From Candidatus Zhuqueibacterota bacterium (lineage in GTDB: Bacteria; Zhuqueibacterota; Zhuqueibacteria; Thermofontimicrobiales; Thiofontviventaceae): DNA of 64,000 nucleotides. Within the stretch, counting starts at the first letter, position 1. Every line of letters starts with the position of its first letter. The DNA is taken from positions 2,918 to 66,917 of the forward strand of contig JAFGDW010000160.1 of NCBI GenBank assembly GCA_016931935.1, read 5' to 3'. A program made the translations under genes and the position numbers. This document shows positions 1 through 64,000 of the stretch, piece by piece. Under the pieces are notes generated by a model. That model saw only the letters and a program-made list of their open reading frames with translations. It was not told the origin of the DNA and searched no databases.

Positions 1-1030
1 GCTTATTCGCAAGTTCCAGTTCTTTGCGAATATAATGGTAGCCGGCTAATTGGTAATGACTGACTTTATCATCCGGGAATGCTTCCACAATTGCCTGCAT
101 TTTTTCGAATGCTTCCTGGTATTCACCGCGATTGGCTGCTGCGAGCCATTCAATTTTCATACGTTCTAGTGCAGTGGTATGATCGGCGTTCTCCATCGCG
201 CTGCGAATAGCCCGTTGTGCGGCGTTTGATTGACCGAGTTTGGTGTAAATGAGACCTGCCCAGTACTGCGCCATTGCAAAACTGGAATCCAGTTGGATCG
301 CCTGCTCAAATTTACGGATGGCATCTCCAAAATAGGCTTTATAAGCCAAACTGACACCCTCGGAGTAATATTTATAGGCTTCCCAGGAATTGGTGGAAAT
401 ATCCACGAGATCAAGATCGTTATCTGACACATCGCGATAATTTATACGCATTTTGTATTTAATTTTTTGGGACAACTCATCCACCATACCGAAAATTTGT
501 GCGAGTCCCATACCGGCAACGCGTTGCTCTTGAATTATTCGGCCATTCCGGGCATTATATAATTGTACATCAATAAGCAATGAGTCATTAAAATTGGTGA
601 AACTGCCACGAAGAATCGCTTCCACTTCAGCTTCGCGACTTATCGTTGGCATCATCTGATATGTAATGGCGCATGGCGAATCGATACTCATTTTTTTCAG
701 GATGTCATAAATGCGCTGCATCGTCATCACTTTTAAGTATCGCGATTGTGATAAGTCCCGAATGAGCATATCGGTAATGCCCTGGCATAGCCAGGACAAG
801 CTTGTATCAGTGGTCATATTTTCAAATGTAAGGACGGCAATACTCACACGTTCTTCGGCATCGAATTTTATGACAGTGGAGTTTTCACCTGAGGAAATTG
901 TATGGGTGGTGATTTCATTAGGAGCAAGTTTGATTTTGCGTCGGGGACTTTTATCTTTGCTGCATGCGGTTGTGAGAAAAAAGATTGAAAGAAGTATGAA
1001 ACCAATATTTTTTAAATTACGAATCGACAC
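1..1030 (-). CDS. Lipoprotein with TolB-N/CsgG(FlgO)-like domain followed by TPR repeats (partial, runs off left edge)
   Basis: Not in the ORF track; translated by hand. GTG at 1030 after a CAGGAGG RBS gives MSIRNLKNIGFILLSIFFLTTAC (lipobox), then SIAVLTFENMT..WLCQGITDMLIRDLSQ..RGSF..LIDVQL and TPR-like AIRKFEQAIQLDSSFAMAQY. Open to the window edge. Confidence 0.8.
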   Translation of the reverse strand, partial: MSIRNLKNIGFILLSIFFLTTACSKDKSPRRKIKLAPNEITTHTISSGENSTVIKFDAEERVSIAVLTFENMTTDTSLSWLCQGITDMLIRDLSQSRYLKVMTMQRIYDILKKMSIDSPCAITYQMMPTISREAEVEAILRGSFTNFNDSLLIDVQLYNARNGRIIQEQRVAGMGLAQIFGMVDELSQKIKYKMRINYRDVSDNDLDLVDISTNSWEAYKYYSEGVSLAYKAYFGDAIRKFEQAIQLDSSFAMAQYWAGLIYTKLGQSNAAQRAIRSAMENADHTTALERMKIEWLAAANRGEYQEAFEKMQAIVEAFPDDKVSHYQLAGYHYIRKELELANK

Positions 1031-1094
1031 GAAATGCCTCCTGAACCCAATGAAAATAATGACATGGTATGGTAGTCTTACGCAACAAACACGG

Positions 1095-3080
1095 CTAAGT
1101 TACCGAGACGGTGATCATCGTCATGTCATCATGTTGTGGGGCATTGTTTGTAAATGCGCTGATAGCGTTTAATACTTCATGCTGGATTGCATCGGCAGCG
1201 CGCTGTTCTGAATTTGCGATCGTCCGGATCAACTCTTCTTCTCCGAATTCATCCATATGTTCGTTCATTGCCTCGGAAATTCCATCGGTATAAAAAACTA
1301 TGCAATCTTCCGATTTCAGTTTCACGGTCTGTTCCTCAATTGTCTTGTTAAAAAGAATTCCTTGCTCCAGTCCTAACCCAATGCCGGGGGGAATCAACAC
1401 ATCAATATCGCAATCCTGACAGCGTTTAATGAGCAATGCATTATGACCGGCTCTGGCAAGCACGAGTGTCCGTCGCTTCCAGTTCAGTACGGCATAAATC
1501 ATTGTGACGAATACTTTTTGATCCATCGAACCGTAGAGCCGACGGTTTAGCTCACACAGCAATTCTTTGGGAGAATTATAAATATGAGTCAATGACAACA
1601 TCATTCCTTTCACCATCGCCATGTAAAACGCTGCTGACGTGCCTTTGCCAGTGACATCTGCAATGACAATACCTAATGTGTGATCGGATAGTTGAAAATA
1701 ATCAAAATAATCCCCTCCGATTTCCGTTGCCGGAATACAAATCCCGGAAATATCCAGCGCACTGATGTGCGGGGAATCCTGAGGAAGCAAACGGTTCTGT
1801 ACAGCGCGTGCAATCTCCAGCTCACGTTTGAGTCGTTCCTGTTCGGTCAATTCTTCATATAATAAAGCACTCTCAATTGCGAATGCGCCCTGACCCAATA
1901 ACGTCGCTAAAAATGATTTTTCTTCATCAGAAAATGATGTATGCGATTCGTTTGTCGCCAATAAGAGAATGCCTGCGACCTCCTGTTTTATGAGAATAGG
2001 GCAGACGAGGGAATTATCATCGACATACGCCGATATGCGAACCTTTTGGGCAAAATCAGAATATTTACTCATGAGATACAACGGCAGCGGACGGGCAGTG
2101 GATTTTAAATAATAGCACAGCGTTTCATCACGATTACATGCAAATGTTTTTTCAAATGAGTGTGGGAACGCGCTGATAAGTTGGAATGATTCGGGATTGG
2201 ATGTTGTATGTCGAATAAACAAATAACCCTGCCGACTGGATAATCCATTCACAATCCGCTGCACCATCAAATCGCAGATTTTTTTTAATTCGATGGTAAA
2301 ACCCAATTCATGACTAAAGGTTTCGATTAACGACTTCTCTCGCAAACCGCGAGTCATATAATTAAACGTATCGGTCATTTCGCCAATTTCATCACGCGAT
2401 GTAATGGTGACCTGTTGGTCTAAATCTCCCTGTGAAATACGCATCATTGCATTGGTCAGACGATTTAGGGGTATCACAATCCGGTGACTTGTGTAATACG
2501 AAGCGATAATTGCTATGACTGTAAAGATAGCCGCCAATTCCAGATTCCAAATTAAATTTTGCCTGATCGCATCATTGAGTTCCACCAATGAAAATCCCAC
2601 CTTGACGGTTCCCAAATTTTGATCGCCAATCAATATGTTTACACTCTTGGCTTCAAGGTCTTGCTGACTTTCCGCAGCAATTTGCCGTTGATCGAGTTGC
2701 GTTACAATGTTTACCTGTTCGAATGAGTTAAGGGGGCGAGCATTATCAACGTCGATCCAGTCAAGATTTAACGAACTGGCTTGCAGTTTATTGTGGTCAT
2801 CGAAAATGGCAATGTAAACAATATCAGGATTCAGCCTGATTTGGTTGTCGATGTACGATTGATACATTTCCCAATCTTCTGTTTCGACCGACCGGATGGT
2901 GGCGATATTATTTGCCAGGCGTTCCATTCTTAAGCTGACCTGTTCTGCCCGCAGATTCATTTCCCGAATAGTGAAGATGTACGTCACCGCTGCCATCATT
3001 CCCAAAACCAGCATAAGGAAAAGGAATGTGATTTTTATTTTAAGACTGATGCGTAATTTGGGAAATAGTTTTTCAAACAT
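1095..3080 (-). CDS. Membrane HAMP-GAF-PP2C (SpoIIE/RsbU-type) serine phosphatase
   Basis: Two TM segments, HAMP (PLNRLTNAM..SRDEIGEM), GAF-like region, PP2C motifs IGGDYFDY, IADVTGKG, YTDGISEA, DDMT. Start taken at ATG 3080 (ORF track starts at 3146). Confidence 0.9.
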   Translation of the reverse strand: MFEKLFPKLRISLKIKITFLFLMLVLGMMAAVTYIFTIREMNLRAEQVSLRMERLANNIATIRSVETEDWEMYQSYIDNQIRLNPDIVYIAIFDDHNKLQASSLNLDWIDVDNARPLNSFEQVNIVTQLDQRQIAAESQQDLEAKSVNILIGDQNLGTVKVGFSLVELNDAIRQNLIWNLELAAIFTVIAIIASYYTSHRIVIPLNRLTNAMMRISQGDLDQQVTITSRDEIGEMTDTFNYMTRGLREKSLIETFSHELGFTIELKKICDLMVQRIVNGLSSRQGYLFIRHTTSNPESFQLISAFPHSFEKTFACNRDETLCYYLKSTARPLPLYLMSKYSDFAQKVRISAYVDDNSLVCPILIKQEVAGILLLATNESHTSFSDEEKSFLATLLGQGAFAIESALLYEELTEQERLKRELEIARAVQNRLLPQDSPHISALDISGICIPATEIGGDYFDYFQLSDHTLGIVIADVTGKGTSAAFYMAMVKGMMLSLTHIYNSPKELLCELNRRLYGSMDQKVFVTMIYAVLNWKRRTLVLARAGHNALLIKRCQDCDIDVLIPPGIGLGLEQGILFNKTIEEQTVKLKSEDCIVFYTDGISEAMNEHMDEFGEEELIRTIANSEQRAADAIQHEVLNAISAFTNNAPQHDDMTMITVSVT

Positions 3081-3308
3081 GGAGAAATTATTCGTTTGTA
3101 AAAGTTGTTTGGAAAATTTGTATGTCATTACATAAAACAAGCTCAAATATCGTTTAGCAGTAAAATCCTGGGTGTGTTTAAAAACGACGATTTGCTAACG
3201 GCCGTTTGTTCATTTGAAGCCAATGCTAATTGCCAACAGCCAATCGTACAATTTAGGTTGTAATGATTTTTAACGGTGAACTGTGAACAAGAAACCCGTA
3301 AACCATTC

Positions 3309-3424
3309 GTATCCTTTCAATATTAGTTGGTTATGTTGATCCGCCGCAGCGGCGTGCCGTTCCGATGCATCGGAACACGAACGGTGTCGAAGCGTACACT
3401 CACCATCATTTATTGAACGGTTAA
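3309..3424. mobile_element. MITE family A, copy 1
   Basis: Left TIR GTATCCTTTCAATA, right end TATTGAACGGTTAA; perfect 8-bp flanking duplication AACCATTC (3301-3308 and 3425-3432); similar to 11091 and 53954 copies. Confidence 0.85.
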
Positions 3425-3657
3425 AACCATTCCCTGTTAACTTCTATAAATTTCAATATTTCAGCAACAACGTGACTAATATAGACAGAAACAACCTAAG
3501 AAGCAAGTGAAAATTAGGGGACAGAATTAACGTTTTTCCATTCAATTGTGAAAATTACTAAATTTTGTATCGACATCCGACGATATTCAAATATGGAAAA
3601 CAGCGACATTGCTAATAAATATAGAAATAATAATAGATGAACGATAAATAAGCGGGG

Positions 3658-4512
3658 TTGCGTATGAAGTGGGTCAGAGTACTTTTAATTGTTGCGCTGA
3701 TGATGAGTGTTTTTTCGATCAGAGTCGTCACTGCTGATGAAAAGAAAAATGTCGCTGTGCTTGATTTGGAGACGCGAGGAGCTACCACCGCTGCCGAAGC
3801 AAAAGCATTGACCGATCGGTTGCGGTCGATATTGGTACGTACGAATGCGTTTAATGTCGTGGATCGAGGAAAAATGGAAGCGATTTTGCAGGAGGTCGGA
3901 TTTCAACAATCCGGTTGTACATCCACTGAATGTGCAGTAGAGGTTGGCCGTATCCTCAATGTTAAGCAAATGGTATCCGGTTCAATCGGTAAAATCGGTA
4001 GCATGTATACCATCGACATTGCAGCAATTGATGTGGAATCATCAGCAATTCTCAAATCGTTTTCGCGCGATTATAAAGGCGAAATCGAAGGACTGATTGG
4101 AATTATGTCAGAAATTGCTAACCAGTTAGCTGGTGGTAGTGCCGGAAAACAGGGAGGCGATATTGGTAGTTTGTTACTGACCAGTAATCCTGAATCGGCC
4201 AAAGTTTTTCTCGACAACAAGCCGATTGGAAAAACACCGTTAAAAGTTGATGAACTTGAAGCTGGCGATCACAAGCTTAAAGTACTGGCAGATGGATATA
4301 AAGACAGCGAGGGTACGATTGAAGTCAAGAAGGGCGTGGTTAATAAATACAACATCACAATGAAGAAAAAAGGCGGGAAAAAATGGTTGTTATTGGGGAC
4401 AACTACTGTTGCGGTTGCGGGTGGGACAGCCGCATATGTATTATTGAATCAGAAGAAAGATGATAGTGGAACGCAAACGGGTAGTTTCCCAGCTCCGCCG
4501 GGACGGCCATAA
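3658..4512 (+). CDS. Exported CsgG/HfaB-like domain + PEGA domain protein with C-terminal hydrophobic segment and Pro-rich tail
   Basis: Signal peptide; VAVLDLE..FNVVDRGKMEAILQE..CAVEVGRILNV..GSIGKIG; PEGA-like LTSNPESAKVFLDNKPIGKTP; ends FPAPPGRP. Confidence 0.75.
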   Translation: MRMKWVRVLLIVALMMSVFSIRVVTADEKKNVAVLDLETRGATTAAEAKALTDRLRSILVRTNAFNVVDRGKMEAILQEVGFQQSGCTSTECAVEVGRILNVKQMVSGSIGKIGSMYTIDIAAIDVESSAILKSFSRDYKGEIEGLIGIMSEIANQLAGGSAGKQGGDIGSLLLTSNPESAKVFLDNKPIGKTPLKVDELEAGDHKLKVLADGYKDSEGTIEVKKGVVNKYNITMKKKGGKKWLLLGTTTVAVAGGTAAYVLLNQKKDDSGTQTGSFPAPPGRP

Positions 4513-4569
4513 TATTTGAGCATAAAGGGTGATGGGATGATTTCAAATAGAAAAAGGAGTATGGGAACA

Positions 4570-7500
4570 ATGAAAATAAAATTATGGATGACAATTTGGT
4601 TGACGGCGTTCGGATGCTATGCATCGGCGCAGGCTCAACAATTTGTGCGTGAAACTGCAAATTTTATTCCGGTTAAAAATAGCTGTGCATCGTGGGGAGA
4701 TTTCGATCGGGATGGTGATCTGGACGTGATTATTACCGGTTCTGTAGGTAACGTGACCACTAATCCATCGACTATGCTATACAGGAATAGTTTGGGCGGC
4801 AAGTTTGAGGGCGACGCACATGGCTTAATTCAGGTTGAATACAGCTCGGTGGATTGGGGAGATTACGATAACGATGGCGATGTCGATTTGATAATTGCTG
4901 GCCGTGCGTCGATTGCTGATGGTGGTATCGTCACAAAAATATATCGCAACGACGATGATGGCATTTTTTCCGATATTCAGGCCATGGTTGTTGGTGTTGA
5001 AAATGGCCGTGTTTCCTGGGGAGACGTTGATAATGACGGATTGCTTGATGTTTTGATATGTGGCGATGCAGGCGTTGCTGAAGGCGGATTTACGACTCGA
5101 ATATACCGCAATGAAGGAGATCAATCATTTTCAGAACTGCCTGTGGGATTTGTTGGGGTGGATAATGGCTTTGCGGGATTTATTGACTATGATAAGGATG
5201 CAGATTTTGACGTACTTGTTGTAGGAATTACTCCCGCTGGACGGGTTTCGAAAATGTATCGGAATGATGGATGGGGAATGTTTACCAAACTCGAAACCAA
5301 TATTACCCCCGTAGATAACGGGACAATTGCATTTGGTGATTTGGATAACGACGGTGATCAGGATGTGTTGGTTACCGGTGATGCCGGCGTTGCCAATGGC
5401 GGCCGTGTTACAAAATTATTCCGCAATAACGGTGATCATATTTTTACAGACATCAGCATCAGTTTACCGATTGTGGATAAAAGTTATGCATGCTGGGGCG
5501 ATATTGATAATGATGGCGATGCGGATATTGTACTGTCCGGATCAAATAATTCCGGAATAATTACATCAGTCTTTGAGAATAATCAAAATACCGGCGTTAC
5601 GGATATTCAGGCGGATTTGGTTGGTGTTGAAGATGGGTATGTTCATTGGGTCGATTATAATCGAGATGGATCGCTCGATCTGCTTGTAACCGGAAGTGGA
5701 ACTGCCGGAACGGAACAAACCGTTTTGTACAAAAATGTTGGTGTTACAGCAAATTTACCACCATCTGAGCCGACAAACTTACGGTCGGCAGTAAGAGCAG
5801 ACAGTATTATTTTCCAGTGGGATGCGGCAACGGATGATAATACACCCCAAGTCGCGTTGAATTATAATATACGCGTCGGTTCATGGTCAAACGAGGTCGA
5901 TATCAAATCGGCGAATGCCGACCCATCAATGGGAAATTTGTACATTATTGGGAATGGTAATGCGCCGAATAGATTGAGTTGGGTTTTAACAGAATTGAAT
6001 CCCGGCACTTATTACTGGTCTGTACAGGCGATCGATGGCGCGTATATGCCGTCCATGTTTGCTGCTGAAAAAGAAGTAACTGTTGGCGGCGGAAGCAGTG
6101 AAATTAATCTTATGGAACCGACGGATGGTGCTATCGACGTATCCACGAATGTGGAGTTGAAATGGACAGGGCCCGCAGCTTCGACATATCGTGCTCAGGT
6201 CGCACGTGAAAATTCGTTCGCCAATCCGGTTTGGGATGACGATTCAATTCCTGGACAATCAGCTTTTCCTTCTTCATTGAACGAATCAACCACTTATTAT
6301 TGGCGTGTCGGTATAACTATTGACGCTACCATGCATTGGTCTACTACCTGGAGTTTTTCTACAACGGGTGGCAGTACGACATTGGACCCACCGGTACATA
6401 GCGCACCGGCAGATGGGCAAATCGGAGTTTCCACTTCTCCTACATTGGTATGGGAACCTGCCAGTGGTGCGACATCGTATGGGCTGGATGTATCATCGGA
6501 TTATTCGTTCTCCGATGTTAGTAAAACTGTACTCACTGAAATTGGTATTCTGGGCACATCAAAACAACTATATGGATTGGCCGAAGGAACAACATACTAT
6601 TGGAGAGTATATGCTCAATATGCTGATGGTATGAGCACCTGGTCTGATCCATGGAGTTTTACGACAGCAGGAAATAGTGTTGTACTAAATCCGCCGACAC
6701 TTGCCAGTCCGAACAATGGAGCTTCCGGTATTGGTCTCGAGCCGGTATTAGTGTGGAACGAAATCACAAATGCTTTATCGTACTCTCTGCAAGTTTCTGA
6801 AGATGCATTTGCCAGTATGATTGTTTATGATGTCGGTCTTAATGGGACAAGCAAGCAGATATTTAGCCTGCAAAATGGCACTACGTATTATTGGCGCGTA
6901 AATGCCAATTATACCGGAGGAACAAGTGCCTGGTCGGAAGAATGGACTTTTACAACCGAGGGGGATAACGCAACACCTGCGCCAACACTTAATTCACCGC
7001 CGAACAATGAGGTAAATGTCAGCCGAACACCACAGTTAATTTGGAATGTTCAAGCCAACGCAACCAGTTACAATCTGGAAGTGTCGTCATCAAATGATTT
7101 CACGAATATTGTCCATCAAGTGACCAATATTACGACGACGAATCACACAATTCCTAACGAGTTGGCATCAGCGACGACATATTTCTGGCATGTGAGTGCA
7201 AATTATAGTAACGGCACAAGTCCCTGGTCACCGGCGAGGAGTTTTACAACATCTTCCGGCAGCAGTGTAACTCCTGATGTACCGCAGTTGGATGGACCGC
7301 AGAACAATGCCTTTAATCTACCGCTTGATGTTACGCTTGTTTGGCAAGCAGCTACTGATGCCGTGGTTTACCACTTGCAAATAGCCACAGATGAAGCATT
7401 TGAGTATGTCATTAGAGATATTGATAGTATTAGTGGAACGAGTAAAATCATAACAGGTCTGGAAAAAGGATATACATACTATTGGCGCGTCAATGCAGCA

Positions 7501-9150
7501 AACGGTGATGCAACAAGCAACTGGTCTGCTGTATGGAAATTCCACACAATTCTTCATAGTCCACCGATGTTCTTTCCACCGAATAATGCACAGGATATCT
7601 CGATTGGTCCGGAATTCATCTGGGGATGGGTTAGCAATACCGAGACTTACCATCTCGAAATTTCCAAAAATTCCGATTTGATGAACCTGGAGCGTGATAT
7701 TACTACTTTATCAACAGACACATCACGGGTGGTGAAAGACTTAGAGCAGGGGACTCAGTACTTTTGGCGTGTGGCGGCTGTAGATGCTGACGGAAATCAT
7801 TTCTGGTCGTCAAAACAGACGTTTACTACTTATACCTATCAGGAACAAATTGTATTAAATTCTGCTATAGAATTTCCAACGCATGCAGATCCGGCTGAGT
7901 ATAAGCCAACTGATTTTCGGTTGATGGGGATACCGGGAGCATCCAATTTGCACTTGCCTGAAATTATGGCAGGAGAATATGGAAAAGATTGGGAAGCCTA
8001 CTGGGATAATGGTTCAGCCAATGATTATTTTGAAAAATACGATGATTCGGACAAATTTAACTTTGTGGTCGGACGCGCATTTTGGGTACTCAATAACGGG
8101 GTGGTTGACATTAGTAAAAATCAGATAACGGCAGCGCCACTAAATGCAAACGATCAAACAGAAATACCATTGCATACTGGCTGGAACCTGATTACCAATC
8201 CATTTAATAAAACGATTGAATGGAACAATGTAAAAGCGGTGAATGGTATCACCGATCCGATTTATCGATTTAAAGGTAGTTTTCAGTTAGTGACAGTCAT
8301 GGAGCCATTTGAAGGATTTTATTATTTCAATGCAAATAATGCCGGCTCTTTGTTTATCCCATTTACTAATCTTTTGGCCAAAAAATCCTCAACTAATCCG
8401 AGAGCCGATTACGAGTGGCAAATTCAGTTGATGATTCAAAGCGACAATCAAGCTGATAATCTTGCCTGGCTCGGAATTGCAGACCAGGCGACCGATCAGC
8501 TTGATCGATTTGACTGTCGCAAACCACGAACACCTGGTGATGTGGCAAGTGTTTCATTCCAGCGACCACAATGGGATGCTGATTATAGTTGTTTTGCTTC
8601 GGATATACGTTCGGCGATCGATGAATATCAGGCATGGGATTTTGATGTACGGGCAGCAAAAAATAAGAGTGCAGCTTTAGCTATTGCCGGAGTTGAGCAA
8701 ATTCCTCCGCAATATGATGTTTATTTGGTAGATCAGACACAGGGTATCTATCACAATCTACGGGAGAATCCGGCATATCACTTCCGGCCAATGAATACAG
8801 TATCCACATTTCAGGTTATTATTGGTTTAACGGCGACCGTAAATGAACAATTGAAATCAGTAGTACCTTCTCAATTTGCCGTGGAGAAAAACTATCCCAA
8901 TCCGTTCAATATGGCCACCACCATTCAAATCGCTATAGCGAAAGATACCGATGTTGAATTGAAAATTTACAACTTACTCGGTCAGGAAATGCGTACCCTG
9001 CACGTGGGATTTTTATCGGCTGGACGTTATAATTTTACCTGGAATGGTACCAGTCAGCGTGGAGATATTTTGCCCACCGGTGTTTATTTTTATCGATTTG
9101 TCACGGGTGCTGGTTATCACCAGACCGGGAAGATGATTATGTTGAAGTAG
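4570..9150 (+). CDS. Large secreted T9SS cargo: FG-GAP/VCBS propeller, multiple FN3-like repeats, C-terminal sorting domain
   Basis: Repeated WGDxDNDGDxD motifs; about six TxYYWRV..WS..WxFTT repeats; C-terminal NYPNPFN..IYNLLGQ..WNG..GVYFYR..KMIMLK. ATG 4570 fits AAGGAG RBS. Confidence 0.88.
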   Translation: MKIKLWMTIWLTAFGCYASAQAQQFVRETANFIPVKNSCASWGDFDRDGDLDVIITGSVGNVTTNPSTMLYRNSLGGKFEGDAHGLIQVEYSSVDWGDYDNDGDVDLIIAGRASIADGGIVTKIYRNDDDGIFSDIQAMVVGVENGRVSWGDVDNDGLLDVLICGDAGVAEGGFTTRIYRNEGDQSFSELPVGFVGVDNGFAGFIDYDKDADFDVLVVGITPAGRVSKMYRNDGWGMFTKLETNITPVDNGTIAFGDLDNDGDQDVLVTGDAGVANGGRVTKLFRNNGDHIFTDISISLPIVDKSYACWGDIDNDGDADIVLSGSNNSGIITSVFENNQNTGVTDIQADLVGVEDGYVHWVDYNRDGSLDLLVTGSGTAGTEQTVLYKNVGVTANLPPSEPTNLRSAVRADSIIFQWDAATDDNTPQVALNYNIRVGSWSNEVDIKSANADPSMGNLYIIGNGNAPNRLSWVLTELNPGTYYWSVQAIDGAYMPSMFAAEKEVTVGGGSSEINLMEPTDGAIDVSTNVELKWTGPAASTYRAQVARENSFANPVWDDDSIPGQSAFPSSLNESTTYYWRVGITIDATMHWSTTWSFSTTGGSTTLDPPVHSAPADGQIGVSTSPTLVWEPASGATSYGLDVSSDYSFSDVSKTVLTEIGILGTSKQLYGLAEGTTYYWRVYAQYADGMSTWSDPWSFTTAGNSVVLNPPTLASPNNGASGIGLEPVLVWNEITNALSYSLQVSEDAFASMIVYDVGLNGTSKQIFSLQNGTTYYWRVNANYTGGTSAWSEEWTFTTEGDNATPAPTLNSPPNNEVNVSRTPQLIWNVQANATSYNLEVSSSNDFTNIVHQVTNITTTNHTIPNELASATTYFWHVSANYSNGTSPWSPARSFTTSSGSSVTPDVPQLDGPQNNAFNLPLDVTLVWQAATDAVVYHLQIATDEAFEYVIRDIDSISGTSKIITGLEKGYTYYWRVNAANGDATSNWSAVWKFHTILHSPPMFFPPNNAQDISIGPEFIWGWVSNTETYHLEISKNSDLMNLERDITTLSTDTSRVVKDLEQGTQYFWRVAAVDADGNHFWSSKQTFTTYTYQEQIVLNSAIEFPTHADPAEYKPTDFRLMGIPGASNLHLPEIMAGEYGKDWEAYWDNGSANDYFEKYDDSDKFNFVVGRAFWVLNNGVVDISKNQITAAPLNANDQTEIPLHTGWNLITNPFNKTIEWNNVKAVNGITDPIYRFKGSFQLVTVMEPFEGFYYFNANNAGSLFIPFTNLLAKKSSTNPRADYEWQIQLMIQSDNQADNLAWLGIADQATDQLDRFDCRKPRTPGDVASVSFQRPQWDADYSCFASDIRSAIDEYQAWDFDVRAAKNKSAALAIAGVEQIPPQYDVYLVDQTQGIYHNLRENPAYHFRPMNTVSTFQVIIGLTATVNEQLKSVVPSQFAVEKNYPNPFNMATTIQIAIAKDTDVELKIYNLLGQEMRTLHVGFLSAGRYNFTWNGTSQRGDILPTGVYFYRFVTGAGYHQTGKMIMLK

Positions 9151-9175
9151 GTTGAGACTGAATTATAAATGTTGA

Positions 9176-9207
9176 AAAGGGTAGTATTTTGATGCTACCC
9201 TTTTTTT
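9176..9207 (+). terminator. Intrinsic terminator after T9SS cargo gene
   Basis: AAAAGGGTAG-tattttgatg-CTACCCTTTTTTT hairpin with U tract. Confidence 0.7.
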
Positions 9208-9370
9208 GTATCCACTCAAAAAATGATGGTAGTAATTAAAATTGAAATCAAATAGCTTCTCAATATTTTGCAGAGCGCAGAGAGCATGGCAAAAGCACAA
9301 ATCTATCGCTATGCGCCATGCGCTATGCACTTTGCATGTATAGCTTTACCATCCGATATTGAATGGATAC
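9208..9370. mobile_element. MITE family A, copy 2 (different internal cargo)
   Basis: GTATCCACTCAA...TATTGAATGGATAC ends; flanks CTTTTTTT/TTTTTTTT; interior GCAGAGCGCAGAGAGCATGGC..CTATGCGCCATGCGCTATGC heptamer-like inverted arrays. Confidence 0.7.
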
Positions 9371-9389
9371 TTTTTTTTACATATCATTT

Positions 9390-9540
9390 GAGTGTAAAGC
9401 AAATTAGGTGGATTTATAATTTTTATGATATTTAATACTTGTCTATCATTCATCGACTCCGCTCGGAGTGAAGAATTATTGGTTTCATGCTGAACGAAGT
9501 CGAAGCATGTGGTGCATGGCCCACGATTTGATACACACTC
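9390..9540. mobile_element. Second MITE (family B) with internal REP-like pair
   Basis: Ends GAGTGTAAAGCAAAT / ATTTGATACACACTC; flanking 9-bp near-duplication ATATCATTT/AAATCATTT; internal CATCGACTCCGCTCGG and CTGAACGAAGTCGAAG. Confidence 0.6.
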
Positions 9541-9847
9541 AAATCATTTCAACATATTATGGTCTTCAACCTTGCAAAGGTTCTTCTGATGGAGCTAAAC
9601 GAAACCTATGATTGTGCTTAATCTTAACGAGAAAACCTTCGCTAGGATTTCTCGTTCACTATTTGAAAACATCTTTATTTACATCCACTCATCGTTACAA
9701 GTCTCCGACTGAAAACGCAATACGAAAGGCTCAGCCTTGAGTAGACGTTTCAGGAAAGATAATGGTGATGAAATTACGCAAATTTACATACATACTTTGT
9801 CGGAGTATTAGATCGGTGTTATACGAACATTTAAATTGATTACATCA

Positions 9848-9883
9848 ATAAAAAAGCCCTGCAAAAATCTCAGCAGGGCTTTT
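9848..9883 (-). terminator. Intrinsic terminator of the Gld-like ABC operon
   Basis: AAAAAAGCCCTGC..GCAGGGCTTTT hairpin just past the DUF4340 stop. Confidence 0.7.
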
Positions 9884-9899
9884 AACTTTTCGAACAAAT

Positions 9900-10991
9900 T
9901 TACTTCTTCTTTTCATCCGGTTTCGGCAGTTTAGTCGGCAGTTCATCAAACCATTTGAATATAGTGTCGTACTTGCTCTTTGCCACTTTATAAATAAGGC
10001 CATCATTCTGAACATACATGTAATAACCTTTGTCTTTCTCAAATTCTTTGCCGAACAGGACGGTCACTCGCTCATTATTTTCGCTTTTTTCCAAAACGAG
10101 CGCATTGCTCGCGCGATCCACGCCATATTTAGCGGGCTTACCCATGTCGTTCAACGATGCGCCAACACCATCGACAACTTCCTGAGTGTAAATACTGGTC
10201 ACATCGCGCAGGAAATTTTCCACTTCTTTTTGATCCAACGGAGTCTGTTTTTCACCTTTCAGTAACACCCATTCGTATTCTTTCGCTTTGGGGGCAGCCT
10301 GCGTGGTGTCGTTTTCAACAACCGGAGCAGCTTCCTTCTCTACTTTTTGAATAACCATCTCTTTGCGGTTTTTAACCAGGCCGGCGAGATGTAGCTTTGC
10401 TTTATCTTCCTTGATTGCATTGAGATCGATAAATGATTTTGTATTGAAATGTGAAAGCGTATCCAGAGAACCATTTACACCAAGCGCCGACAGAATGTTT
10501 TTGTCGACCCGGTATACTTTTTCTTTATCGCCAAAACGGACAAAACCTGAGTTGAAATCTTCGCCGCGCTTCCCAATAATCAGGTTCACCAAAGGTTTCT
10601 CTGCCTGATCTTTCAGCAGCAAATGAATTCCCATATTGTCGGTTATTTCAAACATCTCCTGATGTTTTGGATCGTCCGTTGCGACTTTACCGGTCATTTC
10701 CAGCACATCATCGAGCAGGCGGTTCATGTTATATTCACGCACTTTGGCGTTGAACGTCGTAGGAGTCCGCCACTGATTATCTTCCTGCTTGGTGAATTCC
10801 ATGCGAATTTCTTTTCCGCCGGTTTCTTTGTACACTTCAACATCAGCAACTGCATCTTTTGAAACACCAAATACCACTGTCTGAACAATTTCATCAATAT
10901 TGACAGTCTCAATATGTGGTTTGGTGACAAAATAGACAAGCAGGAGGACGACAAACACGCCCGCCAGAATATATAGTTGTTTTTCCTTCAT
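9900..10991 (-). CDS. DUF4340-type periplasmic accessory protein of Gld-like ABC system
   Basis: N-terminal TM anchor, two repeated units (W..A..V..LL..; LIIGK..FVR..VY.V), position after GldG-like gene. Confidence 0.7.
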   Translation of the reverse strand: MKEKQLYILAGVFVVLLLVYFVTKPHIETVNIDEIVQTVVFGVSKDAVADVEVYKETGGKEIRMEFTKQEDNQWRTPTTFNAKVREYNMNRLLDDVLEMTGKVATDDPKHQEMFEITDNMGIHLLLKDQAEKPLVNLIIGKRGEDFNSGFVRFGDKEKVYRVDKNILSALGVNGSLDTLSHFNTKSFIDLNAIKEDKAKLHLAGLVKNRKEMVIQKVEKEAAPVVENDTTQAAPKAKEYEWVLLKGEKQTPLDQKEVENFLRDVTSIYTQEVVDGVGASLNDMGKPAKYGVDRASNALVLEKSENNERVTVLFGKEFEKDKGYYMYVQNDGLIYKVAKSKYDTIFKWFDELPTKLPKPDEKKK

Positions 10992-11090
10992 TGTCTATAT
11001 CCTCTTCACTTTTAAAGTTACCATCAGCAGGGCGCCAATTGGCAAATTCGGGCTGACAGTTGTAACATAATCGAAAATCTGTTTTGTTCT

Positions 11091-11202
11091 GTATCCACTC
11101 AATACTAGATGGTATTGTTGGTCCGCCGCAGCGGCGCGCCGCCGCCGTTCGCGGCACGAACGGTGTCGAAGGGTGCATTCCACCAAAATATTGAATGGAT
11201 AT
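11091..11202. mobile_element. MITE family A, copy 3 (inside operon)
   Basis: GTATCCACTCAATA...TATTGAATGGATAT; flanks TTTGTTCT/TTCGTTCT (7/8); interior CCGCCGCAGCGGCG..CACGAACGGTGTCGAAG shared with copy 1. Confidence 0.8.
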
Positions 11203-11210
11203 TTCGTTCT

Positions 11211-13007
11211 TTACTTTCGGCGTTTAATGTTCAGATAGATACCGGCGAAAATAAATACTAATGCCGGGAACCAAATGACAAACGCTTTAGTCACTGCTTT
11301 ACCTGCCGGACTGGTTTCTTTAACGCGGCGAGCGACGATGTTTTTAGAACGTATGTGAATCAGGTCGTCACCGAGCGTTAGTGCATCAACACTGTTTAGC
11401 AACAACGATTTATGACTATCGACTGCGCCGATGACGTCATTTTTAAACATATTCGCGTTTCCGTAACAGATAATTTTATTCGGCTTGGCCGGACCTTCAA
11501 TTTTTTCTGCACTGGTTTCAGGAGCGGGCTCTTCATCACTACCCGGGGTTGCCGGCCAAGCTGGGGCATCCTTGTCCAGGTTGGGTGATGCAAATTTGCC
11601 TTCGAGAAACACTCCCAGTGGCTGATGTTTCAAATATGCATCCGATGCCGGCTCTGATGTGTTTACCGGTGCATAGCCGAAACTTTCGGTCGTCCAGCTA
11701 TAATTGCTCGATGTGAAGAGAGTTGTTTCTTGCAGCGTGTCTTTTTTGACGATTTCATCCAAAATATTCAGATTACTGCCGTACAGGTAAAACAGCTCAC
11801 TAATTTTATTGGAAATCGAAACATTGGTATTAATGTCTTCCGCATTTATTTTTATGATTACCGGCTTGGTGACAGGCTCAAACGCTTGTTCCTGCACCTG
11901 GAAAATACCCATGCGCCGTGTTCTGTAAGTTGGAATTTGAATATAGGCAGAGCTGCGGTCCATAAAAATTTTAGCGCCGATTTCCACGCCATATGAACGA
12001 AGCAATTTATTTAAATTCACCTGGGTTGGCATGGCCATCACATCAAACGTGCCCGGCGCTCCGCCACGGGATGGCATAATTTGATAATTATAAGATTGAC
12101 CGGCAACTATCAATCTAACGCCATCGTGAACCAGACGATCGATTTCGTACAATTGCCGATCGTTCAATGGCTGATCTGCCATCACCACCATTGTCTGGAT
12201 ATCATCTGGAATTGGGTCATCGGCTTTGATGTTGGTACGGACAACATTATAACCGGCGTTTTGCAGCAATTCAACAGCAGATGTATACTGGTCAGGTGGA
12301 CGCTGTTGCATAAATTGTTGCCGATACTGTGGCGGCATTTCCGGATCGCTGGGGAAGAACCCAATTTTCGGTTGTTTGTTGGAAATCAATTTATAAATAC
12401 GGGCCATAATTTCATATTCAAGATTTCCAAACATTTCCGGTCGCACCTGATCAATCACATCTTCCTTACGATCAAGATATGATAACACAATCGATGAATA
12501 AATCCGTTTCACCGCAAACTCGTCACGTTCGGTACTTTGCACTCCAAATGGCGCGACGCCTTTCTCATAGAGTTTTTCGGCGATTTTCTTCCGATCGGGT
12601 TTGGGCTTTTGCTGCTGCATGATGTCCGATTCTTTAGCTTCTTCTTTATCCGCCTCAACGGCTTCTTTTTCCTCTTCTGCTGAAGGGTCGAATACAGTAT
12701 ATGTTAATTTTCCAGCAGAGGCAAGCTGAAGTTCTTTTAATTTATCAATGACATCACGTTCGAGATTTTTCCAAGTCGTCGGCATTTTTTCGGATGACGA
12801 GACGTAGTAAGTTAGCTCAATCGGCGCTTCCAGTTGCGAGAGAATCTTTTTGACCGAAGGCGATAATTTATAAACCTGTTCGGCGGTTAAATCGAATCGC
12901 CCGAAATTCAGGTTATTAAATATCATGTTGACGAGAATCGCAATTCCTGACAACAGTACGGCGCCGATGATGAAGGTCCGAATAAATTGCTGTTTCAAGT
13001 CTTTCAT
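11211..13007 (-). CDS. GldG-family ABC transporter auxiliary protein
   Basis: RFDLTAEQVYKLSPSVKKIL, LEYEIMARIYKL, LLLNSVDALTLGDDLIHIRSK; N- and C-terminal TM helices. Confidence 0.85.
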   Translation of the reverse strand: MKDLKQQFIRTFIIGAVLLSGIAILVNMIFNNLNFGRFDLTAEQVYKLSPSVKKILSQLEAPIELTYYVSSSEKMPTTWKNLERDVIDKLKELQLASAGKLTYTVFDPSAEEEKEAVEADKEEAKESDIMQQQKPKPDRKKIAEKLYEKGVAPFGVQSTERDEFAVKRIYSSIVLSYLDRKEDVIDQVRPEMFGNLEYEIMARIYKLISNKQPKIGFFPSDPEMPPQYRQQFMQQRPPDQYTSAVELLQNAGYNVVRTNIKADDPIPDDIQTMVVMADQPLNDRQLYEIDRLVHDGVRLIVAGQSYNYQIMPSRGGAPGTFDVMAMPTQVNLNKLLRSYGVEIGAKIFMDRSSAYIQIPTYRTRRMGIFQVQEQAFEPVTKPVIIKINAEDINTNVSISNKISELFYLYGSNLNILDEIVKKDTLQETTLFTSSNYSWTTESFGYAPVNTSEPASDAYLKHQPLGVFLEGKFASPNLDKDAPAWPATPGSDEEPAPETSAEKIEGPAKPNKIICYGNANMFKNDVIGAVDSHKSLLLNSVDALTLGDDLIHIRSKNIVARRVKETSPAGKAVTKAFVIWFPALVFIFAGIYLNIKRRK

Positions 13008-13009
13008 GG

Positions 13010-13738
13010 CTAGTATTTTCTCCCATCTAGGTATTTTATATTTAACGTTAAAAATAATCCGGTGAATGACAGAAAGTAGATAATGCTTTTCAAATCAATC
13101 ACGCCGCGCTCGATGTCATTCAGGTGACGGCTGACGCCGACATAGCTGTACAGGAATTCCCCCAGGCCCGGTAACCAGCCATCAATAACCATCGGCACAT
13201 AACGCCAGCCAATCAGAGCCAGAAAACCGCAGGCAAGGCTGGTGATAATTAATGAGACGATCTGATCGTCAAAAAAGGCGGAGATAAAAATACCCACGGC
13301 CAGGAAAAACGCTCCTAACAAAATGGAACCGAAATATCCGCCAAAAATCGGACCGAAATCCGGATGTCCCAGAAACATCAGTACAATCGGAATAGTAAGC
13401 GTACCAGCCAGGGCGATCAGATAAAATGCCACACTGGCAAAATATTTACCCAATACCACATGCTCTACTTTCATTGGCAGCGTCAGCAGCAATTGAATGG
13501 TGCCGAGTTTCTTCTCTTCTGACCATAGCCGCATCGATATTGCAGGGATGAAAATCAGCGCCAGTACGATCGGTAGGGTTGAGAAGAATTCACGCATATC
13601 AGCATTGCCGAAAAAGAAAAAGTGGAACATATACAGCCCGCAATTCAGCAAAATAAAAATAACACTGAATACATAGGCGATTGGGGAGTAGAAATAGGCA
13701 TTAAATTCGCGTCGGAAAATTATCATGATATCTTTCAT
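13010..13738 (-). CDS. GldF-like ABC-2 permease
   Basis: IFRREFNAYFYSPIAY, PAISMRLWSEEKKLGTIQLLLTLP, six TM segments. Confidence 0.9.
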   Translation of the reverse strand: MKDIMIIFRREFNAYFYSPIAYVFSVIFILLNCGLYMFHFFFFGNADMREFFSTLPIVLALIFIPAISMRLWSEEKKLGTIQLLLTLPMKVEHVVLGKYFASVAFYLIALAGTLTIPIVLMFLGHPDFGPIFGGYFGSILLGAFFLAVGIFISAFFDDQIVSLIITSLACGFLALIGWRYVPMVIDGWLPGLGEFLYSYVGVSRHLNDIERGVIDLKSIIYFLSFTGLFLTLNIKYLDGRKY

Positions 13739-14694
13739 GCAATACCTCCTTCGACATGATCCGATCCGCCTTCCGTAAGCATAATAAATGAAGCTTCCAG
13801 TGACATTTTTTCGGGATGGAGTTCAAGTATATCCCAACCCGCATCGCGGATAACCTGATTCAATTCGGGCAAAATGTCTTTTGACGGATTGTAGAAAAGT
13901 TGACAGCTAATAACGCCTCGACCGGCAGATTCGGTGGATTGGATTTCATCAATATCTTTTATCGCTTTAATTTTGCTATCGAATTCTTTCTTCGATGCTT
14001 TAACCGACAATGCAATTGTGCGGCGATCCGCCAGCCTGGCTTGTAATTGATCGAATGTTCCATCAGCCACAAGCTTTCCCTTGTTGATCACAAGGATTCG
14101 ATCGGAAATAGTAGCTACTTCCGATAATATATGAGTGCTAAAAATAATTGTTTTATCATGGGCGAGTTCTCTAATTAGCTTGCGGATTCCAATAATTTGG
14201 TGTGGATCGAGACCAGAAGTTGGCTCATCGAGAATCAAAACGTCGGGATCGTGGATAAGCGCTTGTGCTAAGCACGTACGTTGCTTGTAACCTTTGGAGA
14301 GAATACCGATTTTTTTCTTCATTACGTTTTCCAGGCCACACGCTTCAATAACCCAGTCGAGACGTTTAGACAATGTACCATTCAGATGTCTGGCTTCCCC
14401 AATAAATTGTAGGTATTCGGAAACCAGCATATCGGAATAAAGGGGTACGGTTTCGGGCAGATACCCGATCATTTTACGGACTTCATGTGGATCTTCCAGA
14501 ACATCATGTCCGCCAATGATCGCTGTTCCTGAAGTCGGAGCAGTGAACGTTGTGATTATTTTCATCGCTGTTGTTTTGCCGGCTCCATTGGGGCCAACGA
14601 AACCAATAATCTCGCCTTTTTTAATTAAGCAAGATACATCATCGAGTGCAGCGAATGAGCCATAATGTTTGGATAAATTTTTTAGCTCAATCAT
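13735..14694 (-). CDS. GldA-like ABC transporter ATP-binding protein
   Basis: Walker A GPNGAGKTT, LSKGYKQR signature, ILDEPTSGLDP, STHIL. Confidence 0.92.
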   Translation of the reverse strand: MIELKNLSKHYGSFAALDDVSCLIKKGEIIGFVGPNGAGKTTAMKIITTFTAPTSGTAIIGGHDVLEDPHEVRKMIGYLPETVPLYSDMLVSEYLQFIGEARHLNGTLSKRLDWVIEACGLENVMKKKIGILSKGYKQRTCLAQALIHDPDVLILDEPTSGLDPHQIIGIRKLIRELAHDKTIIFSTHILSEVATISDRILVINKGKLVADGTFDQLQARLADRRTIALSVKASKKEFDSKIKAIKDIDEIQSTESAGRGVISCQLFYNPSKDILPELNQVIRDAGWDILELHPEKMSLEASFIMLTEGGSDHVEGGIA

Positions 14695-15099
14695 GTTCTT
14701 CCTCTTGTTACGGTTAATTAGTTAGTTCACATGATAGATTTGGATAGTTATCGGATAATGGAACGCAACAAAAACAAAGCCGGTTCCGTTAAATGAATTT
14801 AAAAAACAATCGAACAATATACAAAATTGTCATATGTAAATCAATGGAAAAATGAAGTTCTCGCTTGTTTCTTTGCGAAGAATTGTTAAATTAGCAATGA
14901 AAGCTATTTTATAACCAGGAACAAAAGGACAATATGTATTGTTCGATAATCGTTTTTATGTAGCATTAACCCCCAACTTTGCACGATAAAATATTAAGAC
15001 TGACCCATTAGCAGAATAGTTTTAGGCAATTCAAAATTTTTTTGAAAAAATTATTAATTCTTAATTAATCTTAATGACAATATATGTAAGGAGAACATA

Positions 15100-15873
15100 A
15101 TGGCTCATGTAATCGATTATAAGTTGATCGGCGATGATATGCAGTTGGTCGAAATTGAGCTCGATCCTGGTGAAGCAGTCCGTGCAGAAGCTGGCGCAAT
15201 GACATACATGGATCAGGGCATTCAAATGCAGACTGGTACCGGTGGTGGTTTATTTAAGGGACTAAAACGTATGGTTACGGGCGAAAGTTTTTTTATCACT
15301 TCATTTTTGAATGGCGCAAATAAAATACAACATGTTGCCTTCGGTGCACCCTATCCAGGGAAAATTATTCCCCTGGATTTAGGACAACTTGGCGGACAAT
15401 TTTTGTGTCAAAAAGATGCATTTTTATGTGCTGCAGAAGGCATTGAAATTGAAGTTGCGTTTACAAAACGTCTGGGCGCCGGGCTGTTTGGGGGAGAAGG
15501 ATTCATTCTCCAACGTTTGGAAGGGGATGGTCTGGCATTTGTTCATGCTGGCGGAACAATTATTCGAAAGGTGTTACAGCCCGGTGAACAACTTCGCGTA
15601 GATACCGGATGCCTCGTTGCATTTGCGCCGACCGTGGATTATGACATTAAATTTATTGGTGGTTTCAAAAATGCATTGTTTGGCGGTGAAGGCATGTTCC
15701 TGGTGCAATTAGCCGGCCCGGGCATCGTATATATTCAAACACTGCCATTTTCTCGCCTGGCTGACCGTATTTATGCCGCGGCGCGTTTTCAGCAGCGGGG
15801 TGAAAAAAACGGAATCGCCGGACTCGGCGGTAATCTGTTAGGTGGATTGTTGCAGGGCGACCGAAATTTTTAA
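15100..15873 (+). CDS. TIGR00266/AIM24 family protein
   Basis: GDDMQLVEIELDPGEAVRAEAGAM, GLFGGEGFILQRLEGDGLAFVHAGG, QTLPFSRLADRI; AAGGAG RBS. Confidence 0.9.
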   Translation: MAHVIDYKLIGDDMQLVEIELDPGEAVRAEAGAMTYMDQGIQMQTGTGGGLFKGLKRMVTGESFFITSFLNGANKIQHVAFGAPYPGKIIPLDLGQLGGQFLCQKDAFLCAAEGIEIEVAFTKRLGAGLFGGEGFILQRLEGDGLAFVHAGGTIIRKVLQPGEQLRVDTGCLVAFAPTVDYDIKFIGGFKNALFGGEGMFLVQLAGPGIVYIQTLPFSRLADRIYAAARFQQRGEKNGIAGLGGNLLGGLLQGDRNF

Positions 15874-15959
15874 GTATGAAGAATTCATCAATCGTTCGTC
15901 CTGCTATTAAGTGTGATATTGCTGTAATTTGAATTTACCTTTTTGCTTTGGTAGAATAG

Positions 15960-16000
15960 TTAATCGGCAGAATAATATGATCATTATTTTGCCGATTAAT
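15960..16000 (+). terminator. Hairpin (probable terminator)
   Basis: TTAATCGGCAGAATAAT..ATTATTTTGCCGATTAA inverted repeat downstream of the AIM24 gene. Confidence 0.5.
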
Positions 16001-16333
16001 GTATCCTTCTAAAATAATCATCCGACTCAAACCTGTCTCAATTTTCGTATCACGTGTGTACACTTTCTCTACATTTTAACACCCTTAAAAATTGTTTTTA
16101 GGTACCTATTTCCAGTCTGAAACACTCAATCCAATAAGATTCAGATTTATATATTAATTATTAGTCATTTCAAAAACTTTTTATTAACAATGGTATGATA
16201 TTTGAATTGCAGCTTCCCAACACGGATATAGGTGAAAATTGTTCGGATTTTGTACACCTTCCTGTAAAAGAATTCGGCAAAATTGGGGGCTTGACGTTAT
16301 ATTTAGTAATCATTAAAGCGTGAGGGTGAGTTA

Positions 16334-17056
16334 ATGAAGCAATATCGAAATTTTATGTTTGTTGTCTTGCTGTTTGTCGGATTTTCACTTTATTCTAACC
16401 CTGCAGTTCAAGCCAACCAGTTAACCGTTGCAGTTCTGGATTTTAAAGACAATTCTCCGTTCCCATCAGCAGATTTAAAACCGATGGAACAGGGTTTGGC
16501 AAATATGATGATCACTACATTCGCACAAATAAGCGGATTGAAGGTAATTGAGCGTAGCCAACTGCAAGCCCTGTTCGATGAAATGGCGCTCGGCCAATCC
16601 GGCATGCTGGATGAGCAAACTGCGCAACAAGTCGGTAAGCTCAGCGGGGCTCAATTTCTGGTCTTCGGCAGCTTCATGAAAGGCATGAAAGACGATATTC
16701 GAATTGACGTCCGAATTGTCAAGACGGAAACCGGTGTTACGGTGAAAGCCGAGGAAAGCAGCGGAAAACTAAAAGACATTTTAAAGTTGATGAGCAAACT
16801 GGAAGAGAAAATCGCCACCGATTTGGATGTAAAGTTTACTGAACATGATAAAGAAGTAATGAAAGATTTGGACGGTGGTTGTTCGCAGGAACTCGTCATG
16901 AAATATTTTCAGGCGGTGGATTTGATTGATTCGAAACAATATCGTAAAGCCGATGCATTACTGGGGGAGATAATAAAAGAATGTCCGAAATTTAAGCGGG
17001 CAGTTGTTACCCGCCGGCACATGCGTGCACGATTGAAAGAAGCTTTGCAGAAATAG
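16334..17056 (+). CDS. Exported CsgG/FlgO-like domain protein
   Basis: Signal peptide; VAVLDFKD..GLANMMIT..LKVIERSQLQALFDEMALGQSG..QVGKLSGAQFLVFGSF..RIDVRIVKTETG. Confidence 0.8.
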   Translation: MKQYRNFMFVVLLFVGFSLYSNPAVQANQLTVAVLDFKDNSPFPSADLKPMEQGLANMMITTFAQISGLKVIERSQLQALFDEMALGQSGMLDEQTAQQVGKLSGAQFLVFGSFMKGMKDDIRIDVRIVKTETGVTVKAEESSGKLKDILKLMSKLEEKIATDLDVKFTEHDKEVMKDLDGGCSQELVMKYFQAVDLIDSKQYRKADALLGEIIKECPKFKRAVVTRRHMRARLKEALQK

Positions 17057-17207
17057 TGGAATTAGTAAATAATACAATTGGTGAAATAATTACAAAAGAA
17101 AAACTGCTCTTAATTCATAAACAAAAAAAGTTAGTCTGGAACTTTTCCTTTTAAAAAACCTATCAAGCGTGACCAAACCTTAGCTATTTAATAGAAGAGA
17201 AAGGCCC

Positions 17208-18569
17208 ATGAAAAAAACAAAACAAGTTCGATGGCTCCTGATCGGGATGCTTTGCTGGATGATGGCCGGTTGTGGGGCGATGAATGTTCAACAGGGGGGG
17301 CTGAATTCTCAGTACGATATCAGTCAGTTACAATCCCGGATTAAGCGAAATCCGAAGGATTTTCAGGCATTGCGTGATCTTGGAGTTGCCAGTTACGAAC
17401 GCAATCAATTCAAGCAGGCCAGGAAATTTCTGATTCGGGCATTTAAGCTTAATCCGTCTGATCCACAAACCATGCTATATTTGGGTTTATCGCTGGAAGC
17501 TGAAAAACTTCCAAAACTTGCTCATCGTATTTATCGCCGCTATCGTAACGTGCCGGCAAATTCCGAATATCGGGCAATGATTCAGGCACGTTATGATTTG
17601 CTCTCACGTGATATGGCAAAACTTGATATGAAAGCTGCACTGGCTAATGAAAGTCAACTTGCCACAAAGCAGCTCATGCCGAATGCAGTTGCTGTTTTCC
17701 CTCTCAACCAGGTTGATGGTTCCGATGAATACAAACCGTTAGGGACTGGCATTAGCGAAATGATAATTACCGATCTTAGCCAGGTGCCTGATTTGAGACT
17801 GGTTGAACGCATCCGATTAAATGCACTCATGGAAGAGATGTCGTTAGCACAGACCGGCATGATCGATGTAGATACTGCTCCACGCCTGGGGCATTTGGTA
17901 AGCGCCGGACGCGTGGTTAACGGTAACTACTCAGTATCGGGCAGTAACCATGTCGAACTGGATGTTTCGTTTTGGGATGTAATGAAGGGACAACAACCTG
18001 CTGTTAATAGCAAAACTGACGTGTTGCAGAATATTTTCCTGCTCGAAAAAGATATTGTCTTCAATATCATCGATGATATGGGAGTCGAGTTAACACCCGA
18101 GCAACGTGCTAAAATACAATATATTCCAACCAAAAATTTGCATGCGTTTATCGCCTACAGTATGGGACTTGAACTGGAAGACTCCGGCCAGTTTGAAGCA
18201 GCCGCTCAATATTTCGAAAAAGCAGCGAAAATAGATCCACAGTTTAAAAAAGCGAGTGCAAGGGCACAGTCAAGCCGTAGCATGGCTGCAATGCAGGGAC
18301 CACGCCCGAATCTTGCCCGGTTCGCACAAAGCAGAGGAGGCTATAATCGTGCAAATGTATTTGCACCTACTGGTGTAGATGGCATTGGTCCTGTATCGCT
18401 GAATTTGATGCAGCAACGGTTACAAAATTTATCCTTGAATATTGGTTCGAACTTCATCCCCGGTCAGGATACACGAAAATCAGCAGAAGAAGCTGAAACT
18501 TCGGGTGTTCCTGTGTACAATGCCTTGCCATTGCCACCGGCACCACCATCAATACCAAATCGAGACTAG
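17208..18569 (+). CDS. Lipoprotein with TPR repeats and CsgG/FlgO-like domain, Pro-rich C-terminus
   Basis: Lipobox MAGC; TPRs (ALRDLGVASY..AFKLNPSD; FEKAAKIDPQF); AVAVFPL..LRLVERIRLNALMEEMSL; ends LPLPPAPPSIPNRD. Confidence 0.8.
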   Translation: MKKTKQVRWLLIGMLCWMMAGCGAMNVQQGGLNSQYDISQLQSRIKRNPKDFQALRDLGVASYERNQFKQARKFLIRAFKLNPSDPQTMLYLGLSLEAEKLPKLAHRIYRRYRNVPANSEYRAMIQARYDLLSRDMAKLDMKAALANESQLATKQLMPNAVAVFPLNQVDGSDEYKPLGTGISEMIITDLSQVPDLRLVERIRLNALMEEMSLAQTGMIDVDTAPRLGHLVSAGRVVNGNYSVSGSNHVELDVSFWDVMKGQQPAVNSKTDVLQNIFLLEKDIVFNIIDDMGVELTPEQRAKIQYIPTKNLHAFIAYSMGLELEDSGQFEAAAQYFEKAAKIDPQFKKASARAQSSRSMAAMQGPRPNLARFAQSRGGYNRANVFAPTGVDGIGPVSLNLMQQRLQNLSLNIGSNFIPGQDTRKSAEEAETSGVPVYNALPLPPAPPSIPNRD

Positions 18570-18581
18570 GAGACAAAACGC

Positions 18582-21500
18582 ATGAAGCGATTTTTACATA
18601 TATGGGGCGGGATATTGTTGGCTATCCTTTCCGTTTCGAATTTGTTCGCACAACTTCCGGATATGCAGGACCTTGGTGTCTGGAACGGCCGTTGTCAAAC
18701 AGTTGCCGTTCAGGGAGATAGGGCAGTAGCCGGAAGCGATAGTTTTTTAACCGTTCTGAATTTAAAACAAACGCCTGAATTTGAAGTTTTGGCTGAAGTC
18801 AATTTGCATAGTGTTATTGAGCATGTTCAGGTTCTTGATACATTGGTATATGCAGCGCTTGGTGATTCCGGTATGCAAATTTATACTATTAAAGACCTGG
18901 CAAACATCAGAGAAATTGGTCGGTTTAGTCGTTCACGCGCACATCACATTCGTGTGATCGACAATATTGCTTATGTAGCTGCAATGAATGATGGTCTGCG
19001 CATTGTGGATGTTAGTAATCCGGCAGCGCCAAACGAGCTGGGAAATTATATCCCGGAAACTGAAATTTATGATGTTTCTATCGTTGGCAACACGGCATTC
19101 CTGGCTGCCGGGTATGTGGGAATGTATGCTGTCGATATTACGTATAAAGAAACCCCGTCATATATTAGTGTGCATTACACCCCCGGTGATGCTTATGAAG
19201 TAGAGGTTCTTAACACTCGCGCATATATTGCAAACACCTTTGGCGGTTTACGGATAGTCGACGTCAGCGCTCCTGGTAATATGTTGGAATTAGGTTTTTA
19301 TGAAGGTCCTAAAAATGCTACAAGTCTTAAGGTGTTCGACCGTTATGCATTTGTAACCAGTGTGGATTCAGGACTGTTTGTGATTGATACAAGTAATCCG
19401 GCTGCTCCGTCTGAAGTTATGTTTGTACCAACGGACAGCAGCGCATCATTCGTGCACTGGGCGGATCATCGGATATTTGTTGCGGATGGCGGTGGTGGAT
19501 TACATGCTATGCGCCTGATGGCTAACGCCCAACTGATTCCATCTGTACTTAATTTTCAGGAAACCTATCTGACAAACTCGGATATTATTCTACAGAAGAT
19601 TAAAAATACATCCCAATTTCATCTGGTTTTGGATAGCGTACAAATTGAAGGTGCGAATAGCGATCAATTCGCTGTTGGAAATTTCCCCGGAGCGAATACT
19701 GTTATTAATCCCGGTGATTCATTATCGTTGAATGTAATGTTTGAGCCAACGAATCAAGGACGTCAAGTTGCACAATTAAGACTCTTCTCAAACAGTATTG
19801 GCCCAGACGTGACTCAATTAGCAGGGCAGGGTATGTCCGACTACTGGACGATATACAATCAATCAAATTCATCTTTATTGATAAATAATTACTATGATAT
19901 TGATGTGGATGGTAATGGTCGGGTAATGGCTGTTGGACTCGGTGATGGCGCTGGCATCGCCGATTTAAACGGTACAACATGGATGATTTGGAATACTCAA
20001 AATTCGAACCTTGAAAATAATAATGTAATTTGTGTTGAAGCGGATCATGACCGAAATGTTTGGTGGTTCGGAACATCCGGTGGCGGATTGACGAGTTTCG
20101 ATGGCCAACAGTGGCAAACGTGGACGACAGCTACTGGTGGCACAATTCCCAATGATACCGTTACGGCGGTGTCAATCGATTCGCAACATCGTGTGTGGAT
20201 GGGATTTATTTCCGGTGATGTAGCTATGTTCAACCCGGATTCTGCTGTATGGCATATTTTAAATTCAGCCGACATTTTAGATTCACCCATTCAAACATTG
20301 GCAGTGAATCCGCTTAATGGTGTTGTATGTGTAGGAAGTCAGAATGGCGCCGCCCTTTTTACAGCTTTTGGACAAGCATGGCAGACTTTTACTACCAGCA
20401 ATTCAGGATTGCCAAATAATAATGTCATTGATATTGCGTACGGACCTGACGGCTACGCCTGGTTTGCTACATTTGGCGGCGGGGTTGCCGAATTTGATGG
20501 TATTCATTGGAATGTGTTTAATAAATTAACAAATGGAATTGCTTCCGATTCGGTAATGAGTGTTGAAATCGATGGTGGTAATAATGTCTGGCTCGGCCAT
20601 TTGTTCCATGGAATTACACTAATGGATAAGTTGGGCGACATACAAATTTTCAATGCATTCAATTCCGGGTTGCCGTTGAATGATGTGCGTACAATTGCAT
20701 TTGCCGATTCAGCCACAAAATGGATTGCTACCAATGGCGGTGGTATTGCACGCTATAACGAGTTGCGTGGCACGTTGGAACCTCACGTTTTAATCACCAG
20801 AAACTCTCTCAATTTTGGTGATCTTGGCGTTGGGCAAACTGGCAGGATGTCGACAATTGTAGTTAATACAGGCAATACAAAATTAAATATTTCCAGTGTA
20901 GTCCTGGATGGATTGAATCCGACGGATTTCACATTATTTCAAACGGATCCTTTTTCTGTTCCTTACGGAGGCACGTACCAACTGGATGTCCAATTCAATC
21001 CGTCTGCTGCCGGCCCAAAAACTGCGTTTATACAATTAAACGATAATGCTCCGAGCAATCCGGATATCATTAACTTGAGCGGTAATGCACGCGGCGGGGA
21101 AGTCACCTTCATTCCCGACTCAATAAACTTTGGAAATATTCCGCAGGATACGACAAAAACAGATACGTTTTACATTGTGAACAGTGGTCTTGCAGCGCTT
21201 AACATTAATTCCTTACAAGTGATTGAACCCAATCCGGGTATTTTCACAACGAATACACAATTTACTGCAACACTAAGTCCCGGTGATAGTGCAACAATCA
21301 GTGTCACATTTTCACCCCAATTCGCGGGTACTGTGAATGGAGCCGGAATTATTGTCAATTCGGATTCGTATATGGCTCCGGATACAATTCGTCTCTATGG
21401 CGCTGCTAATGCGCCGGAAACAGCATATTCACCGAATGGACTTAATTTTGGCCAGGTACTGGTGAATTCCGTAAAACTGGATTCAATTTATATACGAAAT

Positions 21501-24500
21501 GTCGGACTTGAACCTTTAATCATTGATTCTGTTGTAGTAAATGGTGCGGATTCAGTGGCATTTACACGAATGGCGGCAATCGGTGGTTCAATTCTACCTG
21601 GTGACAGTCTGCTGACGACTGTTGAGTTTCACCCGCAACAAACTCGTGGCTATAGAGTGAACTTAATTGTGAACAGCAATGCATTAACCAATCCTGACAC
21701 GCTGGAACTACGAGGCCAGGGTATTTGGGGTGAATTTAGCTATTGGCCAGACTCTCCCAATTTTGGCAATGTCCGCGTGGGTTCTACAAAAATTGATTCA
21801 TTCTACGTGAAAAATATCGGTTATGCACCATTAAATGTACAAAAGTTCCAGGTGAATTCAGAACTGGATACTATTTTTAGAGTAATTGATACCCTGGCAA
21901 TAACGTTAGCACCTAATGATAGCCAGGCGGTGCGCTGCTCGTTTAAACCGGCTATTGCCGGATCAGTTACGGGATCGGTTACCGTAACGAGCGATGCTCT
22001 CACAAGTCCTGATATTATTTATATTCGAGGAACAGGTGTACAGCCTGTTATGCAATTATCAAAAACTTACATCAATTATGGTAATGTATTTCTTGGTCGC
22101 ATGGTCCCCGAAGCGGTGACTGTATATAATATAGGCACCGATACATTGCATGTCGGTCCAGTTGGTTTTTCAGGGGATAGTCTTGGTTTTACAATGACTA
22201 CACCAAAGACATTTTCAATTGCGATGGGTGATTCAGAAACAATAAGAATTCGTTTCGCACCCCAGACTGTACGAAATTACAATGCATACCTCAATGTTTA
22301 CAGCGATGGCGGCAGCTCAGTTATTGAATTGATTGGCGCCGGTATTATTGAACAGGCGAGCAACGAGGGTTTAATTGCATTTTATCCGTTTGATGGTAAC
22401 ACACTGGATGTTAGTGGTAATGAACACCATGGTACCAATCATAGCGCCACGTTAGTTAGCGATCGGTCCGGGCGGGATTCTTCAGCATATCGATTTAATG
22501 GAAGTAGTTATATCATTATTTCGGATTCATTAAAATCGACTGACATTACAATATGCGCCTGGGTGAATCCGAGCCTGATGTCCGTTCCGTGGATGCCAAT
22601 TATAAGCTATGGTAATAATGGGCATTTGTTAGCAATTGATGAAACTGGGCATATTGTAGCTGGTGTTCAGGGCAACAATGCATCTTTAATAACTAGTAAT
22701 GATAGTTTAGCGCTAGGTAGTTGGGCATTTGTCGCTGTCACCCGAGATACTGACAATGTTGTTAGTATTTACTATAACGGTCAGCTTGATATATCGGGCA
22801 TTTCTTCATCATTGCCGAGTTTTCATTATACGCCGAATATTGGCCATGATCCATCATCATATACTTTTCAGAATTTTAGAGGGGATATCGATGAAGTCCG
22901 TATTTACGATCGGGCACTCACTGCAGAAGAAATCGATATTGTTTATAATTATTCCCCGGCTGAACCGATCCTTTCTGTCAGTCCGATCATGTTAAATTTT
23001 GGCAATGTGTCTATTGGGACCCAGAATTACCGGGATGTTCGGATCACCAATATTGGACAGGATACCCTTATTCTGGCCACTCCAACATTCGCTAATGGGG
23101 CCGCCTTTTACATTTCCGAACTTCCGGATCCATTTCGTTTATTACCTGCAGACTTCCATGATATTCGTGTGTATTTTTCACCCTCCGCAATACAGTTATA
23201 CTCGGATACTCTGAATATTAGTAGCAATGGTGGTTCACAACAGGTTCTGCTGATGGGAACTGGAACTTCGGCGTCAGCATTGTACTTCCCATATTCAACC
23301 ATCAGATTCGATACGGTAGAAGTCGGGTACATTTCAGCAAGGACGTACACCATTACCAATATCAGTGAAAGCGCGGTTCAATTTTCCAGTATTAGCATTG
23401 CAGGCACAAATACATCCGTCTTTGGAATTAATACAGTGCTTACGTATCCTTATATACTCGAGCCGGATAGCAATTTGACGCTGGTATTAAATTATTCTCC
23501 CAATAGCGTAGGCGTACATATGGCAGAATTAATTTACACATCAAGCGCGGAATCCAGCCCGGATTCCATTCAGTTGTACGGTTATGGTACGGTAACGGGA
23601 TATGCTACTCCAGAGATTACGTATGATACAACGGCTGTCGCTCCCGGTCGGAATTTGACATTTAATGTCACACTACCTATTGGATTTACTCCGACTGCAC
23701 AGCATCTTTATTATCGAATAGCCGGGGATACAGCCTGGACACATCTGCTGATACCTCTAACGCAAGCTACGGGAACAATTCCGGCAAGCGCCATAACCAG
23801 TCGTGGTGTTCAATACTATTGGGAAATGACAGATGGCACACGTACAATTACCTACCCGGCGCACGATGTTCAGGACTACCCTGCGTTTGTTGAAGTGCAT
23901 GTCGCGCGTTTAGTGAGTGGCGCACGTTTGGAACCATTGAAATACAAGATGATTTCAGTGCCGTATGAAATCGCGCGTCCCAATGTTACGGACGTTTTGT
24001 ATGATGATTATGGGGCATACGATATACGCAATTACCGAATTCTTCGCTGGAATGAATATGACTCGAGCTATGCAGAGTATATGATTCCCGACTCACTAGA
24101 TGAGTATTCATATGAGAATTGGTATCATTCATACGCCTTATATCCGGGATATGCTTATTGGTTAGTAACACGAACAGGCACTGCATTCGACATAGAAAAT
24201 GCTGTCGCTCATGCGTCGCCATATCCGTTTCAGATTTTCCTGGAACCGGGCTGGAATATGATGGCTGATCCGTTTCCATATCCAATCAGCATCGATAACA
24301 TCGAAGTTGATACCACACAGATCTCCAAACCAATTTTTTTTGATGGTTCCCAATATCTATACGACCGTCAGGTGATGATGCCCTGGGAAGGTTATTTTGT
24401 CTACAATTTTAGTGAGACTTATCAGTATGCTTCAATATTGCCGATCGCAGTGAACGCGGGCATGTTCAAGGAAAATGTTCGGGCGACACAAACACGCGCC

Positions 24501-25244
24501 GGTGAATTTGTTCTGCAAATTAGTGCACAGATACCTGAGAGTGATTTAATCGACTCGCAAAATTTTGTCGGCTTTAAAAAGGATGCGGAAGACGGATTTG
24601 AGCGGATGGATTATCCTGAAGCGCCGCCGATTGATGATGTGCTGCGACTGTCAGTTATGGAGAAGAAAATCAGATTGGCTGGCAGCTTTAAATCCATTAA
24701 TCCGGAAGGCCAATATTGGGATGTTGTCGTATCGACTTCAAAACCGATGCAAAAGCCCGTTATGTGCACGCTGACAGAATTTGGTGAGCGTTTGCCCGAT
24801 CAAAATATTTATATTCTTGATAAAGATTATCAGTGTGCGCTGCCCGTCAGGAGTGAACAATTTGTCGTGTACCTGAGTAAGGAAATACCGGTTCGACACT
24901 TCCGAATAATTATCGGAACTGAGAACTATGCATCGGCAAATAGCGAGAGCATCCCGCTGGCGCCGTTGGTGTACCAACTCGATCAGAATTATCCCAATCC
25001 GTTTAATCCAACAACAACAATTCGCTATCAACTGGCAATGCGCAGTCACGTGACGATTGAAGTGTTTAATATGATTGGGCAAAAGATACGCACACTGGTC
25101 AATGAAACGCAAATGACTGGTCAACACACAATTCGCTGGGATGCGCGTAACGATGACGATTTACAGGTTGCCAGCGGTGTTTATCTGTACCGCATTCAGG
25201 CAGGTGAATTTGTCGCATCGAAAAAGCTGGTATTAATCCGGTAA
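18582..25244 (+). CDS. Giant T9SS cargo: LVIVD repeats, two-component-regulator-type beta-propeller, multiple ASH/choice-of-anchor-D Ig domains, LamG domain, C-terminal sorting domain
   Basis: GLRIVDVSNPAAP repeats; NSGLPNNNV..WFATFGGG repeats; repeated LNFG.V..I.N.G..L..V.F.P modules; AFYPFDGN..FRGDIDEVRIYDRALT; NYPNPFNPTTTIRY..KKLVLIR. AGGAG RBS. Confidence 0.88.
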   Translation: MKRFLHIWGGILLAILSVSNLFAQLPDMQDLGVWNGRCQTVAVQGDRAVAGSDSFLTVLNLKQTPEFEVLAEVNLHSVIEHVQVLDTLVYAALGDSGMQIYTIKDLANIREIGRFSRSRAHHIRVIDNIAYVAAMNDGLRIVDVSNPAAPNELGNYIPETEIYDVSIVGNTAFLAAGYVGMYAVDITYKETPSYISVHYTPGDAYEVEVLNTRAYIANTFGGLRIVDVSAPGNMLELGFYEGPKNATSLKVFDRYAFVTSVDSGLFVIDTSNPAAPSEVMFVPTDSSASFVHWADHRIFVADGGGGLHAMRLMANAQLIPSVLNFQETYLTNSDIILQKIKNTSQFHLVLDSVQIEGANSDQFAVGNFPGANTVINPGDSLSLNVMFEPTNQGRQVAQLRLFSNSIGPDVTQLAGQGMSDYWTIYNQSNSSLLINNYYDIDVDGNGRVMAVGLGDGAGIADLNGTTWMIWNTQNSNLENNNVICVEADHDRNVWWFGTSGGGLTSFDGQQWQTWTTATGGTIPNDTVTAVSIDSQHRVWMGFISGDVAMFNPDSAVWHILNSADILDSPIQTLAVNPLNGVVCVGSQNGAALFTAFGQAWQTFTTSNSGLPNNNVIDIAYGPDGYAWFATFGGGVAEFDGIHWNVFNKLTNGIASDSVMSVEIDGGNNVWLGHLFHGITLMDKLGDIQIFNAFNSGLPLNDVRTIAFADSATKWIATNGGGIARYNELRGTLEPHVLITRNSLNFGDLGVGQTGRMSTIVVNTGNTKLNISSVVLDGLNPTDFTLFQTDPFSVPYGGTYQLDVQFNPSAAGPKTAFIQLNDNAPSNPDIINLSGNARGGEVTFIPDSINFGNIPQDTTKTDTFYIVNSGLAALNINSLQVIEPNPGIFTTNTQFTATLSPGDSATISVTFSPQFAGTVNGAGIIVNSDSYMAPDTIRLYGAANAPETAYSPNGLNFGQVLVNSVKLDSIYIRNVGLEPLIIDSVVVNGADSVAFTRMAAIGGSILPGDSLLTTVEFHPQQTRGYRVNLIVNSNALTNPDTLELRGQGIWGEFSYWPDSPNFGNVRVGSTKIDSFYVKNIGYAPLNVQKFQVNSELDTIFRVIDTLAITLAPNDSQAVRCSFKPAIAGSVTGSVTVTSDALTSPDIIYIRGTGVQPVMQLSKTYINYGNVFLGRMVPEAVTVYNIGTDTLHVGPVGFSGDSLGFTMTTPKTFSIAMGDSETIRIRFAPQTVRNYNAYLNVYSDGGSSVIELIGAGIIEQASNEGLIAFYPFDGNTLDVSGNEHHGTNHSATLVSDRSGRDSSAYRFNGSSYIIISDSLKSTDITICAWVNPSLMSVPWMPIISYGNNGHLLAIDETGHIVAGVQGNNASLITSNDSLALGSWAFVAVTRDTDNVVSIYYNGQLDISGISSSLPSFHYTPNIGHDPSSYTFQNFRGDIDEVRIYDRALTAEEIDIVYNYSPAEPILSVSPIMLNFGNVSIGTQNYRDVRITNIGQDTLILATPTFANGAAFYISELPDPFRLLPADFHDIRVYFSPSAIQLYSDTLNISSNGGSQQVLLMGTGTSASALYFPYSTIRFDTVEVGYISARTYTITNISESAVQFSSISIAGTNTSVFGINTVLTYPYILEPDSNLTLVLNYSPNSVGVHMAELIYTSSAESSPDSIQLYGYGTVTGYATPEITYDTTAVAPGRNLTFNVTLPIGFTPTAQHLYYRIAGDTAWTHLLIPLTQATGTIPASAITSRGVQYYWEMTDGTRTITYPAHDVQDYPAFVEVHVARLVSGARLEPLKYKMISVPYEIARPNVTDVLYDDYGAYDIRNYRILRWNEYDSSYAEYMIPDSLDEYSYENWYHSYALYPGYAYWLVTRTGTAFDIENAVAHASPYPFQIFLEPGWNMMADPFPYPISIDNIEVDTTQISKPIFFDGSQYLYDRQVMMPWEGYFVYNFSETYQYASILPIAVNAGMFKENVRATQTRAGEFVLQISAQIPESDLIDSQNFVGFKKDAEDGFERMDYPEAPPIDDVLRLSVMEKKIRLAGSFKSINPEGQYWDVVVSTSKPMQKPVMCTLTEFGERLPDQNIYILDKDYQCALPVRSEQFVVYLSKEIPVRHFRIIIGTENYASANSESIPLAPLVYQLDQNYPNPFNPTTTIRYQLAMRSHVTIEVFNMIGQKIRTLVNETQMTGQHTIRWDARNDDDLQVASGVYLYRIQAGEFVASKKLVLIR

Positions 25245-25277
25245 ATTTACTGATAAATCCCGGGGGAAGAAGTTTCA

Positions 25278-25304
25278 ACCGGCAGCTTTCGAAAACTGCC
25301 GGTA
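25278..25304. repeat. Short palindrome between cargo and beta-barrel genes
   Basis: ACCGGCAG-ctttcgaaaa-CTGCCGGT. Confidence 0.5.
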
Positions 25305-25340
25305 AGCGGTTGTACATGAACAATGACGGAGTGAATCATC

Positions 25341-26420
25341 ATGCAGATTTTTCGAACATCACTTATTTTTATTATGCTACTGTTTTTAGCGATATCCGGA
25401 TTTGCCCAAAGCGGTTACATCATTCCTCAGCAACGCATGATCCAAATCCAGCCAATATTTCAGAATTGGACAATGGACGATACATTATTCCATGAAATGA
25501 GCATACCTATTTATTTCTATTACCCTATAAATCGTATTATGAGCGTAAACTTGCAAACAAATCAGGCATCGGCTTCGGGCAATAAAGATGAATCCCTGAG
25601 TGGAATAACGGATATTCAAATAGGCTATAATTACTATTGGGAAAAGTATAATCTTGTTTTCAATGTTGGAATTAATTTGCCGAGCGGGAAGAAAGAGTTA
25701 ACAGCATTAGAATTTAATTCATCAGTGAAATTGAGTCAGAACCAGTACAATTTCCGTGTTCCAAATTTTGGTCAGGGATTTAATTTCGCTCCGGGCGTGA
25801 CCTGGGCATACACGATGAATGATGAACTTGTTCTTGGTGCAGGAATGTCGTTTCAGTACAAGGGAGGCTTCAAACCAGCCGTTATGTATACTGAACCGTA
25901 TCAGCCAGGGAGTGAATTTTTGCTGACCGGGGGAGTTGATTACAAATTAAGCCCCACTGCGGCAGTCTCCGCAGATATGATTTTCATTACCTATGGGACA
26001 GATAAAGTGGGGGGGACTGAAGTATTTGCCTCCGGTAATATGGTAATCACGAATTTCCAGCTCCGAAAATATTTTGGCTATGATGAAATTTATATTTTTG
26101 CCCGTTATCGTACCAAAGGGAAAAATGAGGCGTTAGGCATAAGTATCAGTACACCAAAGCAAGCAGAAGCGACGATTACGTACCGGAAACGGATGAGTCA
26201 GGCGCTCTCACTTGGTTTCGTTGTCGAAATGCGCGGCTTTAGTCCGTCGGATGTCTCAAATGGCGTGGATGTTCGAAGCCTGGGCCTTGCACCTCAATAT
26301 GTCGTTTCACCAAAATTAACTGTTCCAATGAAAATTCGCTATATGCAAGCAAGCTTCCGAGATACGGGCCAGGTTGTCACCGGATATGAAATTGGGATTG
26401 GTGCACAGTATGCGTTTTAG
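25341..26420 (+). CDS. Putative outer-membrane beta-barrel protein
   Basis: Signal peptide, alternating beta-strand pattern, GINLPSGK motif, terminal YEIGIGAQYAF (C-terminal Phe). Confidence 0.7.
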   Translation: MQIFRTSLIFIMLLFLAISGFAQSGYIIPQQRMIQIQPIFQNWTMDDTLFHEMSIPIYFYYPINRIMSVNLQTNQASASGNKDESLSGITDIQIGYNYYWEKYNLVFNVGINLPSGKKELTALEFNSSVKLSQNQYNFRVPNFGQGFNFAPGVTWAYTMNDELVLGAGMSFQYKGGFKPAVMYTEPYQPGSEFLLTGGVDYKLSPTAAVSADMIFITYGTDKVGGTEVFASGNMVITNFQLRKYFGYDEIYIFARYRTKGKNEALGISISTPKQAEATITYRKRMSQALSLGFVVEMRGFSPSDVSNGVDVRSLGLAPQYVVSPKLTVPMKIRYMQASFRDTGQVVTGYEIGIGAQYAF

Positions 26421-26532
26421 TGAGAAAACATAACAGACATCTGGTTCCGTTACAAAAAATTATATTGTCTTTTTCAGAAATTTTAGCTAACTTGGATTCC
26501 CAGCTACAGCATAAATCAGGAGGTGGGAATCC

Positions 26533-27513
26533 TTGTTTCGTTTTATCCGCATACTCTATATTCTTCTCTGTTTTACATCAGCATCATATGCACAGCAGCT
26601 AAGCTTACGTACATCTGTTCGTGGCTACGAATCGGGCATGACCATGTCTGCCGGACTCTACAAAGCGTACATCAATGGATTCTTCTGCTTCAGGAAACTA
26701 AATTCCACACCTATTTTTCATCCCAAACATGAAAGTGCATTATATCGATGGTTGATACTAAAATCGTTGACGCCTCATTATATTGTCGTGCAGGCTACGG
26801 CTTATCCGACCGCAATGAGCAGTAGTTATTTGGAAACCTATCATGTCGATCGTTACCGGCAAATTGAGTTGAATGGCTGGAATTGGTTGCATTCCTTAAG
26901 TGGGAATGCTGAAGAACCGCACGCATTTTCCATATTATTAGGTAATTTTGCTTTTATGGGGTATCGTGAGTCGCTGGAAAACGGAACAACACGCTTGCGT
27001 CAATCCGGATCAGGCATGGCGGGATTTCTTATAACAACAGGTCCCTGGCACATTCTCGACAATATCCGGATTGATGACCGCTGGTGGCAGGCAGAGCTCA
27101 TCCTTACCGGTTTGTTGAATGAGGAACGGGTCCGCAATATGCAATGGAATTTTCGCGCTGGTATAAAATGGCACGATCATCCATTGCTTAAAGATGTGAT
27201 TTTGATTTCGCTTTTCCGTGATTACACCGACTGGCGTGGCTGGACGTGGTCATTGATGCGGAACAGTACATTCAATTATGAAGCACAATTTCCTCTCCGC
27301 CTGGATGGACGACGTGGCAGATTTTCAAATCGACAATTGCTGACGTTTGCCAAAAAAATCCCGTTCACAATTGGGCATCGAAATGTAGCATTCCGATTTG
27401 GTGGGGGTGTATTGTTGGAAGTGGTGCGAAAATACGATCATGAAATGCGTGAATTTGAACTGCAGAATCAACGCCAATTAATTTGGTTAATTCAGCCAGG
27501 GGTGGAGTTCTGA
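26533..27513 (+). CDS. Hypothetical exported/outer-membrane protein
   Basis: TTG start after AGGAGG; signal peptide; aromatic-rich; ends LIQPGVEF. Confidence 0.6.
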   Translation: MFRFIRILYILLCFTSASYAQQLSLRTSVRGYESGMTMSAGLYKAYINGFFCFRKLNSTPIFHPKHESALYRWLILKSLTPHYIVVQATAYPTAMSSSYLETYHVDRYRQIELNGWNWLHSLSGNAEEPHAFSILLGNFAFMGYRESLENGTTRLRQSGSGMAGFLITTGPWHILDNIRIDDRWWQAELILTGLLNEERVRNMQWNFRAGIKWHDHPLLKDVILISLFRDYTDWRGWTWSLMRNSTFNYEAQFPLRLDGRRGRFSNRQLLTFAKKIPFTIGHRNVAFRFGGGVLLEVVRKYDHEMREFELQNQRQLIWLIQPGVEF

Positions 27514-27679
27514 TTTTTTTGCAGAGCGCATAGAGCAAAGCGCATGGCGAGTTCCTTGCCCAGTTTAGTTAATGATAAATTATGTAACATGGAATTAGTG
27601 ATGGCATCGCTTAAATTATGATCTTTCATGAAAATATGTATTATCTATCGTTACTATTTAGTCATTGGCGATGCGTCGG

Positions 27680-27743
27680 CTGAGCCTGTCGAAGCCAACG
27701 ACATACTAAAATATTGAGTAAGTGTTGCCTTCGACAAGCTCAG
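27680..27743. repeat. REP-like inverted doublet in convergent intergenic region
   Basis: CTGAGCCTGTCGAAG (27680-27694) and CTTCGACAAGCTCAG (27729-27743); same family as the cargo in the 53954 MITE. Confidence 0.7.
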
Positions 27744-27805
27744 TCAACGTAGGTATCCGTAGATCTTTTATAAATTACATGACTGAATAGTCACTATCTA
27801 TCATC

Positions 27806-29638
27806 CTATTTCAGTACTTCTAGCACCTCCAGCGCAAGTTGATGTCTGCCAAACGGCGGCATTAAATACACGCCTTGTACTTGCGGTCGAATTTCCTCCA
27901 GCATCTGCCGGGCAACTTCAATTCCAATTTTTTGTTGAGATTCCTTATCTGATGCCCGTCCCATCCGGTCGCGGATCGGTTGTGGAATTTCCATACCCGG
28001 CACCTCGTTGTGTAGAAATTCAGCATTACGGAAACTGGCGAGCGGCAATATTCCTGCAAGAATAGGCACATTAATGTGGGCAACTTTATCCATAAAACGA
28101 TCAAAATAACGCATATCAAATAATGGCTGAGTCAAAATATATTGAGCGCCGGCATCAATTTTTTGATGGAGCCGATTGATTTCCTCATCAAAATTAATAG
28201 CGCCTGGATTGGCGCCTGCTCCGAGAAAGAAACTTGTTCCTTTTTCGATCGGATTGCCCGCCAGATCATTCCCGTTGTTCAGATTACTGGCAATACGCAA
28301 CAGGCCAATGGCATCGACATTGAACACTGCGGTGGCAGTCGGATAGTCGCCAAGCTTGGGCGGATCGCCGGTAACGCTGAGAATGTTGCGCAGACCAAGC
28401 GCGGCTGCGCCCAATAAATCCGATTGCATGCCGAGTATATTGCGGTCGCGGCAGGTGTAGTGTAAAATCGTATCGATTTTAACCTGTGATTGAATCAGCG
28501 CCGCTAATGCTAACGGACTCATACGGGCGCTGGCGCGCGGACCATCGGGAATGTTGACAGCATCCACGCCGGCATCACGAATCATCCGGCAACTGGTCAG
28601 CACTTTGGTGACATCCGGGCTGCGCGGCGGATTAATTTCAATACAGGTAACGAATTTCTGTTCGCTCAATTTACGGTGCAATTCGGATTTTATTTCTGCA
28701 TCCGATGATTTTTTTACATCGATTTTCTGTGAAACCTGCACCGATTGTGTCGTTGTTTCAGCGGGACGCAGCGCTTTTACTGCGGCCTTAATCGCTCGTA
28801 TGTGCTCTGGTGTCGTACCACAGCATCCACCGACAATACTCACCCCGGATTGAATGAAGCGTTTGGCATATTCGGCAAAATATTCCGGTGAGGCCATATA
28901 AATCAAGCGGCCTTCAACAAATTTGGGCATTCCGGCATTGGGCATGGCAGACAGCTTCATCGACGTGAGTTTTGCCATTTCCACAATTTTTTCAAAAATT
29001 GGTTGCGGACCGGTACTACAATTCACGCCGATGGCGGCAAGCTGATATTGATTCAAACGTTCAACAACCTGTGCAGGGGTCACGCCGTAAATCGTGCGTG
29101 CATCATCGGAAAACGACACATGGGCGATGATGGGTTTTTCAGATACAGATTGTACAGCCTGAATTGCAATTTCAAGCATGGTTAAATCACAAAAAGTTTC
29201 CAGGAGGAATACATCGACATTGCCATCGTGAAGCGCTTTTGCCTGCTCTGCAAATGCATCATGTGCTTGCTCCTGCGTGATCGTGCCGAGCGGCTTAATC
29301 GGCCAGCCGAGCGGGCCAATCGATCCGGCAACATAAGTTTGATCCCCGGCAACTTCACGAGCAAGGTGCGCACCTTTAAAATTTATATCGTATAAACGGT
29401 CGTCAAGTCCGTGCGGAGCTAATTTAAACCGATTGGCGCCAAATGTATTTGTTTCGATAATATCAGCGCCTGCTTCAATGTAGGCTTTATGAATATCGGC
29501 TACGGTTTTCGGTTGCGACAGATTGAGTTCATCGAAGCACCGATTGATATAAACGCCTTTTGCATAAAGCATTGTCCCCATGGCGCCGTCCGCAACCAAT
29601 ATTTCATTCTTCAAGCGTTCGATAATGGAAGTTTTCAT
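27806..29638 (-). CDS. Bifunctional homocysteine S-methyltransferase / methylenetetrahydrofolate reductase (YitJ-like)
   Basis: DGAMGTML, GVNCSTGP, GGCCGTTPEHI (Zn ligands), then MTHFR domain HYTCRDRN, TGDPPKLGDYP, KIDAGAQYILTQP. Confidence 0.92.
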   Translation of the reverse strand: MKTSIIERLKNEILVADGAMGTMLYAKGVYINRCFDELNLSQPKTVADIHKAYIEAGADIIETNTFGANRFKLAPHGLDDRLYDINFKGAHLAREVAGDQTYVAGSIGPLGWPIKPLGTITQEQAHDAFAEQAKALHDGNVDVFLLETFCDLTMLEIAIQAVQSVSEKPIIAHVSFSDDARTIYGVTPAQVVERLNQYQLAAIGVNCSTGPQPIFEKIVEMAKLTSMKLSAMPNAGMPKFVEGRLIYMASPEYFAEYAKRFIQSGVSIVGGCCGTTPEHIRAIKAAVKALRPAETTTQSVQVSQKIDVKKSSDAEIKSELHRKLSEQKFVTCIEINPPRSPDVTKVLTSCRMIRDAGVDAVNIPDGPRASARMSPLALAALIQSQVKIDTILHYTCRDRNILGMQSDLLGAAALGLRNILSVTGDPPKLGDYPTATAVFNVDAIGLLRIASNLNNGNDLAGNPIEKGTSFFLGAGANPGAINFDEEINRLHQKIDAGAQYILTQPLFDMRYFDRFMDKVAHINVPILAGILPLASFRNAEFLHNEVPGMEIPQPIRDRMGRASDKESQQKIGIEVARQMLEEIRPQVQGVYLMPPFGRHQLALEVLEVLK

Positions 29639-29778
29639 GATGAATCCTGGTGATTAATTTAATAACAATAGGTCGAAAACCAATTGATTTTCGATTGATA
29701 CAGACAAAATAAATAGTGCTTGAACGAAAGCTGGTGCATTTATACTTCTTACGGATTAGTTTGTAACATGCGGATATT

Positions 29779-29811
29779 ACCGATGCCATCGCTTAGAGCG
29801 ATTGCATCGGT
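29779..29811. repeat. REP-like palindrome upstream of YitJ-like gene
   Basis: ACCGATGCCATCGC-ttaga-GCGATTGCATCGGT within a longer imperfect inverted repeat. Confidence 0.55.
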
Positions 29812-29975
29812 TTAGCTGGGTTACATTCTAAGCCATAGCAGGTATACACTAAGCAGTATCGAAATATGACAGAGTAAAAACGACTTCTCATCTTTTGCTC
29901 AAGGATGAAAAAAATGAGGACTTTTCGTTCAACCAAAATAATTCCAGCAAGCAGTTAATATAACAAAAAGTTGTA

Positions 29976-30494
29976 CTACAATGCAAGTAAATGTTTGTGA
30001 ATATATGACAACAAAGCATGCGTGACAAGCGCCACAAAAATGCCAGTGACGATTGCAGAGATGGAGAGAATGGGGAGCAAATAAAATATACCTGAATGAT
30101 GCATTAATAGTAATGCAACAAGTGCCAATTGAGTCACGTTATGACTGACAGCGCCAATAATTCCAATTCCGATAATGCTGAAGGTTTGAGGCAACAACTT
30201 AAGAAGGCTGAACATCATGAGTGTTGCGGATATACTTCCGCCAAACGACAGAAAAAATGTCGGATTAAACAAAGTGCCGGTAAACAGTGAGCCAAGACAA
30301 ACGCGGAGTATGGCGACTATTAGCGCCTCTGGAAGCCCGAAAAGATACAGTGCTGCAAGTGTAGACATGTTGGCAAGTCCGGGCTTTAGCCACGGCAGCG
30401 GGCGCGGAATGAGCATCTCAATCATGAAAATGATGAGACCTACTGCCACGAGCAATGCAATCCAGGTGAGTTTTCGATTTCGGGAAATTATCAT
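29976..30494 (-). CDS. Gx transporter family protein (often labelled heptaprenyl diphosphate synthase component I)
   Basis: IEMLIPRPLPWLKPGLAN, LSFGGS, SIIGAVSHNVTQL-type motifs; about five TM segments. Confidence 0.85.
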   Translation of the reverse strand: MIISRNRKLTWIALLVAVGLIIFMIEMLIPRPLPWLKPGLANMSTLAALYLFGLPEALIVAILRVCLGSLFTGTLFNPTFFLSFGGSISATLMMFSLLKLLPQTFSIIGIGIIGAVSHNVTQLALVALLLMHHSGIFYLLPILSISAIVTGIFVALVTHALLSYIHKHLLAL

Positions 30495-30499
30495 AGGGA

Positions 30500-30892
30500 T
30501 TATTCTGTGATGATATCAAATCCGGATTGAGATTCAGCAGTAATACGTACGGAAATACGGTTGGGCACACAAACGAGAATATCGCCGGGACGCCTTATTG
30601 TTCCGGATTCCATGCAATAATGTCTTGGACAGGGGGAAGAAATAATGCTGACCTCGTGCCGATGTATACTAATAGTTGTTTCCCCTAAAAGACCCTGAAA
30701 AGCATATGTACCATCGTGATCGAGCGGGACTTTTTTAACAATTGTTCCGTTGATTTCAACGATAGCTGTGTTACCTGTTTGAAGGCAAGCATCGCGTACC
30801 CAAAAGCTGCCAGAACTCAATAAAATCAGTACGATGATCAGGATAACATCGCCAGTTGTCCAGGGTTTTTTGATTGTATAGTTGTTATTCAT
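30500..30892 (-). CDS. NusG domain II-containing membrane-anchored protein
   Basis: GDVILI TM anchor; SPCPRHYC..G.I..PG..LVCVPNRISV. Start taken at ATG 30892. Confidence 0.82.
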   Translation of the reverse strand: MNNNYTIKKPWTTGDVILIIVLILLSSGSFWVRDACLQTGNTAIVEINGTIVKKVPLDHDGTYAFQGLLGETTISIHRHEVSIISSPCPRHYCMESGTIRRPGDILVCVPNRISVRITAESQSGFDIITE

Positions 30893-30926
30893 GCCCGACA
30901 GTACAGTAATAAGCAAAGAAAATAAT

Positions 30927-32429
30927 TCATTTTTTGTATTTTGAACCGATTGCCTGTAAATCATTACACGCGGTTGGTGGCGCTTTTGTGAATAGAGAAA
31001 CAACGATAATTGCTAACGTGGCAAACAGGAATCCAGGCACTAATTCATATATTATGTGTTTGAGAGCCGGTGTCTGGTTCCATATAATTGTCGTTAATGT
31101 GCCCACACCAAAACCAGCAAAGATTCCCCATTTAGTGGTCCGTTTCCAGTAAAGTGCAAGAATAATTGCCGGTCCCAGGGCTGCGCCCAGTCCGGCCCAG
31201 GCGAATAAAACTAACCAGAAAATAAGCTGCGATCCGCTGAGCGCCAGGCCGGTTGCGATTACTACAATTAATAAAACGACAATCCGACTGTACCATACAA
31301 GTCGTTGTTGTGAAATTTCACGGCCTTTGTGAATCAGTTTCTGATAAATATCGCGCACAACTCCCGAAGCGGCGACCAACAATTGAGAATCCGCTGTCGA
31401 CATAATCGCAGCAAAAATAGCAGCCACCACCATTCCGAACAGTACAGGATGAAGATGGGTTTGGGCTAGGAATGGGAATATATTTTCAGAATCGCTTCCC
31501 GGCAATTCGGATGATTGCGAATATACAGCCCGACCGATCAAGCCGATGTAAAGCGCGCCCCATGCCATCACAACATTCCACACAGTGCCGATAAGGGCAG
31601 ACCAGCGCAATTGTCGTGGATCGTCAATCGACATATACCGTACCAGTATATGCGGATTTCCCGGCGATCCAAGACCAATGCCGATATAGCCAATAAGTGC
31701 ACCTACCGAAAGCGAGAACGGATCAATGAGTGAAATATCCAATGCTCTGAGTGAGTTGAGCATTACGGAATATCCGCCATGATTGTCGATAACTATAATC
31801 GGTAACACAACCAGTGCAATCAGCATAAAAAAAGCCTGAATCATATCCGTAAGGGAAACAGCCAGAAAACCACCAAGAACCGTATAAATCAAAACAATTG
31901 CAGCCGTAAGCACCATGCCCGAAGATACCGGAATGCCAAACGATGAATAAAAAGCTTTACCACCGCCACTGAATTGTGCTGCGATATAGGAAATCATAAA
32001 AATCAGAATAATCGTCACAGATGCAATTCGTAATAAACCGGAGTGATCATGAAATCGCGATTCAAAAAAATCAGGTAATGTGATGTTGTCCATCCGTTCC
32101 GTGAAGCGGCGTAATCGCTTGGCCAGAAATAGAAACAGGAACAATTCAACCAGGATATAGCCGACAACAGCCCAAACTGCCGACACACCACGCGTATAGG
32201 CCATGCCAGTTACGCCGAGTAATAACCAGGAACTGCGTCCGGATACTACTGCGCTGAGTGCAACCACAAATTGTTTTAGCTTTCGGCCTGCAAGAAAATA
32301 TTCACCGATTCCTGCTGATGAAAATCGGGTGGTGAAAATACCGATTCCGATAATTACTGTTAAATAGAAAATAAACGCAGCAACAGACCATGGATTACTT
32401 GAAACAACAACATTTTCGGCATGCTCCAT
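30927..32429 (-). CDS. putP: Sodium:solute symporter, PutP-like (sodium/proline)
   Basis: YFLAGRKL, ALSAVVSGRSSWLLLGVTG, YTVLGGFLAVSLTD, GNPHILVRYM, AAIMSTADSQLL; about 13 TMs. Confidence 0.85.
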   Translation of the reverse strand: MEHAENVVVSSNPWSVAAFIFYLTVIIGIGIFTTRFSSAGIGEYFLAGRKLKQFVVALSAVVSGRSSWLLLGVTGMAYTRGVSAVWAVVGYILVELFLFLFLAKRLRRFTERMDNITLPDFFESRFHDHSGLLRIASVTIILIFMISYIAAQFSGGGKAFYSSFGIPVSSGMVLTAAIVLIYTVLGGFLAVSLTDMIQAFFMLIALVVLPIIVIDNHGGYSVMLNSLRALDISLIDPFSLSVGALIGYIGIGLGSPGNPHILVRYMSIDDPRQLRWSALIGTVWNVVMAWGALYIGLIGRAVYSQSSELPGSDSENIFPFLAQTHLHPVLFGMVVAAIFAAIMSTADSQLLVAASGVVRDIYQKLIHKGREISQQRLVWYSRIVVLLIVVIATGLALSGSQLIFWLVLFAWAGLGAALGPAIILALYWKRTTKWGIFAGFGVGTLTTIIWNQTPALKHIIYELVPGFLFATLAIIVVSLFTKAPPTACNDLQAIGSKYKK

Positions 32430-32519
32430 TTATTCTCCTTCCTCTTTCAGTAACAAAAACAAAACAATAGCCAGAGCAGTAATACCCACGGGTAATATGA
32501 TAAGAGCCATATTGGTCAT
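32430..32519 (-). CDS. 29-aa single-TM peptide abutting the symporter start
   Basis: MTNMALIILPVGITALAIVLFLLLKEEGE; TAA directly followed by the symporter ATG; AAAGG upstream. Below the ORF-track cutoff. Confidence 0.6.
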   Translation of the reverse strand: MTNMALIILPVGITALAIVLFLLLKEEGE

Positions 32520-32642
32520 AATTTTGCCTTTGGGAAATGGAAATTTATCTACCCCTGCATTCAAAAATAGGGCGGAGAATGGTGTTTATTTCGTAAGGTA
32601 GTAAAACACGCACAAAGAATCAAGCGGAATCTAGCAGGTCTT

Positions 32643-35276
32643 CTATCGGAAAGGTGGTAATAGAATTGTCATCCGTGTGCCCGATGGTTCAACGTTCGAT
32701 GCGAAAATGTTTCCATTATGCTGTTCAACAATTTTTTTACATATAGTTAATCCTAAACCGGTGCCGCTTTCATTCTGACGCGCCGTAAAAAACGGTTCGA
32801 AAATACGTGTGATTTTTTCCCCATCTATCCCGATACCATTATCAGTTATTTGAATTTCAATGTGTTCGTTTTCAGCTAATTTGGTTTTAATGGTAACCTG
32901 ACCGTTTTCTGTAAATGCTTCAATACTATTTTGCAGGATATTACGGAATACCAGTTCAAGTCCCATCGGGTCGCCTTTGATGTAAGGCAGATCGAATGCA
33001 AAATCCGTTTGTACTGTGAGCTTTCTACGGTACATATCCTGATATTGATGGGCTATTTTTTGAAGAATTTGATGGATTTCCAATACCTCGAATTTCAATT
33101 GATGCGGTTTTACATATGTTAAAATATCTTTTGCCATGGAGTGGATACGATGGGTTTGTTGTTTGATTTTGTCCACAAATTCCAGCAATTCTACGGAATT
33201 TATCTGTTTCTCTATACCGTTTTTCAGTAAATAACTGAGCGAAAGAATTACATCCAGGGGGTTGTTGATTTCATGAGTAATTGCTGCTGTAAATTGGCCG
33301 AGCGTTACCAACTTGTCAGTTTCCGCTCGCTTTAACGACAGTAGTTCGTTCTCCCGTTGTGTTTGTTTTAACTGTGAAATGTCTTCACATACAATTAGTG
33401 AGATTGCATCGCCAGCTTTTGATACAATGCTGCGAATCATCTGCTTGACCGAAATTTCACTGCCATCGGCTTTCACAAACCTTAATTCCATGTGTAAAAG
33501 GTCTTCATCAGCATCAATGAAATTATGATAGGCGTGTGAAAATGTATCCAGATCTTCCGGATGGATCCATTCAATCAGAGATTTGCCCATCATATCTGTT
33601 GGAATGTATCCCAATTGTTGAGCGCCAAATTTATTAACGGATAAAATAATACCGGCCTGATCAACCGTAAAATACATGGCAGGATTTTCTTCGTACAATA
33701 ATTGGAATTCTTCCTTTTTTATTGCCAATTCATCCTTCATGCGTTTGGATTCGCTAATATCGAGCGCTGATACCAAAACAGCAGGTTTGCCATTAAACAG
33801 GATAATACCCAAAGAACATGCCATCCAAATACGTGATCCATCTTTACAGTATATCTTAACATCGCGACGTGCACGAATGTTCGAATGGTCTTCATTTTTG
33901 GCGCGCTCTAATAAATTTAATCCACGTTTGTTTATATCATCTTTCATCTCTGGAGCGATTGTGTCCCAGAAGTTCATGGCGAGAAGTTCATCTTTTGTAT
34001 AGCCGGTTGCTTCAGATGCAGCAGAATTCACATAAACAGTTTTTGTGCCTTGAAAAATGATGATTGGAGTCGGTAATACTTCGGTGAGAATTCGAAATCT
34101 TTCGTTGCGTTCCTGCAATTCCTGTTGAGCGATTTTTGTTTCGGTGATATCAATTGTGGTGCTGATGATAGTCGGTTTTCCGTTGAAATGGATTTTATCG
34201 ATCGTACAGTAGCCCCATCGCACGGAGCCATCTTTTCGGACAAAGCTTAATTCAACCTGTTTTACCGGCAAAAACGGTTCATTATTTCGGGCAGCCTCAA
34301 GCACTTGATGGCCTGTTTGTTTCATGCTCTCTCGCATATTCGGATGGAATGGATCCCAAAAATTCATGTCAAGCAGTTCATCTTTTGAATAGCCTGTCAT
34401 TTGAGATGTGGCTGCATTTACATAACAAATTTTATTTTCATTGAAGATTATCACCGATGCCGGGAGTAGTTCTGTTAATTGTCGAAACTGTTCTTCTTTT
34501 TCACGGGCTTCCTCGCGTGCTTTTTTGTGATCGGTAATATCAAAAGCTGTACCCAGTCTGGCGGAGTGTCCGTTATATTCAATTTGTCCATTTGAGAACA
34601 ACAGCCAACGAGTTTTTCCATCCTTGCGAAGTATTTTTACTTCATTCCGGGTATAGTCACTTTCTTCGCTAATATTATCTTTTGCTTGATTTGATAATCC
34701 AGCCTCACGAATATCATCCCGCATATCCGGATGAATCACTTCCCAGAATTTCATGGAAAGCAATTCTTCCTTGGAGTAGCCGGTTATTTCCGATGCTGCA
34801 GTATTAACATAGACGTTTTTATGGCCTTGAAATATGAATATAGCGGCCGTAAGCAACTCTGTAAGGCTGCCAAAGCGCTGTTCACTTTTTCGTAACGCTT
34901 CGGCTGCCATTTTGTGCTGGGTTCTGTCGATCGTTTGTACAAGTATGAAACAGGGTTCTACATATGCGTATTTTACTAATAAATATTTGGTTTCACCTGA
35001 TGTCTGAAATTTATAGGATAGCTCTCTGTCAAATGTCGATTGATCACGAAAACAGGAGTACATTTCTTTTTGTATTTCAGGATTAGCAGCATACAATTGT
35101 GTTAATCGAATGCGACGAAATTTTTCAATCTTGCCATTTGTAATGTAATTTGCAGCGTTATTAAAGTCTATAAGAATGAAATCATCTGGATCACTAATTT
35201 TTTGCCAAATATATGTCGGTATGGGGCTATGTTTATAATAAAGCGATTTTAATATTTCCGGGTTGTACGATATCAT
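32643..35276 (-). CDS. Cytoplasmic multi-PAS sensor histidine kinase (NtrB-like core)
   Basis: Three similar PAS repeats (YVN.A.S..TGY.K.ELL.M.FW) plus further PAS; H-box THEINNPL; N-box NILQNSIEA; DNGIGI, FEPFFT, GTGLGL. No TM segments. Confidence 0.92.
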   Translation of the reverse strand: MISYNPEILKSLYYKHSPIPTYIWQKISDPDDFILIDFNNAANYITNGKIEKFRRIRLTQLYAANPEIQKEMYSCFRDQSTFDRELSYKFQTSGETKYLLVKYAYVEPCFILVQTIDRTQHKMAAEALRKSEQRFGSLTELLTAAIFIFQGHKNVYVNTAASEITGYSKEELLSMKFWEVIHPDMRDDIREAGLSNQAKDNISEESDYTRNEVKILRKDGKTRWLLFSNGQIEYNGHSARLGTAFDITDHKKAREEAREKEEQFRQLTELLPASVIIFNENKICYVNAATSQMTGYSKDELLDMNFWDPFHPNMRESMKQTGHQVLEAARNNEPFLPVKQVELSFVRKDGSVRWGYCTIDKIHFNGKPTIISTTIDITETKIAQQELQERNERFRILTEVLPTPIIIFQGTKTVYVNSAASEATGYTKDELLAMNFWDTIAPEMKDDINKRGLNLLERAKNEDHSNIRARRDVKIYCKDGSRIWMACSLGIILFNGKPAVLVSALDISESKRMKDELAIKKEEFQLLYEENPAMYFTVDQAGIILSVNKFGAQQLGYIPTDMMGKSLIEWIHPEDLDTFSHAYHNFIDADEDLLHMELRFVKADGSEISVKQMIRSIVSKAGDAISLIVCEDISQLKQTQRENELLSLKRAETDKLVTLGQFTAAITHEINNPLDVILSLSYLLKNGIEKQINSVELLEFVDKIKQQTHRIHSMAKDILTYVKPHQLKFEVLEIHQILQKIAHQYQDMYRRKLTVQTDFAFDLPYIKGDPMGLELVFRNILQNSIEAFTENGQVTIKTKLAENEHIEIQITDNGIGIDGEKITRIFEPFFTARQNESGTGLGLTICKKIVEQHNGNIFASNVEPSGTRMTILLPPFR

Positions 35277-35652
35277 ATTGATAGTCCGAAATTGTGAATT
35301 GGGGGATTGTGTTTTGTAAGTGGTGAATTTGACATTAACTTAGAATATAAACAATTTGATAAGGAAGATATACATTTCTTTAATTAATGTCAAGCAAATA
35401 TTCTTTCACTTTTTCTATCTCGTAATATTCATGGTTATTACATAAATATATTATTTAACTTATTAAGGAATATAAAAAAAGAGCGATATTTTGAAAGACA
35501 GGAATAAAACATTTTGATCTCATTAGTAATATAGCTCTAAAAATTATATTTACGCAATATTTAGAACGATAAGTTTGTTTGTAATGTTAAAACTGGTTGT
35601 ATATAAAAAATAGGATATGTTTCATTTTTGAAAAAAATATTCACAAAAATTG

Positions 35653-35681
35653 TTGCAATTTTAGATTTCTTTCATTACATT
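35653..35681 (+). promoter_or_regulatory. Putative sigma70 promoter of V-ATPase operon
   Basis: TTGCAA-N17-TACATT. Confidence 0.45.
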
Positions 35682-35842
35682 AGGGTTCCTTTTTTTGACC
35701 CTCAAGCATTTCCACATGTTTTGCTCTTTAGTAACTGGTTCACCTCAAAAGTGAATTTCCAGGAAATTTATTAGTACTGAGACAAGATTCCCATCTGTGT
35801 ATTTGAAAAACAGAAAACGGGACTTAAACAGGAGGATTCTAA

Positions 35843-36436
35843 ATGGATGTCAAGTTAGACAGCCTCATTGAAAAGATTAAGAAAGAAGGCATTGAGGAAG
35901 CTCAAAGCTCAGCAGACGAGATCGTGAAAGAGGCCAGGAAGAAAGCAACGAAAATTGTAGAAGACGCCAAAAAAGAGGCTGAGAAAGTCGTTGACGATGG
36001 TAAGCGCAAGGTTGATCAATTTAAAGCGACTGCGGAAGCCGATTTACAACAGGCAGCTCGCAATGCAGAATTGTTGCTAAAAGAAAAATTTACAGCGTTG
36101 TTCGACGCTGTATTCAAACGCGAAGTCGGTGAAAAATTATCCGCTGATTTCATGAAAGATGTTATTTTAAAAATCGTCGACAGTTGGGCCAAAGACGCAA
36201 ATGCTGAAGTCGTGCTTAACGACAAAGACAAAAAAGCGCTGGAAACTGTGCTGTTTAAGGGCGTAAAAGAAGATGCCAAAAAAGGCGTTACGCTGAAGGT
36301 CAGCCCGGATGTTGCCAATGGTTTCCGGATTGGCGTAAAAGGCTCGGACGTTTATTACGACTTTTCCGACGACGCCATTGCGGCTGTGCTTAAATCATTA
36401 ATTAATCCGAACCTGAAAGCCATACTGGACAAATAA
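35843..36436 (+). CDS. V-type ATP synthase subunit E
   Basis: LDSLIEKIKKEGIEEA coiled coil; GFRIG..YYDFSDDAIA; first gene of operon; GGAGG RBS. Confidence 0.85.
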   Translation: MDVKLDSLIEKIKKEGIEEAQSSADEIVKEARKKATKIVEDAKKEAEKVVDDGKRKVDQFKATAEADLQQAARNAELLLKEKFTALFDAVFKREVGEKLSADFMKDVILKIVDSWAKDANAEVVLNDKDKKALETVLFKGVKEDAKKGVTLKVSPDVANGFRIGVKGSDVYYDFSDDAIAAVLKSLINPNLKAILDK

Positions 36437-36438
36437 GG

Positions 36439-36939
36439 ATGGATAAATATTATTATTTAATAGCACAACTGCCGACGCTGGCATTTGGGAAAGAGCCGGG
36501 GATTACAATCGAACGCTTTTTGGATGAAGCCGAAAAATGGATGGATGATGGCGATTACCGGATTCTCCAAACCGTTGACTCGTCCAACGTCGCTATTAGC
36601 AAACAAGATCCTGGCGATTTGAAATCTTACAAACAGTTCGAATTCGCATTACGCTCAGATATCGCCGCCTGGCGTGAGGCGCAGGCAAAAGACGTTGACT
36701 ATAAACCGGCAAGTTTTCCCGTTTCCATGATTAAAGAAGGCAATCCGCTTGATGTTGAGTTAAAATTCATGGACATGCGTTGGCAGTTATTAGACGAGAT
36801 AGAGCGGGAGCATCACTTTGATTTCACATATGTGATTATCTATTTTCTCAAATTGCAGCTCCTGCACAGATATTTTACATTTGATAAAGAACAAGGCTTG
36901 AACAAATTTCAAAAGCTATATCAAGAGGTAACAGCATGA
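36439..36939 (+). CDS. DUF2764 family protein (V-type ATPase subunit C-like)
   Basis: YYYLIAQLPTL..NPLDVE..HHFDF..YFLKLQLL; canonical position between E and A. Confidence 0.8.
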   Translation: MDKYYYLIAQLPTLAFGKEPGITIERFLDEAEKWMDDGDYRILQTVDSSNVAISKQDPGDLKSYKQFEFALRSDIAAWREAQAKDVDYKPASFPVSMIKEGNPLDVELKFMDMRWQLLDEIEREHHFDFTYVIIYFLKLQLLHRYFTFDKEQGLNKFQKLYQEVTA

Positions 36940-38678
36940 AACCCAATACTGGTAAAATTATTGGTGTTAGCGGCAATATGGTGACGGTGTCTGTCGATGG
37001 AAATATCATGCAGAATGAAGTGGCCTACATTATCAAAGGTGATCAACGATTGAAATCGGAAATCGTTCGGATCGGTGATGGTGTTGCTTTTATGCAGGTG
37101 TTCGAAAGCACAAAAGGCCTGAATATTGGTGATGATGTTGAATTCAGCGGCCAGTTGCTATCTGTCCAACTAGGACCCGGTTTGCTAACACATATCTACG
37201 ATGGCTTACAGAATCCATTGCCGGACTTGGCTGAAGCGCATGGCTTTTTTCTGCCCCGCGGTGTTGAGCTGAAACCATTGGATGAAACTGCAAAATGGAA
37301 ATTTACACCGAGTGTGAAAGCAGGCGATGTTGTCGTTGCCGGCCAGTCACTCGGTTTTGTCCCCGAAGGTATTTTTGAGCATCAAATTATGGTGCCGTTT
37401 GATCTTCGCGGCGAATTTACAGTGACTGAAGTGGCAAAAGCCGGAGACTATACAATTACCGATACTATCGCTCAGGTGAAGGATGAAAAAGGCAAAAGTC
37501 TTAATATATCGATGTCCTTCCGCTGGCCGGTAAAATTGGCAATTGAAGCATATAAAGAAAAAATTGTGCCGGTTGATCCGTTGGTTACCCAGGCACGAAT
37601 TATCGATACATTTTTCCCGGTAGCAAAAGGCGGAACCTTCTGTATTCCTGGACCGTTCGGCGCTGGTAAGACTGTACTTCAGCACATACTCAGCCGCTAT
37701 GCCCAGGTCGATATCGTTATTGTAGCAGCATGTGGCGAACGTGCAGGTGAAGTGGTGGAACTGCTGCGTGAGTTTCCCGAGCTCGAAGATCCACGCACTG
37801 GAAAAACTCTGATGGACCGAACGATCATTATCTGTAATACCAGCTCGATGCCGGTAGCCGCTCGTGAAGCGTCAGTGTACACCGCTGTTACGCTGGGCGA
37901 GTACTACCGCCAAATGGGACTGGATGTACTACTGATGGCCGATTCCACATCCCGATGGGCGCAGGCGATGCGTGAATTGTCCGGCCGTTTGGAAGAAATC
38001 CCTGGTGAGGAAGCGTTCCCGGCATATCTGGAATCGCGGATTGCCGAATTTTACGAACGCTCCGGTCTGGTTGAACTGCATGATGGCAAAGTTGGCAGTT
38101 TAACGATTGGTGGAACTGTTAGCCCGGCTGGCGGTAATTTTGAGGAACCGGTCACTCAGGCTACATTGAAAGTAGTTGGCGCTTTTCTTGGCCTTTCCCG
38201 TGACCGCGCCAATGCACGCCGTTTCCCGTCGATTCATCCATTGGAAAGTTGGTCAAAATACCCAACCTTTGTTGATGATAATGAAGTAGCAGCGGCCCGT
38301 GACATGCTGCAACGTGGCAGCGATGTCGGTCAGATGATGATGGTGGTTGGCGAAGAAGGGACGTCGCATGAAGATTTTCAGCTTTATCTTAAAGGTGAAT
38401 TCCTTGATAGCGTGTTTCTCCAGCAGAATGCATTTGATAAAGTGGATGCCGGCTCGAGCAAAGATCGGCAACAATATGTGTTCGCCATGGTGAATCGCGT
38501 GTTAAAAACAAATTTTCAATTGGATGACAAAGAAAAAGCGCGTGGCTTTTTTAACCAACTACGTCAACTTTTCATCGATTGGAATTACATCGCTATGGAT
38601 GATGCCGAATTCAAGGCGCAGGAAAATTCGATTGACAAACTAATCAAGGAGAACTCCGGAAATGAGGAAAGTTTATAA
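36936..38678 (+). CDS. V-type ATP synthase subunit A
   Basis: [43 protein letters not shown]. Confidence 0.96.
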
Positions 38679-39969
38679 TAAAATTCTCAGCATTAGCGGC
38701 AACGTGATCACCGTTAAAGCCTCGGATGTTGGCTATGAAGAGCTGGCGGAAATTACCACCCATCGCGGCAAATCGTTGGCGCAGGTAATTAAGCTGGATG
38801 GTGATCTGGTGTCATTGCAGGTGTTTGCCGGGAGTCGTGGTGTTTCCGTTAGCGATGAAGTTCGATTCCTTGGTCATCCGATGCAAGTTACCTATTCGGA
38901 CAACATGCTCGGCCGTATTTTTGATGGCGCCGGTAATCCCCGCGATAAGGGACCGCAGTTGGCCGATGAAATGATTGAAGTAGCCGGACCCAGTGTGAAC
39001 CCGGCAAAACGTATTATTCCGAAACGTATGATTCGTACCAATATCCCGATGATTGATATTTTCAATTCACTCGTTGTCTCCCAGAAATTGCCGATTTTTT
39101 CGATTTCCGGTGAGCCGTACAACGAACTGCTGGCGCGCATCGCGTTGCAGGCAGAAGTTGATATGATCATTCTCGGCGGTATCGGCTTGAAATATGATGA
39201 ATACATGAAGTTTAAAAGTGTGTTGGAAGAAGGTGGTGCGTTGTCACGCTCAATCTTTTTCATGAACACCGCGTCTGACCCAATCGTGGAAAGTCTAATG
39301 GTGCCCGATTTGAGTCTGGCAGTCGCTGAGAAGTTTGCACTGAAAGGTAAAGACGTGCTTGTTCTGCTGACCGACATGACCAATTTCGCAGACGCCATGA
39401 AAGAAATTGCGATCACAATGGAACAGGTGCCGTCCAACCGTGGTTATCCCGGTGACTTGTACAGCCAGTTAGCTGCCCGTTATGAAAAGGCTGTTGACTT
39501 TGAAGGAGCCGGTTCAATAACCGTTCTCGCAGTTACCACCATGCCTGGCGATGATGTTACCCATCCGGTTCCTGATAATACTGGCTATATCACCGAAGGT
39601 CAGTTCTACCTGCATCACGGTTACATCGATCCATTCGGCTCACTAAGTCGGTTGAAGCAGCAGGTGAATGGTTCGGACAGCAGCCGCAAGGACCACCGGG
39701 CAATTATGGATGGGATGATCCAGTTGTACGCGCAATACATTGAAACCGAGGAAAAGCGCTCAATGGGATTCAGAATGAGTAGTTGGGATCAGAAGCTGTT
39801 GAAATACGGCCAGCATTTCAAATCCCAAATGATGAATTTAACCGTCAATATTCCGCTCGAAGAAGCGCTCGACCGTGGCTGGCAAATTTTGGCAGATTGT
39901 TTTACATCAGAAGAAACGCGTATGCGTACCGAATTGATTAACGAATTCTGGCCGACAAACGGAAAATAA
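38662..39969 (+). CDS. V-type ATP synthase subunit B
   Basis: [47 protein letters not shown]. Confidence 0.96.
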
Positions 39970-39988
39970 ATATTAAAGGATTGCTCAC

Positions 39989-40603
39989 ATGGCAAAAATC
40001 AAATACACTAAAAATGAGCTGAAACGCCAGAAAGACAATCTCAAGCGATTTACCCGTTATTTGCCAACGCTGGAATTGAAGAAACAACAATTGCTCGTGG
40101 AAATCCGTACCATCCAGACCGCGGTTGACCGATTGGAAATAGAAACTCAACAATTGGAGCAGGATGTGCGCCAATGGGCGGATGTGTTTGCGGAAGACAT
40201 CGATTTGAACACGATGTTTAAAGTGACTGAAATTCTAACCGATGAAGGCAATATTGCCGGAATTGATATTCCATTGTTTAAAGATGTGTTGTTTGAGGAT
40301 TTCGATTACGACTATTTTCAAACGCCGCTATGGGTGGACAAAGCGCTGGATGTCACCAAGACGCAAATCAAGCGCAAATTGGAATTGCAGGTACTGCATA
40401 AACAACAGGAAATCATTCGGGAAGAACTTCGCGTTACAATCCAGCGCATTAAGCTGTTTGAAGAAGTGAAAATTCCGGAAGCCAAAGAAAATATCCGTGT
40501 CATCCAGATATTTCTAGGGGACCAGATGACTGCGGCGGTAGTTCGCGGGAAAATTGCCAAAGGCAAAATCGAAAAGAAGAAAAAAGAGGAGACCCCCGCA
40601 TGA
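39989..40603 (+). CDS. V-type ATP synthase subunit D
   Basis: TKNELKRQK..RYLPTLELKKQQL; QRIKLFEEVKIPEAKENIR. Confidence 0.93.
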   Translation: MAKIKYTKNELKRQKDNLKRFTRYLPTLELKKQQLLVEIRTIQTAVDRLEIETQQLEQDVRQWADVFAEDIDLNTMFKVTEILTDEGNIAGIDIPLFKDVLFEDFDYDYFQTPLWVDKALDVTKTQIKRKLELQVLHKQQEIIREELRVTIQRIKLFEEVKIPEAKENIRVIQIFLGDQMTAAVVRGKIAKGKIEKKKKEETPA

Positions 40604-42363
40604 TTGTAGCGATGAAGAAGGTCACGCTGCTGCTTGCTAAAAAGCACCGTGACAGCGGATTGAAGCGATTGCGGCAACTGGGTGTCCTGCATGTACATGA
40701 TCTCCAGCCACCTGCGGCGGAAGATATTCAAAGCCTGGAAATGAAGATGGAAAATATTGACCGGGCGCTCACAATTATTGACAATGACAATCTGCCTACG
40801 CAAACCGCTTCTGATGATGCAGCGGCTGTAGCCGAGCAGATGCTGGCATTTACCCAGCAAAAGGACGCGTTAACGCGTGAGTTGGGCGAATATCAAACTA
40901 TGCAACAGTGGTTCGAGCGATGGAGTGATGTCTCAAACGCTTCAGTTCAACAATTAAAAGAAAATGGCATTTTTGTTCGTCTTTACGTAACGGATAAAGG
41001 TGCCCAAAAAAATATTCCCGGCGATAAAATGATCCATGTCGCCAATGAAATTCAGAATACAGTTTATTTGGCGCTGATTTCCGAGGCAGAAGACGATCGA
41101 CTGGATTTCAAGGAAGAAACGATTCCGCAAATAGAGCCGAGTGAAGTTCATAGCAAAATCAATGAACTCACCCAAACGATTGAAGGAATCAATGCAAAAG
41201 TTACTGAAATGGCCGAATATCAGCAAGCGCTTATCGATTTAAAGTCAACACTTGCAAAGCAACTGGAACTGAGCCGCGTAAAGTATGGCATGGGTGATTT
41301 TGGCGAAATTGCCGGCCTGCAAGGCTTTTGCCCGGTTGAGCAATTGAGCTACGTTCAGAAGGCTGCTGAGCAGGAAGGATGGGGCTACATTGTTGAGGAA
41401 CCTGATAATCCTGCGGATGTACCGACGCTGATTAAAACGCCAAAATGGCTACGAATGATTCAGCCGGTGTTCAGTTTTATGGGAACATTACCCGGATATG
41501 AGGAAATGGATGTAAGCCTGGTATTTCTCACATTTTTCAGTCTGTTTTTTGCTATGCTGGTTGGTGATGGCGGTTACGGGCTGGTCTTCCTGATCCTGAC
41601 AATCTTGATAGGTCGGAAAAGCAAGAGTGATTTTGTAAAACTACTCTATGTGTTAAGCCTGTCAACGATCGTTTGGGGACTTGTTACCGGAAACTGGTTC
41701 GGATCCAAAACGATTATTCAATTGCCATTTCTGAAAATGTTCGTCATTCCAAAAATGGACGCGTTCTCGGATGTGTCAACCCCATTTGTCATGCAACTTT
41801 CACTGACAGTCGGCATCATTCAATTGAGTGTAGCGCATTTAATGGCTGCAGGCAAAAAGAGTAACTCAATGACTGCCCTGGCCGACATCGGATGGGTGAT
41901 AACGCTATGGGGTGTCTTTTTTGTAGCAAATCAACTTGTTTTGGGCAAAGAACCACCATTCTTTATGAAGTATATGTTGATCGGTGGAATGACAACAATT
42001 CTGCTATTCGCCAATTTCCAGAAAAATATATTAAAAGGCGTATTGCAAACACTAGGTAATTTGCCACTGGATGTGATCAGCTCCTTTTCGGATATTGTTT
42101 CGTACATCCGTCTGTTTGCTGTAGGATTTGCATCGTTTATCGTTGCCTCCAGCTTTAACACCATGGCTGTTGGGTCCGGCATTGATAGCGTCGTTAGCGG
42201 TATCATCGCGGCGATTATCTTATTTCTGGGACACTCGCTGAACATTGCTTTGTGCGGAATGGCAGTGCTGGTACACGGCGTTCGTTTGAATATGCTCGAA
42301 TTTTCCGGTCATGTTGGTGTACAATGGACCGGAAAGCCGTATGAGCCATTTAAAGAGAAATAA
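40600..42363 (+). CDS. V-type ATP synthase subunit I (a)
   Basis: MIVAMKKV; FFAMLVGDGGYG; SDIVSYIRLFAVG (essential Arg); HGVRLNMLEF. Confidence 0.93.
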   Translation: MIVAMKKVTLLLAKKHRDSGLKRLRQLGVLHVHDLQPPAAEDIQSLEMKMENIDRALTIIDNDNLPTQTASDDAAAVAEQMLAFTQQKDALTRELGEYQTMQQWFERWSDVSNASVQQLKENGIFVRLYVTDKGAQKNIPGDKMIHVANEIQNTVYLALISEAEDDRLDFKEETIPQIEPSEVHSKINELTQTIEGINAKVTEMAEYQQALIDLKSTLAKQLELSRVKYGMGDFGEIAGLQGFCPVEQLSYVQKAAEQEGWGYIVEEPDNPADVPTLIKTPKWLRMIQPVFSFMGTLPGYEEMDVSLVFLTFFSLFFAMLVGDGGYGLVFLILTILIGRKSKSDFVKLLYVLSLSTIVWGLVTGNWFGSKTIIQLPFLKMFVIPKMDAFSDVSTPFVMQLSLTVGIIQLSVAHLMAAGKKSNSMTALADIGWVITLWGVFFVANQLVLGKEPPFFMKYMLIGGMTTILLFANFQKNILKGVLQTLGNLPLDVISSFSDIVSYIRLFAVGFASFIVASSFNTMAVGSGIDSVVSGIIAAIILFLGHSLNIALCGMAVLVHGVRLNMLEFSGHVGVQWTGKPYEPFKEK

Positions 42364-42514
42364 TCGTTCCGCCCTGATATATCGGGATGGAATGATGTAT
42401 TATAAATTTAAAATATGTAATTTTAATATTTCATTTTTCATATTTCATATTGATAAATGATGCCAAAAACTTTACTGATTGTTATACCAGATCTTATTTG
42501 AAAGGAGATTTATC

Positions 42515-42955
42515 ATGGTCGAAGGATTAGGTGATATGAGTCTGTCACTGGCGATTGCTGCCATTGGTTCAGCTTTGGGTACGGGCGTTGCTGGTATGGC
42601 CTCTGTGGGGGCCTGGAAGCGTGCGTTTATGGCGAACAAAGCCGCTCCATTTTTGCTGGTCGTATTTGTTGGTGCCCCATTATCACAGACAATTTATGGT
42701 ATGATTTTACGAAATGCAATTCAAGGCGCCAATTTAGACCCGAAAAGTTACGTTTACCAGATGATACTTGGCGGAATGGCCGGATTAGCAATGGGGTTGT
42801 CCGCTTATATGCAAGGCAAAGCTGGTGCCAAAGCCGCTGATGCTCTGGCTGAAACCGGAAAAGGATTTGGTAATTATATTATGGTCGTTGGTGTTATCGA
42901 AACCGTAGCACTGTTTGTGATGGTGTTTACAATGACTGCATTGCCAACTGCATAA
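42515..42955 (+). CDS. V-type ATP synthase subunit K (c, four-TM)
   Basis: GSALGTGVAG, GAPLSQTIYG, GVIETVALF; ATG 42515 after AAGGAG. Confidence 0.92.
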   Translation: MVEGLGDMSLSLAIAAIGSALGTGVAGMASVGAWKRAFMANKAAPFLLVVFVGAPLSQTIYGMILRNAIQGANLDPKSYVYQMILGGMAGLAMGLSAYMQGKAGAKAADALAETGKGFGNYIMVVGVIETVALFVMVFTMTALPTA

Positions 42956-42989
42956 CAAAATAGCAATATTATTTCAACAAGATTTGTGG

Positions 42990-43031
42990 AACACGCAGCG
43001 GACAGATGAATGTCCACTGCGTGTTTTTTTT
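42990..43031 (+). terminator. Intrinsic terminator of V-ATPase operon
   Basis: AACACGCAGCGGACA-gatgaa-TGTCCACTGCGTGTT followed by a T run. Confidence 0.8.
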
Positions 43032-43069
43032 GTTGGAGGAGGAGGTACTTGAAATTAATAACTGACGGA

Positions 43070-43240
43070 TTAACGAATAATTGTAGTTGTCATTGATAAA
43101 TCATTAGGAGTCATCTGCTTGTCCGTAGTATTGAGTAACGACCGTTGGCACCACATTGTCATTGCAAATGTCACGATAAGCATGACGATTATGACTTTTA
43201 AAATGAGACCAAAAAAAGTGTAAACAATTTTAGTAATCAC
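43070..43240 (-). CDS. Small single-TM hypothetical protein
   Basis: GTG at 43240 after AGGAGG, overlapping the upstream stop; hydrophobic FFGLILKVIIVMLIVTFAM. Confidence 0.45.
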   Translation of the reverse strand: MITKIVYTFFGLILKVIIVMLIVTFAMTMWCQRSLLNTTDKQMTPNDLSMTTTIIR

Positions 43241-43745
43241 CTGGCCTCCTATCTGCATATTTTAAATTTGGGGGCTGCTTTTTTTTGCCCTTAAATCCCC
43301 ATGCAAGCCCTATGATTGAAAAAAAACATGGAACACATCGAAACCGCTCCAGCAGAATTTTGAAAAAATCGAAAATCCGTTGCAAATTTTCTGAAGTAAA
43401 TAATGCGGCTGCAATTGTGCCTTTAAAGATCAAAACATCACATACAAATACTAAAATAATTACTATGATAATGACATGTTTTGTAATCCCTAAAAATCGA
43501 CCTATTAAAAAGCCGATAAATGTTGGAAGCAATATCAAAAGAAAGAATTTTCTCAAGAATTCAATATCATTTCTTGGAAGGATCTGTTGTGGCGTTTGAT
43601 CTTGAAAGGGTTGTTTATAAAAAATAAATAATGGAATTGTGGCAGTACATTGAAATACAATCACAGATGGAGCGCAATTAGACTGAGTTGGTGGATGAAT
43701 GGATGGTTGCACAAGAGCAACTATCAGCGAAATATATAAAAGCAT
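43230..43745 (-). CDS. Hypothetical multi-TM membrane protein (C-terminal part FUN14-like)
   Basis: ATG 43745 after GGAGG; TFIGFLIGRFLG..IIIVIILVFV..IGLAWGFK pattern recalls FUN14 family (unverified). Confidence 0.55.
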   Translation of the reverse strand: MLLYISLIVALVQPSIHPPTQSNCAPSVIVFQCTATIPLFIFYKQPFQDQTPQQILPRNDIEFLRKFFLLILLPTFIGFLIGRFLGITKHVIIIVIILVFVCDVLIFKGTIAAALFTSENLQRIFDFFKILLERFRCVPCFFSIIGLAWGFKGKKKQPPNLKYADRRPGDY

Positions 43746-43880
43746 GTTTACCTCCAAGAGTCTGTTGAATCATATTTGCCGAAGAATGTGCACGATTGCA
43801 GACCATCATGGAGCGCATGCGTGATGCTAAGAACAAAAAGCCGTAATTTTTGGCTTATTTGGCTCTCCAATTACAATATG

Positions 43881-43926
43881 TACAAAAAATGCACTTAACG
43901 CAATTATTGAAACGGTTAAAAACGGT
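43881..43926 (-). promoter_or_regulatory. Promoter with tandem direct-repeat operator, copy 1
   Basis: Minus strand: ACCGTT-ttta-ACCGTT-N7-TTGCGT-N17-CATATT. Confidence 0.65.
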
Positions 43927-44135
43927 TTAATTACTATTTAAGGATTGGATTATTTAACCTGGATTATTCCCGGTCTGTTCTCTTTAATGAAATTACTAAC
44001 CAGACTGGACAGATGTTATTTTAGCAAAATATTCTAATAGACATGAATCGTTAATTCGGATAATTTTGTGAAAAACGAAAGGTGAAACGCATTATGCAAA
44101 CACAGACAATAGAGTTACGTCTCACCTTTGTATAT

Positions 44136-45668
44136 TTAATTCAGGTTGGGGGATATTGAAACTTTGGCATTAAGCCAGTAGCCTTTTCCGCGACCTTGTA
44201 CCTGGGGAATTAGATCGGTTGCTTCGATTTTGTCCAGCTTGCGTCTGATTGAATAGATCCATGATCGGATATCGTCGCTTTGAAAATTGGGGAAGCGTTG
44301 TTTAATTTTGTTTAAAAATATGTCCCATTCAGGCTGCTGAATTTCGTTGTTTTGAAGCGATGATGACAAGCAGTTTGTTTGGTCAGGAAATTCAAGTTCA
44401 TTGTTCATGCCCAATGATACATTTTTAACGCTTTTATAAGCCATGTACAACAATGCCATTTTTTCCTTCCAATCCATAAGTAAGGCGGGCAATCGTTGCT
44501 GATTATTAAATATATCAATTTCAATGCTGCCAGCATCCAGGAATGATTTCAGGAATAATTGTTCCGCTGATGTTGAACCAATGGTATCACCCGGTGATGT
44601 ATGGTAAATATGAATATGATAGCGAGACGCGTTTTCATGTTCATAAGTTGGGGGTTCTTTTTCGAGCAAAGTTTGTGAAAGATAGTCCTGATAAAGTTTG
44701 CTACGGAATGTGCAGTGACCATTGCTTTCACAAATAGGACCCGCACCGGTAATGGAAAATGTATCATAAGGCAGAAAGTTGATACGTTCACCATGAAGCA
44801 TTCTTAAGATAATCTTCTTCAATTCAGGCTGATCTTTCAACTCGGCAGCTAGTGTATCGATATTGGTACTGTTCTGATAGAGCTTGTAAATTGAATATTC
44901 GACATCTTGGTCTGTTAATTGTTTTTGTGTTTGCATGCCTGCATCGTACAAAATTGAACACAACTGTTGTAATAATTGGGGATGGCCGCTTGTTTTAAAA
45001 TAAATCAATTCCAAAATCCCGGTATCGGCGAAGGGCGTTAAATGGTGCATAATAGCTTGTGCTTGCGCAAAAGTAAAATTTGTTAATTGCAGCTTTTGGG
45101 CAATATTAAAAGGAGATGTTGGACCAAGTGTAAGTTCCACAAGATTGGCAGAACAAGCGACGATCACGCTAAATTTATTTAGCACGGGTTCCATCAGTCG
45201 TTCATTAAAAATATTTCGCCAAATAGTGAGAAATGACTGTGCCAAAGGTGCATGTTCTATTTCGTCTATAAAGAAAATCAATTTGGAAGGAAGATCAGCC
45301 GCTAACGTTTTCAGGTAGTTAACAAAATCAATTTCAGGGCCAAAGTGAGTCGAAGTAATTGTATCGCTATCGATTTTGATCCCGGTAAGTAGATCGCGAA
45401 GCTTGTTGTTGACCAGACTAAAGAACTTAACAGGATCATCGGGCATATTACTCATATAAAGATAAATGTTTGGGATATCCCCCAATTCCATATGTAATTG
45501 TTGGATAAAAGTCGTTTTCCCAATTTGACGTGGGCCAAGAATTGCCCAGTAATCGCCACGAAAAATACCGGTTATTACCTCATCAAGCTGTTCGCGCCGT
45601 TTAACCAAAACAGATGAATTAATAACAGGATTTAATGGCCCGAGAAATTTATATGGATTTTCGGGCAT
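44136..45668 (-). CDS. AAA_35/STAND-like NTPase with C-terminal OmpR-like winged HTH (putative transcription regulator)
   Basis: NPY..GP, Walker A GPRQIGKTT, Walker B IFFIDEIE, SPFNIA, TSGHPQLLQQLC; C-terminal DDIRSWIYSIRRKL..IPQVQGRGKGYWL. ATG 45668 after GAGGAG overlaps the upstream stop. Confidence 0.78.
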   Translation of the reverse strand: MPENPYKFLGPLNPVINSSVLVKRREQLDEVITGIFRGDYWAILGPRQIGKTTFIQQLHMELGDIPNIYLYMSNMPDDPVKFFSLVNNKLRDLLTGIKIDSDTITSTHFGPEIDFVNYLKTLAADLPSKLIFFIDEIEHAPLAQSFLTIWRNIFNERLMEPVLNKFSVIVACSANLVELTLGPTSPFNIAQKLQLTNFTFAQAQAIMHHLTPFADTGILELIYFKTSGHPQLLQQLCSILYDAGMQTQKQLTDQDVEYSIYKLYQNSTNIDTLAAELKDQPELKKIILRMLHGERINFLPYDTFSITGAGPICESNGHCTFRSKLYQDYLSQTLLEKEPPTYEHENASRYHIHIYHTSPGDTIGSTSAEQLFLKSFLDAGSIEIDIFNNQQRLPALLMDWKEKMALLYMAYKSVKNVSLGMNNELEFPDQTNCLSSSLQNNEIQQPEWDIFLNKIKQRFPNFQSDDIRSWIYSIRRKLDKIEATDLIPQVQGRGKGYWLNAKVSISPNLN

Positions 45669-48453
45669 CTTCAATAGTCTCCTCGACAAAGTTTTCGATA
45701 TTATTCCGACGTTTTAAGATTTCCGGAAATACCGGAAGTGCGAATTGATATTTCCCACCTTGTTGTGGTATGAAAATATATCGTAGCATTAGATTACTTA
45801 AATGGGTGTTAAGCATAACGCTTGAAAGTTTAACATTGTGATTGGATAGCGTTGTTTTGAGATGATTTAAAGTAAATGTGCCGCCTTCTAAATGATGCTG
45901 GAGTGCAAAAACAACGATCAGGCGTTCAATTGGATGAATGTCATTAGTGAAGAACAGGTAAAAGTCATTAACCACATAATTTTCGTACTTAAAGGATTCA
46001 AAAAAATCATCAATATCTGTCTGGGCAATTATTCGCTTGGTTCCGTTTAATCGATTATTTTCAATTCTCTCAATTAAATTTTTACTAACATACTGAAGCA
46101 AATTGGGGTGGCAGGATGTTTTTTCCAAAATAGTGGCATGGCACAGGGGACTTTCATAATGGATGCCCAGGTTTTCCATCGGCTGAGTAATTAGCGAAAG
46201 CGCATCTTCCTCCTTCAGTTTTTCAAGTTCTATTACTTCACAAAAATTATATAAGGGCGAACGAATACTCCTACTGCTCTTAAATAACTCCTCAAAGCCG
46301 GAGAAGATTACCTGACACAACTCTTCCTGATACATTGATCGAAATGTTTCAATTAAATTGTAATTATTCGCACTATCGTACATCAATAATTTATCGATTT
46401 CATCAATTAGCAAAACCGGTATTTTTTGTACACGCTTACGTAGCTCAACAATTATTGAGCGAAGGTCATTATCTTCATCCGTACCATCCATACACCAAAA
46501 GTGGTATTGTTTTAACTTACTCAACAGTGTATGAATAAAGGTATCATAATTCTGCTCGGCGGGCGATTCGATATCCAAATAAATTGGCAGCGAATTTGAT
46601 GGCATATTATCTTTGATCTTCAACAGCAGCGATGTTTTGCCAAGCTTACGTGCGCCGACAATTGCAAAATTGCGGGACTTCGACCGCAATATCCTGCCAA
46701 TTTCATCCTGACGGCCATAGAAAGTTGCTTTTACTGGTCCGTCTGTTTTATACGGTGAAATGATAGACGGTTTTACCTGTTTAAGTAATATTTCCTGTTT
46801 AAAGTACTGGATCGGTCGGGAAGAAACCGCAATGTTTTTAATATCGTTTTCTTCCAGCAGCACAATGCCTAGATACTTTTTATCGACAAGCCGGGAAATC
46901 TGGGATGACTTCCGCAAGCAGATCATCATTGATGGATTTGCCGGCTTGTCTTGTTTGAGAATCGCATCCTGAAAATAGTTGATATCAAGTTCGGATATAT
47001 CCATCCTTTTAGGAACAAATAACAGCACATTTTCCAAGCCATCAAGATCAAGGCTGCCCATATTTATCGTATAATAACTTTTTTTATCATCAGGTTCGTT
47101 TGTGATGATAAAATCGAGAATGTTACAAACAATTTTGACCAGACAATCGAGATCGTCCTGGTCAATCACTCCGTTATGCAATTTTTCCTGAAGTCCGCTC
47201 CAGCATTGTGCCAGACGTATAATTTGCTTAATATTATCAATTGGCCGGGGAATGACATTCCAGGGAATGATGTTGAGGATATTTTCTATTTGATGAAGCG
47301 GAACAGAGAAAGCAATCTTATCAAGATTTTCAGCGACAGTGCGTAACAGAGACCGACTGGCGGTGACCCACATTCCATATAATGGCACCTTGAACGGATT
47401 GCGTAGGAATAGCCTGTGATCGATTTTGTTGATATACCCATTTTCATATAATTGGACAAAAATCGAATTTAATTCTTCATCTGTAAATATTGCGTCAAGC
47501 AGCTTATGACCATTAAAAATATAATAATTTCCGAATTTTTGAGTTATCGCTTTATCCGATAGCGCGACGGCAACTATCCGGCTGCGATAATCAAGCCGTT
47601 GCCAGAAATGAAGAAAATCATCGCGTTTTCCTCTGATTAAATTATTCGCAACATGGAAAACATCTTCAGTATGACATTCAACTCGATTCACTCGCGAAAG
47701 ATAATGACTAATCGATTCAATCAGCAACTGCTGACAATATAGATTGCCGCCAGTTATTTTGAAAATTTCCTGCTGCGCGGTCGCATCGCATTCAATACAA
47801 TGTTTTTCAAGCTCACGTTGCATGCTTTCAAACGATGGTGTTTCCAAAAACATATTTAAATCAATTCGAGATGCCGAATTAACAAGTTCACTCATAACTG
47901 ATTTATTCATCATCATGTACACATTTTGGTTTCCAGCCAGAATTAAGCGAAACTTATCTTGTTTCGTTAATAGGTAGTGAAAAAACTGAAAAATATGTTC
48001 GAGTGTTTCGTTATCAATTACATCATGCAGGAAGTGGATTTCATCATACATAAGCAGTAAAATTACATTTTCATCAGTTTTTTCTGCTATATCGTCCATA
48101 AAAAGTGTGAGTTCATCTTCTGCAATACTTAATCGCAGTGACAAATCCGATGTAAGCAAATTAATTCCCGAATTGAGCAGTGCCGTTCGGAGAGCCCGAT
48201 ATGTATTAAGGAAAAAAGCACCAGGTTCGATTTCCCTGGTATCGATATAAGCCGAGATGTAGTTTGGTCCGGGAATATCATGGTCATCTATAATTCGTGT
48301 AAGCGTACTTGTTTTGCCGGCGCCCATTACGCCTTGAATAATAATGAGTTTTGTGATTGGCGCTACTTCGAACTCATGTTTTATTTTTTCAACAATTTCC
48401 TGGGAATAAATGTAATCGCGATTCGAATGTATGGACGACGAAGGTAACGTCAT
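45649..48453 (-). CDS. Protein with two tandem STAND-like (AAA_16/ATPase_2-type) NTPase modules
   Basis: Module 1: GVMGAGKTS, LLMYDEIH, TGGNLYCQQL. Module 2: SPY..GP..FYGRQDEI, GARKLGKTSLL, LLIDEID, TSCHPNLLQ. ATG 48453 after GAGGAG (alternative 48510). Confidence 0.8.
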   Translation of the reverse strand: MTLPSSSIHSNRDYIYSQEIVEKIKHEFEVAPITKLIIIQGVMGAGKTSTLTRIIDDHDIPGPNYISAYIDTREIEPGAFFLNTYRALRTALLNSGINLLTSDLSLRLSIAEDELTLFMDDIAEKTDENVILLLMYDEIHFLHDVIDNETLEHIFQFFHYLLTKQDKFRLILAGNQNVYMMMNKSVMSELVNSASRIDLNMFLETPSFESMQRELEKHCIECDATAQQEIFKITGGNLYCQQLLIESISHYLSRVNRVECHTEDVFHVANNLIRGKRDDFLHFWQRLDYRSRIVAVALSDKAITQKFGNYYIFNGHKLLDAIFTDEELNSIFVQLYENGYINKIDHRLFLRNPFKVPLYGMWVTASRSLLRTVAENLDKIAFSVPLHQIENILNIIPWNVIPRPIDNIKQIIRLAQCWSGLQEKLHNGVIDQDDLDCLVKIVCNILDFIITNEPDDKKSYYTINMGSLDLDGLENVLLFVPKRMDISELDINYFQDAILKQDKPANPSMMICLRKSSQISRLVDKKYLGIVLLEENDIKNIAVSSRPIQYFKQEILLKQVKPSIISPYKTDGPVKATFYGRQDEIGRILRSKSRNFAIVGARKLGKTSLLLKIKDNMPSNSLPIYLDIESPAEQNYDTFIHTLLSKLKQYHFWCMDGTDEDNDLRSIIVELRKRVQKIPVLLIDEIDKLLMYDSANNYNLIETFRSMYQEELCQVIFSGFEELFKSSRSIRSPLYNFCEVIELEKLKEEDALSLITQPMENLGIHYESPLCHATILEKTSCHPNLLQYVSKNLIERIENNRLNGTKRIIAQTDIDDFFESFKYENYVVNDFYLFFTNDIHPIERLIVVFALQHHLEGGTFTLNHLKTTLSNHNVKLSSVMLNTHLSNLMLRYIFIPQQGGKYQFALPVFPEILKRRNNIENFVEETIEDARKSI

Positions 48454-48542
48454 GGTTTGCTCCTCTTCAAGAAATGAAGATGAATTTGGTGTTAAATTAC
48501 CATAATTCATATGCTCTATACCTTGTCTTAAAATCGATAAAA

Positions 48543-49460
48543 TTACTGCAGCTGCAGCCCAAAGGATTTTGGAACTTGTTTGAACCCAGTTACAGATGAT
48601 TGGTTTGATTGAAAATACCGCTTGAGTGAAATTCTTTTTTCCTCCGTGATGCACTCAAACGAAGTCTCTGTTTTGTTATTGGCATAACAATACAGATCAT
48701 ATAAAATCGATCGGTAGGTTTTTCGGGTAAGTGCATAAATACTGGGCGCGGTGAGATAGTAAGGTTGTGTTTTATTATCACAGATGAGCGGGGGAAGTGC
48801 ACCAAGTCCCGAAGTATGATTTGAAGAAATAAAAAAATCGGCAGTTGCGATAGGCACGCCATAATAAAATTCAATAAGCTCCGATATAGATGGATGATGT
48901 CCCTTAAGATGATAAAAATTTGCAATTCGTGATATCAGATGTTCCCACGAAGAATCTATTCCAAATAATAGTGTATGTTTTACGTGATGGCGGGTCGATG
49001 ACTCTATATTATATATGAGATTTTTCAAATTGTCTTCGTGTAACCTGGACAAGCTGTCGATATTGCCATAAAATAGGACGCGCACCTCGTAAGCTTCTAA
49101 AAATCTTAGCCATAATGGTGAACTGAGAAGTAATTCCAGGCCGCGTTGCAATACCTGCTTTCGATATTGTTCGTCTCGTTTCAGGATTTTGGAGCTAATA
49201 AGGGGGACAAGGCAGGTATGCAGATTGTGATTAAATAATATATGAAGGTTAAAACGAAGTAGTGTGGATATTATTTGGACAAGTCGGTTGTAATAACCAA
49301 TGGATTTCAGGTTAAGATCAGACATTGCCAAAGCCAGACGACGGGTTCCGTTTGGGACAAATACGCCAATTTGGGGAAGCAAGGCCGAAGGAACATAGTG
49401 AAGTAAATCCTGTGTCGATAATGTCTGAAATTGATGACTGGTTAAAATTTTGGCCATCAC
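48543..49460 (-). CDS. Rv3378c-like (tuberculosinyl transferase / diterpene synthase, cis-prenyltransferase fold) protein
   Basis: Colinear match to recalled Rv3378c motifs: VFVPNGTRR (VFPFDGTRR), KRDEQY (DRGDRY), EVRVLFYG (EVHVLFYG), YYG..ADFFIS (YYG..ADMFIG), YYLTAPS..RSILYD (YFTVAPS..RRILYD); similar length. Confidence 0.8.
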   Translation of the reverse strand: MMAKILTSHQFQTLSTQDLLHYVPSALLPQIGVFVPNGTRRLALAMSDLNLKSIGYYNRLVQIISTLLRFNLHILFNHNLHTCLVPLISSKILKRDEQYRKQVLQRGLELLLSSPLWLRFLEAYEVRVLFYGNIDSLSRLHEDNLKNLIYNIESSTRHHVKHTLLFGIDSSWEHLISRIANFYHLKGHHPSISELIEFYYGVPIATADFFISSNHTSGLGALPPLICDNKTQPYYLTAPSIYALTRKTYRSILYDLYCYANNKTETSFECITEEKRISLKRYFQSNQSSVTGFKQVPKSFGLQLQ

Positions 49461-49513
49461 ATACCGAATTTAAAAGGTTAGTATTTTAAATTTCGTTATA
49501 TTTCAATATATGT

Positions 49514-49564
49514 AATATAATTTATAAAGGTAAAAAAGCAAGTTTAAAAACGGTTTTTAACGGT
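49514..49564 (-). promoter_or_regulatory. Promoter with tandem direct-repeat operator, copy 2
   Basis: Minus strand: ACCGTT-aaaa-ACCGTT-N7-TTGCTT-N16-TATATT; same geometry as 43881-43926. Confidence 0.65.
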
Positions 49565-49638
49565 AAAATTTAAAAATTTATAGCATGGCCGGAAATATGA
49601 CAATTGTGAAAATATTCTTTTAAGGGTCGAGAAAAAAC

Positions 49639-49667
49639 TTGACTTTTTTGTTTAATTCCGTTAAATT
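49639..49667 (+). promoter_or_regulatory. Putative sigma70 promoter of accBC
   Basis: TTGACT-N17-TAAATT. Confidence 0.5.
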
Positions 49668-49741
49668 GGTAAACTCTATTCAAAGCGACGCGTAGTGTGA
49701 AGGGATGGAGGAAAAATTAGAAGAAATCTGTGGAGCTGATT

Positions 49742-50221
49742 ATGAATCCTAAAGAAATTCAGAAACTTATCGAACTGGTTGAAAAAAGCAGCGTAAATGA
49801 ATTGGAAGTGAATCGTTGGGGCAGAAAGGTCATTATTCGGAAACAATCCGGTAATCATGCAATGGTATCAATCCCTAATGAACAAGTATTTTACGCTTCC
49901 AATCCTGCTGCTCCGGTTCAACCTGCCGCTGCACCAGCGCCGCAACCTGCCGCACCTGCCCCAACACCTGCAAAAGATTATTTAGTTGAAGTTCGCTCAC
50001 CAATGGTCGGCACGCTTTATCGTGCTCCGGCGCCCGACGCTGCTCCATATGTTAAAGAAGGTGATAAAGTGAACAAAGGCCAGGTGCTCTGCATTATCGA
50101 AGCGATGAAACTCATGAATGAAATTGAAGCTGAATTTCCATTTAAAATTGTGGAAATTTTAGTAGAAAATGGTCAACCGGTTGAATACGATCAGCCACTT
50201 TTCAAAGTTGAAAAAGCCTAG
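49742..50221 (+). CDS. accB: Acetyl-CoA carboxylase biotin carboxyl carrier protein
   Basis: Ala/Pro linker, [21 protein letters not shown] biotinylation motif. Confidence 0.95.
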
Positions 50222-50328
50222 CAGATCAATTTTCTCAGAATCTGATTATTGCAGTTGTGCCATTGTAATCATGAATGTTGAATCGATTGCTACTGATGTC
50301 CCGATAATTGAAAATAAAGGAAGCAAAT

Positions 50329-51675
50329 TTGTTCAAGAAAATATTAATTGCAAACCGCGGAGAGATTGCGCTGCGTATTATTCGCGCATGTAAAGAACTT
50401 GGCATTTCAACTGTTTCGGTCTATTCAAAAGCAGATGAAGATTCACTGCACGTTCGGTTTGCAGATGAGGTCGTATGTATCGGTCCCGGCCCCAGCCGTG
50501 AAAGTTATTTGAATATTCCTCGAATTATAAGCGCGGCCGAAATTACAAACGCTGAGGCAATTCATCCCGGCTATGGTTTTCTTGCGGAAAATGCCGAATT
50601 TGCAGAAATGTGTGAAGCCTCTGGCATTCGGTTTATCGGGCCATCTGCTGACATGATTTCGAACATGGGCGATAAAGCATTTGCCAAAGAAAAAATGCAG
50701 CAGGCCGGTGTGCCAACAATCCCTGGAAGTCGGGGAATTCTCAAGGGAGTGGAAAATGCCAAAAAAGTCGCTGAAGAAATTGGTTATCCAGTCATCCTGA
50801 AAGCAACCGCTGGCGGCGGTGGACGTGGTATGCGCATAGTTCGCGCTCCGGAAGAACTCGAAAAAGCCTATGCTACTGCCAGTGGGGAAGCAGCCGCTGG
50901 TTTCAATAATCCTGATTTGTACCTGGAAAAGTATTTCGAACAACCACGCCACATTGAAATTCAGATCATGGGCGATTCCAAAGGCAATGTAATTGCACTT
51001 GGCGAACGTGAATGTTCCATTCAACGTAAACATCAGAAATTGATTGAAGAATCACCCTCACCGGCTGTTTCGCAAGAACTGCGTGAACGATTTATTGAAG
51101 CAGCGGTAAAAGGTGCCAAGCTGGTGAACTATCAAAGTGCAGGCACGATTGAATTTTTGCTGGATGGTGAAAAATTCTATTTTATGGAAATGAATACCCG
51201 GATTCAGGTAGAACATCCGGTAACCGAATATGTGATTGGTGTGGATTTATTGAAGGAACAAATTCGTATCGCTGCCGGACATGAAATTTCGTGCTCGAGT
51301 GCATATAAAATTCGCGGTCACTCAATCGAGTGTCGAATAAACGCTGAAGATCCGGACAATGGATTTCGACCAAGTCCGGGCCGGATTACTAATTTCCATG
51401 TACCTGGCGGACCGGGAGTACGCGTGGACACGCATGTCTATGACCAATATAATATCCCGTCATTCTACGATTCGTTAATTGCTAAATTAATTACTCACGG
51501 CAACACTCGTGATGAAGCTATTCGCCGTATGATTCGCAGTCTGGAAGAATTTGTCATTGAGGGGATAAAAACCACGATTCCGTTTCAATTAAAAGTATTG
51601 AATGATCCGGATTTTCAGTCAGGCAACTTCAATACAAAATACCTCGAACACTTTTTAGCAAAAAATAATTCGTAA
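50329..51675 (+). CDS. accC: Acetyl-CoA carboxylase biotin carboxylase subunit
   Basis: [44 protein letters not shown]; TTG start after AAGGAAG. Confidence 0.96.
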
Positions 51676-51676
51676 C

Positions 51677-51710
51677 GACGTGAGACGTCAAACGTGAAAC
51701 GTGAGACGAA
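51677..51710. repeat. Short heptamer tandem repeat after accC
   Basis: ACGTGAG-ACGTCAA-ACGTGAA-ACGTGAG-ACG. Confidence 0.55.
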
Positions 51711-51932
51711 GAAGAAAGACACAAAATATTCTAATACATTTTTATTGTCTAATGGCTGCATAGTATCATTAATATATCTAAATTAATGATTACTGACCAT
51801 GCTTCAACCACAATAACAGTTCAAAATTGATCAGTAAGCAAACGAATGTATCGATGTAATATATAATATTTAATCGTTAATAAATTGTTGTTTAGGTGAA
51901 AAACAGATCATCATTTTAGAAGGAGAGCTAAT

Positions 51933-52310
51933 ATGAACGTAAGAAAAGATCTTTTATACACCGAAGAACATGAATGGGTAGCTGTTGAAAATGGTATTGC
52001 TACAGTGGGAATCACCGATTATGCCCAGGGTGAGCTTGGTGACATCGTCTTCATCGAACTCCCTGACGTTGATGATGAAACAACACAGATGGATCCATTT
52101 GGGACCATTGAAGCTGTGAAAGCCGTTTCTGATCTATTCGCACCGCTTTCCGGTAAAATTGTTGAAGTTAATTTACGACTGGCAGATACTCCTGAGCTAA
52201 TCAATCAAAATCCCTACGGCGAAGGGTGGATGGTAAAAATTAAATTATCCGATATATCAGAACTCGATTCATTGCTCTCGCCTGAAGAATATACTGACAA
52301 AATCAGTTAA
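51933..52310 (+). CDS. gcvH: Glycine cleavage system H protein
   Basis: YTEEHEW, GITDYAQGELGDIVFIELP, IEAVKAVSD (lipoyl Lys), PYGEGW. Confidence 0.95.
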   Translation: MNVRKDLLYTEEHEWVAVENGIATVGITDYAQGELGDIVFIELPDVDDETTQMDPFGTIEAVKAVSDLFAPLSGKIVEVNLRLADTPELINQNPYGEGWMVKIKLSDISELDSLLSPEEYTDKIS

Positions 52311-52322
52311 TCAGGAGGGTGT

Positions 52323-53672
52323 ATGCCATTTATTCCCAATACGGACGATGATCGCCGGGAAATGTTGAAAACTATTGGCGTTAAGCGATTTGATGACCTG
52401 ATAGCAAATATCCCGGATAAATTACGATTCAAAGGGCAACTTAAATTGCCCCAACCAATGTCAGAATTGGAAATTACACACTGGCTGCAAACGAGTGCGC
52501 GACATACCGTCGGGTGCGATGCAGCCATTAGTTTTTTAGGTGCGGGCGCATACGATCATTTTATCCCGGCTGCAATAGATCATATTGTCTCCCGTTCCGA
52601 ATTTTATACAGCCTATACGCCATATCAACCGGAAGTGAGTCAGGGAACACTGCAGATTATTTATGAATATCAAAGCCTGATTGCCGAGCTGACCGCAATG
52701 GATGTCGCCAATGCTTCCATGTATGACGGTAGCTCCGCGCTGGCCGAAGCGTGTCTTATGGCGCTTTCATCGACACGACGCAACAAAATTATTCTTCCGA
52801 AATCGCTACATCCAAATTATCGACGCGTTATTCATACTTATGTGCAAGGGATGGATGTTCGGATCGAATTAATGGACACGCCCGATGGAATCATTGATGC
52901 TGATGTCCTGAGTAATCATATCGATGGTGATACGGCCGCAGTTGTCGTTCAGCATCCGAATTTCTTTGGCTGTCTGGAAAATGTGACTGAGTTAGAATCA
53001 CTAATTCATAAACAAGGCGCGTTGTTCATCACATCGAACGATCCGATTTCCCTGGCTTTGTTGGAACCACCGGGAGCGTATGGCGCTGATATTGTCACCG
53101 CCGAAGGGCAAGTATTGGGTAACGCCCTAAATTTTGGCGGACCGTACCTCGGCGTTTTAGCAACACGTGAAAAATTTATTCGGACCATGCCCGGTCGGCT
53201 TGCAGGCATGACGACAGATGCTAAAGGTCGCGATGGATTTGTGTTGACATTTCAAACTCGAGAACAACATATTCGCCGTGAAAAAGCAACTTCCAATATC
53301 TGTACAAACCAGGCGCTTAATGCACTGGCCGCTACCGTCTATCTTGCTTTACTTGGGAAGCAGGGCATGATTGATGTCGCCAATCTGTGCTTGCAAAATA
53401 GTCATTACCTTGCTGACCAACTTGTAAAGTTAACCGGATTCAAAATGACTTTTCCGCATCCGTTTTTCAAGGAATTTGCTATTACAGTGCCCGAAGAGGC
53501 CGAGAGATTATTGCAGCAATTGGCAAATGAAAATATAATGGGCGGTGTTCATTTGCAGCAATTTGATGCGAATTTGCCAAACACTCTATTGATTGCTGTT
53601 ACCGAAAAGCGGACAAAGGATGAGTTGAACAGATATGTTGAAATTGCCAAAACTTTCAAGTCGATAATATGA
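52323..53672 (+). CDS. gcvPA: Glycine dehydrogenase subunit 1
   Basis: FLGAGAYDH, EFYTAYTPYQPEVSQGTLQ, ANASMYDG, QTREQHIRREKATSNICTNQ. Confidence 0.95.
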   Translation: MPFIPNTDDDRREMLKTIGVKRFDDLIANIPDKLRFKGQLKLPQPMSELEITHWLQTSARHTVGCDAAISFLGAGAYDHFIPAAIDHIVSRSEFYTAYTPYQPEVSQGTLQIIYEYQSLIAELTAMDVANASMYDGSSALAEACLMALSSTRRNKIILPKSLHPNYRRVIHTYVQGMDVRIELMDTPDGIIDADVLSNHIDGDTAAVVVQHPNFFGCLENVTELESLIHKQGALFITSNDPISLALLEPPGAYGADIVTAEGQVLGNALNFGGPYLGVLATREKFIRTMPGRLAGMTTDAKGRDGFVLTFQTREQHIRREKATSNICTNQALNALAATVYLALLGKQGMIDVANLCLQNSHYLADQLVKLTGFKMTFPHPFFKEFAITVPEEAERLLQQLANENIMGGVHLQQFDANLPNTLLIAVTEKRTKDELNRYVEIAKTFKSII

Positions 53673-53687
53673 TATTCCACGGTTTTA

Positions 53688-53717
53688 CAAACCAGGTTTC
53701 TCGTAGAAACCTGGTTT
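53688..53717. repeat. Palindrome (REP-like/terminator), shared with 63455
   Basis: AAACCAGGTTTCT-cgt-AGAAACCTGGTTT. Confidence 0.65.
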
Positions 53718-53953
53718 ATACTTCGGAAAAATTTCCGGAAGCCATACCTGCATAAGTTTAGCGATGATTCTTTTCTATAATCGTTTTATAAAAATTGTAC
53801 CTTACGCTTTAGCATATATTTGCTAAAGTAAGGTAATCAACAAATTTCGGACCTTTTCCATGTTTGTTTTTCTGCATTAATTCCACATTGTTTGACACCT
53901 CTCGAAAATTCATACATGATTTTAAGAATACGATCACGAATTAAAAATATTTT

Positions 53954-54070
53954 GTATCCTTTCAATATTGGTTGGTTATGTTGATCCGCTTCGGCAAACT
54001 CAGTCATCGGTATATTCCGTACACTGAGCTTGTCGAAGGGTACGCTCTCCATCATTTATTGAACGGATAC
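53954..54070. mobile_element. MITE family A, copy 4
   Basis: GTATCCTTTCAATA...TATTGAACGGATAC; arms nearly identical to copy 1 but centre is CTTCGGCAAACTCAG..CTGAGCTTGTCGAAG; TSD not recognisable. Confidence 0.8.
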
Positions 54071-54294
54071 CAAATTTACATTACAGATTCAAAGAACACA
54101 GGTGCTATCACCCAATTTTCTGTCCGGACATTTTTTTAGGAACTTTTAATACATGCAAGAGTTTTATAAGTAACTTTCAGGGATTAGCGATAATTTCTCA
54201 TTAATTCGTGCCGATATTAGAATTGGATGAAGTGGATAAAGCTGTTTATTATTCTACTTTTACGAGGTTTGGTAACTTTTGGAGGATGTATAAT

Positions 54295-55356
54295 ATGAAA
54301 CAAGTTGTAGCTATTTTGGTCATGCTTGTAATGATGACCGGTATAGCCTCGCAAGGACAGGCCGTTAGTGAAGCCGCACTACTATTTCTTATGATCTCGC
54401 CAGGCGCCAGGGCTTCAGGAATGGGGGAGGCCTTTGTAGCAACTGCTGATGATGCTACAGCGGTCTTTTGGAATCCCGCCGGTTTGGCTTATCAATATGG
54501 CCGCGAAATAACCATTATGCATGCCAATTGGCTGCCCCAATTTGCCTCGGATATGTTCTACGATTTTTTGGCGTATCGGCAGGATATTGAGGGCGTTGGT
54601 ACAATCGGGCTGAACATTACCTATCTGAATATGGGTGAGCAAACCATCACGGATGAATCCGGGCCGGAAGCATTGGGAACCTTTTCCAGTTATGATTTGG
54701 CATTTGCCGGAAGCTATGGAACGACAATTACTAATAATTTAGCGCTTGGTGTTACATTACGTTACATCCGCAGTAACCTTGCCGAAATTGGTGCAGGTGC
54801 TGAACGAGGCAGTGGTCAGGCAAACGCCTTTTCTTTTGATGTGGGCTTAATATATAAATTCCCTGTTCTGGATAATCGTTTGAGCTGGGGTTTGAATGTA
54901 TCCAATATGGGTCCCAAAATTGCCTATATTGACGTGGCCCAGGCTGATCCGTTACCTACCAATTTTAAAATGGGATTTGCATACAAACTTGTCAATCAGG
55001 AATTCAACCGTTTGACTATCGCGGCTGATATGAACAAAATGCTTGTTACTCCTGCAAAAGAAGAAGGTGAAAAGGCCGATCCGTTTTACAAAGCTCTCAT
55101 AACGTCATGGATTGATGAACCGTTCAAAGATGAAGTCGACAAAATGATTTTCAGTGGCGGTCTCGAATACTGGTATGGAGATCTGATTGCGCTTCGCGCG
55201 GGCTACTACCATGATAAAGATGGAAAAGTTACATATGCCACATTCGGTGCTGGTTTACGATATTCGCTATACGGTTTTGATTTTGGCTATGTCTCTGCTG
55301 CTGAGGGCCACCCACTTTCCGACACGATGCGATTTTCATTAACCATTGGATTTTAA
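54295..55356 (+). CDS. porV: T9SS outer-membrane shuttle PorV family protein
   Basis: FLMISPGARASGMGEAFVATADDATAVFWNPAGLA, ADPLPTNFKMG, LRAGYY, HPLSDTMRFSLTIGF; ATG 54295 after GGAGG. Confidence 0.88.
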   Translation: MKQVVAILVMLVMMTGIASQGQAVSEAALLFLMISPGARASGMGEAFVATADDATAVFWNPAGLAYQYGREITIMHANWLPQFASDMFYDFLAYRQDIEGVGTIGLNITYLNMGEQTITDESGPEALGTFSSYDLAFAGSYGTTITNNLALGVTLRYIRSNLAEIGAGAERGSGQANAFSFDVGLIYKFPVLDNRLSWGLNVSNMGPKIAYIDVAQADPLPTNFKMGFAYKLVNQEFNRLTIAADMNKMLVTPAKEEGEKADPFYKALITSWIDEPFKDEVDKMIFSGGLEYWYGDLIALRAGYYHDKDGKVTYATFGAGLRYSLYGFDFGYVSAAEGHPLSDTMRFSLTIGF

Positions 55357-55391
55357 GTTCATCACTGAATAATTCAAATTGAAATATAATT

Positions 55392-55423
55392 AAGGACAAA
55401 GGTGCGCATCCTTTGTCCTTTTT
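55392..55423 (+). terminator. Intrinsic terminator after porV
   Basis: AAGGACAAAGG-tgcgcat-CCTTTGTCCTTTTT. Confidence 0.7.
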
Positions 55424-55456
55424 AACATCATTTATTGAACACGTAACATCCGAGTT

Positions 55457-58400
55457 ATGATGCCGAAAAAACCACTGCTCTACTTATTGGTTATCGTGTT
55501 AACAGGAATGTTTTTCCATCCTGCGATCGCCAGACAAAATAATATAAAGTTTCGCTGGCGCAATAGCCACTTTTCAGATCGAAAGCTAATCCATTCTGCC
55601 AATTACGATTTTCAGAATCAGGACGGACTTTCCAAATTGAGTGCCAATCAACAAATAGATACACTTAAAGTGCTTGCTATCCGAGTGCAGTTCCAGAAGG
55701 ATTCGAATATCGGCACAACCGGCGATGGTACGTTCGATCTTTCTGCAACGAGTAACTACTCGATCAATCTTCCGCCGCATGACAAAGTTTATTTTGAGCA
55801 TCAATTGCAGGCGTTATCCAATTACTATAAATCCGTATCCCGCGGAAAGCTCGTCATTCAGGGGGATGTCTATCCGGCAGATAGCGATGGTGCTTATCAA
55901 TTACCTCAGAAGATGGAATATTATAGTCCCAATACAACGGACGAAGAACTCGATCGCCGACTGGCGGAACTGTTTCGCGATGCATGGCAATTAGCCGATC
56001 AGCAGGATAATATTCCCTTCGAAAATTATGATAGTTTTATCATATTTCATGCTGGTGTGGGAGCGGACATTTCATTCGATCTGGAAATAACCCCCAATAA
56101 CATTCCATCCGTCTTTTTAAGTTTCAGCGACCTGAAAAATGCGCTAGGCGCCAACGATCCAAACTATGCCGGTATTTCGGTTACAAGCTACTCAATCCGT
56201 GATGGCTTAATTTTGCCGGAAACACAAAACCAGCAAGGTTACGATATTGGTTTATTGGGGACAATGACGTTACAGTTCGGTCATCAAATCGGTTTGCCGA
56301 ATTTGTATGATACCGAAACCGGGCACACCGGTATTGGTGTTTTTGGTATGATGGACCAGGGATCAGGAAATTTTTCAGGAATAATGCCAGCGCAGCCGTG
56401 TGCCTGGAGCAAAGTGTTTCTAGGATGGGAAGAACCGATTGAGGTAAATGAAGGTGCTAATCTGGATGTTGCTTCGTCGCTGGCGGAAAATTCTAGCAAA
56501 ATTTATAAAATTCCTATCAACGCACATGAGTATTATCTGATTGAAAATCGTCAGCGTCATATTAAGCGGTCAGAGAATATAACTATTGGTTACGATCATA
56601 ATGGCGCTCGACTCAATTTTGCTGAAGACGGTAAAATTAATATTCCGGATAATGTCGACAAAATGGGTGTTATCGTTGATATTGAAGAGTACGATTTTGG
56701 CCTTCCCGGTTCAGGAATCTTAATTTGGCATATTGATGAAAACGTCATTGCCGAAAATTATGCAAGTAATCGCGTCAATGTCGATATGAACCACCGTGGT
56801 GTTGATTTGGTGGAAGCGGATGGCGCGCAGGACATCGGACATTTTTACAATTTTTTTGGAATTACCGGATATGAATCCGGTTCAGAGTGGGATATGTGGT
56901 GGGATGAAAACGACGCATTCATTTATGCCAATGATTCTACCCGGTTTGGACCAAACAAGAGTTTGGTTGGCTTTACACCCTCATCAATTCCCAATTCAAA
57001 TACTCTTTCAGGTGCCCGCAGCAATGTTTCGATCACGGATTTCAGTGAGATAAAACCGATTATGGCGTTCACATTGACCCGCGCGGCTTATCAGAATGGA
57101 TTTCCTCAACCAACGGGAACCGCTGCTCGGGCGCTTGCTCCAATCGTCGGTGATATTGATGGCGTAAGTGGTATGGAAATCGTTGTCCCGATGGCGAACG
57201 GAACGGTGCTCGCGTGGCGTGCTGATGGTTCAAAAGTAATCGTCAATAACGATTCTATCGCTATTCCCAATGTGAAAGGTGGAGAACAATTATTCCCATT
57301 GGCCATATTTGCAAATGGTGCTGAAAGCTCGGTTGAAGGGCCAGCGCTGGCCGATTTAGATGGCGATGGTGCGGCAGAACTGACTGTCGCCGGAAGTAGC
57401 ATCCGGGCATATTCCGGAAGTGACCAGAACAATGATGAACGGGCTGATCTGCTATTTTCATATGATACGGGTATGAATGTTACAACCGCACCGATCGTCA
57501 TGCAATCCTTGATTGTGGTTGGTACAGCCTCGGGTGAAATTGTCGCAATAGATTACACAGGGAACCGGATATGGCAAACCGATCTCGGTAATGCCGATAT
57601 TATCGGGGTGGCGCGAATTGGGAATAACGATCTAGTGACTATAACTACCGATGGTGAGATTGTAAGGCTGGATGCACAGGGAAATTCTTCCTGGACACAA
57701 CATATAATGACCGATGCAAATATAAATCCACCCGTAGTTGCCGACCTGGATGGCGACGATGAGCAGGAGATTGTCATTAGCGATCAGGCTGGCGTGATAT
57801 CCATTTTTTCTGCTGACGGTACGACTGAAGTAAGTGCGGCTCAAACCGAAATTAGCGGAGATAGTATTGGGCGACCTGCGCTTGGTGACATCGATCAGAA
57901 TGGCACGATTGAAATCGTATTTACCGGAAACGGACGCTTGTGGGCATTTAATTATCAGGCAATGCCGGTACATCATTTCCCGATTGAGTTTGACCGTTTT
58001 CATCCGGAGCTTCTAAAAAATGAGCCGTTGTTGGCTAATATTGATACGGATGACGAGCTGGAAATTATGGTCGCTTACGGAACGAACGTCTATGGATTTG
58101 ATATTGATGGCAAACCACTCGATGGTTTTCCGCTTTCACTTGGCGGCAACGCCAATACAACGCCAGTATTATCCGATATGGATGATGATGGGAAGCTAAA
58201 TATTTCCGTTACGGCTGATGATGGCTATATGTATTCATGGGATGTTGCGTACACATTTTCAACTGACAAGATGGCCTGGCAACGAAGTCATGGTGACTGG
58301 CTCAATAGCGCTATGATTGCCATTACAGGAAACGAGCCAATGCCGCAGGCATCATCAGAACTTATGCCTGAGAAAACGGTGTATAATTGGCCAAATCCAA

Positions 58401-58642
58401 ATGAAGACAACTACACGTTTGTCCATTATTGGCTGAACACGTCTGCGTCGGTAAAAATTCGAATTTATGATATGGCTGGAGATTTGATGGATGAATTGAC
58501 CGGAACATCGTTTGCCCAGGCAGATAATTCCGTACGCGTTGATTTATCGGATTTACAGTCGGGCGTTTATATTGTCCGCGTTGAAGCCACAAATGCAAAT
58601 GATACGAATGTTGCGTTTTTTAAGATGGCTGTTGTTAAGTGA
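55457..58642 (+). CDS. T9SS cargo with M6 (immune inhibitor A)-like protease domain (degenerate zinc motif), FG-GAP/PQQ-like propeller and C-terminal sorting domain
   Basis: NYYKSVSRGK, IFHAGVG, LQFGHQIGLPNLYD, G.FGMMDQG, CAWSKVFLGW, EYYLIENRQ, GILIWHIDE; ADLDGDG repeats; YNWPNP..IYDMAGD..SGVY..KMAVVK. Confidence 0.8.
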   Translation: MMPKKPLLYLLVIVLTGMFFHPAIARQNNIKFRWRNSHFSDRKLIHSANYDFQNQDGLSKLSANQQIDTLKVLAIRVQFQKDSNIGTTGDGTFDLSATSNYSINLPPHDKVYFEHQLQALSNYYKSVSRGKLVIQGDVYPADSDGAYQLPQKMEYYSPNTTDEELDRRLAELFRDAWQLADQQDNIPFENYDSFIIFHAGVGADISFDLEITPNNIPSVFLSFSDLKNALGANDPNYAGISVTSYSIRDGLILPETQNQQGYDIGLLGTMTLQFGHQIGLPNLYDTETGHTGIGVFGMMDQGSGNFSGIMPAQPCAWSKVFLGWEEPIEVNEGANLDVASSLAENSSKIYKIPINAHEYYLIENRQRHIKRSENITIGYDHNGARLNFAEDGKINIPDNVDKMGVIVDIEEYDFGLPGSGILIWHIDENVIAENYASNRVNVDMNHRGVDLVEADGAQDIGHFYNFFGITGYESGSEWDMWWDENDAFIYANDSTRFGPNKSLVGFTPSSIPNSNTLSGARSNVSITDFSEIKPIMAFTLTRAAYQNGFPQPTGTAARALAPIVGDIDGVSGMEIVVPMANGTVLAWRADGSKVIVNNDSIAIPNVKGGEQLFPLAIFANGAESSVEGPALADLDGDGAAELTVAGSSIRAYSGSDQNNDERADLLFSYDTGMNVTTAPIVMQSLIVVGTASGEIVAIDYTGNRIWQTDLGNADIIGVARIGNNDLVTITTDGEIVRLDAQGNSSWTQHIMTDANINPPVVADLDGDDEQEIVISDQAGVISIFSADGTTEVSAAQTEISGDSIGRPALGDIDQNGTIEIVFTGNGRLWAFNYQAMPVHHFPIEFDRFHPELLKNEPLLANIDTDDELEIMVAYGTNVYGFDIDGKPLDGFPLSLGGNANTTPVLSDMDDDGKLNISVTADDGYMYSWDVAYTFSTDKMAWQRSHGDWLNSAMIAITGNEPMPQASSELMPEKTVYNWPNPNEDNYTFVHYWLNTSASVKIRIYDMAGDLMDELTGTSFAQADNSVRVDLSDLQSGVYIVRVEATNANDTNVAFFKMAVVK

Positions 58643-58665
58643 AACCTGAATTTGAAGTGACGATT

Positions 58666-61600
58666 ATGAAGATGACCCCAATTTTTAAGCGATGTTTTCT
58701 ACGAATTACTGGTGTAACAATGTTGTTGCTGATGATCAGTTCGCGATCGTGGGGACAGAATTTTCCGATTTATACCCATCCGGAACTGGATTGGTTCACT
58801 ATTAGCACAAAACATTTTGAAATTCACTACCATGAAGGCGCTGAGCGAACCGCACAAGTTGCTGCCAAAATCGGCGAAGAAATATATTACCCGGTCACAT
58901 CGCTGTATTTATATGAACCCGATACAAAAATTCATATTATTATCCGCGACCACGATGATTATTCCAATGGCGGCGCTTTTTATTACGATAATAAAATTGA
59001 AATCTGGGCGAATCCCATGGATTTCATCCTGCGCGGCACGCATAACTGGATGCGCAACGTGATGACCCACGAATTCTCCCATATGATTTCGTTAGGCGCA
59101 GCCCGGAAAATGACGCGATTGGTTCCGGCGTTTTATTTTCAATATATGGATTATGAACCGGAGAAAAATCCATACGTATTGCGCGGATTTCCCAACCGTA
59201 TCGCTTCTTACCCGCTTGCTATGACAGTCGTACCGATGTGGTTTGCTGAAGGCGTTGCCCAGTTTCAATTGCCCGGTTTGGATTATGATGTCTGGGATAC
59301 GCATCGGGATATGATTTTACGTGATGCTGTGATTGAGCACAATGTGCTGGATTATAATGAAATGAGTGTGTTCGGTGATAATAGCATCCGCAATGAAAAA
59401 GTATATAATCATGGTTATTCCATGACAAAATACATTGCCGATACCTACGGGGTAGAATCGTTACGGAAAATAATGCATGCCATGCAAGCCCCCTGGCGGT
59501 TCAGTATTGATGGCGCGCTAAAGAGTGTACTCAATGTGAGTGAAAAACAGCTACATGAGGATTGGCAAAACTACATTGAGAAGATGTATGCAGATCGATT
59601 ATCAGTCATTCAGAAACACGTGGTAACAGGCGTCATAGATCAAAACAAAGGGAAAGCAAACCTGTTTCCAATCTGGAATCCAACGGGATCAGGATATGCT
59701 TTTTTATCGAATCGTGGGGAAGATTATCTCTCGCGGACAACACTGTATCTGGCGATCCCCGGTATTCAGGAGCCGAAAAAAATTAAAGTGGGAGTCAACT
59801 CATCAATTTGCTGGTCACCAGATGGAAAAAAAATTGCTTATGCCCGACATTCAGCACCGGATAAGCATTTCTCACATTATCAGGATGTCTATATTTACGA
59901 TTTGGTTAAGAAGCAGGAAACGCCGCTCACAAAAAATCTTCGTGCTCAAAGTCCTGATTGGTCACCCACTGGTGAGGACATGTTGTTTGTGGTAACAAAG
60001 GATGGCACTCAGAACATTGCCACTGTCAACCTGAAAACACAAAAAGTAATGCATTTAACCAAATTTAAAAACGGTGAACAGATTTTTTCACCGCGTTATT
60101 CGCCAAATGGCCAGGTCATCGTATTTTCAGTATCCCGCAAGGATGATCGTGACCTTGGGCTGATAAGCGCCGATGGCAAAAAACTTAAATTTATTCTGAC
60201 TGACGAGTACGATGCACGAGATCCTGTGTTCAGTGCTGACGGAAAATCAATTTACTTCAGTTACGATAAAACCGGCATCTTTAATATTTATCGAATGACA
60301 ATTGACGGATCAAAAGTTGAACTTCTGACCAATGTAGTTGGAGGCGCATTTATGCCGGCGGTAAATAAAGACGGCAAGCTATTATTCACGTGTTACCAGC
60401 ATGAAGGTTTTGCCATCGCACAATTAGATAATCCGGTGCCTATCGATCCGGCGAATGCGGAATATGTACCGTATCAAAAGAATTTTCACGTGGCTTCGGT
60501 TGATGCCGATGCAATTGTGGCAATCGAAGATGGGAACGGACATAATGCACAGAGCAATTATGATGATATGCAATTGCCGGAAGTGAAGCCCACTCCCTAT
60601 AAATATCAATACTCGAAAATGCAATTTTTCCCACGAGTCATGCGTGACTACGGAACGACTAAAGTTGGGACCTATTTCACATCCAGCGAGCTATTGAACA
60701 ATTATGACATCATCGGTGGTGTGGCAGCGAATTCTGACTATGATCTTGATCTATTTGGAATAGTCAATTATCGACGTTGGAAACAGCCACTCTTTTTGGA
60801 AATATATTCCCAAATTCTGCATCATGGTGAAAACGGATTGTTGGAATTTGAAGTTAGCCCTGGCGATACATTCCGCCAGGCGGATACTCCGTTTAATTAT
60901 AAGTATAATTTACTCGAAGCTGATATGGGGATTGAAGGCAGCTTTTTAAATGATTTTAACCATCTACGTCTGGCATTTATTTTCAGTAGATACAATGCAA
61001 CTGTAAAATACCCGCTACAGCAGTATGAGCAGAAATATTCCTACACCTACCTGATTGGTCGGGCCTTGCAGTTGAAATGGAAAATTACTAATTTCAATGA
61101 TGATATATGGGCGGATTCGGAAATTAATCCACGTAATCAGCGTAAAATAACAATTACAGCCAATCAGGAATATAATGCGTTTATCGATAGTTTTAAAGTC
61201 AGCAGTTACGGCACACTGGTTGAAGAGTACAAAAACTATAATTTTACAAAAGTTGAACTAAATTGGCGTGAATATATCGGGCTGATGTATAAAACCACGC
61301 TCGATTTGGAATTACAGGCCGGTGCGATTGTTCAACCTGTGCATGAATTCTTCAACTTTTTTGCTGGTGGTATGCTGGGAAACCGTGGATACCCGTATTA
61401 CAGCATCGAAGGGCGCAAATTGCTTCAGGGACGGGCGACATATCGGGTTCCGGTCTGGGATATTAATCACAAATTGCTATTTTGGTACATGGACGACTTA
61501 TATGCCGGCCTATTCTATGATTATGGCGATGCATTTAATGAAGATAAAATTGATTTAAACAACTTTAAAGGAAGCTATGGATTCGAATTCCGCTTATCGG

Positions 61601-61746
61601 TGACATCATTCTATGGATTTCCAACACGTATCTTTTTCAATGCTGCTCACGGGCGTCACAAATTCATCAAGCAAGAGGAAGACACGAAGCTGTTGTATGG
61701 TGATGAATGGCGATACTATGTGGGAGTAACATTTGGTTATTTCTAA
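58666..61746 (+). CDS. Peptidase MA-like (HExxH) domain + TolB/PD40 propeller + C-terminal BamA-like beta-barrel
   Basis: TKHFEIHYHEG, THEFSH, PMWFAEGVAQ; PD40 repeats (P.WSPDG, PVFSADG); barrel strands ending YYVGVTFGYF. Confidence 0.8.
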   Translation: MKMTPIFKRCFLRITGVTMLLLMISSRSWGQNFPIYTHPELDWFTISTKHFEIHYHEGAERTAQVAAKIGEEIYYPVTSLYLYEPDTKIHIIIRDHDDYSNGGAFYYDNKIEIWANPMDFILRGTHNWMRNVMTHEFSHMISLGAARKMTRLVPAFYFQYMDYEPEKNPYVLRGFPNRIASYPLAMTVVPMWFAEGVAQFQLPGLDYDVWDTHRDMILRDAVIEHNVLDYNEMSVFGDNSIRNEKVYNHGYSMTKYIADTYGVESLRKIMHAMQAPWRFSIDGALKSVLNVSEKQLHEDWQNYIEKMYADRLSVIQKHVVTGVIDQNKGKANLFPIWNPTGSGYAFLSNRGEDYLSRTTLYLAIPGIQEPKKIKVGVNSSICWSPDGKKIAYARHSAPDKHFSHYQDVYIYDLVKKQETPLTKNLRAQSPDWSPTGEDMLFVVTKDGTQNIATVNLKTQKVMHLTKFKNGEQIFSPRYSPNGQVIVFSVSRKDDRDLGLISADGKKLKFILTDEYDARDPVFSADGKSIYFSYDKTGIFNIYRMTIDGSKVELLTNVVGGAFMPAVNKDGKLLFTCYQHEGFAIAQLDNPVPIDPANAEYVPYQKNFHVASVDADAIVAIEDGNGHNAQSNYDDMQLPEVKPTPYKYQYSKMQFFPRVMRDYGTTKVGTYFTSSELLNNYDIIGGVAANSDYDLDLFGIVNYRRWKQPLFLEIYSQILHHGENGLLEFEVSPGDTFRQADTPFNYKYNLLEADMGIEGSFLNDFNHLRLAFIFSRYNATVKYPLQQYEQKYSYTYLIGRALQLKWKITNFNDDIWADSEINPRNQRKITITANQEYNAFIDSFKVSSYGTLVEEYKNYNFTKVELNWREYIGLMYKTTLDLELQAGAIVQPVHEFFNFFAGGMLGNRGYPYYSIEGRKLLQGRATYRVPVWDINHKLLFWYMDDLYAGLFYDYGDAFNEDKIDLNNFKGSYGFEFRLSVTSFYGFPTRIFFNAAHGRHKFIKQEEDTKLLYGDEWRYYVGVTFGYF

Positions 61747-61779
61747 AAATTGATATAAACATTTCCAAAGGGGAAACGA

Positions 61780-62631
61780 ATGAGACGTATGATTTTTATC
61801 GTATCCGGAATCTTGCTGCTGAGCAAACAAGTCACGAACGCAAAAACAAATCCGGATGCAACAGAGCCGTATCTTGCAGTCGCTCCTATGGCCGCCGCGA
61901 AGGCCGAAATGACAATGGCTATGCAACAGCCGCAAACACGAAAAATGGGGCCAGATTCAAGCTACTTAAAACTTCAACAGCATCCCGATTACATTTTACC
62001 GAAAAAAGCACTGTTCTTTTCAGTATTGCTTCCGGGTGCAGGCGAATTATACTGTAAGGAGTACTTGCGAAGTTTGGTGTTTATAGGCGTGGAAGCGAGC
62101 GCCTGGGCGGTTTACTACTCTTATAACCAAAAAGGCAAAGATAAGGAAAATGAGTTCGAAACATTTGCCGACGACAATTGGGATTATGATCGGTATCATA
62201 CATGGGAACTGGAATGGGATCCGGATCCTGAAAATAAAAAATTCTCCCATTCGATTCCGTTAGATAATAATGGCAGGCCGGTAAAAACACAGCAATATTA
62301 TGAGATGATTGGTAAATACGACCAATTTCTCGTCGGTTGGGAAGGCGTACCGGAAGATTTATCCGCAAATAAGGAAGATGCGAACAGCGTTTATGATTAC
62401 ATTCACCAGCCACGTGAACATTACATGGATATGCGTTATGACGCCAACCAATTGTTAAAGAATGCCACCAAAGGTGTGTATCTTGCCATGTTCAACCGCA
62501 TTGCAAGTGCTATCGATGCTGCCTGGGTTGCGAAACGCCATAATCGAACCATCGTAACATCGTTACGGATGGAAAATAAATTCTATGATATGCAGCCTGA
62601 AACTGTATTAACTTTAAACGTTGCCTGGTAA
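61780..62631 (+). CDS. DUF5683-like membrane/exported protein
   Basis: KALFFSVLLPGAGELY..EASAW..QQYYEMIGKY..NRIASAIDA; terminal beta-strand LNVAW. Confidence 0.65.
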   Translation: MRRMIFIVSGILLLSKQVTNAKTNPDATEPYLAVAPMAAAKAEMTMAMQQPQTRKMGPDSSYLKLQQHPDYILPKKALFFSVLLPGAGELYCKEYLRSLVFIGVEASAWAVYYSYNQKGKDKENEFETFADDNWDYDRYHTWELEWDPDPENKKFSHSIPLDNNGRPVKTQQYYEMIGKYDQFLVGWEGVPEDLSANKEDANSVYDYIHQPREHYMDMRYDANQLLKNATKGVYLAMFNRIASAIDAAWVAKRHNRTIVTSLRMENKFYDMQPETVLTLNVAW

Positions 62632-62635
62632 TCAC

Positions 62636-63427
62636 ATGCATATGTTAAAAATGAAGCCGCTGGTACTGTCATTTATCAGTTTAGGATTGTTTTGGATTTC
62701 TTCCGGATCGGGGTATGCTACAGAGACGCTAAAATTACAACCGATTCATCCGTTAAAATCCATGTTGTGGGAACAGCATCGGATGTCGAGCGATGCGAGT
62801 TTGGCAATGCTGTCGGTTCCTGCTTCAACGGACGATGTCCCAAATAGCGCAGAACCCAAATCTAAAGGTAAGGCGCTGATATTGTCATTGTTTATTCCTG
62901 GTGCTGGCCAACAGTACCTGGGGCATACCACATCGGCAAAAAGTTACTTCTTCACAGAAATCGCGTTGTGGACCGGTGTAATATCATTCCAGGCATATAG
63001 TGCTTGGCGGCGGGATGATATGAAAACCTATGCATCGTTACATGCGGGAGCAGATGTCAGTGATAAACCGTCACAGTATTTCGTGGACATGGGAAATTAC
63101 ATGGATGTGCGCGACTATAACGATGCGAAACAACGCAATCGGGAATTTTACAAAATTTACGATGAAACCGATTATTTTTGGGCCTGGGATAATGAGGCAC
63201 AGCAACATGAATTTGAAGACCTGCGCATCTCTAGTGATCGCGCGCGAAACCGGGCAATCTTTATCGTAGGTGGAATTTTGGCTAATCATCTGATTAGTAC
63301 GATTGATGCAGTATGGAAATCGTATAAATATAACAAGCGACATCAACAGCAGTCAAGTAACTGGAATTTACAATTCGCTGCACCGCATCAGGGTGAGTGG
63401 CGAATGGTATTCAATACGGCATTTTGA
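62636..63427 (+). CDS. DUF5683-like protein, paralog of the upstream gene
   Basis: KALILSLFIPGAGQQY..EIALW..NHLISTIDA; ends MVFNTAF. Exact start uncertain (62636/62642/62651). Confidence 0.65.
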   Translation: MHMLKMKPLVLSFISLGLFWISSGSGYATETLKLQPIHPLKSMLWEQHRMSSDASLAMLSVPASTDDVPNSAEPKSKGKALILSLFIPGAGQQYLGHTTSAKSYFFTEIALWTGVISFQAYSAWRRDDMKTYASLHAGADVSDKPSQYFVDMGNYMDVRDYNDAKQRNREFYKIYDETDYFWAWDNEAQQHEFEDLRISSDRARNRAIFIVGGILANHLISTIDAVWKSYKYNKRHQQQSSNWNLQFAAPHQGEWRMVFNTAF

Positions 63428-63453
63428 TATGACTTCAAAATAAGTGAATAAAT

Positions 63454-63488
63454 GAAAACCAGGTTTTTTTTAGAAACCTGGTTTTTTT
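63454..63488. terminator. Bidirectional terminator / REP-like palindrome between convergent genes
   Basis: AAAACCAGGTTT..AGAAACCTGGTTTTTTT. Confidence 0.65.
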
Positions 63489-63525
63489 GATTTCTGAAAG
63501 ACAGATCGACATTATACAAAAATAT

Positions 63526-64000
63526 TTATCTCTGTCCGACTAATCCAACTTTGTGAACAGCTCTGATAATCTGCTCAACTCGTATTTCCAAATCCCCGGT
63601 AATACCAACAGATATTCGTAACAGCCCTGGTGAAATACCTATCTTCTCCTGATCACATGGTGCAATTTCCGATGCGGTGGAAGAGCCTGAACAGCTCATT
63701 AGTGTATCGAAATAGCCAAGGGAAACAGCAATTAATCCAAATTTCTCTTCATTTTGAAGAGTAGTCATAAGTTCTTCCGCCTTGACTTTGGTTTTGCAAT
63801 CAAGTGTCAGAATACCGCCATAACCATAACCATCATTCATCATTGATGTGTGCAGATCGTACTGCGGGTGAGAGCGTAATCCCGGATAGCAGACGGGAGC
63901 GCCAATTTCGTGCAAGCGATCAGCGATTATCATTGCACGCCGGCTGTGTTCACGCATGCGAATGGCTAGATGGGGAATCCGCTGGATCAAATCGAAAGCA
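63526..64000 (-). CDS. PLP-dependent Cys/Met metabolism enzyme (methionine gamma-lyase-like), C-terminal part
   Basis: RMREHSRRA, YPGL.SHPQ, GYGG.L, AVSLGYFDTLMS, GLLRISVG; open to the right edge. Confidence 0.85.
   Translation of the reverse strand, partial: AFDLIQRIPHLAIRMREHSRRAMIIADRLHEIGAPVCYPGLRSHPQYDLHTSMMNDGYGYGGILTLDCKTKVKAEELMTTLQNEEKFGLIAVSLGYFDTLMSCSGSSTASEIAPCDQEKIGISPGLLRISVGITGDLEIRVEQIIRAVHKVGLVGQR

Follow-up and report, generated by a model that had tools for sequence, protein, structure and literature searches.

We identified two operon families, comprising about 27 loci, in which a homologue of the Mycobacterium tuberculosis enzyme Rv3378c is encoded next to STAND NTPases; neither family was found in the defence and natural-product libraries and the literature that we searched. 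One member lies in the window, as we call the whole stretch of 64,000 nucleotides analysed here, which belongs to a 7.9-Mb genome that is 92% complete. As the initial annotation had described, five ORFs on the minus strand are located between the V-ATPase genes and accB/accC. From the 5′ end, they encode the enzyme, a double NTPase, an AAA_35 NTPase and two small, putative hydrophobic proteins (Table 1). The distal end of the cluster is set by a hairpin with a T run, the likely terminator of the V-ATPase operon that converges on it. The view that no described system has such a layout also agrees with our searches.

Table 1. Features of the cluster and its surroundings (window positions, unless residues are given).
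Feature	Position	Strand	Basis or remark
V-ATPase genes	39989-42955	+	cluster neighbour
14-bp hairpin, then T run	42991..43033	+	read from the sequence; hairpin not listed by the terminator scan
Candidate ORF, 62 aa, single hydrophobic segment	43070..43258	-	
Candidate ORF, 171 aa, 3-4 hydrophobic segments	43230..43745	-	GGAGG upstream
Operator 2, AAACCGTTTTTAACCGT (gene strand)	43912..43928	-	167 nt upstream of the 171-aa ORF
AAA_35 NTPase, 510 aa	44136..45668	-	Pfam AAA_35; called as 510 aa in a public collection
OmpR/PhoB-like winged-helix domain of the AAA_35 protein	44139..44666, residues 335-510	-	AF2 model
Double NTPase, 934 aa	45649..48453	-	Pfam, Walker motifs, AF2 model
Double NTPase, AAA+/STAND module 1	residues ~11-350 (934-aa numbering)		Pfam and AF2 model
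Double NTPase, restriction-endonuclease-like (Mrr_cat-like) domain	residues ~404-561 (934-aa numbering)		
Double NTPase, nSTAND1 module 2 with winged helix	residues ~570-930 (934-aa numbering)		
Rv3378c-like enzyme, cis-prenyltransferase fold, 305 aa	48543..49460	-	phmmer vs PDB, E 1.3e-20
Promoter-like hexamers TTTACC-18-TATATT	49505..49534	-	consensus scan
Operator 1, TACCGTTAAAAACCGTT (gene strand), two AACCGTT-like half-sites 10 bp apart	49548..49564	-	
accB/accC	49730-51675	+	cluster neighbour on the other side

Related loci were retrieved with two peptide patterns taken from close relatives, so the survey covers only this enzyme subfamily. A STAND NTPase gene stands just after the enzyme gene in 27 of the 36 related loci, in two layouts. 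The layout of the window, with the double NTPase in that place, was seen in 15 (type A), and L021 is a variant in which a dCache-HAMP-PAS-nSTAND1 protein and an AAA_35-EAD9 protein follow the enzyme. The sister layout (type B; 11/36) reads [GNAT]-STAND-TPR-[TIR-]STAND-radical SAM/SPASM. As for the remaining loci, three show only a GNAT gene or a fragment after the enzyme gene (two of them end at the contig end), five have no downstream sequence and one (L017) has neither layout. Near-duplicates occur among these loci (L029 is like L011, and L035 like L015). The linkage was found in MAGs labelled Cytophagia, Aminicenantes and Chloroflexota, and related loci also come from some labelled Anaerolineae. 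Thus the gene association seen in the window is conserved across MAGs of three labelled taxa. The type-B operon, with its TIR, TPR-STAND and radical SAM genes, had escaped the initial annotation.

Among 40 relatives the distribution is patchy (4/40). A full-length double NTPase is encoded only in G008 and G013 and a truncated one in G004, and all three carry the enzyme. In the tree of the Rv3378c family, the 30 rows of STAND-linked enzymes group as one clade (SH-aLRT 99), apart from 28 other representatives. Outside it, fusions to class II cyclase, HAD or UPPS domains occur in some family members.

The 305-aa protein (304 aa if translation begins at the alternative ATG 49457) is indeed an Rv3378c homologue. 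Its residues 29-286 match residues 26-277 of Rv3378c chains in the PDB (3wqk and others; phmmer, E 1.3e-20), a homology that spans the whole catalytic domain. Neither Pfam nor NCBIfam gave a match for it, and PADLOC returned no row at E<=1. Searching 1.84 billion proteins at E<=0.001 yielded 161 representatives of the family. The DGTRR motif of Rv3378c reads NGTRR in the window enzyme, with the G-T-R-R part retained. The altered position is equivalent to Asp34 of Rv3378c, which we take to be the Asp of the diphosphate-binding D-G-T/N-R-R motif. Among 150 representatives it is occupied by N in 52, D in 44, E in 4 and another residue in 4 (46, many of them fragments, are without the motif), so Asn is a common natural state there; most type-A and type-B loci have D. 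Tyr residues of the window enzyme align with Tyr51 and Tyr90 of Rv3378c, presumably the catalytic ones, and the Tyr90 equivalent (Y98) is invariant among the 10 closest homologues. The window enzyme also has an atypical composition and a very long branch (1.71) in the family tree; given these traits and the Asn, it could be drifting.

Known homologues of Rv3378c share their terpene clusters with a class II cyclase, namely in 44% of Rv3377c-family and 21% of Haur_2145-family clusters (PMC9814783, in the sections consulted). The homologous enzyme is what the window has in common with Rv3377c-Rv3378c of M. tuberculosis, which makes 1-tuberculosinyladenosine, and with Haur_2145-2147 of Herpetosiphon aurantiacus. 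It differs from both in the separate clade of its enzyme, in the Asn that replaces the Asp of DGTRR and in the partners, which are STAND NTPases. A profile search of the 92%-complete genome gave no match to SQHop_cyclase_C (PF13243), and tblastn with two fused cyclase domains detected no cyclase-like sequence in 510 kb of the window and the related loci. It bears on whether the enzyme belongs to the diterpene pathway and leaves its place in the protein family untouched. The diterpene pathway that had been drawn on as an analogy is therefore not supported by the context in the genome or in the 36 loci. Because no terpene-cyclase partner was found, the enzyme would use a linear prenyl diphosphate from housekeeping metabolism.

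The 934-aa protein carries two NTPase modules, as annotated. Alternative starts would extend it to 953 aa (ATG 48510) or, in the mechanical ORF from GTG 48654, to 1001 aa. In the 1001-aa numbering, Pfam places AAA_22 (64.8 bits), ATPase_2 and nSTAND1 (30.0 bits vs a cut-off of 27.1) at 643-869 and weaker P-loop matches at 85-168; Walker A and Walker B are retained in both modules among 10 homologues. In the AF2 model, residues 570-930 match PAB2304 (2qen) at Z 23 as well as plant NLRs and CED-4 at Z 17-20 over 300-316 residues (VIA), and residues 11-276 match ORC subunits and MalT (8bob_C) at Z ~15. The protein thus has the STAND architecture, in which a P-loop NTPase with Walker A/B motifs is followed by helical and winged-helix domains. 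Pfam shows no TPR, WD40 or LRR match in it, the AF2 model ends after the winged helix, and no recognisable ligand-sensor repeat domain was found in this protein or in the AAA_35 protein. The restriction-endonuclease-like domain in its middle had been overlooked. The nuclease motif of this domain is D..QxK/R in L015, L011 and L038 and N..PKR in the window copy, where the domain is therefore probably inactive.

The start of the AAA_35 gene overlaps the stop of the double-NTPase gene by 20 nt. Its Pfam match to AAA_35 (PF14516; E 9.3e-19, 67.8 bits vs a cut-off of 27) covers residues 24-338 of the 517-aa ORF. The C-terminal 176 residues were modelled with a pLDDT of 78.1, and the fold agrees with that of the OmpR/PhoB type, in which an N-terminal sheet of four strands is combined with three helices and a hairpin wing at the C-terminus. 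All of the top 36 VIA-align rows for this domain belong to DNA-binding domains of the OmpR/PhoB type (Z 5.2-7.0, rmsd ~3 A, 87-98 of ~100 residues), with BaeR (7.0), AdeR (6.9) and PhoB (6.1-6.2) as the best matches, although a Z below 8 is only moderate; AfsR (8k60_J) is also among the matches, at Z 4.5. Foldseek gave no E-value <=0.001 (best 0.054) and Pfam no Trans_reg_C (PF00486) row for this protein even at E<=1. By eye, the C-terminus shows IRSWIxSIRxKL...GRGKGY, a motif of the recognition helix and wing. Hence, for the annotated AAA_35 NTPase with an OmpR-like winged helix, the family, the overlap and the modelled fold stand, but Pfam has no match for the winged helix.

Such a winged-helix tail on the AAA_35 protein is present only in the window, L024 and L008. 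Elsewhere the NTPases end in EAD9 (L021, 23.1 bits vs a cut-off of 25), a TM-like segment (L006) or another tail (L015), and a TIR domain is found on the type-B STAND protein. In L013, a different NTPase with Trans_reg_C (Pfam, E 1.1e-13) adjoins the enzyme, and in L011 and L029 the AAA_35 gene is missing. Across loci it is the tails that vary, with the enzyme and the cores of the NTPases kept constant. Since variable parts of conflict systems are usually outputs, this suggests that the enzyme is part of the signalling core.

The two small ORFs are orphans and, as genes, unproven candidates. Hydrophobic segments are present in both, as had been noted. Neither has a family match in Pfam or NCBIfam or a homologue in the 40 relatives or any related locus; for the 62-aa ORF, tblastn of the related loci found nothing, and for the 171-aa ORF, PADLOC gave a single non-significant row (E 0.11). 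The GC3 of the latter is 0.27, compared with 0.37-0.38 in the three upstream genes. In L024 a TM-PD40 gene takes their place. The earlier designation of these ORFs as membrane effector genes is not supported.

An operator common to both transcription units had been proposed, and an AACCGTT-N3-AACCGTT repeat is found in both promoter regions of the cluster, where it can also be seen as ACGGTT-N4-ACGGT at 43912-43926 and 49550-49564. Operator 1 lies 88 nt upstream of the enzyme ORF and 14 nt upstream of the promoter-like hexamers. The promoter scan itself (30 sites vs 25 expected) is not significant alone, and the promoters of Bacteroidota may deviate from the consensus applied here. Operator 2 is followed by a block of the form TTGCGT-N17-CATATT, which recurs as TTGCGT-N17-TATATT downstream of the L024 AAA_35 gene. 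With at most one mismatch, the operator pattern matches the window three times vs 0.67 expected (0 of 100 shuffles reached three), and the 7.9-Mb genome holds three exact sites, two of them at the cluster, vs seven for the reversed control; these counts are partly post hoc, because the pattern was derived from the repeat itself.

The repeat recurs in four related loci, standing upstream of the enzyme gene without mismatches in L023, L024 and L027 and as a palindrome in L007. It is absent from that position in L006 and L015, whose AAA_35 genes have no winged helix, and in L011, which has no AAA_35 gene. In L008, where the winged helix is present, the half-sites are spaced by 20 bp and lie some 370 nt upstream. 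Proteins of the OmpR/PhoB type bind tandem direct repeats spaced by about 10-11 bp near the -35 region. The tandem half-sites with their 10-bp spacing have the form expected for such binding, are conserved and co-occur with the winged-helix domain. The winged helix and the placement of the operator just upstream of -35-like hexamers fit positive autoregulation of the operon by the AAA_35 protein, as first suggested, and support for the regulation of these promoters is indirect.

Tentatively, we regard the window cluster as an NLR-like, NTP-gated module whose enzyme may make a prenyl-derived ligand and whose output may be self-activating transcription; we consider this quite possible. The NTPases would act as a nucleotide-gated switch. 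Once switched on, they would oligomerise and bring their winged helices together, and these could then occupy the paired AACCGTT half-sites that immediately precede the -35 regions of two weak promoters. Activation of the module's own operon would constitute positive feedback and supply more enzyme, and the lineage-specific downstream unit of small membrane ORFs would be activated as well. The enzyme would turn the housekeeping prenyl diphosphate into a prenylated small molecule, possibly a nucleoside, which would serve as the ligand or signal of the system rather than as a killing effector. With Thoeris, CBASS, Pycsar and LuxI/LuxR the module has in common only this proposed logic, in which a diffusible or second-messenger ligand made by a small enzyme acts through a receptor on an output; the likeness to LuxI is the positive feedback on the synthase. 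No component is homologous except the type-B TIR, the ligand here is hypothetical, and neither an acyl-homoserine-lactone synthase nor a LuxR-family receptor was found among the cluster proteins (Pfam, NCBIfam).

Taken together, the loci of the family resemble a system of biological conflict (immune-type) or of self/non-self signalling. Between genomes, the proteins of the trio are 35-43% identical with flanking V-ATPase and AccBC proteins 59-88% identical, and L038 and L042 carry tandem duplications of the NTPase pair. Genes for TIR-KAP, SNF2/PLD, KAP-FGE-sulfatase and NACHT-FGE-sulfatase proteins are neighbours in L018, L019 and L021. Like the NTP-dependent conflict systems that Kaur, Burroughs, Iyer and Aravind 2020 (PMC7159879) and Kaur et al. 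2021 (PMC8195603) describe for multicellular bacteria (in the sections consulted), which include nSTAND1 and EAD-coupled modules, the loci combine constant cores with variable terminal domains and contain nSTAND1, EAD9 (on L021, below the cut-off), TIR and FGE-sulfatase partners; their taxa are of the kinds reported there as enriched in such systems. Term searches of these papers did not find the layout of enzyme, double NTPase and AAA_35 protein or its transcriptional output; 'prenyl' is absent from both main texts and 'Rv3378' from that of PMC7159879.

Counting against this view, PADLOC 2.0 gave no convincing match for the cluster proteins: the best row for the double NTPase (mad8, E 5.8e-6) and the row for the AAA_35 protein (PDC-S01, E 3.7e-4) cover only the P-loop. 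Nothing rose above noise in NCBIfam, plasmid and phage collections held no match, and neither an EAD nor a recognised effector is present in the window copy. The type-B TIR domain weakly matches Thoeris ThcB4 and PADLOC TIR models.

A wider reading, which we hold to be somewhat unlikely, is that the enzyme clade makes a prenylated nucleoside or nucleotide which NLR-like STAND NTPases use as a second messenger or as a regulatory nucleotide. The outputs would then be interchangeable, with winged-helix transcription in the window and the TIR, the nuclease-like domain or EAD-recruited effectors elsewhere.

We think it unlikely that the enzyme is itself the effector, in which case the STAND NTPases would sense an invader or stress, unleash or induce it and cause an abortive-infection-type arrest, either by draining an essential prenyl diphosphate (e.g., the pool of the lipid carrier for the cell wall) or by attaching prenyl groups to adenine nucleotides. 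Hydrolysis of prenyl diphosphates and prenyl transfer to adenosine are both activities of Rv3378c-type enzymes (PMC11476799, in the sections consulted), which would suit such a role. The same can be said of the conflict-flavoured neighbourhood, of the operator, which is predicted to place the enzyme under an NTPase-linked activator, and of the finding of no dedicated substrate-making gene, which would make the housekeeping pool the substrate. However, effectors of STAND systems are normally variable, fused or adaptor-linked (Kaur et al. 2020, PMC7159879, in the sections consulted). The enzyme is the most constant part of these operons, always their first gene and without an adaptor domain, and it is the NTPase tails (wHTH, EAD9, TIR, TM) that vary. 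Moreover, the TIR domain of type-B operons could already be the effector.

It is likewise doubtful that the loci are ordinary biosynthetic or cell-cell signalling clusters, in which the enzyme would make a prenylated metabolite, the type-B radical SAM and GNAT proteins would be tailoring enzymes and the NTPases would be cluster-situated STAND regulators like AfsR/SARP or MalT. AfsR (SARP-NB-ARC-TPR) and MalT also join an NTP-gated STAND/AAA+ module to a DNA-binding domain, and the OmpR-like winged helix of AfsR binds direct repeats beside the -35 region and activates weak promoters. A STAND NTPase with an OmpR-like winged helix and tandem repeats by a -35 region follows the same logic, and NTPase-winged-helix proteins recur beside the enzyme, as in L013. 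The three enzymes of type B and the terpene-cyclase fusions of more distant family members point in this direction too, as does the single, stable syntenic slot of the module in Cytophagia-like genomes, which lies among housekeeping genes (V-ATPase/accBC) and not in a defence island. In the window AAA_35 protein, by contrast, the winged helix is C-terminal rather than N-terminal, and the NTPase is of the AAA_35 type and has neither a TPR nor a SUPR sensor. Its translation is coupled to that of another, double NTPase, and in sister loci the DNA-binding tail is exchanged for other domains. Furthermore, about 1,450 aa with three NTPase modules would be disproportionate for regulating one 305-aa enzyme, the loci have no cyclase, prenyl synthase, transporter or resistance gene, and many are without any DNA-binding domain. 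The TIR, EAD9 and nuclease-like domains and the neighbours of the KAP/NACHT-FGE kind fit conflict systems better, as do the duplication of NTPases in tandem and the rapid divergence.

Finally, it is very improbable, and already disfavoured, that enzyme and NTPases have no functional link and are adjacent by inherited synteny, with a motif repeated by chance: the Cytophagia-like copies do share descent, since they always occupy the V-ATPase/accBC slot, and a 6.8-kb AT-rich region gives many chance repeats, but Aminicenantes and unrelated metagenome contigs show the same gene order between other flanking genes, a sister enzyme clade is linked to a different STAND gene set, enzyme and double NTPase co-occur among 41 genomes, and the motif is kept at the same position where the proteins are only 34-38% identical.

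NTPases of the STAND/NLR type have a central place in bacterial, plant and animal immunity. To our knowledge, few of them work with a dedicated small-molecule enzyme, and we know of Rv3378c homologues only from terpene pathways. The pairing of the two described here is conserved across phyla. It also offers a tractable read-out, consisting of a defined 17-bp operator, two promoters and a putative DNA-binding tail, that could reveal both the trigger of the NTPases and the product of the enzyme. A prenyl-nucleoside as the ligand of our preferred reading would be a signalling molecule of a new class, and an enzyme that acts as the effector instead would offer a new way of arresting the cell. Should the enzyme clade make a prenylated nucleoside or nucleotide as a messenger, prokaryotic immunity or kin signalling would have an arm based on lipid-nucleosides, and this would suggest that the terpene-nucleoside enzyme of M. 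tuberculosis comes from a family with a broader signalling role.

We rate the locus as a conflict or regulatory system centred on STAND NTPases, with an unprecedented enzyme as partner. Its five minus-strand ORFs are flanked by V-ATPase genes (39989–42955, plus strand) and by accB/accC (49730–51675, plus strand), and the G+C content of the cluster region is 0.35–0.40 versus 0.44–0.48 in the flanks. A terminator-like hairpin, which was not among the results of the terminator scan, closes the converging V-ATPase operon. Rfam gave zero matches at E ≤ 1 across 42800–49900.

Features of the cluster and their positions in the window
Feature	Position	Strand	Description
Rv3378c-like enzyme	48543–49460	−	305 aa; phmmer against PDB
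Double NTPase	45649–48453	−	934 aa; 953 aa if the start is the ATG at 48510
AAA_35 NTPase	44136–45668	−	510 aa; start overlaps the double-NTPase stop by 20 nt
Small ORF	43230–43745	−	171 aa; 3–4 hydrophobic stretches
Small ORF	43070–43258	−	62 aa; single hydrophobic stretch
Predicted operator 1	49548–49564	gene strand	TACCGTTAAAAACCGTT; 88 nt upstream of enzyme ORF
Predicted operator 2	43912–43928	gene strand	AAACCGTTTTTAACCGT; 167 nt upstream of 171-aa ORF
V-ATPase operon terminator-like hairpin	42991–43033		14 bp plus T run, strong; read from sequence

The 305-aa protein had initially been annotated as Rv3378c-like, and a phmmer search of PDB sequences bears this out: residues 29–286 match Rv3378c ("diterpene synthase", 3wqk and others) with E = 1.3e-20. 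The enzyme has no match in Pfam, NCBIfam or PADLOC, and tblastn with it against plasmid and phage collections gave zero matches. Word-based homologue searches were uninformative, as they returned the query alone both for the enzyme and for the C-terminal region of the AAA_35 protein. The family is small: searched exhaustively, 1.84 billion representative proteins yielded 161 members at E ≤ 0.001 and 22 at E ≤ 1e-30, the closest non-self member being 37% identical to the enzyme.

In the alignment to Rv3378c, the G-T-R-R of the diphosphate motif is kept and tyrosines are present at the positions of Tyr51 and Tyr90; we take these motif residues and tyrosines to have catalytic roles in Rv3378c. 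The Asp of DGTRR is replaced by Asn. The idea that this marks a dead enzyme was dropped: among 150 family representatives the position is N in 52, D in 44, E in 4 and another residue in 4, and the other 46, a set with many fragments, gave no motif. Asn is thus normal in this family and does not point to decay. A quick IQ-TREE phylogeny was built from 30 enzymes of the loci plus 28 of the 150 representatives, leaving out the partial or duplicate rows L022, L029, L034, L035, L040, L041 and L043. It places the STAND-linked enzymes in a single clade (SH-aLRT 99), with those of type B, the sister layout described below, as a subclade (SH-aLRT 97). The window enzyme sits on a long branch (1.71 vs a median of 0.73). 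Outside the STAND-linked clade, fusions to class II cyclase (P0035, P0062), HAD (P0043) and UPPS (P0148) domains are found.

In published surveys (PMC9814783), Rv3378c homologues belong to type II terpene-synthase clusters, and the initial annotation had pointed to the pairing of Rv3378c with a class II diterpene cyclase. Two results argue against a diterpene analogy here: SQHop_cyclase_C has zero matches in the source genome (92% complete), and a tblastn search that used the two fused cyclase domains as queries was blank in every related locus. Because no cyclase was found in the genome or the loci and the genome has one polyprenyl synthase only, a housekeeping linear prenyl diphosphate would be the most economical substrate.

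The linkage of the enzyme with STAND genes recurs elsewhere. Among 40 relatives, the enzyme is present in four, and in G013, G008 and G004 the double-NTPase gene follows it directly, at 40–43% identity (27% over a 190-residue fragment at the contig end in G004). The AAA_35 gene comes next in G013 and G008; the G004 contig stops earlier. Full-length double-NTPase matches were found solely in G013 and G008, the G004 match being truncated, and the remaining seven relatives that matched at E ≤ 1e-10 carry nothing but single-module relatives. The copies in these relatives occupy a common V-ATPase/accBC slot and thus share descent. Between genomes, the proteins of the trio are 34–44% identical, versus 59–88% for the flanking proteins.

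The wider survey, which had the query's enzyme subfamily as its scope, covered 36 related loci: 4 from the relatives, 11 new ones from genome contigs and 21 from metagenome contigs. The contig loci were found with the 10 closest enzyme sequences; an alignment of 45 sequences had no stretch conserved enough. STAND genes follow the enzyme in type A, in the variant locus L021 and in type B, so that the gene association at the core of the initial annotation is indeed conserved. The number of independent loci is lower than the count, because L029 closely resembles L011 and L035 closely resembles L015.

Gene layouts after the enzyme gene in the 36 related loci
Layout	Loci (of 36)	Members	Remarks
Type A	15	L006, L007, L008, L011, L015, L022, L024, L027, L028, L029, L035, L038, L041, L042, L043	enzyme, then double NTPase
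Variant	1	L021	dCache_3-HAMP-PAS-nSTAND1 and AAA_35-EAD9
Type B	11	L009, L012, L013, L014, L018, L019, L020, L032, L033, L036, L037	
GNAT only	3	L030, L031, L026	contig end cuts L030 and L031; other genes beyond GNAT fragment in L026
Downstream sequence absent	5	L023, L025, L034, L039, L040	
Neither layout	1	L017	five-GAF protein

In type A, 8 of the 15 loci have an AAA_35 gene behind the double NTPase; L011 and L029 lack it, and in four the contig stops before that point. L041 is fragmentary, L038 is rearranged, and tandem extra NTPase genes occur in L038 and L042. There, pairs of double-NTPase and AAA_35 genes stand in tandem behind one enzyme gene (L042 2153–13145, L038 2192–11581), and a V-ATPase B-like gene is inserted inside the L038 array. 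By label, type A comes from Cytophagia and Aminicenantes MAGs and type B from Cytophagia and Chloroflexota/Anaerolineae MAGs.

The type B order is the enzyme, often a GNAT, an AAA_16/NB-ARC-TPR STAND protein (910–966 aa), a second STAND protein (650–705 aa), which carries an N-terminal TIR in L009 and L012, and a radical SAM/SPASM protein with 41–53% identity between loci. One example is L009 9863–18610, and L012, L018, L019, L020, L032, L033, L036 and L037 are arranged likewise. In L013, an ORC/Cdc6-like NTPase of the Sll1717 family (1184–2707) comes immediately after the enzyme gene. It has a C-terminal OmpR-type domain recognised by Pfam as Trans_reg_C (E = 1.1e-13) and scores 191 bits, below the cut-off of 370, to the NCBIfam "DS41_1 anti-phage protein"; it looks like a convergent NTPase–winged-helix design. 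In L021 (6414–17445, Anaerolineae), an 885-aa membrane sensor fusion takes the double NTPase's place; next come the AAA_35-EAD9 protein and a protein of 662 aa that belongs to no known family. The L021 enzyme ORF has no recognisable xGxRR motif and lies on a long branch.

Both modules of the double NTPase keep their motifs in ten aligned homologues: the first has GxxGSGKT plus FDDFD/YDEI, the second GARKIGKTS plus DEID. Pfam recognises AAA_22, ATPase_2 and nSTAND1 at 643–869 and gives weak P-loop matches at 85–168 (these positions refer to a 1001-aa mechanical ORF, all other residue numbers to the 934-aa protein). In the AF2 model (pLDDT 81.1, pTM 0.52), residues 570–930 resemble the archaeal ATPase PAB2304 (Z 23.0, 316 residues aligned) as well as plant NLR resistosomes and CED-4 (Z 17–20), and residues 11–276 resemble ORC subunits and MalT (Z about 15). 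Between the modules, residues about 404–561 (window 46771–47244) resemble Mrr_cat restriction-endonuclease domains (TM 0.56–0.71 by query), a lead that comes from ESM Atlas structure rows, with a feature search at 0.81, below the trust level. The same resource has an Mrr_cat-like domain N-terminal to nSTAND1 in Chloroflexota proteins of 490–506 aa. Two Aminicenantes loci, L015 and L011, and one metagenome locus, L038, retain the D..QxK/R motif. In the window copy and its Cytophagia-like relatives it reads N..PKR in the ten-homologue alignment, so here the middle domain is unlikely to be a nuclease.

The AAA_35 protein scores 67.8 bits against a Pfam cut-off of 27. Conservation of its C-terminal 176 residues is limited to L024 and L008; modelled alone from a three-sequence alignment, they gave pLDDT 78.1 and pTM 0.79. 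Pfam Trans_reg_C has no match on the protein. Foldseek returned no match for the domain at E ≤ 0.001; the rows at the top of its list were DNA-binding domains of OmpR/PhoB type (ArlR at 0.054, followed by BaeR, PhoB and AdeR). In VIA-align, every one of the top 36 rows is of OmpR/PhoB type, with moderate Z values, all below 8 (BaeR 7.0, AdeR 6.9, PhoB 6.1–6.2, CadC 5.6, ToxR 5.3), and 87–98 of about 100 residues aligned at an rmsd of about 3 Å. The ranking is uniform, the alignments span nearly the whole domain and a recognition-helix/wing motif is visible; taken jointly, these points mark the modelled domain as a likely OmpR/PhoB-type winged helix, in agreement with the initial annotation.

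OmpR/PhoB activators work via tandem 10–11-bp half-sites adjoining a weak −35 region. An operator shared by both putative transcription units had been proposed, and we recovered the repeat at each: both predicted operators carry two AACCGTT-like half-sites 10 bp apart. ACGGTT-N4-ACGGT with at most one mismatch occurs 3 times in the window, where 0.67 would be expected; none of 100 shuffles gave as many. The 7.9-Mb genome holds 3 exact sites, 2 of them in the cluster (7 for the reversed control), and 5 sites of a longer pattern with at most one mismatch, again 2 in the cluster (control 7). Since the pattern was derived from the repeat being counted, the comparative evidence is stronger than these counts. 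A scan of 510,657 bases (window and loci) revealed the repeat upstream of the enzyme gene with 0 mismatches in L023, L024 and L027, and in palindromic form, AACCGTTATTAACGGTT, in the L007 intergenic region. Further sites were an unrelated one at window 61381 and one elsewhere in L028 (2186–2201, AACCGTTAGTTACCGTT). The L028 site is flanked by two unrelated genes, lies 4.8 kb away from that of the enzyme and could be a further regulated target or a chance match.

Downstream of the L024 AAA_35 gene, AACCGTATTACGGTT is followed by TTGCGT-N17-TATATT, an arrangement that mirrors the window's second promoter (TTGCGT-N17-CATATT). At L024 15468–16064, this predicted operator-bearing promoter precedes a membrane-anchored PD40 beta-propeller gene instead of the orphan ORFs, which would mean that relatives differ in the cargo under its control. 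The repeat is absent upstream of the enzyme gene in L006, L015 and L011; the AAA_35 proteins of L006 and L015 have no winged helix, and L011 has no AAA_35 gene. L008 has the winged helix and fits only partially, because 20 bp separate its half-sites, which lie about 370 nt upstream; a small ORF sought 3′ of them gave nothing convincing. A sigma-70 promoter scan showed no enrichment (30 sites vs 25 expected).

The 171-aa and 62-aa ORFs, each preceded by a Shine-Dalgarno-like GGAGG, have no match in Pfam or NCBIfam, and the sole PADLOC row is non-significant (E = 0.11). They had been cast as a membrane effector. We dropped the idea of a conserved effector because they have no homologues, tblastn being blank in every related locus and the 40 relatives having none; they may be lineage-specific genes. 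The 171-aa ORF holds an antisense ORF of 104 aa on the plus strand (43285–43599). G+C is at its lowest in the cluster there (0.35), and either strand, or neither, could code.

Across the related loci, the enzyme and the STAND NTPase cores are constant and the tails vary (winged helix, EAD9, TM-like tail, TIR). Our reading, a tentative one with a fair share of doubt, is an NLR-like NTPase switch with a winged-helix transcriptional output here and an enzyme supplying a prenyl-derived ligand. In the window genome, the winged helix would act at both predicted operators, giving positive feedback on its own operon and induction of the small ORFs. We regard the enzyme as the ligand supplier because it is the constant part; that it is instead the effector seems unlikely. 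The module diverges fast, is duplicated in tandem and is patchily distributed, and some loci have conflict-type neighbours: TIR-KAP and SNF2/PLD (L018), KAP-FGE-sulfatase (L019) and, upstream, NACHT-FGE-sulfatase (L021). PMC10907252 discusses such NTPase-FGE/CLec proteins as putative antigen sensors. That the locus is simply a cluster for a metabolite or signal, controlled by AfsR/MalT-like regulators, is about as unlikely as the effector reading, and a coincidental linkage is hardly credible.

Neither PADLOC nor NCBIfam has a model for the enzyme, and our literature searches found no association of an Rv3378c-like enzyme or prenyltransferase with STAND NTPases or phage defence and nothing relevant on AAA_35/PF14516. 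"Prenyl" does not occur in the main texts of PMC7159879 and PMC8195603, nor "Rv3378" in that of the former; a 2026 STAND survey preprint (PMC13581612) does not contain "prenyl", "terpen" or "AAA_35". The supplementary tables of all three might list the NTPase clade. A prenyl-nucleoside signal, if true, would be categorically new.

Follow-up and report, generated by a model that had tools for sequence, protein, structure and literature searches.

What does a relative of Rv3378c do when its neighbors are P-loop NTPases? Rv3378c is the tuberculosinyl adenosine transferase/tuberculosinol synthase of Mycobacterium tuberculosis (PDB 3wqk, 3wql, and 4cmv), and it has so far been regarded as close to unique, an enzyme paired with a diterpene cyclase to yield terpene nucleosides. 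The question arises from a stretch of 64,000 nucleotides from a Candidatus Zhuqueibacterota bacterium, referred to here as the window, in which an Rv3378c-like gene heads a short same-strand cassette. A preliminary description of this DNA had portrayed the gene as an orphan Rv3378c homolog, had attached weight to an Asn that replaces an Asp in its diphosphate-binding loop, and had tied the protein to the neighboring NTPases. We revisited each of these points using profile, structure, and genome-context comparisons.

Homology and predicted fold of the Rv3378c-like protein

The identification as an Rv3378c homolog stands. In a phmmer search of PDB chains, the Rv3378c entries 3wqk, 3wql, and 4cmv-x match the ORF at 48543-49460 with an E value of 1.3e-20, and the match covers residues 29-286 of the query and 26-277 of the chain, which amounts to full-length similarity. 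Comparison of structures, which the preliminary description had proposed, leads to the same assignment. The AlphaFold2 model of the protein (pLDDT 89, pTM 0.86), searched against the PDB with Foldseek, gives Rv3378c chains as the top matches (E 3.6e-19 to 5e-17, TM 0.74-0.81, 24-26% identity) and cis-prenyltransferases after them (E ≈1e-9, TM by target 0.76-0.82, 11-17% identity). The likeness to the cis-prenyltransferases is structural only, as PF01255 (UPPS) does not match the protein at its gathering score. Although the bacterial members of that family share the fold and an Asp/Asn-Gly-x-Arg-Arg diphosphate loop with the window's protein, the low identity and the lack of a PF01255 match set it apart from them, and the genome has a bona fide UPPS of its own, its single match to that model, on contig C66. 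We conclude that the ORF encodes a relative of Rv3378c with a predicted cis-prenyltransferase fold. No Pfam (to E ≤1), NCBIfam, or PADLOC model matches the protein, and a word-based protein search with this single query returned nothing except the query itself.

The reading frame can begin at the GTG listed in Table 1 or at an ATG directly after it (49457), which would give a protein of 304 residues; this shorter form is the version present in the Atlas and in the protein collection. At the other end of the protein, a Gly and a Trp that are near-invariant in the family are missing from the window's copy (its positions 294 and 301), and the surrounding C-terminal region is modeled with a pLDDT below 50. 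We considered whether the gene could be a pseudogene and rejected the idea: the reading frame is uninterrupted, and the gene keeps every one of the ten active-site columns that are invariant in its clade, listed below.

Table 1. Positions of the module genes, the active-site codons, and the upstream intergenic region in the window
Feature	Position	Strand	Remarks
Rv3378c-family gene	48543..49460	-	305 aa from GTG 49460; first gene of the module
Tandem P-loop NTPase ('dSTAND')	45649..48510	-	ORF open to 48654; Pfam AAA_22, ATPase_2, nSTAND1
AAA_35 NTPase	44136..45689	-	517 aa; Pfam AAA_35, E 9.3e-19
N37-G-T-R-R41 codons	49338..49352	-	Aligned to Rv3378c D34-G-T-R-R38; diphosphate/Mg2+ loop
Y56-Y57 codons	49290..49295	-	Y56 over Rv3378c Tyr51 (HMMER pairwise)
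Y99 (DEQY) codon	49164..49166	-	Over Rv3378c Tyr90
Divergent intergenic region	49461..49729	.	AT-rich, 269 bp; between module and accB; presumed promoter region

The diphosphate loop and the place of the protein in its family

Among 1.84 billion proteins searched at E ≤1e-3, the Rv3378c family comprises at least 161 representatives (at 50% identity), which divide into two deep branches that we call groups A and B. The closest representative of Rv3378c (P0060) lies in group B, whereas the window's protein lies in group A, where the tree places its gene in a distinct and so far uncharacterized clade of ≈60 clusters, all of them unnamed or labeled 'hypothetical'. Within this clade, the window's copy has diverged furthest, with 26-34% identity to nine other copies that are 32-64% identical among themselves, and its end branch measures 1.13 versus a median of 0.62. 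Several family members are fused to other domains, including UPPS in P0148 and HAD in P0043. Two group B proteins, P0035 (803 aa) and P0062 (828 aa), are joined to SQHop_cyclase domains (PF13243, E 1.1e-13 and 2.3e-11), an arrangement that would supply them with a cyclized prenyl diphosphate. These two belong to the same family as the window's protein and carry the same NGTRR motif, but their covalent fusion to a cyclase has no counterpart that we could find in the window's clade by a weak search with profile A5 among longer proteins.

The alignment to Rv3378c confirms that NGTRR replaces DGTRR in the window's protein and that the Arg pair is kept, N37-G-T-R40-R41 lying over D34-G-T-R37-R38. 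The two tyrosines that had been matched to Tyr51 and Tyr90 of Rv3378c fare differently depending on the alignment used. Pairwise, Y56 (of the IGYY segment) and Y99 fall over Tyr51 and Tyr90, respectively, as had been claimed; in the clade alignment, however, the conserved column is that of Y57 (Tyr in 14/15), and position 56 is Phe in 14 of the 15 sequences. Either of the adjacent tyrosines may therefore be the functional equivalent of Tyr51. We take Asp34, Tyr51, and Tyr90 to be functional residues of Rv3378c, the tyrosines partly on the basis of the titles of PDB entries.

The Asn at position 37 does not carry the weight that was first placed on it. In its own clade, the window's copy is indeed the single exception, with Asp in 12 and Glu in two of the other 14 sequences. 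In group B, by contrast, Asn is the usual residue (47/70, versus 12/70 for Asp), and among the 100 representatives across the family that have a recognizable xGxRR motif, Asn (49) and Asp (44) are about equally frequent. Because Asn prevails in group B and is found in both cyclase fusions, Asp is not a family-defining residue, and Asn alone signals neither a loss of catalysis nor a change of substrate. An Asn in the DGTRR loop is therefore likely to be a trap for annotation, being normal in much of the family and no sign of inactivation.

Other positions around the putative active site show both constancy and drift. Ten columns are invariant in all 15 clade loci (R40, R95, Y131, G132, T156, Y200, G201, Y234, R250, and D255), and conservation at these positions is also strong in groups A and B alike. 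Together with the predicted fold, they suggest that the enzyme is probably folded and catalytically competent. The Y99 column is less constant in the clade (Tyr 9/15, Phe 6/15) than in group B (Tyr 64/70), and R41 is a Lys in one clade member, G119. In view of the Phe at the Tyr90 equivalent and this Lys, the mechanism of Rv3378c may not carry over to the clade. Overall, the window's protein resembles Rv3378c in its full-length homology, its fold, its GTRR loop, its equivalents of Tyr51 and Tyr90, and further conserved Arg, Asp, and Tyr columns, and it differs in its identity of only ≈25%, in its Asn for Asp34, in its branch of the family, and, as described below, in its genomic partners.

Cyclase genes and conserved NTPase neighbors

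The absence of a class II cyclase or GGPP synthase from the window, for which the gene had been called an orphan, holds for the window and, in the case of the cyclase, extends to the assembly. A whole-genome profile search, suggested along with the orphan claim, covered 7.9 Mb in 381 contigs, at 92% completeness; neither PF13243 nor PF13249 matched anywhere in this assembly, the cassette included. The single match to polyprenyl_synt is on contig C218, which is not the contig of the gene. Among eight other carrier genomes searched, six have no PF13243 match, and the remaining two (G119 and G168) have only weak partial matches in frames of ≈350 aa elsewhere in the genome. Terpenoid tailoring genes recognizable by Pfam are likewise absent from the cassette. 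At 92% completeness, the assembly may lack a cyclase gene that the organism has. As judged from the genome sequence, the gene lies outside a class II cyclase terpenoid pathway; unlike Rv3378c, which is paired with Rv3377c in a pathway that passes a halimane-type diterpenyl group to adenosine or releases it as the diterpenol, it has no cognate cyclase in its cassette or genome, and its partners are P-loop NTPases instead.

These partners, at 45649-48654 and 44136-45689 on the minus strand, are genuine NTPase genes with Pfam support. The larger encodes a protein with two NTPase modules, an N-terminal one that is NACHT/AAA_16-like and a C-terminal one that is ATPase_2/AAA_22/nSTAND1-like. Its orthologs align only from residue ≈53-75 of the open frame, so translation probably starts at an ATG at 48510 or 48453. 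Across 11 aligned orthologs, the Walker A and Walker B motifs of both modules show no variation. An AlphaFold2 model of this tandem NTPase (pLDDT 82) has its best local Foldseek matches among the archaeal ATPase_2 proteins 2fna and 2qen and ORC/Cdc6, and a sequence search of the PDB gave no match at E ≤0.1. Pfam recognizes neither sensor repeats nor an effector domain in it. The PADLOC search gave only weak hits, at the level of the P-loop (mad8, E 5.8e-6 over 60 residues). A predicted complex of the enzyme (alignment A5) and the first 600 residues of the tandem NTPase (alignment A4) scored 0.16 and 0.00, the mark being 0.32, and so speaks neither for nor against an interaction.

The adjacency of enzyme and tandem NTPase is conserved well beyond the window, which supports the proposed tie to the NTPase neighbors. 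A same-strand tandem NTPase of ≈950-1000 aa with two intact P-loop modules lies 3' of the enzyme gene in 13 of 15 informative loci (the window, G125, G119, G135, L036, L037, L038, L039, L043, L045, L046, L049, and L051). In G135, the NTPase is an N-terminal fragment that runs to the contig end, in L049, only the N-terminal part precedes a contig end, and in L046, two genes separate it from the enzyme; the two informative loci that lack it are G133 and L050. The loci come from the phylum of the window, from MAGs labeled Aminicenantes, Omnitrophota, and Acidobacteria, and from metagenomes, and the neighbor recurs at 29-48% protein identity in differing genomic surroundings. Within the window's phylum (n = 167), full-length orthologs of the tandem NTPase are confined to genomes that carry the enzyme. 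Loci whose enzymes are more alike also tend to have more similar tandem NTPases (r 0.62 between the pairwise identities over 10 loci, a value reached in 0 of 5000 permutations), which, as these loci are kin, shows co-inheritance and no more.

An AAA_35 NTPase is also present in eight of 11 loci. That of the window aligns over its full length with those of L012 (34% identity) and L043 (39%), and its C-terminal domain of ≈175 aa, which is shared with G119 and L043, belongs to no known family. A match of this C terminus to Trans_reg_C (an OmpR-type winged helix) is below threshold (E 0.18), and the idea could not be firmed up: a three-sequence profile gave only noise against the PDB (beta-2-microglobulin, E ≈0.1). 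In a PDB search with the AAA_35 protein, the one match was weak (a 114-residue hypothetical protein, E 0.06). The output end of this protein varies by locus, the family-less domain of the window being replaced by a TIR domain in L046, a Ser/Thr kinase (Pkinase) in L037, or a hydrophobic segment, and TPR-Pkinase genes stand beside L045 and L038. In G133, the enzyme is followed by a GNAT protein, an AAA_16/NB-ARC-TPR STAND protein, a TIR protein, and a radical SAM/SPASM protein, which makes G133 the second locus with a TIR output. Taken together, the linked genes form a module of two to three genes, as defined by sequence comparison: the enzyme, the tandem NTPase, and usually the AAA_35 NTPase, horizontally scattered.

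The distribution of the module is sparse. The enzyme is carried by five of 167 genomes of the window's phylum and by one of 401 in the phylum of G168, the latter being the center genome itself; a search of viral contigs turned up no relatives. The cassette has a GC content of 0.383, versus 0.429 in the rest of the window. Its flanks are housekeeping genes, V-ATPase and accBC in the window and mraZ/mraW, PolX, PNPase, pilin, and ManC elsewhere, and none of this marks a defense island. Synteny is partial within the order: the module of the window shares V-ATPase neighbors with that of G125 and accB-accC-gcvH-gcvP neighbors with that of G135. Third genes related to the envelope occur in L036 (LPG_synthase_TM) and L038 (PGA_cap), with ManC and pilin genes upstream. 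An ORF at 43230-43757 on the minus strand was rejected as a further member of the module, having neither a family nor a counterpart in other cassettes. A promoter and terminator scan did not rise above shuffled sequences (29 promoter-like sites versus 25.4 expected), and we therefore assign no promoter.

A candidate NTPase-gated prenyl-diphosphate module

We consider the chances about even that the protein is an active prenyl-diphosphate enzyme that serves as the constant partner of an NTPase-gated signaling or conflict module, with the substrate and role as we infer them here. The arginines R40-R41, R95, and R250, together with a Mg2+ ion held at position 37 (Asn in the window, Asp or Glu in clade relatives), would bind an allylic prenyl diphosphate, most likely a non-cyclized one, as the genome has no class II cyclase. 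The enzyme would ionize this substrate, with water or a nucleophile as the acceptor of the prenyl group; for a nucleoside or nucleotide in this role, 1-tuberculosinyl-adenosine offers a precedent. This chemistry may be coupled to the NTPase switch in either direction, with the enzyme making a ligand that the NTPases read or acting as their gated output, and the module would be a signaling or conflict (defense-like) system. A more specific version is tentative and rather less probable: that the enzyme, once activated, prenylates a nucleoside or nucleotide, with a lipid-nucleotide signal or a poisoned adenylate pool as the result, or breaks down polyprenyl-diphosphate carriers, and that the tandem NTPase and the AAA_35 proteins, whose TIR or kinase ends are exchangeable, gate or read out this activity. 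The main reading is weakened by the divergence of the window's copy, its missing C-terminal Gly and Trp, and the two loci that lack the tandem NTPase.

The module invites comparison with STAND/NLR-type and ATPase_2 conflict systems, such as Avs, bNACHT, and the NTP-dependent conflict systems reportedly treated by Kaur et al. in 2020. It shares with them P-loop switch proteins with intact Walker motifs, TIR and kinase outputs that are swapped from one locus to another (the output domain of the window itself having no assigned family), and a sporadic occurrence across phyla. It differs from them in that its constant partner is a predicted prenyl-diphosphate enzyme, in that its central protein combines two NTPase modules with no repeat sensor, and in that it lies outside defense islands, with PADLOC matches that go no further than the P-loop. 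The housekeeping flanks, these P-loop-level matches, the lack of a viral homolog, and the lack of recognized sensor repeats or an effector domain in the tandem NTPase also weigh against the main reading. Our literature search found no published link of Rv3378c-like proteins to STAND NTPases or phage defense, and for the AAA_35 family (PF14516) it turned up only unrelated work; the terms 'prenyl', 'terpen', and 'AAA_35' do not occur in the portions of the NTPase conflict-system literature covered by a term search.

An alternative that we regard as unlikely, by analogy with the integrated decoys of NLR proteins, is that the protein is a non-catalytic sensor for a prenyl diphosphate or a similar lipid, or a mimic of the cell's cis-prenyltransferase, and alerts the NTPases to occupancy or attack. 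The drift at catalytic-equivalent positions would fit such a role (Phe at Y99 in six of 15, Asp, Glu, or Asn at position 37, and the Lys of G119), as would the long branch, Asn37, and degenerate C-terminal motif of the window's copy. Titles of PDB entries record Y51F and Y51F/Y90F variants of Rv3378c crystallized with the substrate TPP, which would fit a crippled turnover on loss of these tyrosines. The ten invariant columns, which include the Arg set and D255, argue for catalysis instead, as does the acidic residue at position 37 in 14 of 15 sequences, and Asn at this position is the norm in the cyclase-fused relatives.

Similarly doubtful, and again drawn by analogy, is a regulated function in envelope or isoprenoid-lipid metabolism, in which the enzyme would modify or recycle a polyprenyl carrier or make a prenylated surface metabolite and the NTPases would control it as signal-transduction ATPases of the MalT/AfsR kind, through kinase or DNA-binding outputs. 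The housekeeping and partly syntenic surroundings, the envelope-related genes at several loci, the kinase outputs, and the sub-threshold winged-helix match are all compatible with this proposal, but the TIR outputs of two loci, the highly sporadic distribution across phyla, the lower GC content of the cassette, and the failure of the winged-helix lead in the PDB profile search speak against it. An ordinary secondary-metabolite enzyme, a stand-alone synthase of terpenoids or prenyl nucleosides that uses FPP, GGPP, or a cyclized diphosphate from elsewhere and is functionally unrelated to the NTPases, is improbable: the family does hold true terpenoid enzymes (Rv3378c, P0035, P0062, P0148, and P0043) and the incomplete assembly could hide a cyclase, but the same neighbor recurs in 13 of 15 informative loci at 29-48% protein identity and in differing surroundings, PF13243 is absent from this genome, which also lacks PF13249, and from most other carriers, and no tailoring genes accompany the enzyme.

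The family of Rv3378c is thus larger than its near-unique standing implied, and it includes a clade whose members are tied to tandem, TIR-bearing, or kinase-bearing NTPases rather than to terpene cyclases. It is possible, at a fairly low probability in our estimate, that an NTPase-gated system with isoprenoid chemistry at its core represents a previously undescribed kind. If the link to the NTPases is functional, prenyl transfer would be added to the known chemistries of NTPase signaling and immunity, and the module would offer a non-pathogen entry point to the chemistry of this fold with acceptors beyond water.

Kinship of the enzyme to Rv3378c

The reading frame of the Rv3378c-like gene opens with GTG-ATG, and the likely start, the ATG at 49457, yields a protein of 304 aa. 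No model in Pfam, NCBIfam, or PADLOC matches it. When all PDB chains are searched with phmmer, the only significant matches are the entries for Rv3378c, the terpene-nucleoside enzyme of tuberculosis (E 1.3e-20, query residues 29-286 over chain residues 26-277). Counted by position in this alignment, N37-G-T-R-R41 lies over D34-G-T-R-R38, Y56 over Tyr51, and Y99 over Tyr90, which confirms the preliminary description of a homolog that has NGTRR in place of DGTRR and retains the RR pair and both tyrosines. The structure-based comparison suggested there leads to the same relative. With an AlphaFold2 model built from a family alignment of 41 rows (pLDDT 89, pTM 0.86, below 50 only at residues 293-305), a Foldseek search of the PDB places Rv3378c chains on top (E 3.6e-19 to 5e-17, TM 0.74-0.81), followed by undecaprenyl, decaprenyl, and dodecaprenyl diphosphate synthases (E about 1e-9). 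By sequence and by fold, the enzyme belongs to the Rv3378c family; it is not a member of the PF01255 cis-prenyltransferases.

The gene had also been described as lacking a cognate class II cyclase, and a search of the genome bears this out. Six-frame searches with PF13243 and PF13249 find no match in the 92% complete assembly (7.9 Mb in 381 contigs, the window being on C294), and control genomes responded. PF13243 is likewise unmatched in six of the eight other genomes with a clade member; in G119 and G168 the matches are weak and partial, and they fall in frames of ≈350 aa elsewhere in the genome. Within the limits of draft genomes, the term orphan is supported with regard to a cyclase, and because the cyclase was sought and not found, the enzyme falls outside the Rv3377c/Rv3378c-type pathway. 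The genome contains one polyprenyl_synt gene (contig C218) and one bona fide UPPS (contig C66). A Hpre_diP_synt_I gene (heptaprenyl diphosphate synthase component I, E 7.2e-43), which adjoins a NusG_II-domain gene, lies 18 kb from the enzyme with no evident link to the module.

Coordinates of the module, its surroundings, and features at related loci
Feature	Location	Strand	Remarks
Rv3378c-like enzyme	window 48543-49460	-	305-aa frame in the ORF listing
Tandem NTPase	window 45649-48654	-	open for 1001 aa; two P-loop modules
AAA_35 gene	window 44136-45689	-	517 aa; AAA_35 match E 9.3e-19
Shared C-terminal domain of AAA_35 proteins	window 44139-44672	-	≈175 aa
ORF between V-ATPase operon and module	window 43230-43757	-	175 aa; GC 0.343
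V-type ATPase operon beside module	window 35843-42955
Hpre_diP_synt_I gene	window 29976-30494	-
V-type ATPase operon beside module, G125	L011 15319-19028
Enzyme and tandem NTPase in shared frame, G125 contig C82	L011 9643-13473
F-type beta/epsilon genes directly upstream of enzyme, G133	L013 7533-9431
Enzyme and its variant neighborhood, G133 contig C40	L013 9763-18510
ATP synthase subunit gene (alpha/beta type) between module genes	L046 4860-6323
Frame following the enzyme in L050	L050 1304-3100	-	598 aa

The asparagine at position 37 and the active site

When 1.84 billion representatives were scanned exhaustively with HMMER, 161 relatives passed E ≤ 1e-3; of these, 97 also passed E ≤ 1e-10 and 22 passed E ≤ 1e-30. 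The best has 37% identity. Among 150 listed relatives, 100 have a recognizable xGxRR near the N terminus, with Asn in 49, Asp in 44, Glu in four, and another residue in three. We built a quick maximum-likelihood tree (110 full-length rows, LG+G4, midpoint rooting, SH-aLRT as the only support measure), omitting fragments <270 aa and the fusion protein P0148 and cutting other fusions down to their homologous part. The tree has two groups: A (40 rows, support 95), which includes the window's protein and its clade, and B (70 rows). In a joint alignment, position 37 is Asn in 47, Asp in 12, and another residue in 11 of the 70 group B proteins; it is Asp in 34 and Asn in one of the 35 group A representatives. 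Two group B proteins with NGTRR, P0035 (803 aa) and P0062 (828 aa), match SQHop_cyclase_C in their C-terminal halves (E 1.1e-13 and 2.3e-11, respectively). Rv3378c itself is matched best by a group B representative (P0060, 4.6e-63), with 5e-32 for P0004 of group A and 1.3e-20 for the window's protein. In the half of the family with the cyclase fusions and the closest representative of Rv3378c, position 37 is usually Asn, and the Asp of Rv3378c itself is a minority state there; for this reason, Asn alone is no argument for inactivity.

The Asn at the Asp34 position, pointed out in the preliminary description, is common across the family but unusual within the protein's own clade, where 12 of the 15 loci have Asp, two have Glu, and only the window has Asn. 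In this clade Asn37 is a private change, accompanied by further signs of fast divergence. The end branch of the window's protein measures 1.13 versus a median of 0.62, its identity to nine other clade copies compared is 26-34% (32-64% among those nine), and a Gly and a Trp that hardly vary in the family are lost at its positions 294 and 301. Elsewhere in the family, the Rv3378c-like domain is fused to an HAD phosphatase in P0043 (group A) and to a complete UPPS in P0148 (PF01255, E 1.4e-66), a hint that some members act on cis-prenyl diphosphates or phosphorylated products.

We take Asp34, Tyr51, and Tyr90 of Rv3378c to be residues with catalytic roles; PDB titles record crystals of the Y51F and Y51F/Y90F variants in complex with TPP, the substrate, and of the wild type in complex with Mg2+ and PPi. 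The residues invariant across the 15 clade loci are R40, P86, R95, Y131, G132, T156, Y200, G201, Y234, R250, and D255. One locus has Lys in place of R41 and the other 14 have Arg; position 57 is Tyr in 14, and an acidic residue occupies position 37 in 14. This is the pattern of a preserved diphosphate-binding active site, and alongside it we consider it improbable that the enzyme is a non-catalytic sensor or decoy. At the Tyr90 equivalent, by contrast, six of the 15 loci and 10 of the 35 group A representatives have Phe, and 64 of the 70 group B proteins have Tyr. We infer that group A enzymes would bind an allylic diphosphate in the manner of Rv3378c and that the step after ionization may differ. 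Rv3378c is described as joining tuberculosinyl diphosphate to adenosine and as also giving tuberculosinols (PMC7321100; PMC7180734), and this is the sole biochemical precedent for the acceptor.

The NTPase genes and their recurrence with the enzyme

Two genes follow the enzyme on the same strand. The tandem NTPase likely starts at ATG 48510 or 48453, because its orthologs align only from residue ≈53-75. It has a NACHT/AAA_16-type Walker A near residue 100 and AAA_22/ATPase_2/nSTAND1 matches at 650-870. In an alignment of 11 orthologs, both Walker A (G58-x-G60-K61, S63; G614...G619-K620, S622) and both Walker B motifs (D151; D698-E699, D701) are invariant. Its AlphaFold2 model (pLDDT 82, pTM 0.54) has two ATPase-plus-winged-helix units with a helical and small alpha/beta region (≈370-580) in between. 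The best local Foldseek matches are archaeal ATPase_2 proteins, SSO1545 (2fna) and PAB2304 (2qen), and ORC/Cdc6; ClpB and other two-ring AAA+ proteins match by virtue of the tandem layout. At E ≤ 0.1, a sequence search of the PDB leaves the tandem NTPase unmatched and gives the AAA_35 protein one weak match (E 0.06, a hypothetical protein of 114 residues). Neither a repeat sensor nor an effector domain is detectable in the tandem NTPase. The AAA_35 C terminus varies, being TIR in L046, a protein kinase in L037, and a hydrophobic tail in G125; next to L045 and L038 there are TPR-kinase genes. The NTPases bear the hallmarks of STAND/ATPase_2 switches.

The AAA_35 proteins of the window, G119, and L043 have in common a C-terminal domain without a family. 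Its end resembles OmpR-type winged helices (IRSWI.SIR.KL ... GRGKGY), but Pfam Trans_reg_C matches it no better than E 0.18, and a profile search of the PDB returned noise only.

The enzyme occurs in five of the phylum's 167 genomes, all of one order. G125 and G119 have the enzyme, a tandem NTPase ortholog (960 and 959 aa; 43% and 41% identical), and the AAA_35 gene; in G135 the contig ends within the N terminus of a tandem NTPase directly downstream. In G133 the enzyme is followed by genes for a GNAT, an AAA_16/NB-ARC-TPR STAND protein, a 705-aa TIR protein, a radical SAM/SPASM protein, and a second GNAT, which may be a distinct system around the same enzyme. In the reverse search, only three of these genomes have a full-length tandem NTPase (the window's genome, G125, and G119), with the G135 fragment as a fourth case; in the other 32 with hits, the match is confined to the C-terminal module (the tally of 36/167 includes unpublished G158 and G162, which enter no other result).

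A pattern scan with one genome per species added four loci besides the G125 contig, in MAGs labeled Aminicenantes (two), Omnitrophota, and Acidobacteria, all four with the tandem NTPase directly downstream (34-36% identity). A metagenome scan gave nine loci, of which L048 is DNA-identical to L036 and counted once, and L044 and L047 are too short for a neighbor call. The tandem NTPase is next to the enzyme in L043, L045, L049 (cut by the contig end), and L051; in L046 two genes, one AAA_35-TIR and one ATP synthase alpha/beta, come in between. In L050 an unrelated frame on the other strand follows, with no Pfam family or Walker A motif. Of the 17 distinct loci, 15 are informative; in 13 of these a same-strand tandem NTPase lies downstream of the enzyme, the exceptions being G133 and L050. 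The AAA_35 gene is present in eight of the 11 loci reaching past the tandem NTPase (window, G125, G119, L037, L043, L045, L046, and L051) and absent from L036, L038, and L039.

Enzyme and tandem NTPase identities co-vary over 10 loci (r 0.62, reached by 0 of 5000 permutations). Since the loci are related by descent, the correlation demonstrates that the pair is inherited as a unit but no more than that. In G125 the two genes share a reading frame of 1285 aa with a single TAG between them; read-through would yield a fusion, and the shared frame may be coincidence (a chance of one in three). The module is rare: ≈61 strong enzyme clusters at 90% identity exist among 5.8 billion proteins, all unnamed or "hypothetical protein," and one of 401 genomes sampled from the phylum of G168 carries it, namely G168 itself, the centre of the sample.

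Possible roles of the module

The module fits none of the described defense systems. Full-text searches (Rv3378c with STAND; cis-prenyltransferase with phage defense; Rv3378c-like or terpene nucleoside with genome mining) turned up no report of an enzyme-NTPase linkage, and the terms "prenyl," "terpen," and "AAA_35" do not occur in the main text of Kaur et al. 2020 (PMC7159879) or of a 2026 preprint surveying STAND families.

The cassette lies between a V-type ATPase operon and accB-accC-gcvH-gcvP, with PorV/T9SS genes farther along that would place the organism in the FCB group. The ORF between the operon and the module has no family match and no counterpart among the other cassettes. ATP synthase genes lie beside or within the module at four loci, which could reflect chance, shared synteny, or an insertion hotspot.

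The housekeeping flanks of the cassette favor a regulatory or envelope role, as do the lack of any PADLOC match past the P-loop level, the absence of relatives from the viral contigs searched, and envelope-type third genes in some loci. A conflict system is favored instead by the exchange of TIR and kinase domains, by a scattered occurrence across phyla, and by the low GC of the three cassette genes (0.383 versus 0.429 for the rest of the window). We think a regulated envelope or isoprenoid function unlikely. That this is an ordinary terpenoid enzyme with NTPases as coincidental neighbors is quite improbable.

The reading that we prefer, and to which we give an even chance, is that of an active prenyl-diphosphate enzyme in a mobile signaling or conflict module. 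The enzyme would work on a non-cyclized prenyl diphosphate and would be functionally coupled to the NTPase switch, with either its product serving as the ligand or its activity as the gated output.
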